Source of the DNA: a virus
Lineage: Duplodnaviria > Caudoviricetes
Direction: 5' to 3' (one strand)
Length of the DNA stretch: 64,000 bases
IMG/VR virus record: IMGVR_UViG_3300031938_000001
Span: 1-64,000 of that record
Shown: piece after piece, positions 1 through 64,000 of the stretch
Position numbering within the stretch: position 1 is the stretch's first letter
How the letters are laid out: every line of letters begins with the position of its first letter
Notes under the pieces: generated by a model
What the model saw: only the letters and a program-made list of their open reading frames with translations
Databases searched by the model: none
What the model was told of the DNA's origin: nothing
Program-made: the position numbers and the translations under genes

Positions 1-178
1 CCCGAGTGATCATCTTGGCAAAGCCGGTGAGGCCGGGCACCATGCGCCGGAACCTCTCGACGGCCAGCCGGGCGCGGATCACTCGAGGGTCGTCGGCCTC
101 GGCGGACACGCGGAGGCTGCGAGCGAGGGCCGGGTCAATCTTCGGCCGCGCCATCGTCCTGCGTCGGGTGGGAGGCAT
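1..178 (-). CDS. Partial ORF running off the left edge (MPPTRRRTMARPKIDPALARSLRV...VPGLTGFAKMITR); candidate VWA/CobT-like partner of the upstream MoxR ATPase
   Basis: Hand-translated open frame from ATG 178; GAGGAG RBS at 185-190; not in ORF track; partner role inferred only from gene order. Confidence 0.55.
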   Translation of the reverse strand, partial: MPPTRRRTMARPKIDPALARSLRVSAEADDPRVIRARLAVERFRRMVPGLTGFAKMITR

Positions 179-242
179 CTTGTTCTCCTCATGGTCGGTA
201 TGGTCGGTGGTGACCTGCGTTCGCGCAGGTCGGGCGGGGGTC

Positions 243-268
243 GGTGGTGATGTGCATCACCCTACACC
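243..268 (-). promoter_or_regulatory. Putative leftward promoter GGTG-TAGGGT-N6-CATCACCACC
   Basis: TANNNT -10 inside a motif repeated at 2242-2264 and 5699-5724. Confidence 0.6.
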
Positions 269-323
269 CTACGGGGTGCCGGGGGGGTGGTCGGTTGCCG
301 CGTGTCGTGCCCCGCTGGCGCCC

Positions 324-377
324 GCTGGCGCCCGTACGGGGGTCGGGGGTAGGTGCGGACACCCCCGGCACGCTGGC
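324..377. repeat. 54-bp direct repeat copy 1 (copy 2 at 4430-4483, one mismatch)
   Basis: gctggcgcccgtacgggggtcgggggtaggt[g/c]cggacacccccggcacgctggc at both sites. Confidence 0.9.
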
Positions 378-574
378 GCCCGCTGGCGCCCGTTGTGCGG
401 GGGGTGTCCGGGGGGGGTGTGCTGCCTCCTGCGGGGTGCCCCGGCACGTCTCGGTCGCGAGCCTCACCAAGAGGCCCGACCATGAACGCCCCGGCGAGGC
501 AACGACCAAGATCGTCGGAGAATACGCCGGGGCACCCTGCGCGAGGCAGCACACCCCCCCTTTCTACGAGAGCC

Positions 575-2149
575 TCAGCCCTCGCTCGGCACGTAGTCCT
601 TGACTACCTGCAGCACGAACGCTGCCTGCTCAGGCTCGAGGCTGTCGGTGACGGCCAGCCGGTAGCAGGTCAGCAGGTCGAACCACTTGGAGGCACGGGC
701 CACCTTGATCTGCGGGCGGATGCCCCACGAGATCGGCAGCGTGCCGTCGTCCGAGGCTCGCCTCACGTCGGTCGCGATCTTCATGATCGTGTCGAGTGTG
801 GACGCCTCGAGCTCGTACTCGTCGGCCTCGCAGCGCTGCTGCAGGATGGCACGCTCGAGAGGCTCGGGCGGCAACTCGAACATGACGTGAGCGAGTCGGT
901 TGCCGTCGGCATCTGCCAGCGGCCTCGCCCCGACGTTGCGCACGTCCCACGCAGGGTTCATCGCCATGAGGAGGTAGCACGAGTCGTGCCTTGTGATGCG
1001 CTCGCCCTCGTTCTGGTCGATCACCAACTGCTTGCTGTTGTCCGTGAGAGGACGCACGAACTGCCAGACGGCATCTGGACCAGTGTTCGGCTCATCCAGA
1101 AGGAGGATGCCGGGGCGTCCCCATCGCTTGACGACTCGACCGTACACGAACCGAGTCACGGTGCTGCCTGTACTCGGGTCGGCTTCCGCCACGAACTTGC
1201 CGGCGAGGTCGTCAACCTCCGACGTTTCGGTGATGGAGATGCGGTCGAACGGCAGGTGCATCAACCACGCGAGGTGCCGGGCAAACTCGGTCTTGCCGAC
1301 ACCGGCCGGACCCCACAACGCAGGCGTCTCGTCCAACTCCTGCATGAGGATGGCTGCCTTGTAGACGGCGCCGTTGTGGTCGATGTACCACTCAGGGTGC
1401 TCGTCGTCTCCGGTCCGAGGGATCTTCGCGGCCTCGATGGGCTCGAAGAAGTCGGTGCGGAAGATCGGCAGGTGGGTGAACTTCCCGCTGCCGTGAGGGT
1501 CGCTGATCTTTCTCCACGCACGGATGCCCTGCTCGGCGTCGTCGCCGGTCACCTCGCGGTCGGAGGCGTAGTCGGTCGGGTCGGTGATCGGCTTGCCTCG
1601 GTCCTTGATGAACCGTGCCACCGGGTCGGCAGCCAGACCGAAGGCGTCCTCATACACGGGCTTGAGGAAGATGCCGGTGGTCGTGTTGCGAGGCTCGCCC
1701 GGCGAGCGCCAGTCGCAGTTCTTGGCCTCGATGCCGGTGCGGTTCTGCAAGATGAGCCGACCCGTCGCGGCACACAGACCTGCGGGCCATCCCATATCCG
1801 AGGCGACCGCGCGGTCGCTCACGAAGTTCTTGCAGCCGAGGCACGACGACACTCGAGCGCGGTCGCTCTCGCTCGGCATCCCCTCGAGCATCACCGTGGG
1901 GTCGCCCACCGACACCTGCAGCGCAGGCCGCTCGGGAGCGGTGCCGGGGCGAGGCTTGCCGTACTCGCTGCACCCCTCGGCGAACGAGGAGCAGATGGCG
2001 TCCTCGGCGGCGGCCTTGAGGCCGGGCTTGCCGAGGACGTGGCCGAACTTGGCGCACATCGGGGCGCCGACGGACTTCTTGAAGAAGCCCGGCGTCTCCT
2101 CGGTCTTGAGGAACGACGGGCAGTTCTTGCATGACAATGGTACAGACAT
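575..2149 (-). CDS. MoxR/CbbQ/NorQ-type AAA+ ATPase with Cys-rich N-terminal region
   Basis: Walker A GPAGVGKT, Walker B LLLDE, AMNP sensor-1, ALADRL-like PLADADGNRL; N-terminal CKNC and CLGC clusters. Confidence 0.85.
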   Translation of the reverse strand: MSVPLSCKNCPSFLKTEETPGFFKKSVGAPMCAKFGHVLGKPGLKAAAEDAICSSFAEGCSEYGKPRPGTAPERPALQVSVGDPTVMLEGMPSESDRARVSSCLGCKNFVSDRAVASDMGWPAGLCAATGRLILQNRTGIEAKNCDWRSPGEPRNTTTGIFLKPVYEDAFGLAADPVARFIKDRGKPITDPTDYASDREVTGDDAEQGIRAWRKISDPHGSGKFTHLPIFRTDFFEPIEAAKIPRTGDDEHPEWYIDHNGAVYKAAILMQELDETPALWGPAGVGKTEFARHLAWLMHLPFDRISITETSEVDDLAGKFVAEADPSTGSTVTRFVYGRVVKRWGRPGILLLDEPNTGPDAVWQFVRPLTDNSKQLVIDQNEGERITRHDSCYLLMAMNPAWDVRNVGARPLADADGNRLAHVMFELPPEPLERAILQQRCEADEYELEASTLDTIMKIATDVRRASDDGTLPISWGIRPQIKVARASKWFDLLTCYRLAVTDSLEPEQAAFVLQVVKDYVPSEG

Positions 2150-2241
2150 CGCTCAGGTTCTCCGTCCTGATAGTCGGGTCGATTCTCTTCTCTCAACGGG
2201 TCGGTGGTCAGTCCGACCCGCACACCCCCCGATGCTGGCGG

Positions 2242-2264
2242 GGTGGTGATGCACATCATACACC
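2242..2264 (-). promoter_or_regulatory. Putative leftward promoter GGTG-TATGAT-N3-CATCACCACC
   Basis: Near-consensus -10 TATGAT about 100 bp upstream of the ATPase start; repeated motif. Confidence 0.6.
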
Positions 2265-2396
2265 CCGGCACCGCTGGCGCCCGGTAGGGGGTCGGTAGCG
2301 GCGTGCCGTACCTATGGGGTGCCGGGGGTGGGGTGGGGGGTGCCAGCGCGCCAGCGTGCCGGGGTGGGGCACCCCCCGTTATCTTGCCTCGAGCGC

Positions 2397-2741
2397 TCAG
2401 CGCTCGGCATTCATGAGGTGCAGCGACCTCGCCTTGTGCATCTGCACAGGCGTCGGGTTGGCGTCGGACTGGTCACGCCAGACTTGGCCGACGATCCCGA
2501 AGATGGACTCTCCCTCTGCGCCACTCATGCGGTGCACGATGCCCGAGATCGAACTCTGGCCGGCGGATACGTGACTCAAGACTGTGTACGTCTTGAGGTC
2601 GTCGAGGTTGGCGCGGTAGATCTCGAGGACCGCGACGTGCGGGCTCACGAGGCGAACCGCGACGAACCTGTCGCCGGAGGCCATCCAACGATTCTGCGTC
2701 ACGAAGTCCTTTGCATCGGCTCCGGTAGTGAACTTCTCCAT
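2397..2741 (-). CDS. Hypothetical protein (MEKFTTG...)
   Basis: Start reassigned to ATG 2741 after AAAGG RBS. Confidence 0.7.
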   Translation of the reverse strand: MEKFTTGADAKDFVTQNRWMASGDRFVAVRLVSPHVAVLEIYRANLDDLKTYTVLSHVSAGQSSISGIVHRMSGAEGESIFGIVGQVWRDQSDANPTPVQMHKARSLHLMNAER

Positions 2742-2824
2742 GGTCGGACCTTTCTCTATGGCTTGTCTCATCGGGTCGTGGGCAGCCATCCCACAACGAC
2801 GCCTCACGGCGTTTCGACTCGGTT

Positions 2825-2998
2825 CTACTTGCGGAACGAGAGGCGCGAGCGGTGCACGAAGATTCTCCGGTCGCGCTTATCCAAGATGGTGAAGTACCCG
2901 TTCCCGTCATACGAGAGAACGTCACACACCCCCTTGTTCTTGAGGTACGCCCTTTTCGGGAGCGGCTGCTCCGAGATGAGCTCGGCGGGGTCGCTCAC
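2825..2998 (-). CDS. Small hypothetical protein, 57 aa (MSDPAELISEQPLPKRAYLKNKGVCDV...)
   Basis: Hand-translated; GTG overlaps upstream stop (GTGA); below ORF-track cutoff. Confidence 0.65.
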   Translation of the reverse strand: MSDPAELISEQPLPKRAYLKNKGVCDVLSYDGNGYFTILDKRDRRIFVHRSRLSFRK

Positions 2999-3213
2999 TT
3001 TGAGATGACCTGCGTCGGGTCGAGAAGGACATCATCGTTGAAGCGGTCAACGGGAGTTTGTCCTTCGACGATTTTCCCCATCTGGAAAGTCGGTGCCTGT
3101 GGCGACGGGTTATCGAGGCGGCCAGACATTGTGACCACTGCCCCGACGACGGCGACGGTGATGCAGAGGCTCTGGATGAAGGTGAGCAGTTTGCGGGCTG
3201 CGTTCTGTGACAT
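2995..3213 (-). CDS. Small membrane protein (MSQNAARK...)
   Basis: ACGGAG RBS in 18-bp repeated leader; one hydrophobic segment. Confidence 0.7.
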   Translation of the reverse strand: MSQNAARKLLTFIQSLCITVAVVGAVVTMSGRLDNPSPQAPTFQMGKIVEGQTPVDRFNDDVLLDPTQVISK

Positions 3214-3214
3214 T

Positions 3215-3232
3215 TGAGATTCTCCGTTTCTC
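3215..3232 (-). repeat. 18-bp start-associated sequence GAGAAACGGAGAATCTCA, copy 1 (copy 2 at 4010-4027)
   Basis: Identical 18-mer abutting two start codons. Confidence 0.85.
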
Positions 3233-3410
3233 AGCGGTGGCCGTAGCACTTGCAGTTGGTGGGGTGCCCGGCGAGCGGGTCGAAGGTCGAGAACGCGCCG
3301 TTGCCGGCCGCCTCGATGCGAGGTGAGGCGTTGTCCAGTGGGGTCGGCGTCGAGGTGATCTTGTAGATGCACCAGATGGCGGCGGCGAGGACGGGAATGA
3401 GAAGGACCAT
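3231..3410 (-). CDS. Small membrane or secreted protein, 59 aa (MVLLIPV...)
   Basis: AAAGG RBS, N-terminal hydrophobic stretch. Confidence 0.65.
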   Translation of the reverse strand: MVLLIPVLAAAIWCIYKITSTPTPLDNASPRIEAAGNGAFSTFDPLAGHPTNCKCYGHR

Positions 3411-3426
3411 GGTCGGTTCTGCCTTT

Positions 3427-3825
3427 CTAGAACGTGTCGTAACTGACGCGCGAGAATGCGCTCCAGTAGTCAACGATGCCTTGCTGGACGAGGACGGCGA
3501 TGGCTCGCGCCTCCTCGAAATGGAGGCCGTAGCACTCCGAGGCGAGCCCCATATTGGCGGCATCATACAAAGTCCACCCTGAGCCATCGCGCTCCTCCAT
3601 GACGAACAGGGTGCTGTCGGCGAGGCAAGCCACGAAGGCAGGATCCTCGACCATGCGCCACTCCACAAGGGGGGTGGGGTACTTGCTGGCGCGCTCGAGG
3701 ACCATGGGCCAGCGCATCCGGCCACGTGGCAGGCGCCTTATCCAAGAGCCTGACAGGACCGGCAGCATCTCGTCGAGGCCGTGAGTCTGGCTCGGGCGAA
3801 GCTTTCTCTGTGGGCGAGTACTCAT
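3427..3825 (-). CDS. Hypothetical protein
   Basis: ATGA coupling with upstream gene. Confidence 0.6.
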   Translation of the reverse strand: MSTRPQRKLRPSQTHGLDEMLPVLSGSWIRRLPRGRMRWPMVLERASKYPTPLVEWRMVEDPAFVACLADSTLFVMEERDGSGWTLYDAANMGLASECYGLHFEEARAIAVLVQQGIVDYWSAFSRVSYDTF

Positions 3826-4010
3826 CGGATGCCACCCTCGAGCAGGGCAGCGGTGTCGCGGCCGAAGGCGACCAGTCCACCGTCATAGAGGCGAGCAATC
3901 AGCACGCGGGTCTGGTTGTCCGTGAGGCGCGACGCGCCGGGGTATCCGATGTCTGCGAGCCATCCGCGAGCCTCTTTGAGAATGACGCTCGGCAGCGGGT
4001 AGATCTTCAT
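3822..4010 (-). CDS. Small phage protein with I.R.YDGG...F motif
   Basis: RBS in 18-bp leader; motif recalled from actinophage small early proteins. Confidence 0.7.
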   Translation of the reverse strand: MKIYPLPSVILKEARGWLADIGYPGASRLTDNQTRVLIARLYDGGLVAFGRDTAALLEGGIR

Positions 4011-4159
4011 GAGATTCTCCGTTTCTCGTGATTTCTACGTGAGGGGCTTTTTTACGCGCGAGGTTGAGCTCTTGCCGGCGGTCCTCGATATTGCCTCGTA
4101 TAGCGGTCGCGGCATAGAGGCTTAGAGGCGTGCTCAGGGGTCGCGCCGAGGTGAGGTGC

Positions 4160-4570
4160 CTCGGGGTGCCAGCGGCGCCGATTCCGTGCCAGCGCTCGGG
4201 GCGCCGATTCCGTGCCAGCGGGGCAGCGCTCGGGGCGCGTCGCCGCTACGGCACCTGTCCGGCACGCTGGCGCCCGCAAAAGGCTAGGGGGTGCCCCGAT
4301 GCCGGGTCGGGGGTGGTCGGGCGCGAGAGGTGCCTTGGTGCCCCGTCTCGAGCCTGCCAGCGCTGGCGGGGGTGTCGGGGCAGCGACCGAGGCACGCTGG
4401 CGGGGGTCGCTGGCGCCCACAGGGGGCACGCTGGCGCCCGTACGGGGGTCGGGGGTAGGTCCGGACACCCCCGGCACGCTGGCAGCGCTCACGCGGGCGC
4501 GGGGGGGTGTCGGTGCCGATGCCGGGGCAGCGCTGCCAGCGCTCGGGGCAGCGGGGCGCGCTGCCAGTGC
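4160..4570. repeat. Non-coding GC-rich array of GCCAGCG/CGCTGGC heptamers with internal 21-bp tandem (4174-4194, 4200-4220)
   Basis: About 11 exact heptamers counted by eye, both orientations. Confidence 0.8.
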
Positions 4571-4748
4571 TCGGGGCGCCGGGGCGGGGGTGTCGCTCAA
4601 CGCTGCCTCCTCTCGGTCGGTCGCTCGGGTCGGTACGGGGGGTGTCGTCACATCGGGGCAGGTGCGGAGCAAGGTCGCCTCACGTGCCCCGGTATGGCGA
4701 CACCCCCCGACCCATGTTCGGGTCGGGGGGTGTGCCTCGGGGGGGGTG

Positions 4749-5651
4749 TCACGCGATGGCGCGGGCACCCTGCGAACCGTCAACCGTGACAGCCTCGACA
4801 CCCTCGATTCCGCCGCGTGCGATGGCGCCAGCGATGGCGCCCTGCGACGGGCGGACATCGGCCTCGGGGTAGTGCGAGGACATGGCCTTGGCGATGGCAC
4901 CGACCTTCATCGGCTCGCCGCTGGCGCCGAGCACCTCGGTGATGTGGTCGGCAATCGCGCTACCCCGCTTGCCACCCGAGGCGCGACGGGCGCCGCTGGC
5001 ACGCTTGCCACCCTTGCCAGCGCTGGCAGCGAGGACACGACGCGCCCGGACGATGGCGGGGGTGTCGGACTCGCTCGGGTCGGCGCCGACAGCGGCGACC
5101 ACATCGGCGGGGGTGGCGATGTCGCTGCCATCGAAGGACACCGACACGGACGCGCCGAGGGATGCCAGCGCGAGCGCCAGCGCCTCCATGCGGTCGAGGG
5201 TGGTGACGACGGGGGCAGCGGGCGCGGTGCCGCTGGCGCGGAGCGCCTCGGCCATGGCCTGCGATGCGGTGAGCAGGCTCACGTCGATTGCTGGCGCGGT
5301 CGCCATCGCGGCAGCGGTCGCCTCGGTGGTGACCTGCAGCAGGAGGGAGGTGCGCTTGCTCGGGGTGAGCGCCCGGTAGGAGGCGACCACCGATGCCAGC
5401 GGCGACTCGGCAACCGTGCCCGTGCTCGGGTCGCGGCCATCGAGGGCACCCTGCCACGTGTCAACGAAGGTCTGGCTCGGGTCGGTCGCGGTCGCCTCGG
5501 TGGCGGGGGTGTCGGTGTCGGTCGCCTCGGCGGGGGTCGCGGTCGCGGTCGCCTCGGTGGCGGGGGTCGCGGTGTCGGTCGCCTCGGTCACGACGGGCGC
5601 CTCGGTGGCGGGGGTGTCGGTGCGGCGAGCCTTGGTTGCGTTGCGTGCCAT
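4749..5651 (-). CDS. Protein with N-terminal TPATEAT repeats and C-terminal winged-helix-like domain
   Basis: CAGGAG RBS; coding tandem repeat about 5485-5620; C-terminal IADHITEVL...VGAIAKAM...PSQGAI. Confidence 0.75.
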   Translation of the reverse strand: MARNATKARRTDTPATEAPVVTEATDTATPATEATATATPAEATDTDTPATEATATDPSQTFVDTWQGALDGRDPSTGTVAESPLASVVASYRALTPSKRTSLLLQVTTEATAAAMATAPAIDVSLLTASQAMAEALRASGTAPAAPVVTTLDRMEALALALASLGASVSVSFDGSDIATPADVVAAVGADPSESDTPAIVRARRVLAASAGKGGKRASGARRASGGKRGSAIADHITEVLGASGEPMKVGAIAKAMSSHYPEADVRPSQGAIAGAIARGGIEGVEAVTVDGSQGARAIA

Positions 5652-5698
5652 GGTCGGTAACTCCTGTGTTCGGCACCCCCCCCGACCCGATGCCGGGG

Positions 5699-5724
5699 GG
5701 TGGTGATGGGCGCAACGCTACACC
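5699..5724 (-). promoter_or_regulatory. Putative leftward promoter GGTG-TAGCGT-N6-CATCACCACC
   Basis: Third copy of motif, about 50 bp upstream of 5651 start. Confidence 0.6.
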
Positions 5725-6529
5725 CCCTAGCGGCGATGCACACCCCCAACGCGCGAAACGGGGTGGGGCGGATCGGTGCCGATTGGGTGGGGATGCACAC
5801 CCCCGACACGACGGAATCGGGCGCCCAGACGAGGGGTGTCGAGGACGCCGGCAAAGGCGCGAAATCCGTTGTGTCCCAACGGGATTCGCGCCTAAAAGCT
5901 GGACCGCCGAGGGGGTCGAAAAGGTGCATCGGAGGGGGTCGCCAGCGGGTCGAAACAGGGGGGTCGAATGGGCGCGACACGCCGAGGCAAAAAAAGAGGC
6001 ATCGGGGTATTGACACCCCCCTCCAACGGGGCGCCTCGGTGCATCGGTGGGGATGGCTCGGGGTGGTGTGCATCCCTAGTCCGAGAGGTGCCATGGGTGG
6101 CTCGGGGTGGCAGCGCTCGGGGGTGACCTAGAGGTGATGCTGGCAGCGGAGCGGAGCGGTGACGAGGGGGGTGTGGGGCGGGGGTCCTCGTAGCGACCGA
6201 GGCGCCCGCTATAGGACACGACGAAGGCATGCCTCGGTGCATGGGTCGAGGGGGGTGGCATCGGCTCGGCTCGGGGCGCCTCATGAGGTGTGAGGCGCAT
6301 GCCGATAGTGCCCACTATCGGCATATCTCGCCGGCAATGTCCGAGATGTCCGGATTGGGGCGGGTTTCTGAGGTGAGCTGACCGCGCCGCTGGCTCTTGC
6401 CCCACCCGATATGCATCATTTTTTCGGAGTTGAGGTCGGTCGTTAAGTCAAGGGCTCCCAGCGGCAGTGGATCTGGGGCGACCAATGGAGCCGTTCTTCT
6501 TGGAAAGTGGCTCAGGACTGGGGTCAAAG

Positions 6530-6900
6530 CGCTCAGATAGTTGGCGTAGGTGAAGTAGAACTATTGGCGTAGTAGATGAAAAGTCATTCTGGCTAACGTA
6601 CGGTGCTGTCCTACACGGTGTCCTACGTATGTCGTATAGATGTCGTACACAACACACACACATATATCTTTATGTATCTATGCAGGTCAGGGCTAAAGTC
6701 ATTGCCATATCCGATGCCATGTGTACGACGATTTCGCCCTTGACCCACCCCCCTTGAGCCGTCACTGCACGTGTACGAGAGCGCGTACGAGCGGGGGGGG
6801 GTCGTTTTTGTCGTACACATCGAAGATGTACATCGCCAGAAAACGCGGGCTGACCTGCGACGATGCAACTGCGTAAAAACTGTGGAAGTGGTGTACGCGA
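6530..6900. other. AT-richer non-coding patch with five GTGTACG/CGTACAC copies; origin- or terminus-like
   Basis: Copies at 6644, 6721, 6771, 6812, 6891; AT-rich run about 6650-6690; lies at transcriptional divergence point. Confidence 0.45.
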
Positions 6901-7038
6901 TGTGCGGGAATGGCGACGGCGCCCGCGTCGCGAAATGACGACGGTCCTACGTTTCCCCAACATTTTCGCGGTTTTGAGCGATGTGCATCGCCGTCAATGT
7001 TTGTGCGCGTCAATAGCGCCCGGCTAGGCTGCCCTGTT

Positions 7039-7458
7039 ATGGACGATCCCATGGTCTTTGAAGACCGAAAGCCCGAGCCGAGGATGATTCCTCTCCCCGA
7101 TCCCGACCTGCCGGGGTGGCTCAATGAAGAAGTACTTCCACTGTTCAACGAGTCAACGCTGGCGCGGAATGTGTATCTGGTGGTGCGAGCGGCGTGCCGC
7201 TATCAGGAGCGCAAGGACTGCTGGCCGACCCGGCGCGACCTGTTCGACGCGGTGCGGGGTAGCGGCATGAGGGCCGAGGACTTCGAGGTGGCGCTCGACA
7301 GCGTGACCATCCTCGGCCACGAGGTATACCTGTATCGCGTCCGCAACTCCCGTGGCCGCCCCACGTACCGGATCGGCTTCACGGACCGGATGCATCGGTG
7401 GGGCGCTGGCGAGGGCACCACGATGACTCGGCCCGTCGGAACGAGGAACTACTCATGA
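7039..7458 (+). CDS. Putative winged-helix DNA-binding protein
   Basis: PTRRDLF...DFEVALDSV...GRPTYRI helix-helix-wing pattern; start ATG 7039 chosen. Confidence 0.55.
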   Translation: MDDPMVFEDRKPEPRMIPLPDPDLPGWLNEEVLPLFNESTLARNVYLVVRAACRYQERKDCWPTRRDLFDAVRGSGMRAEDFEVALDSVTILGHEVYLYRVRNSRGRPTYRIGFTDRMHRWGAGEGTTMTRPVGTRNYS

Positions 7459-7808
7459 TCACGCTCAACCACACGCGCGGGCCATCGCGAGGCGTCACCA
7501 GCGAGGCAGTGCCGGTCGGGCTGGCCCTGTTCGTGATCTCCAACGGCGACCTCGAGCGCGTCGAGTGCGATCTGGCGTTGCGGCTGTGGCGCTTCGAGGC
7601 CAGGCACGGTCGCGGCGCCACGCCCCAAGAGGTGCGGAACCTGATCAAGAGCCGCATCCCGGCCGACTGTGCCGACAAGTCCGCGCACGTCGGCCAGTTG
7701 ATCGCCAACCTGCGCGCGATGCGAGCGCCGTTGGTCGCCCGGACCTTCAAGCGTGACCGGGGTCGAGCCCGCACCGAGTTCTCGTTGGATTGGGAGATGG
7801 AATCATGA
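7455..7808 (+). CDS. Putative winged-helix DNA-binding protein
   Basis: ATGA coupling; TPQEVRNLI...VGQLIANLR...RARTEFSL. Confidence 0.55.
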   Translation: MITLNHTRGPSRGVTSEAVPVGLALFVISNGDLERVECDLALRLWRFEARHGRGATPQEVRNLIKSRIPADCADKSAHVGQLIANLRAMRAPLVARTFKRDRGRARTEFSLDWEMES

Positions 7809-7966
7809 GCGTCGATGACCCCAAGGCCGAAGCCGAGCGCAAGGCACTCGAGGAGTACCGCCGCACACACAGCGTGGACGGGCGCGCCCTCGGCTCCCCC
7901 GCCTACCCCGACAACAGGCAGGGCCGCCGAGCCCTCGCGCGCACATGGAAGCGAGCAAGTCGATGA
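7805..7966 (+). CDS. Small hypothetical protein, 53 aa
   Basis: Hand-translated; ATGA overlaps at both ends. Confidence 0.65.
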   Translation: MSVDDPKAEAERKALEEYRRTHSVDGRALGSPAYPDNRQGRRALARTWKRASR

Positions 7967-8523
7967 CCGACCCCTACGCCGAGAGTGATGGGGCGACCGA
8001 ACGGGAGGCGGGCGCTGGCGACTGGTTCCGCAAGACGCCCGAGTCACTGGCGATGCTGGCCGAGGAGACCAAGGTGCTGGACGAGTCCGAGGAGCGATAC
8101 GCCGAGGTCGAACGGCTGCGGCGGTGGAAAGCCGAAGCGACCGAGGTGATTCTCGGCCTGCAGGATCTTGGCAAGGCGCTCGATCTGCCGCTCGGCGAGC
8201 GCATCACGGCGACTGCAGCGACCGAGGTGGCGAAGCGGCTGAAGTCCGAGCGCGACGAAGCGACCGCCCGGTCGGCCCAGTTGCGCGCGGACGTGGGCGA
8301 CTGGGTGGCGACCGCCAGTACTCACATGCACGTCGGCACGCACGGTGAGTGCTTCACCTGCAAGAGCTTTGCGGCCCTCCACGACATCCTCATCAAGTTC
8401 GACGAGGGCGGTGCGACGGCCCCCGAGCCCGACAGGGCTGCTCGCCACAACCACGTGACTCGCGATATCAAGCCGCGTGGCGTCTGTCCGGCGTGCGACC
8501 GCTACCACGAGGTGCACCCGTGA
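7963..8523 (+). CDS. Coiled-coil protein with C-terminal Cys/His motifs
   Basis: ATGA coupling; CFTC and CPAC motifs. Confidence 0.7.
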   Translation: MTDPYAESDGATEREAGAGDWFRKTPESLAMLAEETKVLDESEERYAEVERLRRWKAEATEVILGLQDLGKALDLPLGERITATAATEVAKRLKSERDEATARSAQLRADVGDWVATASTHMHVGTHGECFTCKSFAALHDILIKFDEGGATAPEPDRAARHNHVTRDIKPRGVCPACDRYHEVHP

Positions 8524-9017
8524 GCCGCCAGTCGCGCATCCTCATCTGCGGCCCCACCTGTGGGCACGACCATGACAGCATCAACGGCCCGACCGGGTGC
8601 TGCGCCGAGCATGGCCCGTACATGTACTTCTGTGCCGACTGTCAGGCCGCCCGGCGCACCGAGAGTGCTGAGCCACCTCTCGACATCGCCGTCATGGCGC
8701 GGAACTTCTCGCTATGGCTGAACAGCACCTACCCGGCCGACCTGTCCGAGGAGACGGTGTTCTGGCGGCGGGTCGGCAAGATCAGCGAGGAGGCTGGCGA
8801 GGTCCGCGAGGCCAGCGGCGCCTACTGGCACGAGAACCCGCGCAAGCCCAAAGGCCCCCTCGAGGATGTGATCAAGGAGCTCTCCGACTGTGTGGGCGCG
8901 GCGCTGGGTGCCATCGAGCACCTGACCGGCCACGAGGGGCGCTCGCTCGAGATCGTCGCGCAGCGCATCCGCGAAGTCTGCGAGCGTGTCGGCGTCCCCA
9001 CCACGGACGGTGCGTGA
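8520..9017 (+). CDS. MazG-like nucleotide pyrophosphohydrolase with N-terminal Zn finger
   Basis: KISEEAGEV...KELSDC (EExxE...ExxD); GTGA coupling. Confidence 0.75.
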   Translation: MSRQSRILICGPTCGHDHDSINGPTGCCAEHGPYMYFCADCQAARRTESAEPPLDIAVMARNFSLWLNSTYPADLSEETVFWRRVGKISEEAGEVREASGAYWHENPRKPKGPLEDVIKELSDCVGAALGAIEHLTGHEGRSLEIVAQRIREVCERVGVPTTDGA

Positions 9018-9319
9018 TGCAAGTCATCCACGTCTGCGGGTTCGGCACGAACGGCATCAAGGCATCCCTCGTTGAGGGGTCGCTGGCCGAGGTCGCCAAC
9101 CGGACACTGGACGCGATCCGCAGCCACGGCCACGATGTGCGGGTCGCGACCGTCCGCGACCTCGACGGCTGGCTGAAGGAAGTCCACGCCACCGTCACCG
9201 TCGAGCCCGACCAGCCCATGTGGCACAGGTTCATCACTCCGAGCGAGCCTTGGCCCATGGCGCCACCCGACAACAAGGAGAAGAAAGATGAGCCGAATCG
9301 TCATCCTCGAGGTGAGTGA
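9017..9319 (+). CDS. Hypothetical protein
   Basis: TGATG coupling. Confidence 0.6.
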   Translation: MQVIHVCGFGTNGIKASLVEGSLAEVANRTLDAIRSHGHDVRVATVRDLDGWLKEVHATVTVEPDQPMWHRFITPSEPWPMAPPDNKEKKDEPNRHPRGE

Positions 9320-9551
9320 CGTGAACGCCGAGGACAAGCTCGATGTGGCACTGATGACCCTCGACAAGGACTCGGTGCACAAGGTGTACTCGGCCCCGAT
9401 TGGGACCATCAACAGCCGCCGCGACCACAAGCGCGAGGCGTTCCTCGAGTGGCTGCTGTCCATGGACGACCCGGACGACCATCAGGGCCTCGAGGAGCGC
9501 CGCACCGTCCGGCTGGACGAGATCATCCGGCGCGCAAGGGCCGCCCGGTGA
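9288..9551 (+). CDS. Hypothetical protein
   Basis: AAGGAG/AGAAAG RBS; operon context. Confidence 0.65.
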   Translation: MSRIVILEVSDVNAEDKLDVALMTLDKDSVHKVYSAPIGTINSRRDHKREAFLEWLLSMDDPDDHQGLEERRTVRLDEIIRRARAAR

Positions 9552-9799
9552 GCGCCGCCTCCGCCTCGTTCGCCGCGCACGAGGCGATCCTCGCCGGAGA
9601 GTGGGACGGCTACCTCGACCGCATCGCGATGGCGATCCGGCGCCGCCGCCGGATGTTCGACATGACCTCCCCGCCGCCCGAGCCCCTGCCTGCAGGTCAG
9701 GTGTGGGTGGCGATGAACGGGCCGGGGCCGCCCCACTGGGAGCCGCGCGGCACGGGCGTCGTCATCGTCCTCGATGACAGCAGCCTTACCGATGGCTAG
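9548..9799 (+). CDS. Hypothetical protein
   Basis: GTGA coupling. Confidence 0.55.
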   Translation: MSAASASFAAHEAILAGEWDGYLDRIAMAIRRRRRMFDMTSPPPEPLPAGQVWVAMNGPGPPHWEPRGTGVVIVLDDSSLTDG

Positions 9800-10001
9800 T
9801 CACCACAGGTCGTCGCCGCGTCCCTCCTCGATGGGGCGGCGTCCGGTCGTGACCGGAGACGAGCAGGACGTGCACACCGGCTGGCGTCACGTCTACAAGT
9901 ACCTGCAGCGCAAGGGCGCTGTCGCACGAGTCAAGAGATTCACCAACCGTCGCGAGCGTCGGCAGGCGCGCGCCATGATCAAGGAGCAGTTGGATGGCTA
10001 A
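9792..10001 (+). CDS. Small basic phage protein (GDEQD..TGWR...RRERR)
   Basis: Overlapping operon packing; basic C-terminus. Confidence 0.6.
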   Translation: MASHHRSSPRPSSMGRRPVVTGDEQDVHTGWRHVYKYLQRKGAVARVKRFTNRRERRQARAMIKEQLDG

Positions 10002-10182
10002 GAGGATCAACACCGCCCGGCAGGGCCGCCGCGCCCGCAAGCGCGCCATGGACACCGGCATCCGCAAGAAGACCCGCGAGATCAAGTCCACTGTGGACAC
10101 CGCGAGGCAGCGGGGGCTCACGCACAAGATTGCCCAGCCGGAGGAGCGGCCCAGCCTCACCGATGAGATCTTCGGTGACTGA
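9994..10182 (+). CDS. Small basic protein
   Basis: AAGGAG RBS. Confidence 0.6.
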   Translation: MAKRINTARQGRRARKRAMDTGIRKKTREIKSTVDTARQRGLTHKIAQPEERPSLTDEIFGD

Positions 10183-10438
10183 CCACATCCACACCGCCCG
10201 GCCCGGCGAGCGCGAGTGCTTTGTCTGCAACGTGGACACGCTCGACGCCGCGCGAGCCGAACTGGGGCTGGCTCCCATGCACGAGCACGAGCCGGTGGAG
10301 CGTGAGTACGGACCCGACCAGAGTGTGATCGAGTGCCGCAGGTGTGGCATCGAGTGGCCCTGCCCTGCAATCAAGGCGATCAACCGCAACGCGAAGATCG
10401 CTCGCGAGAGGCGTGCCTTGGAGCGCCAAAAGAGATAG
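10175..10438 (+). CDS. Small Cys/His Zn-binding protein
   Basis: CFVC, HEH, CRRC..WPC motifs. Confidence 0.6.
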   Translation: MTDHIHTARPGERECFVCNVDTLDAARAELGLAPMHEHEPVEREYGPDQSVIECRRCGIEWPCPAIKAINRNAKIARERRALERQKR

Positions 10439-10483
10439 CAGGCATGCTGGAGGGCGGCATACCCGTCGTGGCATGGTGACTCC

Positions 10484-10798
10484 ATGGCCGAGGGGTATGC
10501 CGCCATCGTGGAGAGCGCGCGCTGTGATGCGTGCGGCTGCTCGTGGTTCCTCGTGCTCGGCGCCGAGGACGGTGACTACGCCGGGATGGGCTGCGTGCGA
10601 GTCAATGGCGCTGGCGTGGTCGTCGGCTACTCGGGCACGCTGGTGTGCGCCGATTGCGACGCGGTGATAAGTCTTCCGCAGTTGAGTGACATCCCCGACG
10701 AGCTGGGCGAGCTGGCGCTGGAATCGCTCTCATCTCCCGACGCACCCGCAGATCTCGTTCCGCCACGAAGAAAACTCACCGGTCCGGCGAAGGATTGA
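10484..10798 (+). CDS. Zn-ribbon protein
   Basis: CDACGC and CADC pairs. Confidence 0.6.
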   Translation: MAEGYAAIVESARCDACGCSWFLVLGAEDGDYAGMGCVRVNGAGVVVGYSGTLVCADCDAVISLPQLSDIPDELGELALESLSSPDAPADLVPPRRKLTGPAKD

Positions 10799-11102
10799 CG
10801 TGCGCGCCGCTGAGCATCGAGATGAGGCGTATCGCCTCTATTCTCAGGGCAAGTCCTGTTGTGCGCAGATCCACGAGGCCATGTGGCGTGAGAAGAGTCG
10901 GAAGTGGGCTGGCTTTAACGCCGGCAAGCAATCCTTCCGTCGCCCCCTGCGACCCTTGCGCATCCTTGAATATCCTCTGCGCATCCTTGGGATTACTGGA
11001 CCCGGCGTGCGGCCACTCATCTCATCTCTGTCGTTCGCCGATAGCAAACCCGCGCGTGTTGGTGTTGGCCCCGCCCCGTGGCCCCGAAGTACCGTCACTG
11101 GT

Positions 11103-11306
11103 ATGACTCGACGCCTGCACCAGACCACGGACCGCCGCCGCATCGGCCCCAACGCCATGCTGGACGCGGAGTTCGACCGCCAGTTCAACAACGCTCGCCG
11201 TCTCGCCTACGGGTGGTTCATGTTCTGCGCCTGTGTGGCCGTGATCATGCTCGGCCTCGTCGTGTGGGCGGTCATCGAGATAGTCTCGTGGCTCACGAGC
11301 AAGTAG
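11103..11306 (+). CDS. Small membrane protein
   Basis: C-terminal hydrophobic helix; start uncertain. Confidence 0.55.
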   Translation: MTRRLHQTTDRRRIGPNAMLDAEFDRQFNNARRLAYGWFMFCACVAVIMLGLVVWAVIEIVSWLTSK

Positions 11307-11433
11307 AGTCCCAGCGCTCCGACGAGCTCGCCGGGCTCGGGCTCGGCTTCGCTCTCGCCTTGGGGTTGTGGACCTTCCTCTGGAAGTGGAGGGTCGGCCA
11401 GTGGGTTCGGCGCAACCTCGGATGACACCCCCC

Positions 11434-11508
11434 GCCCCCGTAGCCCAAATGGCAGAGGCGCCGGCTTCAAGTACCGGATAGTGAGGGTTCGAGTCCCTCC
11501 GTGGGGCA
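11434..11508 (+). tRNA. tRNA-Leu (anticodon CAA), atypical: short variable loop, bulged acceptor stem, no encoded CCA
   Basis: D-arm GCCCAAATGGCAGAGGC; anticodon arm CCGGC-TTCAAGT-ACCGG; T-arm GAGGG-TTCGAGT-CCCTC; discriminator A. Confidence 0.75.
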
Positions 11509-11530
11509 CAACGACGAAGGAGTACATCCC

Positions 11531-11827
11531 GTGAAGAACCAGATTCGGCGGTTGCGCCAGCGCAACCCGCTGACCCGGTGGAATCGCAAGCAGAGGCTTG
11601 CCTCGCCGGGCCGCTACTACGGCGACGGCGGCACGATCCACCACACCGGCTACCTCGACGTGGAGGTCCACAAGGGCCGCGTCGTCTCGGTGTGGTTCCG
11701 CTGCCAGCCGCTCGCCTTCAAGGCGGTCGATGTCCACGATGAGCGCGCGGCCGAGATGGACCGCATGATGGCCGACGGCGCGGGCGCTGGCATCACTGGC
11801 GTGGAGGTGCACGATGGCCGAGCATGA
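11531..11827 (+). CDS. Hypothetical protein
   Basis: AAGGAG RBS before GTG 11531. Confidence 0.7.
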   Translation: MKNQIRRLRQRNPLTRWNRKQRLASPGRYYGDGGTIHHTGYLDVEVHKGRVVSVWFRCQPLAFKAVDVHDERAAEMDRMMADGAGAGITGVEVHDGRA

Positions 11828-12041
11828 GCGCAGCGCCGACGAGGTGAACGAGGAGGCTCAGCGCCTTCTCGGCGTCGCCGGGCTCGCCACCGAAGGCTCG
11901 ATGACTGAGGCCGGAGGCTCGCTGCACGAGGTGTATCTCTCCTTCGTGGATGCGGGCTTCACCACCCGACAGGCCCTGTGGCTGGTCGGCACCATGGTGT
12001 CGCTCCACGGCCCCGGCCTTCCGCCCGAACCGGGAGACTGA
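11814..12041 (+). CDS. Hypothetical protein
   Basis: GGAGG RBS. Confidence 0.65.
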   Translation: MAEHERSADEVNEEAQRLLGVAGLATEGSMTEAGGSLHEVYLSFVDAGFTTRQALWLVGTMVSLHGPGLPPEPGD

Positions 12042-12042
12042 G

Positions 12043-12249
12043 ATGAAGACATTCCACCTGCAGCGCGACGTAGACGTGTCCGGCATCTCCGGCACCGGCA
12101 TCGTGGCCGATGGGGTCGTGTTCCCCGATGGGGCATGCGTGATCCGGTGGCGAGGCGAGCGGCAGTCCACTGTCGTATGGCCCTCAATCGAGGACGTGGA
12201 GGCGATCCACGGCCACGGCGGAGCCACCCGGATCGTGTGGGCCGACTGA
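12043..12249 (+). CDS. Conserved actinophage small protein (DVSGISGTG..A.GV.F.DG...IHGHGG)
   Basis: GGGAG RBS; motif recalled from actinophages, function unknown. Confidence 0.8.
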   Translation: MKTFHLQRDVDVSGISGTGIVADGVVFPDGACVIRWRGERQSTVVWPSIEDVEAIHGHGGATRIVWAD

Positions 12250-12380
12250 TGGGCTGCCCCTACGCCCCGCGCGGCTGGCGCTGCTCCCACGACGCGCCCC
12301 ACGACGGCCCCTGCCCGCTGTGGCCGCGCTGGTGGAACATCGTGGCCCGCTGGCGCCACCGCGACAGCCTGAGCCGTTAG
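12249..12380 (+). CDS. Small Cys/His peptide, 43 aa
   Basis: TGATG coupling; C..H.GPC motif. Confidence 0.5.
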   Translation: MGCPYAPRGWRCSHDAPHDGPCPLWPRWWNIVARWRHRDSLSR

Positions 12381-12599
12381 ATGCGCCGGATCATCGCCCG
12401 CGCTCGCGAGCACCGCGAAAAGAGGAACCGGATGACGCGGCGCTCGGTGCGTCAAGCACCTTGCCCACGCCACCCGGTTCCGGATATGGCGGTCGCCGAC
12501 CTATCCGCCCACTGCATCGGCGCGCGCTGCTGGGTGAGTGAGCTCCTCCCCGACCACGCTCGACTCACTCTCGAGCGCCTTGAGGGTCTCGAGCCGTAG
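12381..12599 (+). CDS. Hypothetical protein
   Basis: Abuts previous stop; overlaps a convergent gene. Confidence 0.4.
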   Translation: MRRIIARAREHREKRNRMTRRSVRQAPCPRHPVPDMAVADLSAHCIGARCWVSELLPDHARLTLERLEGLEP

Positions 12600-12821
12600 G
12601 TCTTCCCACGGGTCGTATGGCACGAAGCGCTCCAACTTCGTGAGGTGGAAGCCCCCACACTGGTCGCAGTCGTAGTAGCGCCTCTCGCGCCGAGACCCAC
12701 CGTGCCAGCGGTTCTCCTGCATCTTACGGCTCTGGCGAAGCGCCGCCTCCGCATCTTCCTCGGTGCGGAAGCGGCGCTTTCCCGTTGCCTTGCAGGTGCT
12801 GTAGTTCGTACGTCGTCCCAT
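12501..12821 (-). CDS. Zn-ribbon phage protein (C..TGK..F...YDCDQCGGFHLT)
   Basis: Recognisable phage motif. Confidence 0.7.
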   Translation of the reverse strand: MGRRTNYSTCKATGKRRFRTEEDAEAALRQSRKMQENRWHGGSRRERRYYDCDQCGGFHLTKLERFVPYDPWEDLRLETLKALESESSVVGEELTHPAARADAVGG

Positions 12822-12826
12822 GGCCG

Positions 12827-14809
12827 TCAGTCCTCGTTGACGACGCGGTAGCGAGCGACCTTCTTCCCACCGTCGGTCTTCGAGATGACTTCCTCGATTT
12901 CACCGACCTCTTGCATCAACTTCAACACCCGAGCGTAGTTCTCGAGTGCAATCTTCTTGCGCTTCAACAGGTTGCGCAGTTCGCGGCGGCTGATCGCGCG
13001 CTTGTGCCTCGTCTGGTAGTTCCGCATCGCGCCGATGATGTACTGGTGCGCATCCTCCAGCGGCCCCATGCCGATGTCGCCGCCGAGCATCTTGTAGGAA
13101 CGCCGCAGGTACTCCCACATGCTGATCGCGTCCGTGGCGGTCGCCGCGCTGACGTTGCGTTCACCCCGGTCGATGGCGAGCAGGAGCATGATCTTCTTGA
13201 GATGAAGGTCGGTACGAGTGAGGAGTGACTCCTCCTCCTCGGCCCGGCTCGGCTCGAGGGTGCTGTGGAAGAACTCGTCCCACACCTTGAACGCCTCGTC
13301 GGTGAGCCCGATGCTGTCCACCGAGGATGACCATGCGCGAATCTTGCGCAGCAGGTCCACACACTCGGTGATGTCGATCCTCCGGCGGCCGAACGACACC
13401 TTCACCTTGTCTCGTCCGCAAGCGAAGATCCAGCGGTTCAGGAACCCGCTGTCGGCGTCGGACGCTACGAGCAGGTCGCGGACCGCCCTTGGCTGGGTGG
13501 ACGTGACGCACGAGGCGAACGGCAGGTTGGCGATGGCGTGGCCCGCGCCGCGTGACTTCAACTCGACAATGCGCTCGCCGTCGAAGAACGACATGAGCGT
13601 CGGCTTCATCACCGACCCGGCCCGCGAGCCGCGCCCGGTCAGGGTCGCCAACTCATCGAATCGTACGAGCCCGCGCACGGGCGAGTGCCCGATCAACTTC
13701 TTGGGGTCTGTCGGGTCATAGATTGGCTTGCTGAAGGCATCGACTAGCGACTCGGCGCTGCCGGGGCTGGGCACGAGGTAGGTGCCGCTGCTGGCCGGGT
13801 CGTCCGGGTCGTACGGGAGCGCCTCGCGCAGCAGTTCCGTGAGCGCGCGCTGGGCTCGCGACTTGCCCTGACCCGACGGGCCAAAGAGGCAGATGAACAG
13901 GTTGGCGTTGACCGCCGGGCTGTCGGAGAGCACCGTGTCCCGCCCGACCGCGAGCCCGATGGCCTGCATCCCGAGCCAGAAGTAGAACTCGTCCGGCAGG
14001 TCATCTCCGCTGGTCGCCTCCATCCAGCGGCGCAGGAACGAGTCTGGCGGCGTGACGGCATACCAGTCAATAGTCGGATACTCGAGAAGTTCCTCGTCTT
14101 CGAAGTCATCGGGAACAGGGAAGTGGAGCACGGCCGCCGTGGGCTCGTCGTCACCCTTCGCGCCCTTCGCATCCGGCTTCGCATCGTGCTCGACGACGGG
14201 CTTCGGATCCTCGACGACGGCATCGTCGGTTACGTCCGACTCAATCTCGATGCGTTCGATGTACTCCTTGCCGCCGAGAGTCCGCTTGATGACGTAGCCG
14301 AGGTCCTCGGCGATCCGGCGCCGCAGGTCGGGGAAGTTCTTGCCGTCCTTGTAGCCGGGGACATCGAAGCCGTGGTGGTATGCCGCGATGTCGAACTTGT
14401 CGCCACCCTCGTTGCACGAGCCGCAGAACCAAGTCTCCTTGTCGAGGTTGATCCATGCGCTCGGGTTCTTGTCGGGGTGCTCGGGCTTGGGGCAGGAGAC
14501 CATGATTGACTCGCGCTTGCCGCGCGGGTTCGGCTCCATCTTTCCGCACCAGCGCCGGTACGCCTCGAGGATGTCGATTGAGTCAACGAGCCTGTCGATT
14601 TCGTCGTCGTCTTCGTTGTGCTCGTAGCCCGGCTCTACTTCGGGGATCAGGTCCGCGTCGTGCTCGACGGTCGCGACCGGGACCGGGGTGAGCGGCCGAA
14701 CGGGCTTGACGTTGGCGTCTTCTCCGGGTGAATCCATCTCTACTGCGAGCGGCTTCTCGGCCCGCTCCGCCTGCAGCCTGCGCAGACGCTCTTGGAAGGA
14801 TTCGCTCAC
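12827..14809 (-). CDS. CHC2-type Zn finger fused to DUF3987/YfjI-like P-loop helicase
   Basis: CPKPEH.D.NPS...WFCGSC..GGD; GPSGQGKS; FDE; SGFLNRW; start moved to GTG 14809 (GGAGG RBS). Confidence 0.8.
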   Translation of the reverse strand: MSESFQERLRRLQAERAEKPLAVEMDSPGEDANVKPVRPLTPVPVATVEHDADLIPEVEPGYEHNEDDDEIDRLVDSIDILEAYRRWCGKMEPNPRGKRESIMVSCPKPEHPDKNPSAWINLDKETWFCGSCNEGGDKFDIAAYHHGFDVPGYKDGKNFPDLRRRIAEDLGYVIKRTLGGKEYIERIEIESDVTDDAVVEDPKPVVEHDAKPDAKGAKGDDEPTAAVLHFPVPDDFEDEELLEYPTIDWYAVTPPDSFLRRWMEATSGDDLPDEFYFWLGMQAIGLAVGRDTVLSDSPAVNANLFICLFGPSGQGKSRAQRALTELLREALPYDPDDPASSGTYLVPSPGSAESLVDAFSKPIYDPTDPKKLIGHSPVRGLVRFDELATLTGRGSRAGSVMKPTLMSFFDGERIVELKSRGAGHAIANLPFASCVTSTQPRAVRDLLVASDADSGFLNRWIFACGRDKVKVSFGRRRIDITECVDLLRKIRAWSSSVDSIGLTDEAFKVWDEFFHSTLEPSRAEEEESLLTRTDLHLKKIMLLLAIDRGERNVSAATATDAISMWEYLRRSYKMLGGDIGMGPLEDAHQYIIGAMRNYQTRHKRAISRRELRNLLKRKKIALENYARVLKLMQEVGEIEEVISKTDGGKKVARYRVVNED

Positions 14810-15033
14810 GCCGCAGCCTCCGCCATCTCGGCCTTGTGGGCGTTGTGCCAGCGCTTGCGGGCGCGATAGGTCGAGAGGTGTGGGCTCCGCTCGCCGCACG
14901 AGCACACCGCGTGCCCGTCGCCAGCCGCCGAGCCGACGGGGCTCAGCCGACTCCGGTAGAACACCAGACAGTCATCTCTCACGCACGTCGGGTGGGCGAA
15001 TGCCGCCCCCGCGTCCTCCAGCAGGTGCTTCAT
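14806..15033 (-). CDS. Small Zn-finger protein
   Basis: ATGA coupling; C-C-CSCG-WHNAH. Confidence 0.65.
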   Translation of the reverse strand: MKHLLEDAGAAFAHPTCVRDDCLVFYRSRLSPVGSAAGDGHAVCSCGERSPHLSTYRARKRWHNAHKAEMAEAAA

Positions 15034-15956
15034 GCCCACGTCAGCCCTTCAGTCATGGACTCCATGGCGTCGGCCTCGGTCAGCGTGCCGAACGGGCCGT
15101 ACTTGAGGAAGTAGCCGCGATTGCCGGACTTGCGGTTGACCCCGAGGGGGAGCCGGATGAGGTTGCCGAGGTCCTTGCCGTCGAGCGCGTCCTGCTTCGG
15201 GAAGACCTCGATGCTGATGGGGTCGAACGCTTCGCGCTGGTCGCGGAAGAAGATGTTCCCCCGGTGCGCCGCGTAGTGGTCGAAGGACTCCAGCACGAGC
15301 GACGCGGCCATGCGGATGTCGGCGGCGGGCTGCTCGCCGACGAGGCCGTAGACGTGCAGGCCCTTGTTGCCACTGTAAGAGATGGCGACGGGGATCTCGA
15401 GGAGCTCGTTCGCCTTCGCCGCCAGCGCGAACGCCGTCTCCTGCAGCAGGCTGGTCAGCGCGAGCGTGTCGGGGCTGGTGCCGATGCCGATCTCGTGCTC
15501 ATGGGACATCTCCTCGCAGCGCGGCGGCTGGAAGTCGGTGTACCACCCCTTCATGCAGACGGTGCACCACTGCCACATGCGCTCGGGGTGCCACACGTCG
15601 CGGGCGCTGCCCTCGCGCTCGATCAACGTCTCGTTGTCGCGCGGGTCGAGCACGGACCACTTGACCGGGCGCCGCTCGTTGTCGTGTGAGCGGAACTCCT
15701 TCTCGAGGTCGATGTCGAAGCAGAACACCTTCGCGGTGTTGTCCTTCGAGAGCACGTAGTGGCCGAACGTCTGCTTGCCCTCGACGTGAGCCATGAGGTC
15801 ACCCATGGTCCACGGAAGGCGCTCGCTGCTCGGCTCCTTGGGATTGACCACGACCGGCATGTACGCGCCGTGACGGGTCTGGATCGCCTTTACGTCTCGA
15901 CGTGCGATGAACGTCTTTGCGATCTGTGCTGCTAGAGTGCCGGTGTCGGCCGACAA
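15030..15956 (-). CDS. Archaeo-eukaryotic primase (AEP) superfamily primase/polymerase
   Basis: FDID, SGNKGLHVY, NLIRLPLG motifs; TTG start after CAGGAGG. Confidence 0.85.
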   Translation of the reverse strand: MSADTGTLAAQIAKTFIARRDVKAIQTRHGAYMPVVVNPKEPSSERLPWTMGDLMAHVEGKQTFGHYVLSKDNTAKVFCFDIDLEKEFRSHDNERRPVKWSVLDPRDNETLIEREGSARDVWHPERMWQWCTVCMKGWYTDFQPPRCEEMSHEHEIGIGTSPDTLALTSLLQETAFALAAKANELLEIPVAISYSGNKGLHVYGLVGEQPAADIRMAASLVLESFDHYAAHRGNIFFRDQREAFDPISIEVFPKQDALDGKDLGNLIRLPLGVNRKSGNRGYFLKYGPFGTLTEADAMESMTEGLTWA

Positions 15957-16326
15957 AGTATCCTCCTGCGGGGAACAGTGAGACCCACCCGAGATGCGTC
16001 CAACTATGCCGGTCGGGCGCTGCTATTGGGTGGGGCTGGCGGTTGCTGGGTGCCCGAATCCTAGCGGTGAAATAACAGCGCTGTCATTCGGGGGCGTACC
16101 CGCCCACGCTACCCCAATCCGCCCCGACGATCCCGCATTGACCCGTGCATTCGACGTACGCGAGCCGTCACGATCAGTGCCTACAATGGAACGGCTGCGC
16201 CGGGTCCACTGAACCTGTCGTTTGCTGGGAGGCGGCCCTCCGATACCCCGTGCCGGGGGTGGGGGGCCGCCATTCTCTTTGAACCGCGTTCTGCGTTGAT
16301 GCTACCTGCATAGGGCGAACGTCCTG

Positions 16327-16332
16327 TACCGT
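16327..16332 (+). promoter_or_regulatory. Putative -10 (TACCGT) 7 nt before GTG 16340, a leaderless-type start of the packaging operon
   Basis: TANNNT spacing typical of actinobacterial leaderless mRNAs; no SD visible. Confidence 0.4.
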
Positions 16333-16339
16333 CAGGCTC

Positions 16340-17689
16340 GTGAGCACCGAGGTTTGGTTCAGGAATCCGGACCTCTACATCCGAGAGATAGTAGAGGTTG
16401 GAGTCGAGCGCATTGCCATCGACCGGGGGTATGCCGTCAAGCGGCGCATCGACCCGGTGCGCTTCGCGACCCTCTACTACCCCAAGACCACCGACTTTCG
16501 CATCCTCATGGTGGGCGATCAAGGCACCGCCGAGTATCGCCGTGGCGACGCCCTCGACAAGCCGACCGGCGTCTACCCCACGTGGGACTACACCGCCGAG
16601 GATCTCACCGTCCTCGAGGAGTTGATGGCGAAGCCGGTCGGCCACGACCCGGCCATCTGTGCCGACGACAGCGTGCCCCCCGACGAGCGCCCGGTACTCG
16701 GGCAGGAGCATCGGGTGGTTGTCATCCGCCTCCCCATCGCCTCGTCCGGTCCCGGCCGCCGGGTGCTGCACCAACTCAGCGACCTGCAGCGCGACTACCC
16801 CGACTGCATCTTGCACATCCACGGGCTCTACGGGTTCCGGCCGGCCTTCAGTAACGGGTTCGGCGCCGTGGACATCGAGGCGCGCACCACCGCCGCCAAG
16901 GGCAAGGTGATCCTGCCGAACGGCAAGGAACTCCGGCACGAGATGACCGCGAAGGTCCCCGACTGGGTGACCCTGCTCGGGATGTCGCCTGTCGATCTTG
17001 AGCAGCCGCGAAACAGGTGCATGTATATCATCAGATCAGCCCTCTGGGCTGGCGAGAACTTCACGAAGGACCTCAAGTTTCGCGTCAAGGGTGGGGTCAC
17101 GGTAGACCCCGACGCCGCTACCCCGACCGCCGCGACGGTCGCCCACTATCGGTCCGGCACGTCCGTGGTCAAGCCCGGCGACAAGTTCGCGTGCGACTCA
17201 TGCTCGCTGGCCGACACCTGCAAGTACTACCGGGAAGGATCGGTGTGCACCGTGCCCGACGCCGAATCGAGCGAACTGGTCCGTATGTTCCGCACTCGCG
17301 ACGCCGAGCGGATCATTGACGGACTCAACTCCGTACTCGCCAAGCAGGCCGAGCGTCTCGAGCGTGGCGTCGAGGAGGAGGAGGAGTTCAATGAACTCTC
17401 CCCCGAGGTCACCAAGATCATCAACTCCCTGATGACCCACGGCGTGAAACTCGCCAAGCTGATCAACCCAGCCCTCAACGGCGGCCCCAAGGTGGGCGTG
17501 TTCGTCGCTGGAGGTCACGCTGCGGGGAGTACCAACCCCAAGGCGGCTATCGCTGGCGTGGTGGCCGAACTCGAGGCGCAGGGCATCCCCCGCGAGCGCA
17601 TCACCGAGGAGATGATCATCCGCGTGCTGTCCGGCGGACCGAGCAAGGAGATCGTCGCCAGCGTGGCGACGGAGGTGCGCGCGGGATGA
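16340..17689 (+). CDS. Terminase-small-subunit-position protein: degenerate TGT/DpdA-like N-terminus, C4 Zn cluster, helical C-terminus
   Basis: Directly coupled to TerL (ATGA); IAIDRGY, LHIHG, AVD motifs; CDSC-x5-C-x8-C. Confidence 0.5.
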   Translation: MSTEVWFRNPDLYIREIVEVGVERIAIDRGYAVKRRIDPVRFATLYYPKTTDFRILMVGDQGTAEYRRGDALDKPTGVYPTWDYTAEDLTVLEELMAKPVGHDPAICADDSVPPDERPVLGQEHRVVVIRLPIASSGPGRRVLHQLSDLQRDYPDCILHIHGLYGFRPAFSNGFGAVDIEARTTAAKGKVILPNGKELRHEMTAKVPDWVTLLGMSPVDLEQPRNRCMYIIRSALWAGENFTKDLKFRVKGGVTVDPDAATPTAATVAHYRSGTSVVKPGDKFACDSCSLADTCKYYREGSVCTVPDAESSELVRMFRTRDAERIIDGLNSVLAKQAERLERGVEEEEEFNELSPEVTKIINSLMTHGVKLAKLINPALNGGPKVGVFVAGGHAAGSTNPKAAIAGVVAELEAQGIPRERITEEMIIRVLSGGPSKEIVASVATEVRAG

Positions 17690-19527
17690 GTGGCTTCGAC
17701 CCGGTTCGGGCCGCCAAGGAACTCGCATGGCTCAAGAAGAACCCCGAGTTCCGCGAGCGCCCCGCCTCCCTGTTGGAGTTCCTCGGCGAGGACTACCTCA
17801 ACATCGAGTCGGGCGTGCGCGAGACAATCAAGGAGATCCTCAGCGAGATCATCGGCCACGACGTGTCCGGCGAGCGGCTGACCGCGTATAGCAAGGCCCT
17901 GATCACGGGCGGCATCGGCATCGGCAAGACCACCATCGCCTCCATCGTGCTGCCGTACCTCTGCCACTGGGTGCTCTGCCTCAAGAGCCCACAGGAGTTC
18001 CTCGGCCTCCTCCCCGGCTCCCGCATCGCGTTCATGCAGATGTCCACCTCCGAGGAACAGGCCCGAGAGGTCGTCTTCGGAGACATCAAGGCTCGCATCA
18101 AGCACAGCCCTTGGTTCCGAGACAACGCGCAGATCGACCCCTCATTCAAGAACCAGATCAGGTTCGAGGGCGACATCTGGATCCTCCCCGGTGACAGCAG
18201 CGAGACGACCTTCGAGGGTTACAACATCCTCGGAGGCATCGTCGACGAGATGGACAGCCACAAAGTCACCCCGAACCGCGACTACGCGCAGGCTGGCTAC
18301 GAGACCATCCACGCCCGCATCACGTCCCGGTTCCAAGAGCGCGGCTTCGTCCTGCTGATCGGGCAGATGAAGAAGGCCGACGGCTTCGCGGCCCGCATGT
18401 TCGAGGAGTACCAAGCCGATCCCGAGGCGTACACCGCCCGGCTCACCATCTGGGAGTCTCTGGGCTGGCACCGCTTCCTGAACCCGGACGGCACGCGCGA
18501 CTCGTTCTGGTATGACACCAAGCGCAAGTCATTCGTTCCGAAGGGTATCGCCGAAGAGCTCGAGACGGAGAACCTCATCGAGGTGCCGAACGTCTACCGG
18601 CGCGACTTCGAGAACAACCCCGAGAAGGCGCTGCGCGACCTCGCTGGCATCCCGCCGGCGGTCGGCGACCCGTTCATCGGCCTCACTCACAAGATCGAGG
18701 AGGCGCGCGACCGCTGGAAGGCGCGCAACAGTGGGCTCACGACCCCGGTGGCCCTCGACGGCAAGTTCGAGAAGTGGTTCACCGCTCGCGACAGCCTCAA
18801 GCGGGTCATGCACATCGACATCGGCTACTCCCCGCACGGCGACGCGGCCGGGCTCGCGATGGGGCATGTGCGCGAGGTGATGGACATCGACGGCGAGCGC
18901 AAGCCGTACATTGTCTTTGACATGGTGATGCGCGTGAAGGCGCCGCCCGGTCGGGAGATCATGATTGGCGACCTCCGCCGGATCGTCTATCACCTGCGGG
19001 ATGACCTCGGATTCCGGATCAAGAAGGTATCCCTCGACGGCTTCCAGTCCACCGACACCTTGCAGCAACTCCGCAAGCGCCGCTTCGAGACCGAGCTCGT
19101 CTCGGTGGACCGCTCGATGCTCCCGTACAGCGACCTGCGAGACGCTCTCTACGAGAATCGCATCGAGTTCCCCGAGTACATGGTCTACATGAAGCACGGA
19201 GACATCAAGAAGGTCGAGATCGTCTACAAGGAACTCAGCGAACTCGAAGACAAGGGCAACAAGATCGACCACCCGGCGCTGGGCAGCAAGGACGTGGCCG
19301 ACGCCATGGCTGGCGTGACCTACACCCTCATGGGTGATCGCTCCTACCGGCGTACCGTTCGAGACATCTCCAGCGCCCCCAGTGCACTCTCCGCGACAGG
19401 CACAGATGGGCGAATGGGTCTCGGTGCTGGACCGAGGATGCCTGCTCTCGGTAACCTCCCGTCATTGGGCGCACCACCCCCTCCGCGCATGATGCCCGGC
19501 ATCGGAGTCGTCCGTCCACCAAGTTGA
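17686..19527 (+). CDS. terL: Terminase large subunit
   Basis: Walker A GGIGIGKT, Walker B VDE, nuclease HIDIG and SKDVADA. Confidence 0.92.
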   Translation: MSGFDPVRAAKELAWLKKNPEFRERPASLLEFLGEDYLNIESGVRETIKEILSEIIGHDVSGERLTAYSKALITGGIGIGKTTIASIVLPYLCHWVLCLKSPQEFLGLLPGSRIAFMQMSTSEEQAREVVFGDIKARIKHSPWFRDNAQIDPSFKNQIRFEGDIWILPGDSSETTFEGYNILGGIVDEMDSHKVTPNRDYAQAGYETIHARITSRFQERGFVLLIGQMKKADGFAARMFEEYQADPEAYTARLTIWESLGWHRFLNPDGTRDSFWYDTKRKSFVPKGIAEELETENLIEVPNVYRRDFENNPEKALRDLAGIPPAVGDPFIGLTHKIEEARDRWKARNSGLTTPVALDGKFEKWFTARDSLKRVMHIDIGYSPHGDAAGLAMGHVREVMDIDGERKPYIVFDMVMRVKAPPGREIMIGDLRRIVYHLRDDLGFRIKKVSLDGFQSTDTLQQLRKRRFETELVSVDRSMLPYSDLRDALYENRIEFPEYMVYMKHGDIKKVEIVYKELSELEDKGNKIDHPALGSKDVADAMAGVTYTLMGDRSYRRTVRDISSAPSALSATGTDGRMGLGAGPRMPALGNLPSLGAPPPPRMMPGIGVVRPPS

Positions 19528-19555
19528 CCAGAGGGTCGCAGCGTACGGAGGAATA

Positions 19556-21337
19556 GTGAGCGGTCTGCTCGATCATCGCGGGAACCCGATTTCGTCGGCC
19601 GACTTCCGCAAGGCTGCGCCCCCCAAGACGGGTCCGGCGTTCGGCAACTGGGCTGGACGGGACCTCGCCACGCTGCAACTCCCCGGCGGCGGCCTCCTGC
19701 AGTTCGACCTGTCGCGGCTCACGCTCGCCGACTACCGATCCATGCGGGACCACTACCAGATCAACGCCTCGCTCACCGTGCTGCAGTTCATGCTGCACCG
19801 CATGGACTGGCGAATCGAGTGCAAGGATCAGAGGATCGCCGACGCGATCACCGAGAACATCCAGCAGGTCTGGACTCGCATGGTCCGCGCGATGTCGCAG
19901 TCGTACTGGGCTGGCTACTCGCCCATCGCCCTCGAGTACGAGAACGACGATCACGCTCGAGACGGCAAGGGCATGCTCGTGGTCAGCAAGTTCAAGGACT
20001 TGGTGCCCGAGGAGTGCACGGTCAACTGGAAGACCGTCGAGGGCTATGCGCCCCCCGGCCACGTCCGACCCAAGTACAAGATCTACGACGGCATCCGCCA
20101 GCAGGGCGTCGGCTGGCCGATCCCCACCGAGAACACGCTGTGGTATCCGCTGCTCATGGAGAATGGCGACTACAACGGCAAGAAACTCCTTCGCCCGGCC
20201 TTCTCGTCGTGGTACTTCTCGATCCTCATGCACATGTTCGCGAACCGCTACTACGAGCGGTTCGGAGAGCCAGTCCCCATCGGCCGGGCGCCGTACGACG
20301 ACGACGTGATCATCGACGGCAAGACCGTCAACGGTCGCGACGCGATGCTGTCGATCTTGCAGAGCCTGCGCTCGCGCGGCGTGGTGGTGCTCCCAGACGA
20401 CCGCACCCAGACTGGCGACAACTCATCTGATTACTCGTACGACATCGAGTACCTCGAGTCGCAGATGCGCGGCGCGGACTTCGAGAAGTACATCACGAGG
20501 CTCGACGAGGAGATCACGCTCGGGTTGTTCACCCCGCTGCTGCTGCTGCGCGGGGCGTCCGGCGGCGGCTCCTACAACCTCGGCGTCCAGCAGATGCAGA
20601 TGTACCTCTGGATGCTCAACGCGCTCGCTGGCGACATGAAGGAGTACATCGACTTCTACGTCATCGACCGCCTGAAGAACTTCAACTTCGGCCCGAACGC
20701 GCCACGCGCGACGTGGGAGTACCGCCAGATGGGCAAGGAGTCGGTCGAGACCGTGCGGGCCATGGTCACCGAACTGCTCCGCAAGGACAAGATCATGCCC
20801 GACCTGACCGAGCTCAGTGCCATCACTGGCATCTCGCTGGCCGACGCGACCTTGCTTAGCAAGGGCGACGACCCGGAGGGCTCGGACCCGTTCGCCGACC
20901 CCGAGAGCATCACCCCGCCTAGCGACGGCCCGCGCAACGGCAACACCTCGACCTCTGATGACCGGACCACGCGCACCCGCGACGACCGGAACCGGAACAA
21001 GCGCGGCCCCAAGGGCGTCGGCAGCCCGCGCGATACCCAGCGCGACATCGCGGCGCGCATCGCCGGGCAGGTCGAGAACGCCTTCAAGAAGGGCACGTTC
21101 GGCGACAAGCCCATCGTGCTCGGATACCGCCGCGCGCTCGTGGAGGGCCTGCACGACGAGGGCATGGCCTACGACGACGCCGCGAGCGCCGTCGAGCGCC
21201 TGTACTCGCAGATGAACTGGTGGCTCGCCGACTCGACTAGCGTCGGCGCCGAGACGTACGGCTCTGCAGAGAGCTTCGTCGCTACCTTCAACTCCGCCTT
21301 CGAGGATGCCTGTTCGCGGGTGCTCGATGGTCGCTGA
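19556..21337 (+). CDS. Portal protein (DUF935/Mu gp29-like)
   Basis: Follows TerL; YERFGEP, GSYNLG motifs. Confidence 0.85.
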   Translation: MSGLLDHRGNPISSADFRKAAPPKTGPAFGNWAGRDLATLQLPGGGLLQFDLSRLTLADYRSMRDHYQINASLTVLQFMLHRMDWRIECKDQRIADAITENIQQVWTRMVRAMSQSYWAGYSPIALEYENDDHARDGKGMLVVSKFKDLVPEECTVNWKTVEGYAPPGHVRPKYKIYDGIRQQGVGWPIPTENTLWYPLLMENGDYNGKKLLRPAFSSWYFSILMHMFANRYYERFGEPVPIGRAPYDDDVIIDGKTVNGRDAMLSILQSLRSRGVVVLPDDRTQTGDNSSDYSYDIEYLESQMRGADFEKYITRLDEEITLGLFTPLLLLRGASGGGSYNLGVQQMQMYLWMLNALAGDMKEYIDFYVIDRLKNFNFGPNAPRATWEYRQMGKESVETVRAMVTELLRKDKIMPDLTELSAITGISLADATLLSKGDDPEGSDPFADPESITPPSDGPRNGNTSTSDDRTTRTRDDRNRNKRGPKGVGSPRDTQRDIAARIAGQVENAFKKGTFGDKPIVLGYRRALVEGLHDEGMAYDDAASAVERLYSQMNWWLADSTSVGAETYGSAESFVATFNSAFEDACSRVLDGR

Positions 21338-21596
21338 TCCACCGCCAACGCACGACCTGCGCTGCGTGTGCACGCGGCGCCCGCTGCTGGCGCGCTACGG
21401 CCGGGGCACTGACGGCGCGCTGTTCGTCCACCTCAAGGTCTTCAAGCAGAACCGCCTCTACGCCGAGGCCATCTTCACCAACGGAACCGTGATGCTCCAC
21501 TGCCGAGAGTGCTTGCGGTGGAACCGCATCGTCATCAGGCAGCCTTCGAGCGTTCGCATGAGGGAGGATTCCCTCCCCGACAGCATTCGCATCTAA
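21327..21596 (+). CDS. Zn-ribbon protein resembling Mu Com with an insertion
   Basis: LRCVCTRRPLLA...LHCRECLRWN. Confidence 0.55.
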   Translation: MVADPPPTHDLRCVCTRRPLLARYGRGTDGALFVHLKVFKQNRLYAEAIFTNGTVMLHCRECLRWNRIVIRQPSSVRMREDSLPDSIRI

Positions 21597-21621
21597 CAAT
21601 GCTTGCGAGCGTCCGAGGCAA

Positions 21622-22821
21622 ATGAGTATCGTCTCATCACAAGGAATCGCGAGGGAGAGCATGACCACGAATCTTGGCCGGATGAAGACGGTAGCCGCCT
21701 TCTCCGCATCGAACGTGCTGGAGGGTCTCACGACCCGTACCGGCGCGTCCGGTTCGCTCATCATCGAGCGCATGCCCGTGTTCAAGTCCGGCACCTTCAA
21801 GGACTCCATGGGGACTCAGGCGACATGGGAGCCTGAGCACCTCGAGCAGATGGTGTTCAACTTCGGGATGCTCAAGGAGCGCGGCACCCTGCCGAACGTG
21901 CCGGTGCGCAATCAGCACCGCAGCCTGTTCGGCGGCGGTGGCGAGGTCATCGGCTACATCCTCGCGCTCCACCACGATCAGGAATCCGGTCGCCTGTTGG
22001 CCGACTTCGAGGTCACGGAGCCCGATGCGGCTGGGAAGATCCAGCGCGGCACGTTCCGCGCTCGGTCCGCCGAGATCGGGATGTACGAGACCAACGACGA
22101 GGCCCTCTACTGGCCGGTGTTCATGGGCTTCGCCTTCGTGGACATCCCCGCCGTCGAGGGCCTGTACAACAAGGCTCAGGCGGAGAGCCCGAGCGAGTTC
22201 ATCATCATGACCGAGGAGGACGCCCCAGTGGCCGACGACAAGAACAAGGGCGACGACAAGGCCCCCGCCGCTCCGGCTGCTCCGGCCGCCGAGCCGCAGA
22301 CCGAGCCCGCCACCCCGCCCGCCGAGCCCGCCGCCCCGGCTGCACCCGCCGCCGAGCCGCAGGAGCACGGCGCCCCGAGCGCTGGCGCGTTCCAATTCAA
22401 GGTCAAGGGTGCGCCCACCACCGACTTCGCCGCCGTCCAGCGTCACATTGACGCGCTGGAGACGGCGCAGGTCGAGCAGGTCCAGAACTCCCGCCGGGAG
22501 TACGTGACTGGCCTTGCTCGCGACCGCAAGATCACCCAGCCGCAGGTGGAGGGGCTCCAGTCCCTCGTCTCCACCATGACGGACGAGCAGTACGAGTCGT
22601 TCCGCACCGCCTACAGCGTTGCCCCGGCTCAGCCCCTGCTCGACGTGCACGCGGGTGGGGGCACGGAGGTCACTCCGAGTTCCGAGGAGAACGAGGAGGT
22701 CGCCACCCTTCGCGAGACCATCGCGATGCACCAGCGGTCCGGCATTCCGCAGGAGCAGATCGAGAAGATGCCGAGTTTCATCCGCCTCAAGGCCCTCGAG
22801 GCCCAGAACCCGAAGGAGTAG
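21622..22821 (+). CDS. Capsid maturation protease plus scaffold (alternative start 21661)
   Basis: NQH...G, RSAE, PAVEGL protease-like motifs; Ala/Pro linker; position before capsid genes. Confidence 0.8.
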   Translation: MSIVSSQGIARESMTTNLGRMKTVAAFSASNVLEGLTTRTGASGSLIIERMPVFKSGTFKDSMGTQATWEPEHLEQMVFNFGMLKERGTLPNVPVRNQHRSLFGGGGEVIGYILALHHDQESGRLLADFEVTEPDAAGKIQRGTFRARSAEIGMYETNDEALYWPVFMGFAFVDIPAVEGLYNKAQAESPSEFIIMTEEDAPVADDKNKGDDKAPAAPAAPAAEPQTEPATPPAEPAAPAAPAAEPQEHGAPSAGAFQFKVKGAPTTDFAAVQRHIDALETAQVEQVQNSRREYVTGLARDRKITQPQVEGLQSLVSTMTDEQYESFRTAYSVAPAQPLLDVHAGGGTEVTPSSEENEEVATLRETIAMHQRSGIPQEQIEKMPSFIRLKALEAQNPKE

Positions 22822-22827
22822 CCAGAG

Positions 22828-23277
22828 ATGGCTGATTTCGTCAAGGGTGGCGACCCGCGTACCCCGTTCGGCAAGAACACGTACCTGCGCTCGACGCAGG
22901 ACGTGAAGTACGAGTCGTACACGGTCGCGAAGTCCACCGTCCCCACCGAGGTGATCGACGGGAGCAACCAGAAGGTTCTCCAGTCGGGCGAGGTTCTCGC
23001 CAAGATCACCTCGGGCGCCGATTCCGGAAAGGTCGGCCCCTTCCAGGCTGGCGCCGTCGATGGCCGCGCAGATGTCGCGAACATCGTCGGCCTCAACGAC
23101 ACCTTCCTCCCGTGGCAGCTCCTTGAGCGCGACGTGGAGGTCGGCGTTGCCTATGAGGCGACCGCAGTGCAGGGCTGGTGCTTCGAGCGCGACGCCGCCG
23201 GAGCCCGCGTGGCCCTGTCCAACACGACCGCAGATGCGATGCGAGGCACCAAGGGCCTCGACATCCACTTCAAGTAA
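22828..23277 (+). CDS. Head decoration protein
   Basis: LQSGEVLAKIT..GK pattern; position before major capsid gene. Confidence 0.75.
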   Translation: MADFVKGGDPRTPFGKNTYLRSTQDVKYESYTVAKSTVPTEVIDGSNQKVLQSGEVLAKITSGADSGKVGPFQAGAVDGRADVANIVGLNDTFLPWQLLERDVEVGVAYEATAVQGWCFERDAAGARVALSNTTADAMRGTKGLDIHFK

Positions 23278-23292
23278 GGGGAACGCACTCAG

Positions 23293-24450
23293 ATGCCCAC
23301 TGACCTTCCTCTGGACCGGCTGGTCCGCAAGGAAACCGCGCTCGGCGTGGTCCGGGAGATCGTTCCCCCGCAGAACCACATCGGCCTCGCCCAGATCGCT
23401 CCGTGGCTGAACGTTGCCACCGACGACGTGATCTTCGACTACGCCAAGGGCCTCACCGACGGCCTCGCCCCCGCACGGGCCGAGGACGCCGAGAGCGAAC
23501 TGGCGCAGAAGGACGACACGTTCGTCGGGCAGGGCCGCGCGAGCGTGATCGACTGGTCCCTCAAGGACCACTACACCGCGAGCGACGTGTCCCGCTACCG
23601 CGAGGCGCTCCTGATCGCCGAGCAGACGCGCGACACGCTCTCGCTGCCGCTCACCGTCACCTCGATGACCGAGGGCTTCCTCGGTCGCGTGGCGCGAGAC
23701 ACCTCGCGTCGCCGCCGGAAGTTGGACAACCGGCTCGAGTGGCTGATCATGACGGCCATCTCGACGGGTGCCATCGCCTACAACGACGGCAAGATCTCGT
23801 TCTCGGTGGACTTCGGTCGGCCGGTCTCTCAGCAGGCCGGGAACGCCGCGAACGACCTCGCCGGGGCGGGTGTCACCGACGGTGCCATCGACTTCAGCGG
23901 CACCACGCACGACCCCATCGGGTTCATCCTCGGGGTGCAGGAGTTCATGTACGACACCTACGGTGTCCGCATCACTCGCGCGCTCGCCTCGCGGAAGTTC
24001 CTCAACAGCCTGTGGAAGTCGGACAAGTTCCGGCCGATCACCGGCTTCACCGACGCGAGCGCGGACCCCCGCTACCTCGTGCCGGGCTGGGGTCCGAACG
24101 CGGCCATCGCCGCCGTCGAGAACGCGACCGGGCTCAAGTTCACCGAGTACGACTCGGTGTACCGCACCCGGCCGATGGGCTCGAACGTCGTCACCAACAA
24201 CCGCTTCCTCCCGGAGGACCGCGTGGTCTTCCTGCCGGACGAGGCGGACGTGAACGAGTTCGACGACACCGAGATCGGCTTCGCCAAGACGCTGACCTCG
24301 CCGCACCCCATGGGGAACTGGCAGCCCAGTTTCTACGAGTGGGAGCGGGAGACCACCGACCCGTGGGGCCGCGACGTGGGCACGGGCGTGAAGGCGTTCC
24401 CGGTGTTCCCGCACATGGACCTCACCTACGCGGTGAACGTCCTGCTCTGA
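23293..24450 (+). CDS. Major capsid protein (lambda gpE-like)
   Basis: 385 aa; RLEW..M.A..TG; position. Confidence 0.85.
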   Translation: MPTDLPLDRLVRKETALGVVREIVPPQNHIGLAQIAPWLNVATDDVIFDYAKGLTDGLAPARAEDAESELAQKDDTFVGQGRASVIDWSLKDHYTASDVSRYREALLIAEQTRDTLSLPLTVTSMTEGFLGRVARDTSRRRRKLDNRLEWLIMTAISTGAIAYNDGKISFSVDFGRPVSQQAGNAANDLAGAGVTDGAIDFSGTTHDPIGFILGVQEFMYDTYGVRITRALASRKFLNSLWKSDKFRPITGFTDASADPRYLVPGWGPNAAIAAVENATGLKFTEYDSVYRTRPMGSNVVTNNRFLPEDRVVFLPDEADVNEFDDTEIGFAKTLTSPHPMGNWQPSFYEWERETTDPWGRDVGTGVKAFPVFPHMDLTYAVNVLL

Positions 24451-24460
24451 CGAGCACCAT

Positions 24461-24501
24461 GACGCGCCCCCGGTCCGGCCTCCGCTGGCCGGGGGCGCGT
24501 C
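24461..24501 (+). terminator. 13-bp GC hairpin after capsid gene
   Basis: GACGCGCCCCCGG / CCGGGGGCGCGTC; weak U-tract. Confidence 0.65.
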
Positions 24502-24538
24502 GCTTCACCCGCCACTGAGTCCCGAGGAGGACAAGCAC

Positions 24539-24715
24539 ATGGCACGCAACTCGGACGGTTCCGTCACTCTGAAGACCACCGGCAAGACCGCCTCGTCTCC
24601 GAAGGGTTCCGGCGCCGCGCGCCGCGCCCCGCTGGCACAGGCTCCGGCCGCGTCCGGCCCCATGGTTACGAAGGAGCCCGGCCGCACGGTCGTCGGCAAG
24701 AGCGCCGCCAACTGA
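24539..24715 (+). CDS. Small basic protein, 58 aa (MARNSDGSVTLK...)
   Basis: GAGGAGG RBS; hand-translated. Confidence 0.7.
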   Translation: MARNSDGSVTLKTTGKTASSPKGSGAARRAPLAQAPAASGPMVTKEPGRTVVGKSAAN

Positions 24716-24802
24716 TCTTCGGCGGGCCGAGGGCGTGGTGCAGCGTCTTCGGCTCGCCGAATCCCACTGTCACCACAGCAAGTCCGAAGGAGATCGAAGC
24801 AG

Positions 24803-25150
24803 ATGGCTGAGAACCACGAAGGCCGCGTCATGGCCGTGGAGGGCAACGACCTCTCCGGCTACATCGGCGTGAGCCCGGAGTACATGACCTACGCCAACGA
24901 GACCGAGGCGCCCCTGCAGCCCAAGGACGCCGAGGTGTCCGATGCGGTCGAGCAGGTCGTCGCCGACGAGGAGGCGAAGGCCAAGGCCGCCGATGCCGCC
25001 GCCGATGCCGCCGAGGCCGCCGATGCCGCCGCCAAGGAGGCCGAGGAGCAGAGGGCCGCCGAGGAAGCCGCTGCCAAGGAGGCCGCCGAGAAGCAGGCCG
25101 CCGAGGCCGAGGCCGCCAAGAAGTCCGACGGCAAGACCGCCAAGCAGTAA
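24803..25150 (+). CDS. Ala/Glu-rich virion-associated protein
   Basis: AAGGAG RBS; low-complexity helical C-terminus. Confidence 0.75.
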   Translation: MAENHEGRVMAVEGNDLSGYIGVSPEYMTYANETEAPLQPKDAEVSDAVEQVVADEEAKAKAADAAADAAEAADAAAKEAEEQRAAEEAAAKEAAEKQAAEAEAAKKSDGKTAKQ

Positions 25151-25172
25151 GCAGTAGAGGAGACCACTCACC

Positions 25173-25688
25173 GTGGCTGACAGCACGTACAGCGTCCCGG
25201 CAGACATGCTGCTCGGGGACCTGCCTGTGGCCGTTTCGGTCAACAAGCAGAAGTACGTCAACGACGCTGCGGACGAGGTGGACTCCATTATCGGGGTCCG
25301 CTACGCAACCCCCTTGGACGTGAGCGACACGGGAACCATCCCCCGCTACGCTCGACTGTTCATCAAGCGCGTGGCGAACAACCTCGCCACCGGCCGCCTC
25401 ATTCTTGCAGTTGCGGCCGGTGGCGAGGACAACCAGATCCACGCCTACGGGTGGAGTCTGATTCAAACTTCCCTCGACGCTCTCAAGCAGATCGCCGACG
25501 GCACGTACGACATCGTTGGGGCGGATCCTGCCGACCCCGACGCCACGACCCGCGTCACCGGCCCGGCTATCGCTGGAGGGGACGCGACAAGCGGCGTGGA
25601 CGCTTTCTACGGGCTCGTCAGCGTCTACCAGCCCCCCGGCCCGGTCCCGCTGCTCGTAGGCCCGCGCTGGGAACCGGGTGGTCGCTGA
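25173..25688 (+). CDS. Head-to-tail adaptor (Mu gp36/DUF1320-like)
   Basis: A.DEVDS.IG.RY..P and ALKQIADG patterns; position. Confidence 0.75.
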   Translation: MADSTYSVPADMLLGDLPVAVSVNKQKYVNDAADEVDSIIGVRYATPLDVSDTGTIPRYARLFIKRVANNLATGRLILAVAAGGEDNQIHAYGWSLIQTSLDALKQIADGTYDIVGADPADPDATTRVTGPAIAGGDATSGVDAFYGLVSVYQPPGPVPLLVGPRWEPGGR

Positions 25689-26257
25689 TGCTCGGGCTCC
25701 ACATGGACATCCTTGTCGATGATCACGAGGTGCAGCGCGCCATCGCGGCGCTCGAGGAGACGCTGCAGGGCCAGCACCTCTTGATGTTCCACCAGTCGGC
25801 CACCGAGCCGCTGCTCCGCCGCCGAGCTCGTGAGCGTTTCTCATCTGAGGGTGATGCTGCGGTCGGCGGGCACTGGGAGCCCCTCAAGGAGTCCACCGAG
25901 GACATCCGGCGTCACGCCGGGTTCCCCTCCAGTCACCCGATCAACAAGCGCACCGGAGACCTCGAGGGACTCATCACTCGAGGCCGCAACGAGTTCACGG
26001 CCGGTGGCGACTGGGCTGCGTTCTTCCTCCCCGGCCGGCAAGGCAGCAAGAAGCAGAAGGCTGCGCTCGCGACCGCCCAGAAGGGCGCCCCGGTCGGCCA
26101 CTACATGCCGAAGGGCTGGCGCAAGAACAACGGCACCAAGCCCTCGCCCAGCGCTACCCCGCCCCGCCCGGTGATCGGACTCGACGAGGTGGACATGGCC
26201 CACACCATGAGCGCGCTCCAGATATGGATCGCCTCTGAAGTCGGAAAGGCGATGTAG
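25688..26257 (+). CDS. Virion morphogenesis/tail completion protein (Mu gpG-like)
   Basis: HWEPLK..T, L.RTG.L, PPRPVIG motifs. Confidence 0.7.
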   Translation: MLGLHMDILVDDHEVQRAIAALEETLQGQHLLMFHQSATEPLLRRRARERFSSEGDAAVGGHWEPLKESTEDIRRHAGFPSSHPINKRTGDLEGLITRGRNEFTAGGDWAAFFLPGRQGSKKQKAALATAQKGAPVGHYMPKGWRKNNGTKPSPSATPPRPVIGLDEVDMAHTMSALQIWIASEVGKAM

Positions 26258-26757
26258 TGGCAACACCCTTTCCGAACAACGTCACCGAGGTGTTGCAGAC
26301 CCGCCTTGGGTTTATCGACATCCTGACGAAGATCAATGCCACCGACGACAACCCCGATGGGGTGCCCGCCGTTTTCACGCGCCCGCTGCGGCCCAGTGAC
26401 CCGGCGGTGTGCGTCGGCGTGTTCTCCCTCGACTGGGCGCCGGATGAACTAGAGATCGGCGCCAGTGAGCCGTCGCTCTCGACTTACATCTACGCGATCC
26501 AGTCGTTCGTGAAGCACACCGACGAGCAGGAGGGCAATCTCCTGCATGGCCTTCTCGCCAAGACCGTTCGCGCAATGCTGTACCGAGATGCTGACACCCG
26601 TGTAGCCTTGGGATCACTCAGTGAGACATCGCTGGGTATCACGGAGCGAGCACAGAGGTGGGGCGTGCGCCAGCAGCGTTTCGCCAACAACGAGGTGGAC
26701 GGGCAGTTCCTGTTCCTCAGCACTACCGACTTCTGGCTTCAGACCGAGAGCGTTTAG
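26257..26757 (+). CDS. Putative tail terminator
   Basis: Position before tail tube; size. Confidence 0.6.
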   Translation: MATPFPNNVTEVLQTRLGFIDILTKINATDDNPDGVPAVFTRPLRPSDPAVCVGVFSLDWAPDELEIGASEPSLSTYIYAIQSFVKHTDEQEGNLLHGLLAKTVRAMLYRDADTRVALGSLSETSLGITERAQRWGVRQQRFANNEVDGQFLFLSTTDFWLQTESV

Positions 26758-26774
26758 AAAGGACACACGCCGAC

Positions 26775-27074
26775 ATGGCTGTCACCAACGAGGATGTCGA
26801 GGCCGCCAAGGAGCGTGTCGCTCGACTCCGTGAGCAGGTTGCACAGGAGAACGCGAAGCGCGTCGAGCGCGAGAACGGCCTCCAGAACGAGATCGACCTC
26901 AAGCGCCTCGAGCGCGAGGAGGCCGACCTCGAAGCGCAACTCGCTGTCGCCAAGGACCGCAACAAGGCCGCCACCGTCAAGGAGGCGTCCCCGCTCCCCT
27001 CGGTGAGCGAGGCCGCCAAGACGGCACAGGCCGACGCCAAGGTCGTCACCGACGCCGCCGCCAGCGGCAAGTAA
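26775..27074 (+). CDS. Coiled-coil hypothetical protein
   Basis: AAAGGA RBS. Confidence 0.7.
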   Translation: MAVTNEDVEAAKERVARLREQVAQENAKRVERENGLQNEIDLKRLEREEADLEAQLAVAKDRNKAATVKEASPLPSVSEAAKTAQADAKVVTDAAASGK

Positions 27075-27091
27075 GAAGGGAACCGTAACCC

Positions 27092-28108
27092 ATGGGATTC
27101 ACGTCTCAGGCGGGCTACCTGCTCGCTCGCTCGTACGCTGGCGGTGATGTCTTTCCGGTCGATATGGACACGGCAGGCGTCGGCTTCCGCCTCCGGTCCG
27201 GCACGCTCGGGCCGTCCCGCGAACTGCTCATCCCTGACGCCGAGATCGGTGGCAACCGCGACATCGCGGACGCCTACCTCGGCGCCGTCTCGTGGGCGGG
27301 CGACCTCGAGTTCTACGCTCGCCTCGGCCAGATCGCGACGTGGCTGAAGGCCGCGCTCGGCGACGCTGCCGCGCCGGTCACCGCGACCGGGGTCACCACC
27401 CACACGATCACCCCGACCGAGGGTGCGATGCCGTGGCTCGCCATCGAGGAGATGGTCGGCAACGGCTTCGAGAAGTTCCGCTACACCGACGTGGTGTGCA
27501 ACACCCTCCACCTCGAGGCCGAGGCCAACGGCTACCTGATGGGCACCGTCGGCCTCATCGCTCGCAAGCAGGTGGCGGGCGTCGCCGGAGTCGCGGACCC
27601 CACCTCGCTGGTGGACACCTCCCCGATGGTGGTCGGCACCAACATCACCGTCACCTACAACGGTGTCACGCTGCCCGCGAAGTCGTTCAACCTCGACGTG
27701 AACAACAACTTCGAGGACGACGACTTCCGGCTCGGGTCGTTCTACCTCGGCGATCTCACCGCGAAGCGGCGCGAGGTCACCGCCGGGTTCACGATCCGCC
27801 CGCAGGACAGCGCGCTGTGGCGGCAGGCCGTCTACGGCACCGCCGCCGCGACCTCTCCGGGTGGCCTCACCACGAAGCAGGCTCTGGTGATCAACTGCCA
27901 GACCTACGAGGACATCCCCGGCGGCACGCCGCTCACGAAGTACTCGCTGGACATCACGATCCCGATGGCGGCCTTCCAGCCGTTCGAGGTCTCGCCCTCC
28001 GGTGACGACATCATCGAGCACGACGTGACCCTGCAGGCGCTGCGGCCGGACCCGGCCACCTCGCTGATCACGGCCGTCCTCAAGACGGACGCGGACACCA
28101 TCGCCTGA
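27092..28108 (+). CDS. Major tail (tube) protein
   Basis: 338 aa, beta-rich, precedes chaperone and tape measure genes. Confidence 0.85.
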   Translation: MGFTSQAGYLLARSYAGGDVFPVDMDTAGVGFRLRSGTLGPSRELLIPDAEIGGNRDIADAYLGAVSWAGDLEFYARLGQIATWLKAALGDAAAPVTATGVTTHTITPTEGAMPWLAIEEMVGNGFEKFRYTDVVCNTLHLEAEANGYLMGTVGLIARKQVAGVAGVADPTSLVDTSPMVVGTNITVTYNGVTLPAKSFNLDVNNNFEDDDFRLGSFYLGDLTAKRREVTAGFTIRPQDSALWRQAVYGTAAATSPGGLTTKQALVINCQTYEDIPGGTPLTKYSLDITIPMAAFQPFEVSPSGDDIIEHDVTLQALRPDPATSLITAVLKTDADTIA

Positions 28109-28128
28109 CGCGCGTCAGCAATGCTGGT

Positions 28129-28170
28129 CCTCGGGCCTGCGAGTGGGATAACCTGCTCGCAGGCCCGAGG
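28129..28170 (+). terminator. 15-bp hairpin followed by TGTTTCT
   Basis: CCTCGGGCCTGCGAG / CTCGCAGGCCCGAGG. Confidence 0.8.
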
Positions 28171-28230
28171 TGTTTCTCAAGGCCGAACCGACAACACCGT
28201 TCCCACGAAGACCACAGGAGGGTCACAGGG

Positions 28231-28770
28231 ATGAGCATTTCCCCAGAGGCTGTTGCCTCAGCAGAGTCCGCAATGCGCGAGGCTGGCGTTCCCACCCACG
28301 AGCGGGTGGCCGACGACTACTTCGGGTTTGAGGAGACGCACCGCGTCGCCCTCCCCGATGGCGTCTCGTTCATCGAGCACAAGACCCTCACCGAGGGTCA
28401 GCGGCGGAACTACCTCAACGGCATGAACCGCGATGTCGTCATCCAGCGCGCGACGGGCGACGCCCGCATGCGGATGGCCCCCGGCGACGAGCGCTACAGC
28501 CTCCTCAAGACCGCCATCTCCGGATGGAACCTGCAGCGCAAGGGCGGCAAGGGCGACCTCGAGCCGGTGCAGTTCACGCCGGGCAACCTCGAGAAGTTCC
28601 TGCAGTCCGCGCCGCCCAAGATCATCGACCTCATCGACAAGGAGGTCCGCAAGGTCAACGCATGGTTGATCGAGGACATGTCGGTCGAGGACATCGAGCG
28701 CGAGATCCAGACCCTGACCGAGCTCCGCGACAAGAAGCAGGAGGAGGAGGCGGGAAACGCCTCTTCGTAG
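28231..28770 (+). CDS. Tail assembly chaperone (short form)
   Basis: Between tube and tape measure genes; CAGGAGG RBS. Confidence 0.85.
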   Translation: MSISPEAVASAESAMREAGVPTHERVADDYFGFEETHRVALPDGVSFIEHKTLTEGQRRNYLNGMNRDVVIQRATGDARMRMAPGDERYSLLKTAISGWNLQRKGGKGDLEPVQFTPGNLEKFLQSAPPKIIDLIDKEVRKVNAWLIEDMSVEDIEREIQTLTELRDKKQEEEAGNASS

Positions 28771-29039
28771 AGAAGGTCCAACACTGGCTCCGAGGGGAAC
28801 CAGTCGAGAACCTTCCGGAGAGCGTGAGGCTTTTCGCATTGTGCGAGGCGATGCGGTGGGCAGCGCTTCCCGTGGCCGGCGGCCTCTACGACCAGCGACC
28901 TGAACTCCTCGACGAGTGGCAGATCATCTTCACTGAACGACACGCCTACGAGGCGAAGAAGGCAGCGGAGGACAAGAGAAAGAGCAGCCAAGGGGCACAG
29001 CGGAGGCCCACGAGCCGAGGGGCTTCCCGAGCAAGATGA
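28752..29039 (+). CDS. Tail assembly chaperone extension reached by -1 frameshift at G GGA AAC (28752-28758)
   Basis: Slippery heptamer 3 codons before stop; -1 frame open to 29039 (LP..GGLYDQ). Confidence 0.85.
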   Translation, partial: GKRLFVEKVQHWLRGEPVENLPESVRLFALCEAMRWAALPVAGGLYDQRPELLDEWQIIFTERHAYEAKKAAEDKRKSSQGAQRRPTSRGASRAR

Positions 29040-32000
29040 ACTCTGTGATGCGGATTCAGGTCCGTGTGATCAACGGAGCATCTCCTGAGATCAAGCAGAT
29101 CCAGGCTGCGCTGACTCAACTCGCTCGTAGCACGGCCGCCGCGCAGGCGATGATGTCCAAGCAGGCATCCTCCAGCGCGGCGGCCATGTCTACGCTCACC
29201 GGCAAGACCGCTGCGGCTGCGGCGGCCCAGCGCTCGTTCGCTCGGCATCTCTCGCTGAGCAACCTCGAGAAGTACGGCAAGAACCTCCAGTGGACCGGTC
29301 GGCAGATTGAGTTCAACTTCACGCTGCCGCTGGCGATAGCCGGAGCCGCCGCCTTCAAGTGGGCGATGGACAATCAGCGGGCCTTCACTCAGGTCCGCAA
29401 GGTCTATGGCGACACCTCCGCATCTCAGCAGTTCTGGATGCGGCAGGGAATGACTGCCAATCAGGCACAGGCGCAGACGACTGCCGTCTTCAATGCCGAA
29501 CTGCAGGCTCTCGAGCGCACCTTCCAAGCGCTCTCCAACGCCTATGGCGTGAACCTCGCCGAGGTCAACCAGATCGCTGGCGAATGGGCCGCCGCCGGAG
29601 CATCCGGGCGGGCGCTCGCCGAGAGCGTCAAGTTGACCATGGAAGCCATGATCCTCGGCGACATGGACGCCGCCAAGGCAACCGAGTCGCTGATCGCGAT
29701 TCAGGCACAGTACGGTGCCGACACCAAGCAGTTGATCGACATCCTTGGTGCGCTCAACGCCGTGGAGAACCAGACCGGCGCGACCATGAGCGGCCTCATC
29801 GACGCCTTCGCCCGGTCCGCTGGCGCCGCGCGCACGGCCGGGGTGGACTACCGCCACCTCGCGGCCATGATCGCCGCGCTGACGCCCGCGTCCGGCTCGG
29901 CGACCAACGCCGGTAACGCGCTCAAGACCATCCTGTCGCGCATCCTCGCGCCCACCAAGGATGCCTCCGACCTCATGAACAAGTTGGGGCTCAACACCAA
30001 GAGCGCCGCATGGGCCTCGAAGAACGGCACCGAGCGCCTCACGGATCTCGCGAAGGCGTTCTCGCACCTCACCGCTCAGCAGAAGGCCAACGTCAGCGCC
30101 TATGTGGCGAGCCGCTATCAGGTCAACCGCTTCGACGTGCTCATGCGCGAACTCATCTCGTCGAACGGCTACTACGCCAAGGCCCTCGACGCGACCTCCT
30201 CCAAGGAGAAGATCGCGGCGCAGTATCAGCGAGAGCTCTCGACGGTCCTTCAGTCGAACCCGAAGCGGTACGACATCCTGAAGAACACCATCAAGAACAT
30301 GATGACGGATGCCATCATCCCGTTCATCCCCGCGATCCTCGCGATCATGCAGAGCATCATCGGCCTCGGCAAGGCGTTCGGGAACCTCGACCCGCGTCTG
30401 CAGAAGGTGCTCGTCGGCGCGCTCGTGGGCGTCGCCGTGTTCGGCACCCTGACCCGAATCCTCGGCGCCTCGATCCTGCTGTTCACCCGCCTCGCGGCCA
30501 CGCTCGGCTTCGTCGCCCGCATGGCGACCGGGCTGGTCACCTTCAAGTGGCTCGGCGCCCTGTTCGCCGACTTCGGCAAGATCACCAACCGGGTGTTCGG
30601 AGCCGGTGGCGCCACGAAGGTGCTGGTCGGGTTCGTCAGGACGGTCGAGTGGGTCGCCCTGATGTCGCTCAAGAACTTCAACTTCATGGTGACCGGCGTT
30701 CTCATGGGCCTGCAGGGGCTCACGAAGGGCATCGTCGCCACCGTCCGCGCGTGGCCGCTGATCATGGCCGGACTGCGGACCATCCCCGCCACCATCGCGG
30801 TCGTCTTTGGCACCATCGTCCCGATCATCACGGCGGCGCTGGGTCGAGCACTCCTCGTCACGCAGTTCTTCTTCATGTACCAGATCCCCGCCGCCATCGC
30901 GCGGGCCGGGGCTGCCGTGTCGGCCGCCGCCACCCGGTTCGTCATGGTGCCGCTGTCCATCGCCTTCATGCGCGGGTTCTCGTTCATCCTGAAGGACCTC
31001 ACCTTCATCATGTTCTCGACGATCCCTGCGGTGATCGTCCGTGGACTGGTGGCGGCGCAGGTCGCGGCGATGAGGGCGATGGCAGTCATGGCGGCTGCGT
31101 GGCGCACTGCCGTCGCTGCGCTGGCCGCCGCGTGGACCATGTTCCCCATCGTTGCCGGGGCGGCCATGGCGGCCACCGTGCGCGTCGTGCGGCTCGGCAT
31201 GGCGACGATCACCCTGTTCATGTCCGGCGGTGGCCTCCTGCGCGTCTGGAAGGTCCTGTGGGGCGCGCTGGCGCTCATTGCCTCCGGTGGCATCAAGGCT
31301 CTCGCCCGCATGGCGATCCGAGCCGTCCCGATCCTGTTCGGCCCGTGGGGCATCGCCGCCGCTGCGGCCGTCGCGATCTTCTTCGCATTCCGCGACCAGA
31401 TCATGAGTGCGCTGCGGAGCGCGATCAACGGCATGGGGAGCCTCCCGGCCGCCATCGCCTCGATCTTCCGTGGCGTGATCCGAGTGATCGCCAAGGCCAT
31501 CGAGATCATCCGAGACCTGCTCTCCTACCTCAACCCCTTCCAGCGCCACAGCCCCTCGCTAGTGGACAACGTGAAGGCTGGCGTCGCAGTCATCGCGGCC
31601 GAGTACGCGAAGTTGCGCAGCATCGGCTCAATCTTCTCGGGCTCGGTCAAGGCTCTGAACGACTTCGGCAAGGCGACCGCTCGGGCGCAGGCCGCCATCG
31701 ACGCGGCCAAGAACGCCGAGCAGCGCGCCAGTGTCGTCGCTGCGGCTGGGGCTGGCGCGGGCCGGGCCTACGACGCCGTGGTGGCGTCGATGAAGCAGGT
31801 CAAGACTGCCATGGCCGCAGTGACCGTCGAGTACTCCCGCCAGCAGGGAGTCGTGTCCGGCCTCGCCGTGCAGTTGAGTGCGGCCAACGCGGAGCTCGAC
31901 AAGCAGCAGAACCTTCTCAAGGGCCTGCAGTCGGTCGCCGATGACTACCAGCAGCAACTGCAGGACGCTCAGGACGCTCTCAGCGCCTACGCCAACGCCC

Positions 32001-34684
32001 CGCTCAAGGGCGAGAAGGCGATGAACCAAGCGATCCTCGACAACACCGTCGCGCAGAAGCGCCTGCAACTGCAGATGATGGGCATCGAGGATGTCACCGG
32101 GCCGATTGACGATGTGCGCAACCGCCTCGCCATGATGCAGGGTGAGATCGAGACGCTCCGTGGCACGCAGGCCGACCTGCGCTCGGCCGGTGGCGGCTCG
32201 GAGATCCTCGGCGTCTACGACGACCAGATCAAGGCGATCCAGAAGCAGCAGGGTGCCGTCACCGATCAGGTCAAGCAGTATGACGCGCTCTCGAGTCAAC
32301 TCGACGACCTCGACCGCAAGGCTCAGCGCCTCGACCTCGAGAAGTACCTGAACTTCGACAGCGTGCACGACCAGATCGAACTCACCATCGACAGCACCAA
32401 GGAGTTGACCTCCTCCGAGATCCTCGCTGGGATCGCGAAGCAGGGCGCCGAGGTCAACCGGCTGCAGGCGGCCTACAACGACGCGGCGGCGGCCGTGGAT
32501 CGCCAGCAGCGCGCCGTGGATGCCGCGCAGGCGAAGGCCGACCTGATCCAAGCGGCGTACGACAAGGAGAAGGCGTCGCTCGACGCGCTCGGCGACGCCT
32601 ACGACGCGCTCTCGTCCCAGTATGACGAGATGGAGCGCTCGCTCGCCTCGTTCGCACAGACCGCCGACTCTGCGATGCAGAAGATGAAGGCGGCCAAGGG
32701 CGCGGCGGCTGGCGGCGGCTCGTCGCCCGCGCTCGATGCATTCAACGCTGGCGGCGCTGGCGACTTCGCAGACGCCGGGCTGGGCGGCGGGCTGCCGGTC
32801 CGCTCCGACTGGTCCTCGCAGGTCGGCGACATCAACGCGCTGACCGACCAGATCATGAAGGACGCCCAGAAGTCGTTCTCCGACCTCGACCCGTTCAAGG
32901 GCCTCAAGGACGGGTGGAACAAGGCGTGGGCATGGGTCGAGACCAACGTCGGGCCGACGGCCAAGCGCGTGTGGGGCTCGATCAAGACCGCGTTCACCTC
33001 CGAGGGCGGCATCTTCGATACGGTCAAGGCGTCCGCTAAGACCGCGTGGGACGCCATCAAGAAGGGCGCATCGACGGTCGGCGGCTGGCTCAAGTCGTTC
33101 TGGAACCTCATCGGCCCGAGCGTCGTGAAGATCTGGGAGGCCATTCAGGACTTCGGGCGTCGCCTCGTCGAGGACCTCGGCCCGAAGTTGGGCGAACTGT
33201 TCGGCACCCTCAAGCCGCTGTTCGACTCGCTGTGGCCCGCCATCAAGCTGCTCGCCGGGATCATCGGCGGCGCACTCCTTCTCGCCATCAGCGTCATCGC
33301 CTCCGTCATTGCCAACGTTCTCGGCCCCGTCTTCAACATGATCGTGGACGTGATCGGCGGCGTCATCGACATGTTCTCCGGCCTCATCACGTTCCTCACG
33401 GGCGTGTTCACCGGGGACTTCGGGATGATGTGGGAAGGCATCAAGGGCATCCTGCAGGGTGCTTGGGATGCCATCTGGGGCATCATCAACGGGGCCGGGC
33501 AGATCATCTGGGGCCTCGTGAAGGGCATTGTCGAGGGCATCTGGAACTTCTTCGTGTGGCTCTACGACGTGCTGGTCGGCCACAGCGTGATCCCCGACCT
33601 CATGAACGCCATCGTCGGGTGGTTCAACTGGATCATGACTCCGATTCAGGCGGTCCTCGATTGGCTGGGCGCCGCGTGGGGCTGGGTCAAGGACAAGTGG
33701 AACGCGGGCTGGGAGGCCGTCAAGGCATGGTTCGACGGTGCGTGGACTGGCCTCAAGGGCAAGTTCAACGATGCACTCAACTGGGTCAAGGACATCTTCG
33801 GCGGCGCCATCGACAAGGTGAAGGCCGCGTGGAACACCTCGTGGTCGGCCATCACCGGGGTCGTCTCGACCGGCTGGACCAACACCAAGGCCAAGTTGAG
33901 CGACGCATGGACGTGGGTCACCGGCACCTTCAAGAACCTGTTCAACAGCCCGAAGGATACCTTCAGCACCGTCTGGGCGTCGATCAAGAACGTCATCAGC
34001 GACAACTGGAACAAGTACATCAAGCCCGTCCTCGACGCCTTCCAGAAGGCTGGCGGCAAGGTCAAGGATGCGTTCTCCGGGGCGACCAAGAGCATCGCGG
34101 ACGTGTGGGGTGGTATCAAGCGCACGGTCGGCGACGCCATCGACTGGGTTATGGGCAAGATCGACGGCGCGAAGCGCGCGATCTCCGACATCAAGTCGAG
34201 CGCCTCCAGCATCGGCAGCGGCATCTTCGGTGGCTTCAACTGGAACTTCGGGTTTGCCAAGGGCGGCCAGTTGCCCGAGACGCGAGTCGGCTCCGGCTTC
34301 GTCACCAGCAGCGCGCGAGCCATCGTCGGCGAGGGCAGCAGCCAGTGGTCCGAGTTCGTGATCCCCACCGACCCGCGCTACCGCAAGCGCGCGTGGGACC
34401 TGTGGGCCGACCTCACCAGTCAACTCGGCTTCGGCGGCCTGCTCGCGACGGCCATGGCGCAGGTGCAGGCGGTTCGCCACGGCGGCATCCCGATGTTCGA
34501 GAGCGGCGGCGTCCTCAACGCCAATGCGACGGCGATGCGTGCCCAGCGTCGCGGCGAGTCGGTAGCATACGGAAACGGAGACCGTCGGGAGTTCCACTTC
34601 TACGGTGACCTTTCCTTCCCGAACATCACCAGCGGTGAGGACGCGGAGGAGTTCATCAAGAACCTCGAGAGTCTGGCAGGGTAA
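29036..34684 (+). CDS. Tape measure protein
   Basis: 1882 aa; TP901-like N-terminus, hydrophobic middle, coiled coils, Trp-periodic repeats, FAKGG/VGEG motifs. Confidence 0.95.
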   Translation: MNSVMRIQVRVINGASPEIKQIQAALTQLARSTAAAQAMMSKQASSSAAAMSTLTGKTAAAAAAQRSFARHLSLSNLEKYGKNLQWTGRQIEFNFTLPLAIAGAAAFKWAMDNQRAFTQVRKVYGDTSASQQFWMRQGMTANQAQAQTTAVFNAELQALERTFQALSNAYGVNLAEVNQIAGEWAAAGASGRALAESVKLTMEAMILGDMDAAKATESLIAIQAQYGADTKQLIDILGALNAVENQTGATMSGLIDAFARSAGAARTAGVDYRHLAAMIAALTPASGSATNAGNALKTILSRILAPTKDASDLMNKLGLNTKSAAWASKNGTERLTDLAKAFSHLTAQQKANVSAYVASRYQVNRFDVLMRELISSNGYYAKALDATSSKEKIAAQYQRELSTVLQSNPKRYDILKNTIKNMMTDAIIPFIPAILAIMQSIIGLGKAFGNLDPRLQKVLVGALVGVAVFGTLTRILGASILLFTRLAATLGFVARMATGLVTFKWLGALFADFGKITNRVFGAGGATKVLVGFVRTVEWVALMSLKNFNFMVTGVLMGLQGLTKGIVATVRAWPLIMAGLRTIPATIAVVFGTIVPIITAALGRALLVTQFFFMYQIPAAIARAGAAVSAAATRFVMVPLSIAFMRGFSFILKDLTFIMFSTIPAVIVRGLVAAQVAAMRAMAVMAAAWRTAVAALAAAWTMFPIVAGAAMAATVRVVRLGMATITLFMSGGGLLRVWKVLWGALALIASGGIKALARMAIRAVPILFGPWGIAAAAAVAIFFAFRDQIMSALRSAINGMGSLPAAIASIFRGVIRVIAKAIEIIRDLLSYLNPFQRHSPSLVDNVKAGVAVIAAEYAKLRSIGSIFSGSVKALNDFGKATARAQAAIDAAKNAEQRASVVAAAGAGAGRAYDAVVASMKQVKTAMAAVTVEYSRQQGVVSGLAVQLSAANAELDKQQNLLKGLQSVADDYQQQLQDAQDALSAYANAPLKGEKAMNQAILDNTVAQKRLQLQMMGIEDVTGPIDDVRNRLAMMQGEIETLRGTQADLRSAGGGSEILGVYDDQIKAIQKQQGAVTDQVKQYDALSSQLDDLDRKAQRLDLEKYLNFDSVHDQIELTIDSTKELTSSEILAGIAKQGAEVNRLQAAYNDAAAAVDRQQRAVDAAQAKADLIQAAYDKEKASLDALGDAYDALSSQYDEMERSLASFAQTADSAMQKMKAAKGAAAGGGSSPALDAFNAGGAGDFADAGLGGGLPVRSDWSSQVGDINALTDQIMKDAQKSFSDLDPFKGLKDGWNKAWAWVETNVGPTAKRVWGSIKTAFTSEGGIFDTVKASAKTAWDAIKKGASTVGGWLKSFWNLIGPSVVKIWEAIQDFGRRLVEDLGPKLGELFGTLKPLFDSLWPAIKLLAGIIGGALLLAISVIASVIANVLGPVFNMIVDVIGGVIDMFSGLITFLTGVFTGDFGMMWEGIKGILQGAWDAIWGIINGAGQIIWGLVKGIVEGIWNFFVWLYDVLVGHSVIPDLMNAIVGWFNWIMTPIQAVLDWLGAAWGWVKDKWNAGWEAVKAWFDGAWTGLKGKFNDALNWVKDIFGGAIDKVKAAWNTSWSAITGVVSTGWTNTKAKLSDAWTWVTGTFKNLFNSPKDTFSTVWASIKNVISDNWNKYIKPVLDAFQKAGGKVKDAFSGATKSIADVWGGIKRTVGDAIDWVMGKIDGAKRAISDIKSSASSIGSGIFGGFNWNFGFAKGGQLPETRVGSGFVTSSARAIVGEGSSQWSEFVIPTDPRYRKRAWDLWADLTSQLGFGGLLATAMAQVQAVRHGGIPMFESGGVLNANATAMRAQRRGESVAYGNGDRREFHFYGDLSFPNITSGEDAEEFIKNLESLAG

Positions 34685-34687
34685 CAG

Positions 34688-35089
34688 ATGAGTACCAAGA
34701 TCAACTACGACGGCCTCGCGACGATCGTCGAGCGCGCGGTCGGCGTGCGCCCCGGCGCCGAGGAACTGGCGCGGCTCGTGAATGAGTACGACTGGAATGC
34801 CGACCGCGCCGAGGTGCGCGCCCGGTTCGACTTCGAGCCGTGGGATCACGGCGACATCAACGGGGTCACCCCCGAGGAGGCCGGGATCGAGATCGCCGGC
34901 GAGGCGTACTGGATCCTGGTTGACGGCGAGAAGCAGGTCTTCCAGCCTCACCCTCCGGACTTCGCAAACGACACCATCATCGAGCCGAACGAGATCGAGG
35001 GCTACGCGACGGCTCAGATCGACGCCATGGTCGAGCCCATCATCCAGTCGCGCTTCGTGGAGTCTCTGATCGCTAGGTATCGGGCATGA
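34688..35089 (+). CDS. Acidic hypothetical protein
   Basis: Tightly coupled between tape measure and first minor tail gene. Confidence 0.7.
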   Translation: MSTKINYDGLATIVERAVGVRPGAEELARLVNEYDWNADRAEVRARFDFEPWDHGDINGVTPEEAGIEIAGEAYWILVDGEKQVFQPHPPDFANDTIIEPNEIEGYATAQIDAMVEPIIQSRFVESLIARYRA

Positions 35090-37797
35090 GTTGGTCCACC
35101 GGGGCCTCCAACCCCATCACCCTCGACAACACCAACGCCGACACCCCGGCCAACACCCGCAATGGCGCGGTGACCACGGCCGCGTGCGGGGATGGCGTCT
35201 CGAAGGCGTGGTACTTCTTCGTCAACGACACCAGCGGGGCCGGTGGCGAGGGGTGGAGCACCCTCGACCCGAAGTACTTTTACCTCTACGACGCCACGGC
35301 GAACACGTGGACGGCCAAGACGACCTACCCCAACTACCACTTTGGGCCGCCCTCGTTCGTCTACTGCAGCGGCAAGGTCTACTCCATCGGCGGCACGGAC
35401 TTCGTGAGTTTCAGCACCGTCCCGGCGTACGAGTGTGCCGTGTATGACCCTGTGGCGAACACGTGGACGGCCAAGGCCGCGATCCCGGCTGGCGCCAGTT
35501 TCGTGCGCGCCTACTGCAGCGTCGGCACGGACATCTACATGCTCGACTCGGCGGCGGCCCTGTGGAAGTACTCGACCACCGGCAACACGTGGTCGCAGGT
35601 CTCGACGCTGCCGTCAGCCATCACGAGCGACTCGAACTGGGCCTTCAATCTCTCTGAGAAGATGATCACGTACAGCGGAAAGTTGTACCTGTTCCTCAAG
35701 GATGGAAAGGTCTGGGAGTTCAACCCGACGGGCTCCGTGTGGACGGAGAAGCAGACGGCAAGCAGCGTCTACAGCAACTACTCCGGCTGGGATCGGTTCT
35801 ACGCTATCTCCGGAACGGCATACGCGGTCCAGATCGGCGCCCCGTCCTCCTTCTACCAGAGTTCGTCCTACAGTACGTACTGGGCCTACGACATGGCGAA
35901 CAACCTGCGCGCCGACTCCACCGACTTCGTGATTACGGCCGCGACCGCGATGCAGGCCATCTGGGATGCAATCACGGCAGCAGGCAAGATTGCCGCAGCG
36001 GTGAACATCGGCGCCGAGATTGGCACGAAGGTCGCATTCTTCCACGCCATCCTCTCTGCCGACAAGACGACCGTGCTCGGCGACACCTACATCTTCGACT
36101 CCACGATCACCACACCGACGACCGTCACCCCGGCGGCCGGAGCGACGATCAACACCGACATTCCAGTCGTTGCGGCGAGCGCCGTCCAGAACGGCGCCGA
36201 CAAGAAGACGACTCAGTGGCAACTCGCCACCGATGCGGCGTTCACGCAGAACGTTCGACTCATCACCGACCGCGAACAGGTCAACCAGTTCGGCACCCTC
36301 TACTGGGCTGACAAGTACGTCTCCGCTGGCGCCGTGAACGAGCAGGTCTCCGACTCCGAGGACACCACCTTCGCCGAGGAGCTCTATCAGGGGACGTGGT
36401 ACATCCGGGCGCGCTCGGGCATCCGCCCCCGCTGGTCGGCGTGGACTGCCGCGACGACCTTCACGGTCACCCACCCCCCGGCAGCCTCCCCGACCGCGCC
36501 CATCGGCGACACCACGCTGGACTTCGGCGCCTCGGGCGCCGTCACCCTCCAGTGGGACTTCACCGACACCTCGCCGCGCGACGTGCAGACGGCCTACCAG
36601 ATCGTCGTGGAGCGCAACACCGACGGCACGGTCCTGCTCGACACCGGCAAGGTCGCCAGCCAGACCACCCGGCAGCGCGCGTGGAACCTTCCCTCCGCCA
36701 ACAGGGACGAGATCATCCGCTGGAAGATCCGGGCGTGGGACTCCGACGACATCGCGGGCGCCTACTCCTCGTACGCGCTGTTCCGCATGTCAGACAAGCC
36801 GACCGTCACCATCACGGCGCCCGCTGACGGCGCTGCGCTCTCGGTGGGCGACCCGACCGTCACGTGGACGTTCGCGGCCTCCGCTGGGCGCACACAAGCC
36901 TCCTACCGCGTTCGGTTCTACGCGGTCCCCGGTGGGGCGCTCGTGCACGACAGCGGCGCTCTGGCGGGCTCCACGGGCTCGTACACGCCTTCCTCGCAGG
37001 TGCTCGACGTGGGCTCCTACACCGTCACCGTCGATTCCACCGACAGTCGGGGGCTCACTGGGACGGACAGCAATGCGTTCTCGACCTCGTACAACGCGCC
37101 CAACTCCCCGATCTTCACCGTGGACTCGAGTGCGTATGCCGACTCGGGCTACATCGCGCTCCACTGGAATGACTCAGTGAGGGATGACTCCTTCTACTCC
37201 TACCGGGTCTACCGCCGAGAGCTCGGCCAGTCCGACGCCGACTGGAAGATGATCGCCGAGTTCACCACCCCGGCTGGCGCCTACGACTACAACGACTACT
37301 CGGCTGGCTCGGGCGTCACCTACGAGTACGTCGTCGTGCAGGCGGCATACCGCTTCTCGTCGGTGATCGAGTCTTCGAAGGTGATCCCCGGCACGCTCAC
37401 CGCCGTCGGCACCACCGACCAGTACTGGCTGGTGCACCCCACCGACTCGAGCCTCAACGTCCTTCTCCGCAGCGTCAAGACGGAATCGTTCAAGGACGAG
37501 TACGAGTCGGAGGTCATGCAGGTCATCGGCCGGGGCCGCCACACGGATCGTGGCACCCGCTGGGGCTACTCCGGTTCGCTGACCGCCTCGATTCGGACGC
37601 TGCCGGACGGCACCACCGCTCGCGAGCAGCGCCTCCGCCTCGAGATGATCGCGGCCGACGGCTCCGAGGTCGCCTACCGCAACCCCTTCGGGGACGTGTG
37701 GACGGTCCAGATCTCCGATCCCGAGTTCGGCCGGGTCGCTGGCGTGGGAACGTCCGAGTTCCTCGACGTGTCGTTCACCTATCAGGAGGTGATGTGA
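35086..37797 (+). CDS. Minor tail protein: Kelch repeats, Ig/FN3-like domains, Dit-like C-terminus
   Basis: YDATANTW, KVYSIGG, YDPVANTW repeats; YQIVV/WKIRAWD; GVTYEYVV; YRNPFG. Confidence 0.8.
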   Translation: MSWSTGASNPITLDNTNADTPANTRNGAVTTAACGDGVSKAWYFFVNDTSGAGGEGWSTLDPKYFYLYDATANTWTAKTTYPNYHFGPPSFVYCSGKVYSIGGTDFVSFSTVPAYECAVYDPVANTWTAKAAIPAGASFVRAYCSVGTDIYMLDSAAALWKYSTTGNTWSQVSTLPSAITSDSNWAFNLSEKMITYSGKLYLFLKDGKVWEFNPTGSVWTEKQTASSVYSNYSGWDRFYAISGTAYAVQIGAPSSFYQSSSYSTYWAYDMANNLRADSTDFVITAATAMQAIWDAITAAGKIAAAVNIGAEIGTKVAFFHAILSADKTTVLGDTYIFDSTITTPTTVTPAAGATINTDIPVVAASAVQNGADKKTTQWQLATDAAFTQNVRLITDREQVNQFGTLYWADKYVSAGAVNEQVSDSEDTTFAEELYQGTWYIRARSGIRPRWSAWTAATTFTVTHPPAASPTAPIGDTTLDFGASGAVTLQWDFTDTSPRDVQTAYQIVVERNTDGTVLLDTGKVASQTTRQRAWNLPSANRDEIIRWKIRAWDSDDIAGAYSSYALFRMSDKPTVTITAPADGAALSVGDPTVTWTFAASAGRTQASYRVRFYAVPGGALVHDSGALAGSTGSYTPSSQVLDVGSYTVTVDSTDSRGLTGTDSNAFSTSYNAPNSPIFTVDSSAYADSGYIALHWNDSVRDDSFYSYRVYRRELGQSDADWKMIAEFTTPAGAYDYNDYSAGSGVTYEYVVVQAAYRFSSVIESSKVIPGTLTAVGTTDQYWLVHPTDSSLNVLLRSVKTESFKDEYESEVMQVIGRGRHTDRGTRWGYSGSLTASIRTLPDGTTAREQRLRLEMIAADGSEVAYRNPFGDVWTVQISDPEFGRVAGVGTSEFLDVSFTYQEVM

Positions 37798-37798
37798 G

Positions 37799-40168
37799 GT
37801 GGCAATGCCGCCCGCAGCGGTCGTTGACGCCTTCCTCGCCCCCACGACCGCGCACACCCGCCGCGTGGACATCTACGAGGCCGATGGCGTCACCCCGTGG
37901 ATGCTCAGCGCCCCGACGACTGACGGTTCGGTCTCGGTGGACTACAGCCGCGACGAGCGCCGGTCGGTTGACCTCACCTTCGACAACTCGGACGGCTCGC
38001 TGATCTACGACACCAGTGGGTTCTGGTATGACAAGATCATCAAGGTCTTCCGGGGGTGCAAGTACATCGACCCGAATCCGGTAGCCTCCTCGACTGTTCG
38101 CCAGAACCTCGTCCCCAACCCGGCGTTCCGTGCCACCTCGACCACGGTGGAGGTGCGGCGGAACCTGTGCACCAACCCCTCCTTTGGGGCGGGTGCGACG
38201 ACCGGGTGGGTCAACTATGTCGGCGTCGGCACTCTCGCGGCCGAGGCGGGCGCGGCATACTCGGGCTCATATGGACTCACGGCTACTGCGGATGGTACGA
38301 ATGCCGTCCCTCGCATCGCTCAGTCCTATGCGGCTGCAGTGGCTCCCGGCGACTCCATCACGCTCACCGCTCGCGCTCGTCTGGTGGCTGGCTCCGGATG
38401 GCAGCCAACCGCAGCGCCTTACTTTATTCTCCGTGGCGCCAATAATGCGGGGGGCGAATGGGCCATCCCGTACAACCCGACCACGCTCGTCCCTGACGCG
38501 GACGGCTGGTATCTCGTCTCCATGACTGCGGTTGCTGGTTCAGACTCCAATGGAAACCTGACCATCAACCTCGGATTCAGCAACGGAGGCGTTAACCCTC
38601 CAGCGACCGCCAAGTTCCAAGTTGACGAGGTGCTAGTCGAGAAGGGGGCGGGCTCGCTCGCGTACTTCGACGGCGCCACCCCGGCCGCCGAGGGCCTTAC
38701 CTACGCATGGACGGGTGCGGCGAACGCGAGCGCCAGCACGGCAAGCGGCGTCAAGGCAACGGGCTACGCGAACAACGACCCCACCTACTTCCGCCCGTGG
38801 ACGCTGCCCGACCCCGAGGGCGGCGGCAACATCCTGCGCATCCTCTCGGCGCCGACCAACCCGAGCCCGACCGCGCCATACCTGTCCATATCGCCTCGCG
38901 TCCCGGCCGCGCCCGATCAGACGGTGACGTTCTCGTTCGAGGCGAGGGGATATGGCGTGACGCCGGGCCGCCAGTTCCGAGTCACGCTCTACCCGGTGGA
39001 CTCTGGCGGGAACCTGCTGAGCGGCGACGCCATTGCGATCATCGTCAATGAGCCGCTGACCGAGGAGTGGACGAGGTACTCGGGCTCGATCACACTCCCG
39101 GCCACCACGGCGACGATGACGCCTTACATGTACCCGACCGGGGCGACCGCATGGAAGAACGGCATCGACGGCATCGACTTGCGACGATTCATGATCGAGG
39201 ACGGGCTGGCCGCTGGCATCTACTTCGACGGCTCGACCACGGACACCCCGACGCAGGTGCGCTCGTGGGACGGCGCCGCCGACGCGAGCACGTCCACGGA
39301 GACCTCGACCTTCTACGTCTCGAACCCGACCGACGCCTTCTGGGAGACGCAGATCGGTGAGTTCATGATCGACCGGATCACCGAGCCCAACTTCCCGAAC
39401 ATCATCAAGGTGTCCGGCCGGGACTACACCAAGAAGATGCTGCTGTCGAAGTTCACTGCGGCGACCGGCTTCAATGAGGGCCAGTCCGTGGATGCGGTGA
39501 TCAACACCCTCGCGTCCAACGCCGGGATCGACGCCCAGAAGCGGCTCATCCCGGTGACCGGCAAGTTCCTCGGACGCGACTTCATCTTCGACGCCGGGAC
39601 CTCCCGCTGGGAGGCGTGCAAGCAGATCGCCGACGCCTACGGCTACGAGCTCTTCTTTGACGCCTACGGCAACCTCGTCATGCGCGAGTACATCGACCCC
39701 ACCTTCGGGCCGCTGTCCTACACGTTCACGACCGGCTCGCTCGGCAACATGGTGAGTTACGAGAAGACTGTCAATGACAGCCGCCTCTACAATCACATCT
39801 TGGTTACCGGCGAGGCGTCCGACATCCTCTCGGTGAGCGCAGAGTCGCGCAACGACAACCCCTCGAGTCCGACCAACATCACGCTGATCGGCGACCGGCT
39901 CTACACCTACTCCTCGTCGTTCATCACCACCACCCAGCAGGCGCAGGACGTGGCCGACTCCTTCCTCGCGATCCATGCGCTGCAGGAGTACGAACTCAAC
40001 CTGTCGGCGCTGATGCTGCCGTGGCTGGAGGTCGGAGAGATCGTCGCCTTCGAGGACCCGAAGGCGAGCGCCATCCAGCCGGATCGGTTCCTGCTGTCCA
40101 CGCTGACCTACCCGCTCGCCCTCGGCGCCATGAGTGCTGTCGGCAAGCGCGTCACGATTGTAGGCTGA
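37799..40168 (+). CDS. Minor tail/baseplate hub protein with inserted carbohydrate-binding-like domains
   Basis: DGSVSVD...RRS N-terminus; NLVPNPAF and NLCTNPSF modules; FFDAYGNLV. Confidence 0.8.
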   Translation: MAMPPAAVVDAFLAPTTAHTRRVDIYEADGVTPWMLSAPTTDGSVSVDYSRDERRSVDLTFDNSDGSLIYDTSGFWYDKIIKVFRGCKYIDPNPVASSTVRQNLVPNPAFRATSTTVEVRRNLCTNPSFGAGATTGWVNYVGVGTLAAEAGAAYSGSYGLTATADGTNAVPRIAQSYAAAVAPGDSITLTARARLVAGSGWQPTAAPYFILRGANNAGGEWAIPYNPTTLVPDADGWYLVSMTAVAGSDSNGNLTINLGFSNGGVNPPATAKFQVDEVLVEKGAGSLAYFDGATPAAEGLTYAWTGAANASASTASGVKATGYANNDPTYFRPWTLPDPEGGGNILRILSAPTNPSPTAPYLSISPRVPAAPDQTVTFSFEARGYGVTPGRQFRVTLYPVDSGGNLLSGDAIAIIVNEPLTEEWTRYSGSITLPATTATMTPYMYPTGATAWKNGIDGIDLRRFMIEDGLAAGIYFDGSTTDTPTQVRSWDGAADASTSTETSTFYVSNPTDAFWETQIGEFMIDRITEPNFPNIIKVSGRDYTKKMLLSKFTAATGFNEGQSVDAVINTLASNAGIDAQKRLIPVTGKFLGRDFIFDAGTSRWEACKQIADAYGYELFFDAYGNLVMREYIDPTFGPLSYTFTTGSLGNMVSYEKTVNDSRLYNHILVTGEASDILSVSAESRNDNPSSPTNITLIGDRLYTYSSSFITTTQQAQDVADSFLAIHALQEYELNLSALMLPWLEVGEIVAFEDPKASAIQPDRFLLSTLTYPLALGAMSAVGKRVTIVG

Positions 40169-40173
40169 GACTC

Positions 40174-41580
40174 ATGGGTGGATTCGGCGAGTACCCGATC
40201 TCGATGAAGATGCGGGACATCATCGACCGCATCGCGACCTCTGCCATCGACCGCGAGCGCCCGCGCTACAAGTACGCCACGGTCCAGAGTATCGACCGGC
40301 CCAACTACAAGTGCACCGTCCGCTTCCCCGGCGAGTCCACCGACATCACCGTCTCCATGGGCGGCGTGCAGCCCAGCGCGGTCGGCCAGCGGGTTCGGGT
40401 GGCCGGGCTCGGCGGTGACTACTTCGTCGATGACGTGATGGGCAAGCCCTACCTCACTCTCGCCGGCGCCGCCTCGGATGGCGACATCTCCTCTGGAGGG
40501 GCGATCACCTCGGTCGGCCCCATCTCTACCGACGACGCCATCTCTGCCGATGGTGCCGTCGCGTCCGGTGGCCTAGCGTCGGGCGCGGCCGGGCTGCGGG
40601 CGGCCAACGGCAAGGTCTGGTTCGCCACCCCGGCTGGCGATGGCACGAACAACGACCTCATCCGCTACGACGAGACCACCAACCGCTACCACTTCATCGC
40701 AGATCAGGCGACCTCTGACGGAAACGCCAACGCAGATGTGCAGGTGTCCGCCCTGCTGGCCGACACCCTCAAGATGGGGCCGAACGGCTACAACAGGCAC
40801 TTCATCCGCAACCTGCAGCACATGATCACGGGCGGTGGCATCCTCACCTCGAACGCCACGAGCGTCGCGTGGTCCTTCCGCTTCATCGCCATCTCCATCG
40901 CTCGCGGCGCGGACTCGGCGGCCAATGGATACTTCGAGATTCAGATGCCTCCGGACGGCACGGTCATCCCCGGCCTCGGCTCGACCCCCAGTGTCACCGT
41001 GGCGGGCGGCGCGATCCCCTTCGGCTCTTGGAACATGCTGTGGTACAAGTTGCCCCTCGGAGGCACGAGCACCTCCCTGCCGGGGAACTTCTTCGTTACC
41101 AACTACACGGCCGGTGGTAACTTCACGCCGACCGACGACATGATCCCCATCGTGGCCCAGAATCTCGACGGCGCCTCCCACCGCTGGCGCTGGTGCACTG
41201 GGGCGACCACCGACTACTGGCACGCGCCGACGCTACTCAACAGTTGGATCAACTACGGTTCCGGCTGGGACACGGCTGCCTACAAGAAAGAGAACGGCAT
41301 CGTGTACCTCAAGGGGCTGATCAAGTTCGGCTCCCCGGTGACTGCGAACATGTTCATCCTCCCAGCCGGATACCGCCCCATCGGGGACAACATCTTCACC
41401 GGCATCACCAACACCAACACCACGGGTGGCGCGTCTGCGGGTACGGCGCACACGCACGGCCTCGCCTCCACCGGGGTTCGGATCGACATTCTCAGCACTG
41501 GCGAGGTCCTCTGCAACACCCCCAGTGCGGCGGCGGGATTCATCAGTCTCGCAGGCATTTCCTTCCCCGCCGGAGGCTGA
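40174..41580 (+). CDS. Minor tail protein / tail spike-fibre
   Basis: N-terminal YATVQSID; C-terminal LLNSW.NY...AYKKENGIVYLKGLI. Confidence 0.8.
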   Translation: MGGFGEYPISMKMRDIIDRIATSAIDRERPRYKYATVQSIDRPNYKCTVRFPGESTDITVSMGGVQPSAVGQRVRVAGLGGDYFVDDVMGKPYLTLAGAASDGDISSGGAITSVGPISTDDAISADGAVASGGLASGAAGLRAANGKVWFATPAGDGTNNDLIRYDETTNRYHFIADQATSDGNANADVQVSALLADTLKMGPNGYNRHFIRNLQHMITGGGILTSNATSVAWSFRFIAISIARGADSAANGYFEIQMPPDGTVIPGLGSTPSVTVAGGAIPFGSWNMLWYKLPLGGTSTSLPGNFFVTNYTAGGNFTPTDDMIPIVAQNLDGASHRWRWCTGATTDYWHAPTLLNSWINYGSGWDTAAYKKENGIVYLKGLIKFGSPVTANMFILPAGYRPIGDNIFTGITNTNTTGGASAGTAHTHGLASTGVRIDILSTGEVLCNTPSAAAGFISLAGISFPAGG

Positions 41581-41671
41581 TTCTCGAGCGGTGTTAGACC
41601 CGCAATGCCTCGAGGCGATATCGTGAGCACATCTGCTGATCCCAGCATGCCCGTACCCACGGAGGACAGGA

Positions 41672-42037
41672 ATGGACTTCTTCGACCCGACAAACGTGGC
41701 CCGACTCATCGGCCTCGTCGTCCCGCTGCTCGTCGCACTCGTCTCCAAGAAGGTCGCCGATGGCGGCGTGAAGGGCTGGCTCAACGTCGCCCTGTCCGCG
41801 CTCGCTGCGGTGATCGCCACCCTCATCGGCGCCGATGGCGGCTGGGCGTGGATGGCCTTCTTGAACGCATGGATCAATGCCTTCATCGTCGGCATCGCGG
41901 CCTACTACGGCGTCTACAAGCCCAACGGCCTCACCCAGTCGGTCACGAGGAACACCGCAAACTTCGGTGTCGTGTCCCTGCTCGGGTATCGCGGTAGCAA
42001 GCGGCCCGAGGTCGAGGTGAAGGCGCCAGCGGCATGA
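41672..42037 (+). CDS. Holin
   Basis: Three hydrophobic segments, basic C-terminus, AAYYGVYKP; next to endolysin. Confidence 0.8.
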   Translation: MDFFDPTNVARLIGLVVPLLVALVSKKVADGGVKGWLNVALSALAAVIATLIGADGGWAWMAFLNAWINAFIVGIAAYYGVYKPNGLTQSVTRNTANFGVVSLLGYRGSKRPEVEVKAPAA

Positions 42038-42180
42038 CCGAGCTCCCCACGGTGGTCCCCTCGGACGCCGATGAAGGCTGGACGCCTCCCGGCTACACCC
42101 CCGGCCCAGACGACCCCGGCCCTGTGCAGGACGTGCACAGTGAGCACGAGGACGACGTGACCGAGGGAGACGAGTCGTGA
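42034..42180 (+). CDS. Small acidic Pro-rich peptide, 48 aa
   Basis: ATGA/GTGA coupling to holin and endolysin. Confidence 0.6.
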   Translation: MTELPTVVPSDADEGWTPPGYTPGPDDPGPVQDVHSEHEDDVTEGDES

Positions 42181-43142
42181 GCACCTCTGTCTGGCTGCGC
42201 GACGCCATCGCCAAGCCGTCCTCCAACGACGGCGGCTCGATGATCGGTGGCGCGGCCTACCTCACGTGGCACACCTTCGAGGCCGACCCGATGAGGTTGA
42301 GCGCCCGTGCTGGCGCCGACATCCTCATCCGGCAGGGCACCGAAGTGCACTTCGTCGTCAACCCCATCTCGGGCGAGATCGTGCAGATCCTCCCGGTCAA
42401 CCGCGCTGGTCGCGGTCTGGTCAATGCCCCCGGTGGCGTCCAGACGAACCGCGCTGGCACCGTGAACATCCAAGTCGAGGTCATCGCCTACGCTCGCGAC
42501 CCCTTCACCGCCAAGTGGAGCGCCGCAGGGCGAGCCGCCATCGGGCGGATCAGGGCGTTCGCCGCGCTGCATGGAGTTGCAGTCGGAACGTGGCCCGCCG
42601 GAGCCCCACTGGGTGCCGGAGCTCGCTACAACCGCATCGCACCCGCCTCATCTGGTGAATACACCCACCAGAACTGGCTCGAGAACTGGCACTGGGACGC
42701 CGGAGCCATCTCGGTCATCGAGATGAACGCGACCACGGGAGGCGCGGCGCCCAAGCCTGCGCCCGCCCCGGCGCCGAGCAAGCCCAAGCCCACGAGCAAG
42801 CCCAAGGCCGTTCCCGGTCCCGGCTACGCCTTCCCGCTGCCGAGCGGCTACTACTTCGGCCCCGCCTCCGGTGGCCCGAAGTCGGTGTCCGGCATCTACG
42901 CGCGGTCCTTCAAGGGTCGCCCCGACGACTGGTGGCTGCGGGAGTTCGCAAACCAGTTGGCGCGGCGCGGCTGGTCGGTCGGGCGCGGCAAGCGCTACCT
43001 CGGGCGGTATGGCAACGACGGCAAGTACGGTTCCGAGTACACCGAACTCATCGAGGCATTCCAGCGTGATCAGGACCTCGGCGACGACGGCCTGCTCGGG
43101 CCTGCCACGTGGAATGCCGCCTTCAAGAACCCGGTCACGTAA
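42177..43142 (+). CDS. Endolysin: amidase-like catalytic domain, PA/PK linker, peptidoglycan-binding domain
   Basis: WHTFE, HFVV, IQVE, H...H.DAG; DGLLGPATW. Confidence 0.85.
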   Translation: MSTSVWLRDAIAKPSSNDGGSMIGGAAYLTWHTFEADPMRLSARAGADILIRQGTEVHFVVNPISGEIVQILPVNRAGRGLVNAPGGVQTNRAGTVNIQVEVIAYARDPFTAKWSAAGRAAIGRIRAFAALHGVAVGTWPAGAPLGAGARYNRIAPASSGEYTHQNWLENWHWDAGAISVIEMNATTGGAAPKPAPAPAPSKPKPTSKPKAVPGPGYAFPLPSGYYFGPASGGPKSVSGIYARSFKGRPDDWWLREFANQLARRGWSVGRGKRYLGRYGNDGKYGSEYTELIEAFQRDQDLGDDGLLGPATWNAAFKNPVT

Positions 43143-43157
43143 CGCCAAAGGCATACT

Positions 43158-43589
43158 GTGACCGAGCGCCCACTGCCATACGCGACAGACGAGAAGCGCT
43201 GGGGCGTTCTCTACAGGTGTTCCTTCGGGACCATCGGTGCGAGCGCGCTCTACGCAGTCCTCTACCTCGTGCGCCCCGAACAGGTCGAGCGAAGCCTGCT
43301 CGGGGCGCTGGCGACCCATCAAGCATGGGCCGGTGTGCAGTTGGCGCTTTCGCTAGGGCTGCTGCTCGCGCAGCGGCATGGTGGCCCGTGGTTGCGGATG
43401 GCTCACGCCATCGGCCTCGGTGTGCAGACGTTCTACGCTCTCATGTGGCTTGCGTCCGGGCTGATTGACCGCTCCGGGCTGTTCGTGGCAGTGGGAGTGG
43501 GGTCGATTGCACTCATGCATTGGGCGATGTCCAGCGTTCGCTGGCCGCTCAAGAACACACACAAAGGACGCGGGCGTGGGCGGAAGTAA
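43158..43589 (+). CDS. Multi-pass membrane protein of lysis cassette
   Basis: About four hydrophobic segments. Confidence 0.7.
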   Translation: MTERPLPYATDEKRWGVLYRCSFGTIGASALYAVLYLVRPEQVERSLLGALATHQAWAGVQLALSLGLLLAQRHGGPWLRMAHAIGLGVQTFYALMWLASGLIDRSGLFVAVGVGSIALMHWAMSSVRWPLKNTHKGRGRGRK

Positions 43590-43833
43590 CGGGGTCGTTC
43601 TCGCCGCCGTCATTACGGCGATCTTCTCGGGCGTTATCGGGGTGGTCACCGCATTGCCGACGGTTGTCAAGACCATCAGGGAGATCAAGCGGGGCGACAC
43701 GGAGGACTACCGCGAAGCGGTGACCTTGCGAGCGCTCATCCGGAGGCTGTACTCATGGATGAATGGTCGCGCCGTGTGGGATGATCTGCCTGACGAGATT
43801 CGTGAGTCGATAGAGCGAGAGGCTCTGAAATGA
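43576..43833 (+). CDS. Single-pass membrane protein (holin-like accessory)
   Basis: AAAGGA RBS; N-terminal hydrophobic helix. Confidence 0.7.
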   Translation: MGGSNGVVLAAVITAIFSGVIGVVTALPTVVKTIREIKRGDTEDYREAVTLRALIRRLYSWMNGRAVWDDLPDEIRESIEREALK

Positions 43834-44579
43834 CAAGGGAAATCGTGAAGCGGGAGCGGAAGGTCACGGTGGGTTTCATCGTGGTCGTCCTGTCGTTGAT
43901 CGCGCTGGGGGGGCTGGCCTTGTTTCTCTACGACCAGAACCAGATGCAGGACCGAGCGATCCACTCCCTCCAGACGGAGAGCGTCAAGAAGGGCGATGCC
44001 ATCGACGCCCTCTCCAACGACAGCAAGAAACTTCGGGACAAGTTGGCGAAGGAGGGGGTGAACCCGAACACCATCGCGCCACCCCCCGAGAAGCGCACCA
44101 ACGAGGTGCCTGAGCCGACTGTCGTCAACAACACGATCATCCAGCGGCCGACGTACGCACAGGTACAGTCAGCCGTGGAGAGCGTGATGAAGTCGAACCC
44201 TGACCTCACGCAGTCGCAGATCGTGTCGGCGGTGGGCGCCTACCTCAAGGCTAATCCGCCGCCCGCTGGCCCTGCTGGAAAGAACGGCGCCAACGGCAAG
44301 GACGGCACGAACGGTGTCGATGGCGCCAGCGGGCCGCCCGGTCCCTCGCCGACGCAGGAGCAGGTGGACGCCGCCGTGGTCGCGTACTGCGACAGCCACG
44401 ACGGGTGCGCAGGTCCACCGGGGCCGACTGGACAGCCCGGCGCCGACGGCACGGACGCAGTTCCCTTCTCGTTCATCTTCACCATTCCCGAGGATCCGCC
44501 CCTCAAGCCAGCGCGCACCTACAAGTGCACCATCTCTGCGCCGGACACCAATGCGGAGTGCGTCCTGCAGAATCAGTGA
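43830..44579 (+). CDS. Membrane-anchored coiled-coil protein with collagen-like repeats
   Basis: N-terminal TM; G-X-Y repeats; C-terminal Cys pairs. Confidence 0.75.
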   Translation: MTREIVKRERKVTVGFIVVVLSLIALGGLALFLYDQNQMQDRAIHSLQTESVKKGDAIDALSNDSKKLRDKLAKEGVNPNTIAPPPEKRTNEVPEPTVVNNTIIQRPTYAQVQSAVESVMKSNPDLTQSQIVSAVGAYLKANPPPAGPAGKNGANGKDGTNGVDGASGPPGPSPTQEQVDAAVVAYCDSHDGCAGPPGPTGQPGADGTDAVPFSFIFTIPEDPPLKPARTYKCTISAPDTNAECVLQNQ

Positions 44580-44610
44580 GTTTCCCCGACCGCTACCGGG
44601 GATGGGCCAC

Positions 44611-44646
44611 GGCCCCAGCACTCAATCTCACGAGAGTGCTGGGGCC
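44611..44646. terminator. 13-bp hairpin between convergent arms
   Basis: GGCCCCAGCACTC / GAGTGCTGGGGCC. Confidence 0.75.
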
Positions 44647-44747
44647 GTTGGTGTTGAGTAGAGATGGAATGGCTCGCTTCGTTTGTTGCCGGCGAATCAC
44701 TGGGCTCCCACTGGCTCAGACTGGAGTCCCAGACTTGGGCCAGTGAA

Positions 44748-44975
44748 CTAGGTGACGCTGATGGCTTCCGGCTCCACGACCGTCGCGGCGGCGGCCTTGT
44801 ACGCCATGCCCGACTCGTAGGAGCGCACCGTCTCGCGGATGTAGTCGGCGATCCGAGCCTTGGTGAACGCAGCCTTGGTGACGCCGCTGTTCGGGTCGTA
44901 GTCGAAGGTGTTGGTGAACGCCTCCACGACGCGCGGACCTGCGTCGTCGGGGTAGGTGAAGGTGAGCGTCGCCAC
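44748..44975 (-). CDS. Hypothetical protein
   Basis: TAGTG coupling; GAGGAAG upstream. Confidence 0.65.
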   Translation of the reverse strand: MATLTFTYPDDAGPRVVEAFTNTFDYDPNSGVTKAAFTKARIADYIRETVRSYESGMAYKAAAATVVEPEAISVT

Positions 44976-45160
44976 TAGAACTTCCTCGTCTTGTGTTGGG
45001 GGGAGGGCGACTTGGAGATGTCGGCCTGCTGGCTGCCGGTGACCGGGAACCCTTCGTGGCCGCAGTTCACGCAGCGGGGCGGGTTGCCGCCGGGCGTGAT
45101 GACCTTCTTGGGGATCTCATTCACGTAGCCGCAGGTCATGCACCTGATCTTCTTCGCCAC
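44975..45160 (-). CDS. Small Zn-ribbon protein
   Basis: CMTC and CVNC pairs. Confidence 0.65.
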   Translation of the reverse strand: MAKKIRCMTCGYVNEIPKKVITPGGNPPRCVNCGHEGFPVTGSQQADISKSPSPQHKTRKF

Positions 45161-46165
45161 TCAGATCAACTCCTTGAGGATAGCCTCCGCGAGCAATGGA
45201 GGGATAGCGTTGCCGACCTGCTCGAACTGCTTGGTCCGCGACCCCATCCAACGGTAGTCGCGCGGGAACGACTGCAACACCCCCGCCTGCTCGACGGTGA
45301 TGGGCACCGACCCCGGCGCATTCTGGCGCGGCCCGTCGCCCGCCTTGCGGTAGCCCGGCCCGGCCATGATGTCGGGGCGGAACGAGCCGACAACCGTGGT
45401 CGCAGGGCGCCGGAACACCCACTCGGGCACCTCCTCGGGAACAGGCGTCACGGCCCACGAGCGGGCCTTCTCGCCGAGCGTGCGAGCGGGGCGGTCGGTG
45501 GTGAAGGTGGCCGAGCGGCTGTGCGGCCCGTCGCCGCCGTCACCCCGGCTGTCCAGCACCGTGTGGGTGCCCCGCCAGCCGAGCGCCTCACCCATGGTGA
45601 TCCGAGGTCGCAGGGAGGAGCCGAACAGGTCATCCATCTCGTGATTGTCCCCGTGGGTGGGCTGCGGCGGGTTAAAGTCCTTCAGGCTCGCCATCAGGAT
45701 CGCGCGCTCACGCTGCTGGGGGACTCCGTACTCAGATGCGTCGAGCACTCCGGTCCATACCTTGTAGCCCATATCGCGCAGCAGGTCGGCGAAATACTTC
45801 CAGATGATGATGACCTTGGGCACCTGCTCGAGGGCGATGGATTCGGGCCGGATGAGCTCGGCCCAGCGCATCGGCTGGTAGACCAACTGACCACGGACGC
45901 CATCGAGGTACAACTTCTTGCCTGCGTCCGAGAAGTCCTGACAGGGCGGTGATGAGATGTGCAGGCGGACCCGGCCCCGCAAATGGGAGGGGTCGTAGGC
46001 GGCCACGTCGCAGCGGACTGTATGATGCCCGTTCGCCGCGCGGGTCGCGCACGCCGCCTTGTCCTTCTCGAACCCCACGACACGCTTCATCCCGAGTCGG
46101 GTGGCGGCCACGTCCCAGCCGCCGGGGCCTGCGAAGGTGTCAACGTCAATGCGGTCGTCGTCCAC
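45161..46165 (-). CDS. DNA cytosine-5 methyltransferase
   Basis: FAGPGG, SPPCQDFS, EQV (ENV variant), QQRER, QVGNA. Confidence 0.9.
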   Translation of the reverse strand: MDDDRIDVDTFAGPGGWDVAATRLGMKRVVGFEKDKAACATRAANGHHTVRCDVAAYDPSHLRGRVRLHISSPPCQDFSDAGKKLYLDGVRGQLVYQPMRWAELIRPESIALEQVPKVIIIWKYFADLLRDMGYKVWTGVLDASEYGVPQQRERAILMASLKDFNPPQPTHGDNHEMDDLFGSSLRPRITMGEALGWRGTHTVLDSRGDGGDGPHSRSATFTTDRPARTLGEKARSWAVTPVPEEVPEWVFRRPATTVVGSFRPDIMAGPGYRKAGDGPRQNAPGSVPITVEQAGVLQSFPRDYRWMGSRTKQFEQVGNAIPPLLAEAILKELI

Positions 46166-46173
46166 GCAGGTTC

Positions 46174-46671
46174 CTATCGGTAGAGGTATGCCGGAGGCGG
46201 GTCGGGGTGCTTGATGTACTCGTCAGGGATGATCCCGAGTTCGTCGAACATCTCGCCCATGCTCTTTGCCATCCTCTTTGTGGCGTGACCCACTCCGAAC
46301 ATGGCGGTCGTCGCCCGGCTGAACATCGTCGGGTCGAGCGCTCGCGAGATGGAGGCTGGCCTGACGTGAGGCTCGAGGACGCCCAGCAGCGGGGTGATGG
46401 TTGGCGGGGAGAGCACGCCGCTCAACCGAACCGTGCCGCCCACCCGCGTGTAGGTGTAGATGCCATCCGGCGTCACGCTGTAGTGCGGAGCGACCGTGGC
46501 GCCACACAGGGCGCCGCTGACGGCTTCGGGGGGCTCGGGTGAGCCCTCGGCGGCTACGGGGCCGCAAATCGCCGCTGAGCGCTTGTGGGTGGTGCAGTAG
46601 TCGCCATCCAAGATGGTGCACTTGGCTGTCCGCTCGAACCACGTTGCGTCGCCGAACCGCCGCCGCTTCAT
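46174..46671 (-). CDS. Hypothetical protein
   Basis: ATGA coupling at 46671. Confidence 0.6.
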   Translation of the reverse strand: MKRRRFGDATWFERTAKCTILDGDYCTTHKRSAAICGPVAAEGSPEPPEAVSGALCGATVAPHYSVTPDGIYTYTRVGGTVRLSGVLSPPTITPLLGVLEPHVRPASISRALDPTMFSRATTAMFGVGHATKRMAKSMGEMFDELGIIPDEYIKHPDPPPAYLYR

Positions 46672-47294
46672 CGGTACTCCCAAGCACCGGGGCCAGTGAT
46701 GTCGCCTTCGTACTGGAGGATTCCCAAGGCGCAGGGTCCGCAAAGGAAGAAGTCCAGATAGGCATTCTCATGGGTGGGATGTGCAGCGTGTATCTCGTGG
46801 ATGTTGGTCGTGAGGTCGCGCCCGCGATACCACCACTCGGTATCCGTGTGTCCGAATGCATCCGCCTCGCAGTCGCGCGGGTTGTGACTCAACCCAATGG
46901 CGGGGAACTCGGGCGCCGGGCTATCCCTCTTGGCATGGACTCTCGGCCCGAGCGTCGCGCCGAGAGTCCAACGGGTGCGCTGGTAGATGTGCCATCGGAA
47001 GTGGTTCATCTTCTCGTCGGAGTACTCCCTCGCCTTCAAAAAGGCGCGCAGAGGACTCTTGCCCTGCACGCTTGTGCCGTCGAAGAACCTCGCGGAGTAG
47101 GTCCTCTCGAAGCCCTCCGTCCTAATCACCTCGACGACCCCCTCGGCCCACCGATCCGGCACGTTGGGGACCTCGAACTCGCGAGGGGTTACAGGGTCGG
47201 AGTCAGTGAGGCCGATGAAGCCGCCGGACATGGCATCCATGTCGTATCGGCTGCCGGACGCGCTGGACATGCGTGGGGTGAAATCTTTCCCCAT
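46668..47294 (-). CDS. Hypothetical protein
   Basis: Operon packing. Confidence 0.6.
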   Translation of the reverse strand: MGKDFTPRMSSASGSRYDMDAMSGGFIGLTDSDPVTPREFEVPNVPDRWAEGVVEVIRTEGFERTYSARFFDGTSVQGKSPLRAFLKAREYSDEKMNHFRWHIYQRTRWTLGATLGPRVHAKRDSPAPEFPAIGLSHNPRDCEADAFGHTDTEWWYRGRDLTTNIHEIHAAHPTHENAYLDFFLCGPCALGILQYEGDITGPGAWEYR

Positions 47295-47296
47295 GG

Positions 47297-48451
47297 CTAG
47301 TCGATGGGGTTCTTGGCAACTACCTTCACCGACGGGTTGCCGGTCTTGTAGCCGACCAGTGCCTTGATGCGGTCCTCGGTGTCGGTGTCGAACACCTCGG
47401 ACTTGAGCATCTTGTCCACGCTGGTCATGGTGACGCCACCGTACTTCGCCATGAGGTCCGGGCCGATGATGGCCGCGAGCGAGTGCGGGTCGGTCACGGT
47501 GCGGGTGCGCCGGGCGCCGATGTTCACCACGAACTCGTCATCCTCGTAGGTGTCCACGTCGTCGGCCTCGGCGGAGGCGAGGATGAACGAGTCGAGCTCT
47601 TCCATCACCTTCGCGAGCGCCTTTGAGCGCTGCTCCACCTCGGCGCGCTTCTTGGCCGCCAGCATTGGGTCGGCCAGCGACAGCACGCCACCGGCTTCGA
47701 CGTGCTCGGTCAGCGCCTTGCAGACCTGCTTGCGGATGCACCACTGGCAGTCGGGATTGATCTTCTCCGGCACGTCATCCTCTGGCGTGGCGATGATCTT
47801 CTCGGCGGCTGCCTTGATGTAGCGCCACGTCGCGAGGTTCTCCTCGCGGGTGAACACGATCCCCACCGGGTCGTAGCGCAGCAGGTCGAACGTCACCCAC
47901 ACGCGCGGGGCGTCGGGGTACTTGATCTGCGCCGCCACGGCATACGCACGAGCCTGAATGCGGTCCCGCAGCCCATCGGGCGCCAGCCGGGCGCGGATGC
48001 TCTTGTAGTCCACGACCTCGATTGAGCCATCCTCGTGCCGGTCGAGCCGGTCGAAGATGTAGTTGAAGATGATCTCACCAGCCGTGGTCTTGATGGCGAA
48101 GTTTTCCTTCGTCTCCAACTGGATGATGTCGCGCTCGGCGAGGTCGGCGGAGCGCAAGAACCAGTTCTCCATCATCCGCAGCCCGTCGTGGCGAAGGTCG
48201 TCGCGCGACGTGCCGAACATCTCCGTGAAGGCGTTGTTGAAGATGGTGAGCAGGAGTTCGAGGCTGGGCGTGTCTGCCTTGTCGATGTAGACGCGCTGGA
48301 CGTACTCCTGCAACGCGGTGTGACAGGTGGTGCCGAGGTCGGCCGCCCACCCGGACGGCATGGGGGTCTTGTGAAGCGTCTCGGCGGCATACCGCGCTGG
48401 GCAGGACTCCCACACCTGCAGGGCGGTGGCGGATAGTGACTTGGGGATCAC
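47297..48451 (-). CDS. Cas4/RecB-like PD-(D/E)XK exonuclease
   Basis: LS.T.LQ.WE.CP, G..CH.AL, FDRLD...VVDYKS, CQWC...C; start moved to GTG 48451. Confidence 0.85.
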   Translation of the reverse strand: MIPKSLSATALQVWESCPARYAAETLHKTPMPSGWAADLGTTCHTALQEYVQRVYIDKADTPSLELLLTIFNNAFTEMFGTSRDDLRHDGLRMMENWFLRSADLAERDIIQLETKENFAIKTTAGEIIFNYIFDRLDRHEDGSIEVVDYKSIRARLAPDGLRDRIQARAYAVAAQIKYPDAPRVWVTFDLLRYDPVGIVFTREENLATWRYIKAAAEKIIATPEDDVPEKINPDCQWCIRKQVCKALTEHVEAGGVLSLADPMLAAKKRAEVEQRSKALAKVMEELDSFILASAEADDVDTYEDDEFVVNIGARRTRTVTDPHSLAAIIGPDLMAKYGGVTMTSVDKMLKSEVFDTDTEDRIKALVGYKTGNPSVKVVAKNPID

Positions 48452-48489
48452 GTCGGGTCCAATCGGGTCGGGTCGTTCGGGGTTGGAGC

Positions 48490-48795
48490 CTATGCGGCGG
48501 GTCCGACATCGCTGGGCTGCTGCTGCCCGTCGATGGGGACTCGTCTCTTGCGGGGGACAATGCCGCCCCCCCACATGCCGTACTCACTGTCGGTGCGCTC
48601 TTGGTAGGAGCGGCACTCAAAGATTACGGGGCATGTGGCGCAGACATTCCGGCCGGGCTTGTGCGACTGGCCGCGCTCAGGAAAGAACCACTCGGGATCG
48701 ACTCCCGGCTTCCTGCACTCGGCCAGTCGCTGCCACGTGTCGTCCGATTCGAGAAAGAGGAATCGGGCGTGCGGAGCGTCTACGCCGGGGGAACT
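48490..48795 (-). CDS. whiB: WhiB-family Fe-S transcription factor domain without its own start codon; likely frameshift product
   Basis: Hand-translated: WQRLAEC-x24-CATCPVIFEC...YGMWGG; no ATG/GTG/TTG between in-frame stop 48973-48975 and the WGG Met. Confidence 0.85.
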   Translation of the reverse strand, partial: SSPGVDAPHARFLFLESDDTWQRLAECRKPGVDPEWFFPERGQSHKPGRNVCATCPVIFECRSYQERTDSEYGMWGGGIVPRKRRVPIDGQQQPSDVGPAA

Positions 48796-49106
48796 TTTCC
48801 CGAGCGTCCGGTGGGCGCCGCCTCGGAGGATGCAGCCTCGGCCTTGTCGCCCAGCCCGAGCGGGAGCACCATCTGGCCGGGGACCTGCTCGTCGTCGTCG
48901 GCCGGGGTGGTGATGCCCGCCTCGGGATTCTCCGTCAACGACGCCTCTGCGATGCTCTCGACGGTGGCGAGGTCAGCCGGCGAGGGCTCTGCCATCTCGA
49001 ACAGGGCGTCAGGGTTGGTGGGTCGGGGGCTGAAGTCGGTGACGCCGTGGGGAACGACGTTGCCGTCGAAGAAGGTGACGGGGTGAACCGTCCGAACTTC
49101 GGTCAT
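48780..49106 (-). CDS. Acidic, probably disordered protein carrying QMVLPL and ending at slippery G GGA AAA
   Basis: AAAGG RBS; heptamer at 48795-48801. Confidence 0.8.
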   Translation of the reverse strand: MTEVRTVHPVTFFDGNVVPHGVTDFSPRPTNPDALFEMAEPSPADLATVESIAEASLTENPEAGITTPADDDEQVPGQMVLPLGLGDKAEAASSEAAPTGRSGKVPPA

Positions 49107-49169
49107 GTGAACTATGCCTTTCGGTTAGAGGTGCCGCTCAGGCCGATCATAGCCTCGAGTTGGTCTTAA

Positions 49170-49874
49170 TCAAACGAACAGGGTATCCATCTCCAGCCGG
49201 TTTCGGCTGTGTCGAACATGGTCGGCGTCCAACTCGATGCCGATAGAGTTGAGGCCCAACTGCTGAGCCGCCTTGGAGGAACTGCCAGACCCGCTGAACG
49301 GGTCCACGACGAGATCGCCGGGGTTGGTGCTGATCTTGAGGAGCTCTTCGAGGAGCGGGACGGGCTTCTCAGTCGGGTGGATGATCTTCGAAGGGGGAAC
49401 CTTCTCGTAGTTGAGCACTCCCGAGCGCCGGTATGGCACCTTGCGCAGGCCCTTCTTGGCGTAGAGGATCAACTCGTGGCCGCAGCCCCAGTTGGAGTCG
49501 ATGTCCCCGGTGCCGGGCTCCATCTTGTTCCAGATGAGCATCATCTTGTACTTGAACCCATGCCGGGACAGCGAGCGCACGGCGTCGATCCAGTCGCCCA
49601 CGATGTCCCAGCGGGTGAACACGTACAGTTCCGCCTCGTCAGCGCACTTGGGCAGCACCACGTCCATCACGTCTTGGAACAGCCCGAGCGCCCCGGTGAG
49701 GTCGAGGTCGTTCGCCACGTCCTTGACCCAGCGCAGACCCTCGGGGGTGGTCGCGTGCCGCGAGCGGTAGTTGACCCCGTACGGCGGGTCGGTCAGGACG
49801 CACTTGATCTCACCCTCGATGTTGTGGCCCAACTCGAGGCTGTCTCCGTGCCAGATTTCGTTGGTCGTCATCAT
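49170..49874 (-). CDS. DNA N6-adenine/N4-cytosine methyltransferase (beta class)
   Basis: LTDPPYG, HPTEKP, DPFSGSGS; start ATG 49874. Confidence 0.9.
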   Translation of the reverse strand: MMTTNEIWHGDSLELGHNIEGEIKCVLTDPPYGVNYRSRHATTPEGLRWVKDVANDLDLTGALGLFQDVMDVVLPKCADEAELYVFTRWDIVGDWIDAVRSLSRHGFKYKMMLIWNKMEPGTGDIDSNWGCGHELILYAKKGLRKVPYRRSGVLNYEKVPPSKIIHPTEKPVPLLEELLKISTNPGDLVVDPFSGSGSSSKAAQQLGLNSIGIELDADHVRHSRNRLEMDTLFV

Positions 49875-50203
49875 CTTCCTCCGAGGGTCGGATAGTCGGC
49901 AAAGTCGGGCGGAGAGCACTCATGACTGTGTATCTCGGAACACTCGGGGCACACGAAGGTCATGCTCGGCTTCGCACCCACGAGGGTGATGCTGGCAGGC
50001 ATGATCTCGAGGTGAAGGGTCGCCCAGCCCGTTGCCTCGATACTGAGGTTCAGGGCGTGGATGTTGTGGACGATCTCGCCATTGGAGTCATACACGCGAG
50101 TGCCGTGCGTGGTGCCGTCGGTGAACACCCGCCAGTCGCCACGGGCGTTGGCGGTGTCCATGGACGACTCGGGGGCGTCGGGGATCGGGTCGGCGATGTC
50201 CAT
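49871..50203 (-). CDS. Hypothetical protein with C-terminal CPEC
   Basis: TGATG coupling at 50203. Confidence 0.65.
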   Translation of the reverse strand: MDIADPIPDAPESSMDTANARGDWRVFTDGTTHGTRVYDSNGEIVHNIHALNLSIEATGWATLHLEIMPASITLVGAKPSMTFVCPECSEIHSHECSPPDFADYPTLGGR

Positions 50204-50715
50204 CAGAAAAGCCCCTCCGTTCGAGTGAAGAACGGCTCGTCGCTGGTCTCCGGGGTCGGGTCGAGCAGCCCGGCAAGGTCGATCACCGGGGGCGCCCCAG
50301 CGGGCCGGATCGTGATGGCGATCATCGGCTCCACGTCCCGCCCCTGCTCCATGATCCACGACTCGACGTGGGCCACGTCGCGGTCATTGGCGAACAGGCT
50401 GCCCTGCAGCGCATCCTCCAGCGCCTTCTGGAGGTTGGTCGCGTCGGCGTGGTGCTTGCGAGCGCGCACCTCGTCGTCGGTGGTGTAGTCGGGCAACTGC
50501 CTCCAGAAGTAGAACCGGAGGTCGATGCGGCCTTCATACTTCCCGTTGATCGGTTCAGAGACAAGCTCCTTGACCGCCTGCTGGTAGGCGCGGAGTGCCT
50601 CGTTCTTGTAGACCATCGGGAAGGGCTTGCCGCCCCGCCGACCAACCGAGACGTTGGGTGCCGTCCAAGGTTCGGGGTTGATCGGCAGGGCGAGCGTGGT
50701 CACGTCGTGGTTCAT
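50203..50715 (-). CDS. rusA: RusA-like Holliday junction resolvase
   Basis: DATNLQKALEDALQG...NDRDV; start ATG 50715. Confidence 0.85.
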   Translation of the reverse strand: MNHDVTTLALPINPEPWTAPNVSVGRRGGKPFPMVYKNEALRAYQQAVKELVSEPINGKYEGRIDLRFYFWRQLPDYTTDDEVRARKHHADATNLQKALEDALQGSLFANDRDVAHVESWIMEQGRDVEPMIAITIRPAGAPPVIDLAGLLDPTPETSDEPFFTRTEGLF

Positions 50716-51098
50716 GCCGCTGCCGCCTCTGCGGCGTTGAGCAGCCCGAGCATCTCGACGTGGGTCATGCGGGCGAGCACGTCGGCGTCGTCCGGCTCGT
50801 TGGGGTAGACAAGGTAAACGTCCAAGTCGAGCGCGATGGCGATCCGCAACTCGAGCCGGGCGCCACGCGACTGCTCCCACTCGGGGAGCAGCGCGATACT
50901 CGTGCACTTGACCAACTGCTTGATGCCTTCGCGCATGTAGTAGTCCCACGCGAGGGTGGTGTCGCCGCCGTTGTCGGCAGGGTTCTCTACGAGCCACCCC
51001 ATGCCGAGAAGCCGCGCGGCGGTGAGGTTGAAGAGGGGGAAATTGAACTCCGGCCGCCCGGTCATCGGGCCAGCCACGTAGACGATGCCGGGGATCAC
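50712..51098 (-). CDS. DUF4406 / nucleoside 2-deoxyribosyltransferase-like protein
   Basis: YVAGPMTG...NF..F, NPA, LPEWEQSRGARLE. Confidence 0.85.
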   Translation of the reverse strand: MIPGIVYVAGPMTGRPEFNFPLFNLTAARLLGMGWLVENPADNGGDTTLAWDYYMREGIKQLVKCTSIALLPEWEQSRGARLELRIAIALDLDVYLVYPNEPDDADVLARMTHVEMLGLLNAAEAAAA

Positions 51099-51156
51099 TT
51101 CTTCGCCTCCCTGCAAGGGCAGTTCTCGCCAGAGCACTTGTCGATCCTCACGTCGC

Positions 51157-52326
51157 TCACTCCGCCACCGGACCCACGTCGGTCTTGCGACGGGGCATGA
51201 GCCACGACTCGAACCCGAGCCCGTCCCACACCTTCACCGGCACGCCGTTGCGGTCGGTGCGGTAGCCGAGGCTCACGGTGTCGGTGCGCGGCTGGTCGAG
51301 GCAGTCGGTGATGGTGGTCGGCGTGAAGTGGATGACGAACTCCTCGGGGGCGCCCTCCTCCTCGATGGCGGGGTGGGCAACCGTCTCGGTGGAGATGTCC
51401 ACCTCGTCGGTCATGGTGCCCACCGAGGGGACGGTCATCTCGAGGTAGATCGTGTCGGGCGTGAAGGTGCACGTCACGATGGGGTAGCGCTCGCCCTTGG
51501 CGATGAGCCCGGTCATGCGGGTGAGCGCCTCGCGGAGCCGGATGCGCGGGGCGGTGACGACCCGGTTGAAGATCGTCGCGTCCATGATCTTCTCGATGTT
51601 GGGGTAGCCCATGTCGTAGATGATGGCCCTCATCTGCGTGTACTCGTCCGGCATGATGAGGACGTAGTTCGGGTTGGCCCCGAGGCGCACGTCCTCGACG
51701 CTCTTGAGGATCGGGCCGAGGGTGTCCATCGGCACGGTCACGGGGGCTTCCAGCGCCGCGTCGCACGGGGTCCGCACGAGCCGGTACTTGTCGGTGGCGA
51801 AGATGTGCGTGCCGGTGAGGTGGATGCCGCTGAACGGCACGGCATCCTTGTCGCAGGCCCACGCCGCCTGTGCCACGCGAGCCGGGAAGTCCTTCACGTC
51901 GTGCAGGGCGTCCGGGTCGAACGGCTCCCACCGCTTGTAGGAGTCGGCCTTCATGACATTGATCGACGCCTTGGCCTTGCCGCTGCGGAGCATGATGTTG
52001 CCACCGTGGTCCTCGCGGGTGATCGTGACGGTCTTGCCGCTGCCGATGGGCATCCCGGCGCAGAACCCAGCAAAGATGCTCGACGGCAGGCGCCAGTCGA
52101 AGTCCTCGTCGCTGTGGATCTCGAGCGGCTGAACCCACTCGAGGTAGTCCACCTCGAGGTTGGTCGCCTTGATGGTGATCTGGCGGCCCGGCTCGGCGAA
52201 CGGGCGACCCTCGATGAGGATGCCCGCCGCCTTGTCGAACGCCATGCCCTTGCTCGGGGCAACGCGAGCCGCCTTGCCGACCGCCGACGCGAGGCCGGCT
52301 GTCTCGAACGTGACTGAGATGGTCAT
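51157..52326 (-). CDS. dnaN: DNA polymerase III beta sliding clamp homolog
   Basis: 389 aa; ATNLE, ATDKYRL, YPNIEKI motifs of beta clamp. Confidence 0.85.
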   Translation of the reverse strand: MTISVTFETAGLASAVGKAARVAPSKGMAFDKAAGILIEGRPFAEPGRQITIKATNLEVDYLEWVQPLEIHSDEDFDWRLPSSIFAGFCAGMPIGSGKTVTITREDHGGNIMLRSGKAKASINVMKADSYKRWEPFDPDALHDVKDFPARVAQAAWACDKDAVPFSGIHLTGTHIFATDKYRLVRTPCDAALEAPVTVPMDTLGPILKSVEDVRLGANPNYVLIMPDEYTQMRAIIYDMGYPNIEKIMDATIFNRVVTAPRIRLREALTRMTGLIAKGERYPIVTCTFTPDTIYLEMTVPSVGTMTDEVDISTETVAHPAIEEEGAPEEFVIHFTPTTITDCLDQPRTDTVSLGYRTDRNGVPVKVWDGLGFESWLMPRRKTDVGPVAE

Positions 52327-52341
52327 GTGTTTCCTGTCGGG

Positions 52342-52929
52342 TCAGTGCTTGATGAAGTGCTTGCGGTAGTGCGCCAACTCGTCCAACGACTCGCGCAGGT
52401 CGGGGATGGCGCGGTGCTTCTCGTACTTGAGGGGCGCCTTGTCGAACGCCTTCTTGTTCCACCGCCGACAGAGCTCCTTGACGGTGCTCACGTTGACCTC
52501 GCGGTAGTGGAACCTGTCGTGCAGGTCAGGCATGTGGGCGGCCAGCCACGAGCGGTCGAAGGTGACGCTTGACCCGCACATCGGGGGTCGCGCGCTGCCG
52601 AGCGTCCTGCCCCACCAGTCCAGCAGGTGAGCCTGCGCGTCGCCGAGGTCGGGCAGGCGCCCCATGGCGGCGGCGTCGATCTGCTCGACCCACAGGCCCG
52701 AGCGGTCGTGCATGTCTCGCACGTACGGGTCGGACTCGGCGCGCACGGCCATGATGGTGTTCACGCCGCCGATACCGACCAGCGTGGAGGTCCACGCCAG
52801 CGGGTTGAGGCGGGCGTCGGTGACCATGAGCCCAACCTCCATGAGGTACTCGCGGCTGGGGTCGAGGCCGGTCGTCTCCACGTCCACCCACGTCATCGCG
52901 TCGGGGTCGGTGATGAGGTGGTCACCCAT
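52342..52929 (-). CDS. orn: Oligoribonuclease-like DEDDh exonuclease
   Basis: WVDVETTGLDP, CGSSV.FDR..L, FHYR..VSTVKEL.RRW, HRA..D..ES..EL.HYR. Confidence 0.88.
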   Translation of the reverse strand: MGDHLITDPDAMTWVDVETTGLDPSREYLMEVGLMVTDARLNPLAWTSTLVGIGGVNTIMAVRAESDPYVRDMHDRSGLWVEQIDAAAMGRLPDLGDAQAHLLDWWGRTLGSARPPMCGSSVTFDRSWLAAHMPDLHDRFHYREVNVSTVKELCRRWNKKAFDKAPLKYEKHRAIPDLRESLDELAHYRKHFIKH

Positions 52930-53194
52930 GGGAACCCACCGTCATCGGCACGATGGTGGCGGCGACCTGAACGGTGCCCTCGAGCGTTGCCATCTCGATG
53001 AACGCGGCGAGGTCCGACTTCACGGCCTCCTGCTCGGACTTGCGCATCTCCTTGTCCGTCGCGCCGTCCGGATACATCCCCTCGCGGATGTCGAAGGAGG
53101 CGGTTGCCACGAGCACGACCGACATCTTACGGTAAGGCTCGGCGATGGCAAGGATGCGAGTGCTTTCCCGTTCTGGTGAGGCGTCGATGGACAT
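52922..53194 (-). CDS. Hypothetical protein
   Basis: Operon packing. Confidence 0.6.
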   Translation of the reverse strand: MSIDASPERESTRILAIAEPYRKMSVVLVATASFDIREGMYPDGATDKEMRKSEQEAVKSDLAAFIEMATLEGTVQVAATIVPMTVGSHG

Positions 53195-53294
53195 AGGGGT
53201 GCGGCCCTGCTTTCTGTATTAGCGATTGCTGGGGAGTGTTGTGCCGGTGGTGCTGCGTACTACAGGGGTCTTACTCGGTACTGCGGATGGTGCC

Positions 53295-53486
53295 TTATCC
53301 GTGCCGCTGCTTGGCGAACCGCATAACCTCCGACTTGCGGATGCGCCATGAGCGGTTGATCTTTACGGCGCTGATCTTGCCGGTCTCAATCCAGTCACGC
53401 ACCGTCTCCGGCTTCACGTCGAAGAGGGCTGCTACGCGGGTCGTGGACAGGAGCGGGTCGATGTCAGCGACGTGGTTCTCGGTCAT
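53295..53486 (-). CDS. Excisionase/MerR-like helix-turn-helix (HTH_17) protein
   Basis: LLSTTRVAALFDVKPETVRDWIETGKISAVKINRSWRI. Confidence 0.85.
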   Translation of the reverse strand: MTENHVADIDPLLSTTRVAALFDVKPETVRDWIETGKISAVKINRSWRIRKSEVMRFAKQRHG

Positions 53487-53494
53487 GGCCGTCG

Positions 53495-53695
53495 TCACGA
53501 TGAGATCACGCCCCACACGAAGTGCACGAACAGCGCGAGCAGTCCGAACACCACGGTGAGAGCGACGATGATGGCGACCGTCCCGATGACTCGGGTCATG
53601 AGGTCGGGCTTCACTGAGGGCCTGACCTCGTTGATTTCGCGCACCTGTGAGGACCAGTCCTCGCGGGCGTTGGGGTTGCGCGGCGGGTTTGACAT
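53495..53695 (-). CDS. Small membrane protein
   Basis: AAAGG RBS; C-terminal hydrophobic helix. Confidence 0.65.
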   Translation of the reverse strand: MSNPPRNPNAREDWSSQVREINEVRPSVKPDLMTRVIGTVAIIVALTVVFGLLALFVHFVWGVISS

Positions 53696-53704
53696 TTCTG
53701 CCTT

Positions 53705-55186
53705 TCAGTCTTCGTCTCGGAGAGCCGTATACAACTTACGGCGGAAGTTTCCATCCTCAACAACGTCATTGAAGATACGGCGCTTGCGCTTGAGGATCTG
53801 CTCGACGCGGTGCTCGACCGTGCCCTCGCAGATATACTCCCGGTATTGCACCGGCTGAGTCTTGTCCGCTCCGATCCGGTGGATGCGGTCCTCGGACTGC
53901 TCGTTCAACTTGGGGACGAACAACTTGTCCACTATGAGCATGTGGCGGGCCGCCGTCATGGTGAGGCCGACGCCAGCGACCTGATGCATGGCGACCATCA
54001 CGGCGGGGCCGGGGTGGTCGGTCCACGCAGTCACAATCGGCTTGCGGCGTTCCTTGGGCACGTCACCGTGCAGCGACCAGTATGGCGCCAGCCCGCCGGG
54101 GCGGTGGTTCTCGATGCGCTCCTCGATGGCGTGCAGGACGCCACGGAACTGCGTGAACACCACGACCTTCTGGCCGCTGTCGATCAGTTCCTCGAGGTCG
54201 TCCATCACGCGGTCCAACTTGTAGGACTTGTCTGCGTAGCCCTCGATGGTCGCCGTCGTCCCGCAGATCTGCTTGAGACGGAGGAACATGGTGAGCGCGT
54301 TCTGGATGTCCTCGCCAGTCGCCTCTACCGGGTCAGGGAGGTAGAGCTCTTCCTTCACCGCGTCGTAGAGGCTCTGCTGCTCGGGGTGCAGCGGCACCTT
54401 GATGACGATGTGCTGCTTGTCGGGCAGGTCGAGCACGTCGGCCTTGAGGCGCCGGATCATCAACCTGTTGAGGCGCTCGGTGAGTTCCTTCTCATTCTTG
54501 ACGCCGACGATCTGCTTGTCCTTGAACCCGCCGAAGACGCAGTAGCGGTTCTGGAAGACGTAGTAGTTGGGGTACTCCTCGGGCTTGACCCGGTGCAGCA
54601 GCGACCATAACTCGTTGACGTGGTTGAGCATCGGCGAGCCGGTCAGCGGGAGGTGGCGCTTCGCTAGAATCTTGTGGCACGCCTTGGTCCGCTTCGACCG
54701 AGGGTTCTTCATGAGGTGGGCCTCGTCGTAGATCGCCACGTCGAACTCGAGGGCGTTGAAGTCGTTGACGTACTTGTCCACCTGCTCGTAGTTGACCACG
54801 AGGATCTTCGGGTCGTCCCAACGAGTGAACTCCTCGAGTTGGGACGCCCGGCCGGCCGGGGTGTGGTCGCGCCACTGGCCTTCGTCGTTGAGGTACTGGC
54901 CGAGCACCATCACGTTGCGGAACAGCGTGTGCTCCATGATCTCGTCATACCAGTTGCCCTTGAGCGTGGCCGGTGCGACGACCAGCAGGCGGCTCGCCCA
55001 CTTCGCCTCCACGTCCACGGCGAACACGGTCAGGGCCTCGACTGACTTGCCGAGCCCCATCTCGTCGGCGATGATCGCCGATCCCATGCGGGCGACTTCG
55101 CGCACGCCATCGACCTGATGGGGGTAGTAGTTGAGCGTGTCGGGAATCCACGTCAGGGACTTGCGCGCTGCTGGGGCAATGGTCAT
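53705..55186 (-). CDS. SNF2-family helicase
   Basis: ADEMGLGKS, DEAH, LTGSP, GVGLT, QSEDRIHRIG; start ATG 55186. Confidence 0.92.
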   Translation of the reverse strand: MTIAPAARKSLTWIPDTLNYYPHQVDGVREVARMGSAIIADEMGLGKSVEALTVFAVDVEAKWASRLLVVAPATLKGNWYDEIMEHTLFRNVMVLGQYLNDEGQWRDHTPAGRASQLEEFTRWDDPKILVVNYEQVDKYVNDFNALEFDVAIYDEAHLMKNPRSKRTKACHKILAKRHLPLTGSPMLNHVNELWSLLHRVKPEEYPNYYVFQNRYCVFGGFKDKQIVGVKNEKELTERLNRLMIRRLKADVLDLPDKQHIVIKVPLHPEQQSLYDAVKEELYLPDPVEATGEDIQNALTMFLRLKQICGTTATIEGYADKSYKLDRVMDDLEELIDSGQKVVVFTQFRGVLHAIEERIENHRPGGLAPYWSLHGDVPKERRKPIVTAWTDHPGPAVMVAMHQVAGVGLTMTAARHMLIVDKLFVPKLNEQSEDRIHRIGADKTQPVQYREYICEGTVEHRVEQILKRKRRIFNDVVEDGNFRRKLYTALRDED

Positions 55187-55392
55187 GAGCGCGTCACCGC
55201 CGTCTTTTCGACCTTGGCGGCGATGTCGAACGGCGGGGCTTCCATCCCCGCTTCGAGGAACAGCATCTTGGCCTCCTCGTACTTGGAGGCCGCCGAGGTG
55301 CGGATGGTCTCCGCTTGACGCTCGCGCTCTGTCGCCTCGGCGAGCGAACCCATGGCGCTCGCCATCAGCGAGTATGCCTTCTGGAGAGACAT
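55183..55392 (-). CDS. Small coiled-coil protein
   Basis: ACGGAG RBS. Confidence 0.7.
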   Translation of the reverse strand: MSLQKAYSLMASAMGSLAEATERERQAETIRTSAASKYEEAKMLFLEAGMEAPPFDIAAKVEKTAVTRS

Positions 55393-55449
55393 TTGGTGCT
55401 CCGTTGTGTTTGCCGGTGTCGGGCCGGGTTTGGCGGGGTTTACGTCGGT

Positions 55450-55458
55450 AACGTAGCA
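55450..55458 (-). promoter_or_regulatory. Putative extended -10 TGc-TACGTT
   Basis: TGn-TANNNT about 58 bp upstream of 55392. Confidence 0.45.
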
Positions 55459-55460
55459 CA

Positions 55461-55491
55461 GCCGGGGCGGGGTTTGGCACCCCGCCCCGGC
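55461..55491. terminator. 13-bp hairpin
   Basis: GCCGGGGCGGGGT / ACCCCGCCCCGGC. Confidence 0.6.
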
Positions 55492-55532
55492 GTGTCGCAT
55501 GAATGTTGTTACAGCCGTGTGATTTGTCCGAA

Positions 55533-55548
55533 TCGAACGGGCGTTCGA
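55533..55548. promoter_or_regulatory. Actinobacterial LexA (SOS) box TCGAAC-GGGC-GTTCGA
   Basis: Perfect match to mycobacterial consensus TCGAAC-N4-GTTCGA; intergenic. Confidence 0.7.
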
Positions 55549-55609
55549 TCGGGTCCGTCGGGCTTTGGCCTCGAGCGCATCCGGGCCATGGACATGATTC
55601 CGACTCTAC

Positions 55610-55783
55610 TCAGGTTTCGAGTTCGGTGTCCTCGATCTCGCCCAGCCAAGACAGAACCGGATCATGGGTGACCCCATGGAGGCGCTCGTACGCCTCGTTG
55701 CTCAGCCCGGTCGCGTCGGACGGGTCAATGTTCTCGTTGTCGTCAGGATCGCCGACCTCCACGCGGATGATCAGTGTCGCCAT
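55610..55783 (-). CDS. Small acidic protein, 57 aa (MATLIIRVEV...)
   Basis: GGGAGG RBS; hand-translated. Confidence 0.65.
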   Translation of the reverse strand: MATLIIRVEVGDPDDNENIDPSDATGLSNEAYERLHGVTHDPVLSWLGEIEDTELET

Positions 55784-56111
55784 GCTCGTTCACCTCCCTC
55801 CCGAGGTTGAAGGTATATCCGTTGCCGTCCCACTCGGTCGTGACCGGCAGGAGCGTTGAGCCGCGACCGCACTCGTCGCTGGCCTCGATGTAGAGGTTGA
55901 TGTTGCACTCGCCCATATCGGAGAGCAATCGCTCACTCGGCGAACAGGCGCACTCCTCCACGCAGGCGGGATTCGCGCACACCATGTGGCAGTCGGAATG
56001 AGGCGGAGCTTGACAGATGAACCTCACGCGCGGCGGATCGTAGGCGCGGTCACCGAGGCCGAAGTCGATCTCGACAAAGTGATACTCGTCGGTGCGGTCA
56101 GGATCGGCCAT
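55743..56111 (-). CDS. Cys-rich hypothetical protein
   Basis: GGAGG RBS before MADPDRTD. Confidence 0.6.
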   Translation of the reverse strand: MADPDRTDEYHFVEIDFGLGDRAYDPPRVRFICQAPPHSDCHMVCANPACVEECACSPSERLLSDMGECNINLYIEASDECGRGSTLLPVTTEWDGNGYTFNLGREVNEHGDTDHPRGGRRS

Positions 56112-56538
56112 GGACTGCCTCCATTGCTTCCACCCACCGGGTGACGGTGGCATCGGTCAGGGTCCACGTGTGCCGAGCGAGCCGGGAGATGATCTTCTCG
56201 GCGAACGTCCCGGCATACGCATCGGCGGCGTCGTCGCCAGCCACGACGACGAGGATGGCTCGCGCCAGTAGCAGCGTGCCGCCCTCGCCGGGGGTCCACT
56301 CGTACGTCGTGGTCCACTCGTCCTCGCCCAGCCCGAGCGGGATGGACTCGCCGCCCGGAATCTCGCGCAGCACAATCGTCTCGCCGGGCTCGGCGCCGAG
56401 GCGTATGCCCCAAAACTGAGGCTCGGCGACTTCCTCAAGGCGCTTCTCGTACATCGCACGCGCCTCCTCGGGCTCGGCGAACGGGGCTACGACCCCGGTG
56501 TCGTAGAACCACTTCGGCGCGTCAGGCACGGGACTCAC
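56098..56538 (-). CDS. Hypothetical protein
   Basis: Operon packing. Confidence 0.65.
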   Translation of the reverse strand: MSPVPDAPKWFYDTGVVAPFAEPEEARAMYEKRLEEVAEPQFWGIRLGAEPGETIVLREIPGGESIPLGLGEDEWTTTYEWTPGEGGTLLLARAILVVVAGDDAADAYAGTFAEKIISRLARHTWTLTDATVTRWVEAMEAVHGRS

Positions 56539-56737
56539 CCATGCGAGCCAGCCGAGTCAGTTGCGCGGCCAGTAGCCCGGCCTCGTCCATCGAGAGCGCG
56601 CCACGGTGCACCGCATACACGGTGTCGCCCACGCGCACGGCGATGGACGAGGCCGCAATCTCGGCATCTACCTCGAGCGGCTTGCCGCTGATCGCATTCT
56701 CCACCGTCATGCCGATGCGGGCCGTCTCATTCACCAT
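56522..56737 (-). CDS. Hypothetical protein
   Basis: Start MVNETAR chosen. Confidence 0.55.
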   Translation of the reverse strand: MVNETARIGMTVENAISGKPLEVDAEIAASSIAVRVGDTVYAVHRGALSMDEAGLLAAQLTRLARMGESRA

Positions 56738-56963
56738 GAGGGTTGTCCCACACGAGTTTGATGATGTCCTCGACAGTCGCCGCGTCGTCCTCGTCTCCGC
56801 GAATGCAGGACTCGCAGATAAATGCATCAGGGACCGGGCCGCCGCCGGAGAGGCCAGCATAGAAGGCGCGATTGATGCGCAGTCCGAGCGTCTCGAGGTC
56901 GTTGTCGATCTCGACGTTGCCACAGAGGTTGCAGACAAGGGCCTTGACCCTCTTGGTCGCCAT
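56727..56963 (-). CDS. Zn-ribbon protein
   Basis: CNLC and CESC pairs. Confidence 0.65.
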   Translation of the reverse strand: MATKRVKALVCNLCGNVEIDNDLETLGLRINRAFYAGLSGGGPVPDAFICESCIRGDEDDAATVEDIIKLVWDNPHGE

Positions 56964-56971
56964 CTCTGAGC

Positions 56972-57643
56972 TCACCCCTGTCCGGCGCGAGCGAAGCACC
57001 CCGAGCACACCTCGGGGCCACGCAGCATCCGGTCCTCGAGGTTCGGGTAGGTCACTCCGCAGGGGCCGTTGCTGCCGACGATGCCGAGGCAGCGCACCCG
57101 CCCCTCGTAGTTGCCGTCCTCCAAGGGCTCGACGTGATACTCGACCATGCGCTCGATGCGCGTGCCGATGGAGTCCTCGCCGGGGCCAGCGAACGGGTTG
57201 GGGTAGGTCTGATCGAACTCCACCACGTCGCCGCTGCTCGCCGCGAGCCGGTCGTGCGCGGGCCGCGCGGGGCCGCTGCCGTCCGCAGCGGGCGGGGAGG
57301 CGTCGTTGGCCGGGTCGGGCTCGCTCGGGCGCCCGGCGGGGCTGGAATCGCCGTCAGCGAGCAGGCTTGCCTCCTCGTCGTGGTTGCGGTTGCACGCGAG
57401 GCACTGGCCGGTGTCGGCGGAGTGCTTGGCGGCGAGGATGCCGCAGAAGTACGAGGCCATGGCGGGGTCGCCAGCGGCAGCGCGCAGCAGGGCCGCGAGC
57501 GCTTCTCGCTGGTCGTCGTTGAGGTCGTCGATGAGTCGGTAGACCGAGTGCGACGCGGCGGAGTGCTCCATCCGGTGCCGCTCGATCTGCTCGCGCACCT
57601 CCGGCGGAAGGTCGTCAGGCGTGAAAAACATGAACTCAGACAT
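56972..57643 (-). CDS. Hypothetical protein with two Cys motifs
   Basis: CAGGAG RBS; CLAC, C...CSGC. Confidence 0.7.
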   Translation of the reverse strand: MSEFMFFTPDDLPPEVREQIERHRMEHSAASHSVYRLIDDLNDDQREALAALLRAAAGDPAMASYFCGILAAKHSADTGQCLACNRNHDEEASLLADGDSSPAGRPSEPDPANDASPPAADGSGPARPAHDRLAASSGDVVEFDQTYPNPFAGPGEDSIGTRIERMVEYHVEPLEDGNYEGRVRCLGIVGSNGPCGVTYPNLEDRMLRGPEVCSGCFARAGQG

Positions 57644-57689
57644 TGGCGTGCCGTCTCCTGTGTCAGGGTTGTGCGGGTCAATAGAGATA

Positions 57690-57737
57690 CAACACCCCCG
57701 GTCGCCTCCCCCTCAAGAGGTGTGACCGGGGGTGTTG
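57690..57737 (-). terminator. 14-bp hairpin downstream of SSB-like gene
   Basis: CAACACCCCCGGTC / GACCGGGGGTGTTG. Confidence 0.7.
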
Positions 57738-57792
57738 CCTGTGGGGTGACGGGGGGCGCGTGAACAAGGCAGAACACTACCCCCCGCCACCG

Positions 57793-58620
57793 TCAGAAGG
57801 GCGGCTCGTCGTCGGCCGCGTACGAAGGCGCTTCCGTCGGGGTGGCACCGCCGTCGCCCTTGCGGGGCTCCGTGGGCTCCTCGGTGGACCGCTGAGACTG
57901 CAGGAACTCCCTGATCTGCCGGTAGTTCTGCGCGTACTCAGGGTAGTCCACCTCCTCGGTCGCTGCCTTCTTCTGGAAGATCGGCGTCGCATAGTCCACC
58001 GATCCCCGCTTCTCGGCGCGGAGGCTGATCTCCGTGACCGCCGTGTAGAGCGGCTGGCGAGCGCGGGCGAACCCGCTGGTGTACGCCTTGGACGCCTTGA
58101 TGCCGGACCGCTGCAGGGTCAGGATGGCGGGCATCCAGTTGTCCTCACCCGCGTTGAGCATGAGCGGGTAGGTGTGCTGCTCACTGCACCACGGCGTGCT
58201 GCCCTTGGGGTTGGTGCCCCACTCCTTGAGCGCACACGAGTTACACGCGAGCGAGGGGTGCTCGGCGTCCGCCGCCGCGTCCTCGGCAGCCCGGCGGTCG
58301 AAGCCGGACTCCTTCCACGGGAACTCCTTGACGAACGGGAGCCCGTTGTGGAAGTCGAGCGAGCGGCACAGCGGGCCGTCGCCGTCCTCGACCTCGGGCG
58401 CCCACAGGATGCGCTGCTTGACGAGGCCGAGCAGGATCACAGTGATCTTGCCGTGGCGCTCGCCGGTGAGGTTGTCCTCGAACTCCGCATCCTTGCCGAC
58501 GATGCGGAGGCGCGGCATTACGAGGTCGGATGCCTCAAAGTCTTCGAGGCCCTCGATGCCGCTGTCGCTGCTGGTCGCCACGGCCGTCGATGCGGCTTCA
58601 TGGCGTGCGATTTCACTCAC
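57793..58620 (-). CDS. Single-stranded DNA-binding/annealing protein
   Basis: DLVMPRLRI; C.S.D...G; C..C; acidic tail DDEPPF. Confidence 0.7.
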   Translation of the reverse strand: MSEIARHEAASTAVATSSDSGIEGLEDFEASDLVMPRLRIVGKDAEFEDNLTGERHGKITVILLGLVKQRILWAPEVEDGDGPLCRSLDFHNGLPFVKEFPWKESGFDRRAAEDAAADAEHPSLACNSCALKEWGTNPKGSTPWCSEQHTYPLMLNAGEDNWMPAILTLQRSGIKASKAYTSGFARARQPLYTAVTEISLRAEKRGSVDYATPIFQKKAATEEVDYPEYAQNYRQIREFLQSQRSTEEPTEPRKGDGGATPTEAPSYAADDEPPF

Positions 58621-58670
58621 GTGAACCACTTTCTCTTGGGGTTGTGTTGTGTCGTTGGCCAGTGAACGGG

Positions 58671-59129
58671 TTACTTCGACGCCTTCACTGCGGCATAGAA
58701 GTGGAGCAACCCGCCGAGTTCCTCCAGTCGCGCAGCCTCCACGCGCGCCGTGAGGCGCGCAACGTCGGCGTCACGCTCGGCCTGCTCGTGCTTGCCCGCC
58801 GCCTCGTCGCGTTGTGCCCGTAGGTCACGCAGCGCCTCGTCGGTGTGCAGCACCACCTTGATGTGTTTCTCGAAGGCAGCCATGCTCATCTCCGAGTTGG
58901 CTGCCCGCTCGTCGGAAGTGAGCTCTATCTCACGATCAGCGATCAGTGAGTCGAACTTCTTCCGGTTCGCGTTCGCCACCCCGGCGTCGTCCCGAGCGGT
59001 GGTGTACGCGACCACGGCCGCCTTGGCGGCTTCGTAGGCGCGGTCCACCCCGAGGGCACCCTCGGCATACGCGCGAGCGCGTGCCTCGGGGTTCGCGGGC
59101 TTGCTGGCTTCGGTCGGCACGGTGATCAC
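58671..59129 (-). CDS. Coiled-coil protein
   Basis: Helical heptads; operon position. Confidence 0.65.
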   Translation of the reverse strand: MITVPTEASKPANPEARARAYAEGALGVDRAYEAAKAAVVAYTTARDDAGVANANRKKFDSLIADREIELTSDERAANSEMSMAAFEKHIKVVLHTDEALRDLRAQRDEAAGKHEQAERDADVARLTARVEAARLEELGGLLHFYAAVKASK

Positions 59130-59214
59130 CCTAGCGGGTGGGTGCGACGGTCGGGGCGGGTTGACGCGCCGTGGATGGGGATTCCCATCGCCGATTTGCT
59201 ATCGGCCATTGCAC

Positions 59215-59565
59215 TCACGCCTTCAACCATCCTCGCTCGTGATATCGGATTCTTTTGAACTTCATCCAGCGAATGAGTTCAGCTTCCTCGACGCGCCAAT
59301 CGGGCTTTTCTCCGAGTGGTGCGATGTTCAGCGCGAGCAGTCTGTCTTTCCTGCGCGCGCCGAGGGTTCGTTGGTCGAAGTGGATGTACTTCACACGCAT
59401 GGCTCGGAGTTCGAGATCGAGAATGCTGGCGATCTGGTCCAGCGTGTAGAGAAACGGTCGGGCTGGGAGGCCGACCGACTCGGGTCGCGGGGCGCCCAAT
59501 GAAAGCCTCCTGTCGGGGAAAGTGATGTGGGGCGGGTTCCCGACCATAGGAACCCGCCCCACCAT
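59215..59565 (-). CDS. Helix-turn-helix DNA-binding protein (MerR/excisionase-like)
   Basis: LYTLDQIASILDL...WRVEEAELIRWM. Confidence 0.7.
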   Translation of the reverse strand: MVGRVPMVGNPPHITFPDRRLSLGAPRPESVGLPARPFLYTLDQIASILDLELRAMRVKYIHFDQRTLGARRKDRLLALNIAPLGEKPDWRVEEAELIRWMKFKRIRYHERGWLKA

Positions 59566-59599
59566 GCCGAACCGACCCGACAGTCTGCGGCTACCGCTT

Positions 59600-59609
59600 A
59601 GGCTACACC
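59600..59609 (-). promoter_or_regulatory. Putative promoter GGTG-TAGCCT
   Basis: Same GGTG-TANNNT core as the left-arm promoters. Confidence 0.45.
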
Positions 59610-59642
59610 ACACCCATCGGTCGGTCGAGCATCGTCAGCGGC

Positions 59643-60716
59643 TCAGGCGCTCGCCTTCGCCTCGGCCTTGGCCGCCTTGCGAGCCGCGCTGGCCTCCGCC
59701 TTGAGAGCGGAGAGGCCCTTCTCCCGGCCGGCGTCGGTGTAGTCACCGAACGCCTTCGGCTTGGGGGAGAGGGTGGCGAAGCCGATGCCCTCCCAGCGGT
59801 CGAGGACGGCCGAGACGGCGCCGGTCGAGGGAGCCTTCTCCGCGCCACGCCGCTGCTGGACCTCCTTGGCGATCCGGTGCGGCGTGAGGCTCTCGCCCTC
59901 GGCGAGGGTGATCTTGCCGGTCACAAAGTCGTCCGTGACGGCCTTGACCTCGGGCTCGAGGTCGGTGCGCGCGGCGCGCTCCCGCTTCGGCTTGTCCTCG
60001 GCCACGGCCTCCGCGACCGGCTCGGTGCTGGCAGCCTCGGCGCGAGCGGCCTCGGCCTGTTCGTCGGCCTCGCGCTCGGTGTCGGTGCGCGCGTCGGCCA
60101 CCGCTTCCTCGGCGGGGACCTCGACGGCCACCGATGCCACGCCCTCGGGCTTGTCGTACTCGAAGTCCTCGGTGGGCTCGGCCACCGCGACCTCCTCGTG
60201 CTGCGTGTCGCTCACTTCGACCTCCATGTTTGGGACGCTTCCCGGCTTGGGAAGACCATCAGTAACGTTACTCGACAAGAGCACGTCACGCAAGGATGGT
60301 CCGAATCTTTTTCCAGTCGAGCGCTCCCACCCGGTGCCGAACACGTCGTCGAGGTACTCGCGGTGACACTCGCAGGTGCAAGGGATCTGGTCGTTATACT
60401 TCGCCTCCTTGCGGGTGCCGGGAGAGAAGAACCACACCTTGCATCGGGTGTGCGCCTCCAGTGGGGTGGTTTGCATGCACCACCCACTGATGGTGCGGGT
60501 CGGCTCGAGGCGCGGCCCGTCATACGCTGGCAAGGTGATGCGCTCGGGCGCCCGAAGTCGAGGTGGGGCAATGTCGCGCGCCGGGCTCGGCGATGTCGGT
60601 GCCGTGTGCTCCGCCGGGCCGCCGGATGTCAGCGACATGGGTTCCGTCTCGACTCCGAGCGCAGCGGCGAACAGGTCTTCGACCTCGGCGTTCTTGTTGG
60701 TGATGATCCCGGTCAC
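59643..60716 (-). CDS. Protein with Cys motifs, acidic linker and C-terminal winged-helix-like domain
   Basis: GTGA coupling; LTPHRIAKEV...PSTGAVSAVLDRW. Confidence 0.7.
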   Translation of the reverse strand: MTGIITNKNAEVEDLFAAALGVETEPMSLTSGGPAEHTAPTSPSPARDIAPPRLRAPERITLPAYDGPRLEPTRTISGWCMQTTPLEAHTRCKVWFFSPGTRKEAKYNDQIPCTCECHREYLDDVFGTGWERSTGKRFGPSLRDVLLSSNVTDGLPKPGSVPNMEVEVSDTQHEEVAVAEPTEDFEYDKPEGVASVAVEVPAEEAVADARTDTEREADEQAEAARAEAASTEPVAEAVAEDKPKRERAARTDLEPEVKAVTDDFVTGKITLAEGESLTPHRIAKEVQQRRGAEKAPSTGAVSAVLDRWEGIGFATLSPKPKAFGDYTDAGREKGLSALKAEASAARKAAKAEAKASA

Positions 60717-61345
60717 GGAAGAACGACCCCCTTCTCCTTGTCGTACATCTCGATGGCGCGACGGATGCCGAAGCAGCACCACAGGAAATGCGGGGTGTAG
60801 TCACTGAAGTCCCACTCCCACGTGTCGTAGAACTCGACCGTCTTGGGTGCGCCAAGGGGGTGCTCGAGGTCCATGTAGACGTGACTGAACTCGGAGACGA
60901 GCGTGTGCGCCTCGTTGTTCGAGTAGACTTGATCGTCTAGGAGCTCAGACTTCACGGCCTTCACGAAGCCCTCTCGTGCGACCTCTGGCAGGCCCTCGAG
61001 AACGTCGTCTGCGTGCTCCTTGACGAGGCGCTTGAACTTCTCCTCCGAGAACTCTTTCGTCTGTCCAGCGACGCACTTCTCGGCCCAATAGCCGGGATTG
61101 ATATCCCTCCCCGAGCGGAAGAACTCGAACATGTCCTCGAGTCGAGAGAACACGAACGAGCCCATGTCTCCGTTGATCACGAGGCGGCCCGGCCACGACA
61201 GCACTTCATACCAGTAGAATGAAGTGCCGGGCTTCTTGATGAGAAGGTATCGGTAGATCTCATGGTCGTGCTTGATCATCAAGATGTGCTCGGCGGTGTC
61301 CTTGGTGAAGCGCTCCGCCTCCTTGGGGTAGCTCTTACTCTCCAC
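60713..61345 (-). CDS. Conserved phage hypothetical protein (WPG.L...GDMG...F.R..DMF.FFR)
   Basis: AAGGAG RBS; recalled widespread prophage family of unknown function. Confidence 0.75.
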   Translation of the reverse strand: MESKSYPKEAERFTKDTAEHILMIKHDHEIYRYLLIKKPGTSFYWYEVLSWPGRLVINGDMGSFVFSRLEDMFEFFRSGRDINPGYWAEKCVAGQTKEFSEEKFKRLVKEHADDVLEGLPEVAREGFVKAVKSELLDDQVYSNNEAHTLVSEFSHVYMDLEHPLGAPKTVEFYDTWEWDFSDYTPHFLWCCFGIRRAIEMYDKEKGVVLP

Positions 61346-61772
61346 TGTGCTTCTCCTTAAGGTGATTGTTCAGGTGCCGAAGTGCTCGGTTCCAGTCCCA
61401 CGAGAGGATGTTCCACCCGCAGGGGCACAGCCCGTGCCATTTCCAAGGCGTTCGACCCTCGTTCGCGTAGCGCAAGAACAGTCGGGGCCTTGCCGGTGCG
61501 CCCGCGACGGCTGCCGCGAGGACCATGCGCCATCCGGTGAGCGAGCGCGGCCCGAAGTGGCCCAGCCAAGTGCGCTCGGCCCCCTCCTCCTCGCCGCGAG
61601 CGTGCCGCTGGAGGGCATAGTGGACGACCATCGTGTCGTTGCTATCCCGAGGAAAGCCGACATCCCGAAGAAAGCCAATACGCTCGGCCATCTTCAGGCC
61701 CGACTCTAGGTTGATCGGATCGACGTTGACACCCGGCGTCAGGCGCCTGCCATCCCACGTCCTCGCCGTCAT
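61335..61772 (-). CDS. Hypothetical protein with C-terminal Zn finger
   Basis: GAGGAG RBS; CPCG...HL..H. Confidence 0.7.
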   Translation of the reverse strand: MTARTWDGRRLTPGVNVDPINLESGLKMAERIGFLRDVGFPRDSNDTMVVHYALQRHARGEEEGAERTWLGHFGPRSLTGWRMVLAAAVAGAPARPRLFLRYANEGRTPWKWHGLCPCGWNILSWDWNRALRHLNNHLKEKHSGE

Positions 61773-62518
61773 GACTCCTCCTTGACGTACTCAAAGGGCT
61801 TGACGTTTCGGACGGCGCCGCGCGGCACCAGCACCTCAGACTCGCCACGTCGGGACAGGTAGCCGATGGCCGCCGACTTATCCACCTCGCCGGACACCAG
61901 TGGGTCGCTGGCGTTGAAGCGGTGGGCAAAGAAGTGAGCGATCTTCGGGTCGAGCGACCATGAGTAGCCGCCGTCCTCGATGTCACCTCGGTAGAGCGTG
62001 AGCACGTCGGGCAGCGCGGCGAACTCCTCGATCTCGCGTTCGGACGCGAGCACCAGTCCATCGGCGTCGGCCAGCATGGCGTCCCACTCGGCGACGTGCT
62101 GCTCAAGGTTCTCGCTGTCCACCCACACGTCAGCGGCTAGGTCGCGCACGGACTGCGCGTGCTGGCTCAACGGGATGGGGTCGCCACCCTCGTCGTCATA
62201 GCGGCCGACGATGTACTCAATGAGCGCCCACGTCCGATATGGACGTTCGTGCAGGAACACCGCCCTGTGCCAGTCGCCCTCGCGAATGGCCTCCTCGAGA
62301 TGGGCCTTCTTCTGCCTGTAGCCCTCGTTGGAGCGCCCCGGCAGCATGAGTGGGATCTCGTAGATCAGAGGGTGGCGCAGCATCTTGCCGAACGTCGCGC
62401 TCTCCTCGACGTACCCCTCCAATTCGGGGAGCAGTGGCTCCTTGGACCACTTCTCCATCTGCTCCATGAAGGCCATGGGGTCCTTCAGGTCGCCTGTTGC
62501 ATCGCTTCTTGTAGCCAT
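61769..62518 (-). CDS. Putative ADP-ribosyltransferase (R-S-E type) domain protein
   Basis: LYRG, YSWS, ESEVLV; GGAGG RBS before MATRSD. Confidence 0.6.
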   Translation of the reverse strand: MATRSDATGDLKDPMAFMEQMEKWSKEPLLPELEGYVEESATFGKMLRHPLIYEIPLMLPGRSNEGYRQKKAHLEEAIREGDWHRAVFLHERPYRTWALIEYIVGRYDDEGGDPIPLSQHAQSVRDLAADVWVDSENLEQHVAEWDAMLADADGLVLASEREIEEFAALPDVLTLYRGDIEDGGYSWSLDPKIAHFFAHRFNASDPLVSGEVDKSAAIGYLSRRGESEVLVPRGAVRNVKPFEYVKEES

Positions 62519-63027
62519 CGTTCCTCCGATTCGGGGCTCCATCTGCGTACCTGTGGGTGGTTGCGCCAACGGATGTTGACGTAGATCTCATCTTCTCGAC
62601 TATCCCAATAGGAGTTGTGACTTCCCTCTATCTCGATGTCGATGGGCACCGAGCCAGCCAATACCTCGGCATCGAATCCCTGGATGTCCTTATACTTCGG
62701 ATCCTCGTTCTTGAGCAGGTTCATGCCACAGGCCGAGCACTCGATCTTGATCTCACCGAAGTCCACGCACAACTCCCAGAGATGCTGCGGGCACGCCTTC
62801 TCCCTTTCGAGTTGGGCTAGGCGCCGTTCCTCCTTGAGGCGCTCGCGCTTCTTATAGTCGTAGTCCTTGCAGGCGGATACGAACTTGATCAAGATGGCAT
62901 CCTCGCGCCTGCGCCAGAAGTCCTCCTCCATGACCTCGGAGGCGACCTCGTAGCAGCGAGAACGGTCACGCCAGTCGATGACGTTCTCGTCCTCGCTGCT
63001 ACGAATGGGCCAGTCGTGGACCCTCAT
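62485..63027 (-). CDS. Hypothetical protein with Zn ribbon
   Basis: ATGA coupling; CPQH...CSAC. Confidence 0.6.
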   Translation of the reverse strand: MRVHDWPIRSSEDENVIDWRDRSRCYEVASEVMEEDFWRRREDAILIKFVSACKDYDYKKRERLKEERRLAQLEREKACPQHLWELCVDFGEIKIECSACGMNLLKNEDPKYKDIQGFDAEVLAGSVPIDIEIEGSHNSYWDSREDEIYVNIRWRNHPQVRRWSPESEERWLQEAMQQAT

Positions 63028-63272
63028 GCGCCCGGCACCCCGCTACGGCGGAGTTGGGCGATGTAGTTCTTCGCGGCGTGCCCACTGCGGGGCGGCGTGC
63101 ACGCGGTGAACACCTTCTGGCCGCCCGGCCCGAACCATCCCAACTTGCCGTTGCCGGTTATGAAGATGGCCCAACCCTCGGCACGCGCGGCTTTGGCGAT
63201 CTTCCGCCATTGCCTCGGGATGCTGTTGAGGCCAACCTCGTTGCGGCCCTCGGGCAGCAGGGAGACTCGCAA
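63024..63272 (-). CDS. HicA-like small protein
   Basis: ARAEGW.I..TGNG...W..P.G......TP...KN....LRR.G. Confidence 0.6.
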   Translation of the reverse strand: MRVSLLPEGRNEVGLNSIPRQWRKIAKAARAEGWAIFITGNGKLGWFGPGGQKVFTACTPPRSGHAAKNYIAQLRRSGVPGA

Positions 63273-63292
63273 CTCGCGAGACTTCTGTCGGC

Positions 63293-63850
63293 TCAGTGAA
63301 CGATGGTGACCTCGAGAGCTGGCCTTGGGTTGCGAATGACCCTCGTCTCCAGCAGGGCTGCTCGGTTCACTTGGTTGACCGCCGTCCGCATCCTCGCGCG
63401 AACCTTCGCAATGTCCTTCTGGTCGGACGGCAGGTGAAAATACGTGGTCCCAGAGGCGCCGGCGACCTTGGTCGCCGCGTCCTTGGTGAGTTCAGGCAGG
63501 TCTCCCTCGGGGATGACCGGCTCGGGCATGCTGGGAAGCGGCTGATCCTGCGGGGGCGGGCTCGCCTTCACCCTCGGGAGCGAGTGCCGGACGCCCCGCG
63601 CGGCAGCCACCGCAGCGCGCACAGCCTTCTCGTCGTCCTCGGTGAGGGTGTTCGACACGTCATACCAGATGACGATCTCGCCGTCGAACGACTCGACGGT
63701 CACGATGTCGTCGTAGTACTTGATGCCGCGAGCCTCGAGGTCTTTGTTCACGAAGGTGAGAGCCTTCGTCAACTCCGTCATGTTGCTGGGGCTCGGGAGA
63801 ATGACTTGTTTCTTGATCACGGTCACCACCCGGTGTGTGTATGTAGCCAC
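63293..63850 (-). CDS. Hypothetical protein
   Basis: AAGGAG RBS. Confidence 0.7.
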   Translation of the reverse strand: MATYTHRVVTVIKKQVILPSPSNMTELTKALTFVNKDLEARGIKYYDDIVTVESFDGEIVIWYDVSNTLTEDDEKAVRAAVAAARGVRHSLPRVKASPPPQDQPLPSMPEPVIPEGDLPELTKDAATKVAGASGTTYFHLPSDQKDIAKVRARMRTAVNQVNRAALLETRVIRNPRPALEVTIVH

Positions 63851-63877
63851 TGGACTATCTCCTTGTTGTGTGTCGGG

Positions 63878-64000
63878 TCAGGCAATGTCGGCGGCGTCGC
63901 GCATATCGCGCTCGGCCACCCCGGTGTAGATCTCGGTCGTTCTACTGGTCGCGTGACCGAGAAGGTCTTGCACCGCTCGGAGATTCTTGCTCTTGGCGTA
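63878..64000 (-). CDS. Tyrosine recombinase/integrase, C-terminal end (partial)
   Basis: Hand-translated NLRAVQDLLGHATSRTTEIY: catalytic His and Tyr. Confidence 0.9.
   Translation of the reverse strand, partial: YAKSKNLRAVQDLLGHATSRTTEIYTGVAERDMRDAADIA

Follow-up and report, generated by a model that had tools for sequence, protein, structure and literature searches.

In tailed dsDNA phages, the G and GT forms of the tail assembly chaperone arise by a −1 frameshift (Levin 1993; Xu, Hendrix & Duda 2004; both as cited in the recoding review PMC5009743). The shift occurs a few codons 5′ of the 0-frame stop, on a heptamer of the type X XXY YYZ, and results in a short product next to a C-terminally extended fusion with a common N-terminus, the arrangement being conserved by position rather than by sequence. 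This tail-chaperone site excepted, programmed frameshifts of phages are almost never annotated. The same set of features is reported here for a WhiB-type (Wbl) domain that is predicted to be fused, via a −1 slip, to the product of an upstream ORF (referred to as ORF1) in a 64,000-nt stretch of phage DNA (referred to as the window, i.e., positions 1 to 64,000 of IMG/VR record IMGVR_UViG_3300031938_000001, a 72.8-kb virus record with terminal repeats). In contrast to the tail chaperone, the ORF1–WhiB arrangement concerns a predicted transcription-factor fusion in the early/replication arm instead of virion assembly, its extension is a recognisable and widespread domain, and the position of the predicted shift has moved within the family.

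Two further −1 systems resemble the locus in other respects. In the IS3 family, OrfA/OrfAB (IS911, IS150) likewise consists of a small N-terminal protein that is made either alone or −1-fused to a start-less domain, by means of an A-rich heptamer near the stop. In these elements, the short form acts as a modulator of the long one, and the downstream domain is a DDE transposase as opposed to the predicted Fe–S regulator of ORF1–WhiB. Moreover, IS911 has defined stimulators (i.e., an upstream Shine-Dalgarno (SD) sequence and a three-way junction), whereas none is evident at the ORF1–WhiB site. The tau/gamma shift of Escherichia coli dnaX (A AAA AAG) is comparable as a bacterial-type −1 programmed ribosomal frameshift (PRF): it takes place on a Lys codon, belongs to an operon associated with replication and leads to two products. 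The ratio of these products is set, dnaX has well-defined stimulators of the SD-like and hairpin type, and the shifted product is the shorter one, unlike in ORF1–WhiB.

With respect to the protein, known Wbl regulators, including the WhiB of phage TM4 (PMC8612146; PMC6954389, PMC13013590), share the Pfam domain, the four Cys residues, the G[IVM]WGG turn and a basic C-terminal tail with the WhiB of the window. Ordinary cellular and phage Wbl genes nevertheless have their own start and encode 80–130 aa, whereas the WhiB of the window is start-less and predicted to acquire a 104-aa acidic N-terminal extension from another frame. While the mechanism of −1 frameshifting is itself already known, the WhiB case is undescribed in the literature searched. 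Full-text searches (WhiB combined with frameshift or slippery) returned no description of a frameshift-made WhiB, in agreement with an earlier note on this DNA whose author knew of no described frameshift-gated WhiB. Frameshifting is not mentioned in the 2021 survey of phage WhiB genes (PMC8612146), WhiB does not occur in the 2016 recoding review (PMC5009743; first 300,000 characters), the PRFect paper does not contain the word 'WhiB', and a term search of the latter paper returned no non-tail case.

ORF1 and the start-less WhiB frame in the window

The locus is made up of the following features:

48780–49106, minus strand: ORF1 (0 frame), 108 aa, acidic; putative short product made without a slip
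48795–48801, minus strand: G GGA AAA as slippery heptamer, in phase with ORF1 and 4 codons 5′ of its stop
48490–48801, minus strand: post-slip −1 frame, with linker, WhiB domain and basic tail, ending at the TAG at 48492–48490
48541–48735, minus strand: WhiB (Wbl) domain with W, four Cys and GMWGG; 54.7 bits, stop-free inside
47297–48451, minus strand: Cas4-type PD-(D/E)XK exonuclease, 3′ of WhiB; conserved synteny anchor
49170–49919, minus strand: N6/N4 DNA methylase, 5′ of ORF1; conserved neighbour

ORF1 begins with an ATG at 49106, has a Shine-Dalgarno-like site (GAAAGG) 10 nt 5′ of this ATG, and ends as tcG GGA AAA gtt ccc ccg gcg TAG (with the TAG at 48782–48780). The WhiB frame is −1 relative to ORF1 and is open from 48972 down to its TAG on the minus strand; 103 open codons, the WhiB domain included, separate the heptamer from the TAG. 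From its opening through to the Met of GMWGG, this frame is devoid of ATG, GTG and TTG codons. Within the 64-codon permissive overlap of both frames, G GGA AAA is the only in-frame X XXY YYZ heptamer, and a −1 slip at this position is predicted to yield an ORF1–WhiB fusion of 104 + 101 = 205 aa. The WhiB frame matches Pfam PF02467 (E 5e-14; 53 bits vs. a cut-off of 23.6; profile positions 1–63 of 65), and the domain is also matched by PHROG 472 (E 8e-16). The earlier note, made from the letters alone, had pointed out a full WhiB domain in a start-less frame, a 108-aa upstream ORF with a good ribosome binding site, and a −1 slip leading to about 205 aa. The first of these is confirmed by frame analysis together with the Pfam match, the second is borne out by the GAAAGG tract, and the calculated fusion has the predicted junction; its account of the sequence features of the window is accurate in every detail.

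The G GGA AAA arrangement of the window is more than chance. Among the 20,060 in-frame codon positions of the 74 high-GC3 ORFs in the window, X XXY YYZ heptamers occur in frame 24 times, six of them with Y = A/T. The heptamer moreover consists of unusual codons, with AAA being used 22 times vs. 720 times for AAG (i.e., 3% of Lys codons) and GGA being the rarest Gly codon in this genome. A heptamer no more than five codons from a stop, in combination with a −1 extension of at least 95 codons, was encountered only twice, i.e., at the WhiB site and at the tail-chaperone site of the same genome:

28752–28758, plus strand: slippery site G GGA AAC of the tail assembly chaperone; ORF 28231–28770 stops 3 codons further on

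At this second site, the −1 frame continues to 29039, resulting in a 95-codon extension that adjoins the tape-measure start (29036). The parallel in geometry that the earlier note had drawn between both sites therefore holds, as the tail-chaperone heptamer combines a nearby stop with a long −1 extension. Two other heptamers lie in ORFs with a long open −1 frame, i.e., C CCA AAC at 60228–60234 (minus strand; ORF 60782–59643, −1 frame open for 163 codons) and G GGT TTC at 43871–43877 (plus strand; ORF 43830–44579, −1 frame open for 80 codons). Both may well be chance occurrences in DNA of 65% GC.

Related loci and the position of the heptamer

A nucleotide search of the phage collection returned no relative of the window, nor did a single-protein Cas4 scan of viral contigs, and Cas4 alignments were used instead. 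With the WhiB frame as query, tblastn retrieved Gordonia phage Diabla and Tsukamurella phage TIN2, in which the synteny is as in the window (i.e., methylase, ORF1-like gene, WhiB and Cas4). Loci were gathered with Cas4 as an unbiased anchor from viral contigs, metagenomes, genomes and a protein collection, and their reading frames were analyzed by script.

This yielded at least 30 related loci in which the frame offset is always −1 and three different heptamers are found (G GGA AAA, C CCA AAA and C CCT TTA). With the exception of L036, all complete loci have WhiB in the −1 frame of an acidic upstream ORF that carries the N-terminal peptide motif of ORF1, and have no canonical WhiB-frame start 5′ of the Trp codon (in a few, an ATG follows the Trp or a GTG lies inside). 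Each locus has one X XXY YYZ heptamer in frame within the permissive overlap, with a second, non-conserved one in L008 and L023, and the −1 frame opens 0–24 nt 5′ of the heptamer in many loci and 0–9 nt in several. In a 22-sequence alignment, the Trp, the four Cys (C-x(n)-C-x2-C-x5-C) and the G[IVM]WGG turn are invariant. As judged from these sequences, the layout is common to dozens of related actinophages. The earlier note had named conservation of the heptamer, the early stop and the frame offset as a check on its reading, and had regarded homologues that are all in-frame or that have their own WhiB start as speaking against it. The tblastn and locus survey revealed a −1 offset throughout and slipperiness that was kept, while an own WhiB start was found in L036 only, next to a possible GTG in L038, which also has a heptamer.

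The fact that the genome is a metagenome-assembled virus record could suggest an assembly indel within a continuous gene, or an unexpressed WhiB pseudogene. However, the identical 108-aa ORF1 is present on five contigs from different assemblies, among them an independent Logan assembly of SRR9025829 in which the genes are arranged alike, which makes an assembly indel very unlikely. The −1 offset is also common to six close and more than 20 distant relatives, finished isolate genomes included. Decay is in turn at odds with a WhiB frame that, in every member, is stop-free over 103 codons and retains all four Cys, the W and GxWGG. An artefact or decayed gene is therefore scarcely credible.

The six close relatives of the window are metagenome loci that together with it constitute a short lineage (Cas4 50–72% identical). 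G GGA AAA is found in L012, L030, L031, L038 and L039, and C CCA AAA in L032, where the amino acid has changed while the slipperiness has been kept. In six out of seven short-lineage loci (window counted), the heptamer is located exactly 4 codons 5′ of the ORF1 stop. Since the −1 frame opens 21, 9 and 3 nt 5′ of the heptamer in L012, L032 and L039, respectively, a shift is possible only at the heptamer itself. Between L012 and the window, ORF1 is 50% identical, yet the ~30 nt around the site are the same.

In the long lineages, the site is located further upstream. The C CCA AAA group comprises ~14 distinct, more distant loci (of metagenome, genome and isolate origin), among which soil metagenomes, a Streptomyces assembly, the Rhodococcus phages ReqiDocB7 and Perlina, and the Gordonia phage RobinSparkles. 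Here the site lies 60–70 codons ahead of the first WhiB Cys, and in L017, L019, L025 and L035 a TGA abuts the heptamer. At the homologous place, 10 loci have C CCT TTA (Montyvirus, Tinduovirus and GTE7-like Gordonia/Tsukamurella phages). In both groups, a conserved four-Cys module (C-x-G-x-C ... C-x-C-G-x-G) comes right after the heptamer and is followed by WhiB. Because this module is encoded in the −1 frame, 50–60 codons 5′ of the ORF1 stop, and directly follows the heptamer, it indicates −1 frame coding from the heptamer onward. When the long-lineage transframe protein was used in tblastn, 96 isolate phage records were retrieved, with each match running across two annotated genes.

The Cys module itself (e.g., L027:2004–2150, L017:418–560 and L004:2648–2790) is absent from the window. 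It yielded no Pfam match and may constitute a second metal site; no fold could be assigned to it from an AF2 model of the long-lineage transframe protein (pLDDT ~50). The window lineage has lost this module and its slippery site has moved to the ORF1 end, while the ancestral P-L position persists in the ORF1 of the window as L-P-L-G, which is no longer slippery. The window represents a distinct sub-lineage (with G GGA AAA, the site at the ORF end and no Cys module), and its comparison with the other lineages helps to separate the needs of the shift from the needs of the protein.

Two loci bear on the question of whether WhiB could be translated separately, i.e., through termination-reinitiation or from a non-canonical start near the ORF1 stop, with an unfused product of ~95 aa and an incidental heptamer. 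In the distant locus L036, there is no heptamer and the WhiB start is a GTG that overlaps with the stop of ORF1, while L038 has a possible GTG start at the homologous codon overlapping its TGA, in addition to its heptamer. These GTG codons indicate that ORF1–WhiB coupling exists in the family, and that in some lineages unfused expression of WhiB is possible. However, at the homologous codon the window, L012, L030 and L031 have GTA and L032 has TTA, none of which is a start, and no ATG, GTG or TTG is present between the opening of the −1 frame and the first Cys in the window and in most of the at least 30 loci. Moreover, separate translation leaves unexplained that every lineage retains, in the right register, a slippery heptamer of rare codons, and that a Cys module so far upstream of the ORF1 stop is conserved in the long lineage. 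For the window, separate translation is thus very unlikely. As read from their sequences, the loci nevertheless show that translation of WhiB is always linked to that of ORF1, and that fusion is not the sole solution across the wider family.

Other WhiB configurations were observed as well. In L036 (2001–3425), WhiB reads on in frame into Cas4, and in the proteins P0054, P0063 and P0103, WhiB is in frame with a Cas4 exonuclease within one 460–500-aa protein (PF02467 + PF12705). L036 also has another WhiB gene, of the ordinary kind (233–478), which has a start of its own and is located 5′ of RusA and the methylase. A natural in-frame ORF1–WhiB fusion was not found among the best 150 matches of a profile search against 1.84 billion representatives, the long matches having unrelated N-terminal extensions.

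The predicted slip and its signals

All three heptamers are compatible with tandem tRNA re-pairing and in phase with ORF1, and are therefore a signature of ribosomal −1 frameshifting, which speaks against both transcriptional slippage and separate initiation. Programmed −1 ribosomal frameshifting very probably gives rise to both a 108-aa short form and the 205-aa ORF1–WhiB fusion. The earlier note had proposed the same, and its proposal is supported by the constant −1 offset in at least 30 loci, the start-less WhiB frame and the varied yet slippery heptamers. Ribosomes would initiate at the ORF1 ATG, after which the majority would read GGA-AAA in frame and terminate four codons on, thereby releasing the 108-aa acidic protein. 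On G GGA AAA, a fraction would shift one base backwards, with tRNA-Gly re-pairing from GGA to GGG and tRNA-Lys from AAA to AAA, and would subsequently translate a short linker and the whole WhiB domain up to the stop at 48490. Because its frame lacks a start codon, the WhiB domain would have no other route to expression. The slip would presumably be ribosomal and give a fixed ratio of short to long product.

A continuous ORF1–WhiB frame could also be created in a subset of the mRNA if RNA polymerase were to drop or add a base in the A4 or C5 run. Short homopolymers are indeed present at the site (GGG, AAAA and CCCCC), and slippage-based recoding is known in bacteria and phages (cf. PMC5009743). 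However, these runs are only 3–5 nt long, and the C CCT TTA lineage has none above 3 nt. Known productive transcriptional slippage requires runs of about 6–9 nt or more. Furthermore, the conserved phase of X XXY YYZ with the 0 frame corresponds to the tRNA re-pairing rule, which is irrelevant to transcription, and transcriptional slippage is thus highly improbable.

Returning to ribosomal frameshifting, the A-site codons AAA and UUA are very rare in these high-GC genomes and may aid pausing. Since all three heptamers put such a very rare codon in the A site, the efficiency of the slip could also track the state of the tRNA. The slip would then be a regulated switch instead of a fixed ratio, in which the proportion of WhiB fusion to short ORF1 follows the supply or modification of tRNA-Lys(UUU) or of a bldA-like tRNA-Leu(UAA), the short form antagonises or partners the fusion via the N-terminal peptide, and early-to-late transcription is timed to host physiology. 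Thiolation of tRNA-Lys relies on the same sulfur/Fe–S machinery that loads WhiB. A link comparable to this tRNA-modification idea has been made for lambda G/GT (PMC3296357). Such a switch is on the whole unlikely, and a programmed slip, presumably at a fixed ratio, is the reading we prefer.

A convincing stimulatory RNA was not found by folding, covariation analysis, an Rfam search or inspection of upstream SD-like tracts. Folds of the 60 and 90 nt 3′ of each heptamer (ViennaRNA) had an MFE z of ~0 in the window lineage, i.e., they were no stabler than shuffles. One structure was noted in the window:

48744–48766, minus strand: candidate hairpin with a 7-bp stem and a 9-nt loop, 28 nt past the heptamer; a single base pair changed in a compensatory manner in L012; no statistical support for a role as stimulator

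Every short-lineage member has a 6–7-bp hairpin just 5′ of the Trp codon, 20–33 nt from the site (vs. the 5–9 nt typical of a downstream stimulator), although out of register between members, and RNAalifold on five sequences revealed weak covariation. The site region had no match in Rfam, and SD-like tracts (GGAGG-like) were present 5′ of the site in some relatives only. A long-range CCCGGC/GCCGGG pairing was considered as stimulator and rejected, since it coincides with a conserved K-P-G coding stretch.

Predicted products and their annotation

The conserved part of ORF1 is a ~30-aa N-terminal peptide (R-x-[IVL]-x-P-[VFY]..F ... D-F-x-P in the homologue alignment), which is common to the short and fused products. 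No Pfam or PHROG family was matched by the ORF1 of the window. An endonuclease identity (PHROG 6890) was rejected, as it fits the Gordonia ORF1 homologues only and has no domain support. ORF1 homologues are labelled 'endonuclease' in RefSeq (e.g., L002, NC_028865, 2163–2585) and hypothetical in SEA-PHAGES/GenBank records; the RefSeq label looks propagated, a nuclease domain not having been found.

For the WhiB part of a relative, an AF2 model reached a pLDDT of 85–94. Based on the knowledge of Wbl structures (PMC6954389, PMC13013590), the WhiB part of the fusion is predicted to hold a [4Fe-4S] cluster and should bind region 4 of sigma-A. The fusion would in this way act as an Fe–S, WhiB-type regulator of the host RNA polymerase, via sigma-A region 4, in the early/replication phase. 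The shared N-terminal peptide may supply a second contact, and the short form may compete with or partner the fusion, by analogy with OrfA/OrfAB of the IS3 family. If the frameshift reading is true, the phage would have a regulator in two forms with a common N-terminal peptide, and the recoding event would decide whether a WhiB-type regulator is made at all.

At the position of WhiB, public records for the family list a stub of 33 aa, a fragment with an internal start, or no gene (cf. Diabla and TIN2, with a 33-aa 'WhiB' or no WhiB call), and a joined CDS for the transframe protein was absent from the four isolate records inspected. As a consequence, this family is overlooked or recorded at the wrong size when phage WhiB genes are surveyed. 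The arrangement occurs in about one hundred sequenced phages of Gordonia, Rhodococcus and Tsukamurella, and also in many phages from soil metagenomes. With three natural heptamers and two natural positions, the family offers a clean and testable non-structural −1 PRF system in actinobacteria, which is relevant to specialists of both recoding and actinophages.

Finally, a Q-M-V-L-P-L stretch in ORF1 (48858–48875, minus strand) resembles a clamp-binding hexapeptide. A clamp-binding motif is nevertheless no more than a weak lead, since the corresponding stretch is QLELPL in L012 and QLALIG in L031, is absent from L030 and L032, and is thus not conserved. A homologue of the sliding clamp beta is encoded in the same operon (51157–52326, minus strand; with tblastn matches to annotated phage clamps), and a phage sliding clamp co-occurs in this phage group.

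Follow-up and report, generated by a model that had tools for sequence, protein, structure and literature searches.

Late transcription in bacteriophage T4 operates through the gp45 sliding clamp together with the clamp-binding proteins gp33 and gp55 (PMC2988020). MuC of phage Mu is a second precedent for a phage transcription factor that depends on a β clamp; docking of this protein on the host DnaN ties late transcription to replication (PMC12867686). The consensus for clamp binding in bacteria is QLxLxL, and the corresponding peptide in Escherichia coli Pol IV is QLVLGL (PMC4564189). The stretch of DNA analysed here (the window; 64,000 nucleotides, positions 1 to 64,000 of IMG/VR record IMGVR_UViG_3300031938_000001) comes from an uncultured actinobacterial phage of the Caudoviricetes. 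An initial annotation of it proposed that a WhiB protein with an acidic N-terminal partner is tethered to a phage-encoded β clamp, in an actinophage analogue of T4 late activation tuned by frameshifting. Two-product -1 frameshift genes are known from phage lambda (G/GT, with the slip site G_GGA_AAG) and from E. coli (dnaX, encoding tau and gamma). Genes of this type are covered in a published review (PMC5009743).

The N-terminal ORF and the -1-frame WhiB-like domain

The open reading frame upstream of the WhiB-like sequence (N-ORF; 48780-49106 including the stop codon, minus strand, from the ORF list and its translation) encodes 108 residues that are predicted to be mostly disordered and are, as the initial annotation held, acidic, with 18 Asp and Glu against 5 Lys and Arg and a pI of 4.1. 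Pfam and PHROG searches with the N-ORF matched no family, and its matches in the ESM Atlas were at noise level. The AF2 model, made with eight homologues, contains a single helix (mean pLDDT 62, pTM 0.22), and the ESM Atlas model has a pLDDT of 0.31. The helix is predicted to be amphipathic and spans residues 43-56 (PADLATVESIAEAS; 48939-48980, minus strand) in the AF2 model; residues 41-50 form the block with the highest mean pLDDT, 81, and the pattern EPxPxDLAxIE in this region is conserved in the alignment of the window's clade. The sole part of the arm conserved in 16 of 16 lineages is an N-terminal motif at residues 8-28 (HPVTFF..G....TDFSPR; 49023-49085, minus strand), for which the alignment and the 16-lineage table give the consensus (H/N/Q)P(V/L)(T/S)F ... 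xDFxP(K/R).

The WhiB-like domain lies in the -1 frame relative to the N-ORF and was matched by PF02467 at 5e-14 (53 bits against a curated cut-off of 23.6), and also by PHROG 472 and others. Its four cysteines (at 48717, 48642, 48633, and 48615; pattern C-x(n)-C-x2-C-x5-C), the sequence DPEWFFPERG, a GMWGG turn, and a basic tail correspond to the four-Cys Fe-S motif, FFP aromatic patch, G-x-W-G-G turn, and basic tail of Wbl proteins (PF02467; PMC8612146, PMC13013590). A [4Fe-4S] cluster and binding of sigma-A region 4 are predicted for this domain from family membership only. The frame is open over 48972-48493, and no ATG, GTG, or TTG occurs in it before the first cysteine (Cys1, 48717). Ordinary Wbl genes stand alone and, in phages, have their start codon 11-15 codons before Cys1, and five further WhiB loci from IMG/VR were ordinary genes with their own start codons, whereas in the window's lineage the domain is start-less and would need a -1 frameshift from the upstream ORF.

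A -1 slippery heptamer, G_GGA_AAA (48795-48801, minus strand), is in phase with the N-ORF four codons before its stop. The -1-frame part (leader and WhiB-like domain; 48490-48795, minus strand) would add 101 residues and a stop to residues 1-104 of the N-ORF, giving a long form of 205 aa against a short form of 108 aa. The start-less domain and the in-phase heptamer thereby bear out the long and short forms of the initial annotation. The same two-frame layout was found in 16 lineages, comprising metagenomic relatives, Gordonia cluster CS and other Gordonia phages, Tsukamurella TIN2, and Rhodococcus ReqiDocB7, with about 80 sequenced Gordonia and Tsukamurella phages included; in GenBank records, this WhiB is annotated as fragments of 33-66 aa or is absent. 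In-phase heptamers of the form X_XXY_YYZ were present in all 16 (GGGAAAA in six, CCCAAAA in five, and CCCTTTA in five) and at three different positions. The heptamer and position of the window recur in relatives L004, L007, L008, L010, L011, and L012, and in L013 this site is occupied by C_CCA_AAA. In L004, L008, and L013 the overlap of the two frames is as short as 31-43 nt and includes the heptamer. Because the lineages use three heptamers at three positions, the frameshift appears to be real and old. Hairpins are predicted about 27 nt downstream of the heptamer, inside conserved coding sequence, one of them with a compensatory change.

No single-ORF fusion of N-ORF and WhiB was present among 1.84 billion cluster representatives, a literature search found no report of a WhiB frameshift, and pattern scans for the slip-site sequence in IMG/VR and metagenomes matched only one other phage, which was hit twice. 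Among 50,697 phage records, no match was obtained with the locus in megablast or with the N-ORF in tblastn, and no relatives were found in IMG/VR with the N-ORF or its alignment as query. The clamp-bearing contigs L009, L016-L018, and L025 stop short of the WhiB locus.

Between the heptamer and Cys1, the -1-frame sequence is conserved, as SSPGVD..ARF.F in the window's clade and as RC.G.C...C.CGEG in CS, Orchid, Jumbo, and ReqiDocB7, and in the Gordonia phages Cys1 itself lies upstream of the N-ORF stop codon. Together with the three kinds of in-phase heptamer in 16 lineages, this argues against translation of WhiB from a non-canonical or internal start, for which an ATG 5-12 codons before Cys1 in L007, L008, and L019, the lack of a canonical heptamer in L019, and a CTG three codons before Cys1 in the window might be cited. 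Transcriptional slippage, in which RNA polymerase would lengthen the A4 run by one A and so yield the same product, would have to act on runs of 3-4 bases, which are short for this process. That no fusion is made, by any of these routes or through an assembly error, and hence no motif-bearing long form, is very improbable.

One gene with two products, the 108-aa short form and a 205-aa frameshifted long form with the WhiB-like domain, is thus predicted with high confidence. Most ribosomes on the N-ORF would terminate and release the short form, and a fraction would slip back one base on G_GGA_AAA and enter the start-less WhiB-like [4Fe-4S] domain, so that in the long form a disordered arm would be joined to a module from a class that binds the primary sigma factor at region 4. 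In lambda G/GT and dnaX, a canonical X_XXY_YYZ heptamer likewise yields a short and a long protein with a common N-terminal part at a set ratio. The present gene differs in that its long product is a predicted transcription factor and in that both the position of the slip site and the heptamer itself differ between clades, although the two-frame design has persisted.

The phage β clamp and its neighbours

The ORF at 51157-52326 (minus strand, 389 aa), which the initial annotation had called a β clamp, is of the DnaN type. It was matched by PHROG 947 ('DNA polymerase processivity factor') at 1.4e-51 over residues 2-381, and a profile from 81 clamp homologues matched bacterial β clamps in the PDB at 1e-28 (profile positions 32-363 of 370). 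PF00712, PF02767, and PF02768 are present in homologues, and the C-terminal tail W-[LV]-M-P-x-R is conserved in the phage clamp. By these matches, the gene is a true DnaN homologue. No DNA polymerase of family A, B, or C was recognisable in the complete 72.8-kb genome (no PF07733, PF00476, or PF00136), nor was a clamp loader (no PF13177 match). By these searches, which covered the complete genome that the window belongs to, the clamp is an 'orphan' with neither polymerase nor clamp loader in its own genome, and because the genome has a clamp without either, a non-replicative job for it is conceivable.

The N-ORF/WhiB and clamp genes are both on the minus strand, 2 kb apart, and belong to an unbroken co-directional run made up of the clamp, DUF4406/NDT, RusA, a small ORF, a methylase, N-ORF/WhiB, and a Cas4-type nuclease; a common operon is plausible. 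Wbl genes are common in actinophage replication modules beside Cas4-type exonucleases (PMC8612146, PMC13013590), as here. A weak sigma-70-like promoter match, TTGATT-16-TATGAT (49146-49173, minus strand), was noted at the 63-nt gap upstream of the N-ORF in a consensus scan, which returned 2 such sites against 1.3 expected from shuffled sequence.

The hexapeptide of the acidic arm

The hexapeptide QMVLPL occupies residues 78-83 of the N-ORF (48858-48875, minus strand), exactly where the initial annotation had placed it, in the context ...DDDEQVPG-QMVLPL-GLGDK..., and is common to the short and long forms. The resemblance to hexameric clamp motifs that had been proposed for it agrees with the published QLxLxL consensus; QMVLPL and the homologous hexapeptides QMTLPL (L007) and QLELPL (L004 and L010) all conform to Q1, L/M2, L4, and L/F6 (PMC4564189). 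The surrounding region is predicted to be disordered (AF2 pLDDT of about 54 over residues 71-90; pLDDT 0.31 for the ESM Atlas model). The clamp-binding motif of Hda is QLSLPL, from which QLELPL of the two relatives differs by one residue. Like the Pol IV (PMC4564189) and Hda hexapeptides, those described here combine Q1, L/M2, L4, and L6 with a flexible region. The Pol IV and Hda motifs, however, are terminal and proven by structures and mutants, whereas QMVLPL is an internal sequence match, 21 residues upstream of the slip site.

Across four homologues that share 56-60% identity in their N-ORFs, the residues Q, L, P, and L do not vary, both Leu codons carry synonymous changes (CTC/TTG and CTC/CTG/CTT), and the linker flanking the hexapeptide diverges with several indels in the same close relatives. 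When the N-ORF was shuffled with its composition preserved, a motif of this class arose in 0.7% of trials. Crude gene calls over the window, about 18,250 aa in total, contain the strict hexamer pattern twice; the other occurrence, QLALSL, at 43158-43589, was rejected as a clamp motif because it is inside a membrane helix. Chance resemblance, in which the four relatives would share the hexapeptide by recent descent or weak linker constraint and no partner would exist, is rather doubtful given the divergence and indels of the flanks around invariant residues, the synonymous changes at both Leu codons, and the low rate per protein, even though the hexapeptide is confined to one subclade at this level of N-ORF identity and missing from 12 other lineages, the motif class is short and degenerate, and the enrichment test described below was post hoc.

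Q[ML]xLPL was not found in 12 of the 16 lineages with the same frameshifted gene, all 12 of which encode a clamp; the whole segment is lost in L008, L013 has nothing similar, and L011 has only DLF and SLSLV. Conservation of the motif, by which the initial annotation would have judged the clamp hypothesis, therefore held in the close relatives (4 of 4, with synonymous changes) and failed in those 12 lineages. Co-occurrence with a clamp is uninformative because the whole replication module is inherited together. On the sequences compared, Q[ML]xLPL is a lineage-specific add-on, whatever its role, and not a general feature of the family; the motifs of the MuC family, by contrast, are reported family-wide (PMC12867686). 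The family-wide features are the predicted frameshift, the N-terminal (H/N/Q)PVTF...DFxP(K/R) motif, and the WhiB domain. The slip would occur after only 32-51 residues in Orchid, GordDuk1, Jumbo, and ReqiDocB7, and their long forms would therefore have no comparable linker.

A second clamp-like motif, QPSLF, can be seen in Gordonia CS2/CS3 in the frame-0 tail after the slip site, where it overlaps the conserved -1-frame Cys module. Because of this position it would be present only in the short form and not in the WhiB-bearing long form. Its counterpart in TIN2 is EPSLF, and it is missing in CS1 and CS4. As a post-slip sequence that overlaps the Cys module and is missing in two subclusters, QPSLF was rejected as a family-wide clamp motif, and it may be a by-product of dual coding. 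Clamp-like motifs were counted in 2 of 12 independent lineage groups against 0.16 expected from shuffles (P about 0.01), for a pattern picked after the data had been seen. Motif strength also varies in the MuC/Mor family, in which Mor has only DLF (PMC12867686).

Constraint on the hexapeptide at the amino acid level would also suit a functional short linear motif whose partner is not a clamp, such as RNA polymerase, sigma-A, another phage replication or recombination protein, or the arm's own helix, with the arm mainly positioning or regulating WhiB. In acidic disordered regions, a hydrophobic motif of the LPL type is no specific mark of clamp binding, the family at large functions without the hexapeptide, and what is conserved throughout is another motif, at the N-terminus. 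Every specified position of QLxLxL is nonetheless matched exactly (two of the four have M in place of L at position 2), the hexapeptide matches no other class of known motif, and this gene has gained a second clamp-like motif in another clade; a partner other than the clamp is a possible but tentative explanation. Docking of Q[ML]xLPL in the hydrophobic cleft of a β clamp, in the window phage and its three closest relatives, is given a probability of roughly one in three (about 0.35). The clamp bound by the arm would be the phage's own orphan clamp or that of the host, and both forms would gather where clamps are loaded on replicating DNA.

Possible replication-coupled transcription and its meaning

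That docking further amounts to clamp-tethered, T4/Mu-like replication-coupled transcription, with the long form bridging a loaded clamp and sigma-A/RNA polymerase and the short form competing for the cleft, is unlikely. Under such a model, the orphan clamp would be a mobile transcription platform from which the long form, through Q[ML]xLPL and the contact between WhiB and sigma-A, would switch on replication-dependent genes. The short form, being more abundant, would compete for the cleft, and the rate of frameshifting would set the balance, or gain.

The likeness to T4 is that a phage-encoded clamp could act as a mobile activator for small RNA-polymerase-binding proteins that dock by short clamp-binding tails (PMC2988020). 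T4 supplies a polymerase and a clamp loader of its own, and its clamp, gp45, is a trimer like PCNA, whereas the clamp here is of the DnaN type and neither a polymerase nor a clamp loader was found in the phage genome; gp55 is itself sigma-like, whereas the partner of WhiB proteins is the host's primary sigma factor. Since the genome has no PF13177 match, and thus no phage-supplied loader of the T4 kind, the host loader would be needed, as in Mu. MuC is likewise a phage transcription factor with near-consensus bacterial clamp-binding motifs (PMC12867686). It is, however, a DNA-binding protein of the Mor/C family with pentapeptides at both termini (QHDLF and QPDLF) that uses the host clamp (PMC12867686), whereas the factor in the window would be of the WhiB-like, sigma-binding Fe-S class, made by frameshifting, with an internal hexapeptide, a phage-encoded clamp, and docking predicted from sequence.

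The predicted recoded gene, a transcription-factor gene expressible only by programmed -1 frameshift, is conserved in at least 16 actinophage lineages, and no paper describing such a gene was found. If the hexapeptide does not bind a clamp, it would be a linker motif particular to one lineage, in a recoded gene that is notable in other respects. In this bacterial group the cleft of the clamp is a validated target for antibiotics, and if the motif does bind, the short form would be a natural competitor for that cleft in these bacteria. A clamp-docking peptide on a sigma-binding protein would, if true, be a testable answer to the question of what the orphan clamp does. If the coupling is real, it would be a third independently evolved case of clamp-coupled phage transcription after T4 and Mu, and the first with a Wbl protein, and it would extend the T4/Mu principle of replication-coupled late transcription to the Actinobacteria.

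A WhiB domain in the −1 frame of an acidic ORF

The window covers 64 kb of a complete 72.8-kb IMG/VR record (72,827 bp; G+C 65.5%) with direct terminal repeats. Every gene between 47 and 56 kb lies on the minus strand, in a replication/recombination arm that encodes an SNF2-type helicase, an HTH protein, an RNase T/DnaQ-like exonuclease, a DnaN-type clamp, a DUF4406/nucleoside deoxyribosyltransferase-like protein, RusA, a small ORF, an N6/N4 methylase, the N-ORF/WhiB pair, and a PD-(D/E)XK Cas4-type nuclease. A sigma-70-like promoter match (49146–49173, minus strand) falls in the 63-nt gap separating the methylase from the N-ORF, and the pair may be transcribed from a promoter of its own as well as by read-through from the clamp arm.

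The WhiB domain (PF02467, 5e-14) is in the −1 frame relative to the N-ORF (48780–49106, minus strand; 108 aa, pI 4.1), whose stop codon would end a short form. The WhiB frame is open from 48972 and contains no ATG, GTG, or TTG ahead of its first Cys (48717), whereas ordinary phage WhiB genes, used as a contrast set, have their own start codons 11–15 codons ahead of Cys1. Four codons ahead of the N-ORF stop, TCG GGA AAA GTT provides an in-phase G_GGA_AAA heptamer (48801–48795), and a −1 slip there is predicted to yield a long form of 205 aa, composed of N-ORF residues 1–104 and a further 101 residues. A hairpin (CGATTC...GAATCG; 48735–48770, minus strand) is predicted about 27 nt 3′ of the heptamer; the same hairpin in the relative L004 reads CGCTTC...GAAGCG, a compensatory pair change. 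The site lies within conserved coding sequence, far from the slip site, so the hairpin is only a tentative candidate for a frameshift stimulator.

HMMER searches with the N-ORF against 1.84 billion cluster representatives returned only two true homologues, each roughly 100 aa long; that set contained no single ORF in which the N-ORF is fused to WhiB. The contigs of these two homologues, together with contigs reached via clamp homologues, supplied seven more loci in the window's clade. Using the WhiB frame as query brought in Gordonia and Tsukamurella phages that share the gene order, and the clamp as query brought in Rhodococcus phage ReqiDocB7 along with Gordonia phages Orchid, GordDuk1, and Jumbo. 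All 16 lineages compared place the WhiB domain in the −1 frame of a small upstream ORF, with an in-phase X_XXY_YYZ heptamer within the overlap. The heptamer is GGGAAAA in six lineages (the window and five relatives), CCCAAAA in five (L013, ReqiDocB7, Orchid, GordDuk1, and Jumbo), and CCCTTTA in the other five (Gordonia clusters CS1–CS4 and Tsukamurella phage TIN2), being in-phase at each of the last (L002:4651–5249, L003:4654–5252, L005:6989–7593, L006:7004–7632, and L020:6075–6739). In L004, L008, and L013 the frames overlap by merely 31–43 nt, a stretch that spans the heptamer.

The initial annotation had assumed a long and a short form, and both are supported by the start-less −1-frame WhiB domain, the in-phase heptamer, and the recurrence of this layout in all 16 lineages; judged from sequence, a two-product, frameshift-dependent WhiB gene appears well supported (probability about 0.9). 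The stretch from heptamer to Cys1 is also conserved in the −1 frame, and it is highly improbable that the N-ORF and WhiB are not fused at all. In a more distant relative (L019:14378–14868; clamp 39% identical) the N-terminal motif is retained and WhiB is again in the −1 frame; the 244-nt overlap there has no canonical heptamer, and an ATG lies five codons ahead of Cys1, so a non-canonical slip site or separate initiation may operate there.

Outside the window's clade (L002:4912–5100 and L021–L024), the −1 frame after the slip opens with a conserved extra four-Cys module preceding the WhiB domain, of pattern R-(L-V)-C-x-G-x-C ... C-x-C-G-E-G (C-x3-C ... C-x-C-G-E-G), a candidate second metal site; in the window's clade the module is missing and an acidic linker takes its place. 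The Gordonia CS/TIN2 gene is common to about 80 sequenced phages. Public GenBank annotation at these loci gives a 33-aa or 66-aa "WhiB" fragment, or none, and labels the upstream ORF "hypothetical" or, in RefSeq, "endonuclease." A literature search found no paper describing a WhiB frameshift.

The acidic arm and the clamp

No family was found for the N-ORF arm in Pfam or PHROG. An AF2 model built from eight homologues has a mean pLDDT of 62 and a pTM of 0.22, with one helix only (residues 43–56), and the ESM Atlas model has a pLDDT of 0.31; the arm is therefore best described as an acidic disordered region with short conserved islands. The sole island common to all 16 lineages is the N-terminal (H/N/Q)P(V/L)(T/S)F ... 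xDFxP(K/R). The pre-slip arms of the Gordonia CS and TIN2 phages (L002, L003, L005, and L006) carry three conserved (Q/K/T)-T-A-F-(E/Q) repeats and a D/S-E-L-F element, and A-L-F-E-M occupies a similar position in the window's clade, all being short hydrophobic islands.

The beta clamp assigned to 51157–52326 (minus strand) was confirmed as DnaN-type: it matches PHROG 947 (1.4e-51), and a profile of its 81 homologues, many of which carry PF00712, PF02767, or PF02768, matches bacterial beta clamps in the PDB (1e-28). Besides the clamp, the genome encodes a DnaQ-like exonuclease. A Pfam search of the complete genome matched neither DNA polymerases of families A, B, or C nor a clamp-loader domain, so the clamp is without an obvious phage partner.

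QMVLPL as a candidate clamp-docking motif

QMVLPL was found where the initial annotation had placed it, at residues 78–83 of the N-ORF (48875–48858, minus strand). The likeness to clamp-binding hexamers drawn there also holds. The clamp-binding motif of Hda is QLSLPL. QMVLPL and its variants QMTLPL and QLELPL fit the published consensus QLxLxL, and the Pol IV motif is QLVLGL (PMC4564189). The four motif-bearing relatives keep Q, L, P, and L invariant, with both Leu codons changed synonymously, in a surrounding linker that has diverged with indels, which indicates that the peptide itself is under selection. Shuffles of the N-ORF protein gave the clamp-motif class in 0.7% of trials, and 2 of 12 independent lineage groups have a clamp-like motif against 0.16 expected (P ~0.01, for a pattern chosen after seeing the data). 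It is unlikely that the hexapeptide is a chance or linker feature. The crude proteome of the window contains one other match to the hexamer pattern only, QLALSL, a false positive located in a transmembrane segment; its gene (43158–43589, plus strand) encodes a 143-aa membrane protein of holin-like composition with a basic RGRGRK tail.

The second of the two lineage groups with a clamp-like motif is represented by QPSLF in Gordonia CS2/CS3. QPSLF would be present in the short form only, because it is located after the slip site; it overlaps a conserved −1-frame C-A-A-L-A-L segment, and its counterparts are EPSLF in TIN2, EPSQP in CS1, and AELSP in CS4. At the level of the family, conservation of QMVLPL largely fails, an outcome that the initial annotation had listed as counting against clamp binding, with the hexapeptide absent from 12 of 16 lineages, all 12 of which encode the clamp in the same module. 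The segment is lost in L008, nothing similar is seen in L013, and only DLF and SLSLV occur in L011; in ReqiDocB7, Orchid, GordDuk1, and Jumbo the slip already comes after 32–51 residues. Because the module is inherited as a unit, co-occurrence with the clamp is in itself barely informative.

The hexapeptide could instead be a motif for a partner other than the clamp; this we consider rather unlikely. Clamp docking by QMVLPL within the window's subclade is a reasonable, specific, and tentative hypothesis that we rate as somewhat less likely than not. Mu MuC is a phage transcription factor that uses bacterial-type clamp-binding motifs on DnaN for late transcription (PMC12867686). The full T4/Mu-like model, in which, as put forward initially, the long form would bridge a loaded clamp to sigma-A/RNA polymerase and the short form would compete for the clamp cleft, seems quite improbable. 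Clamp docking is not the mechanism of the whole frameshifted-WhiB family, and the frameshifted WhiB gene stands as the more robust finding here.
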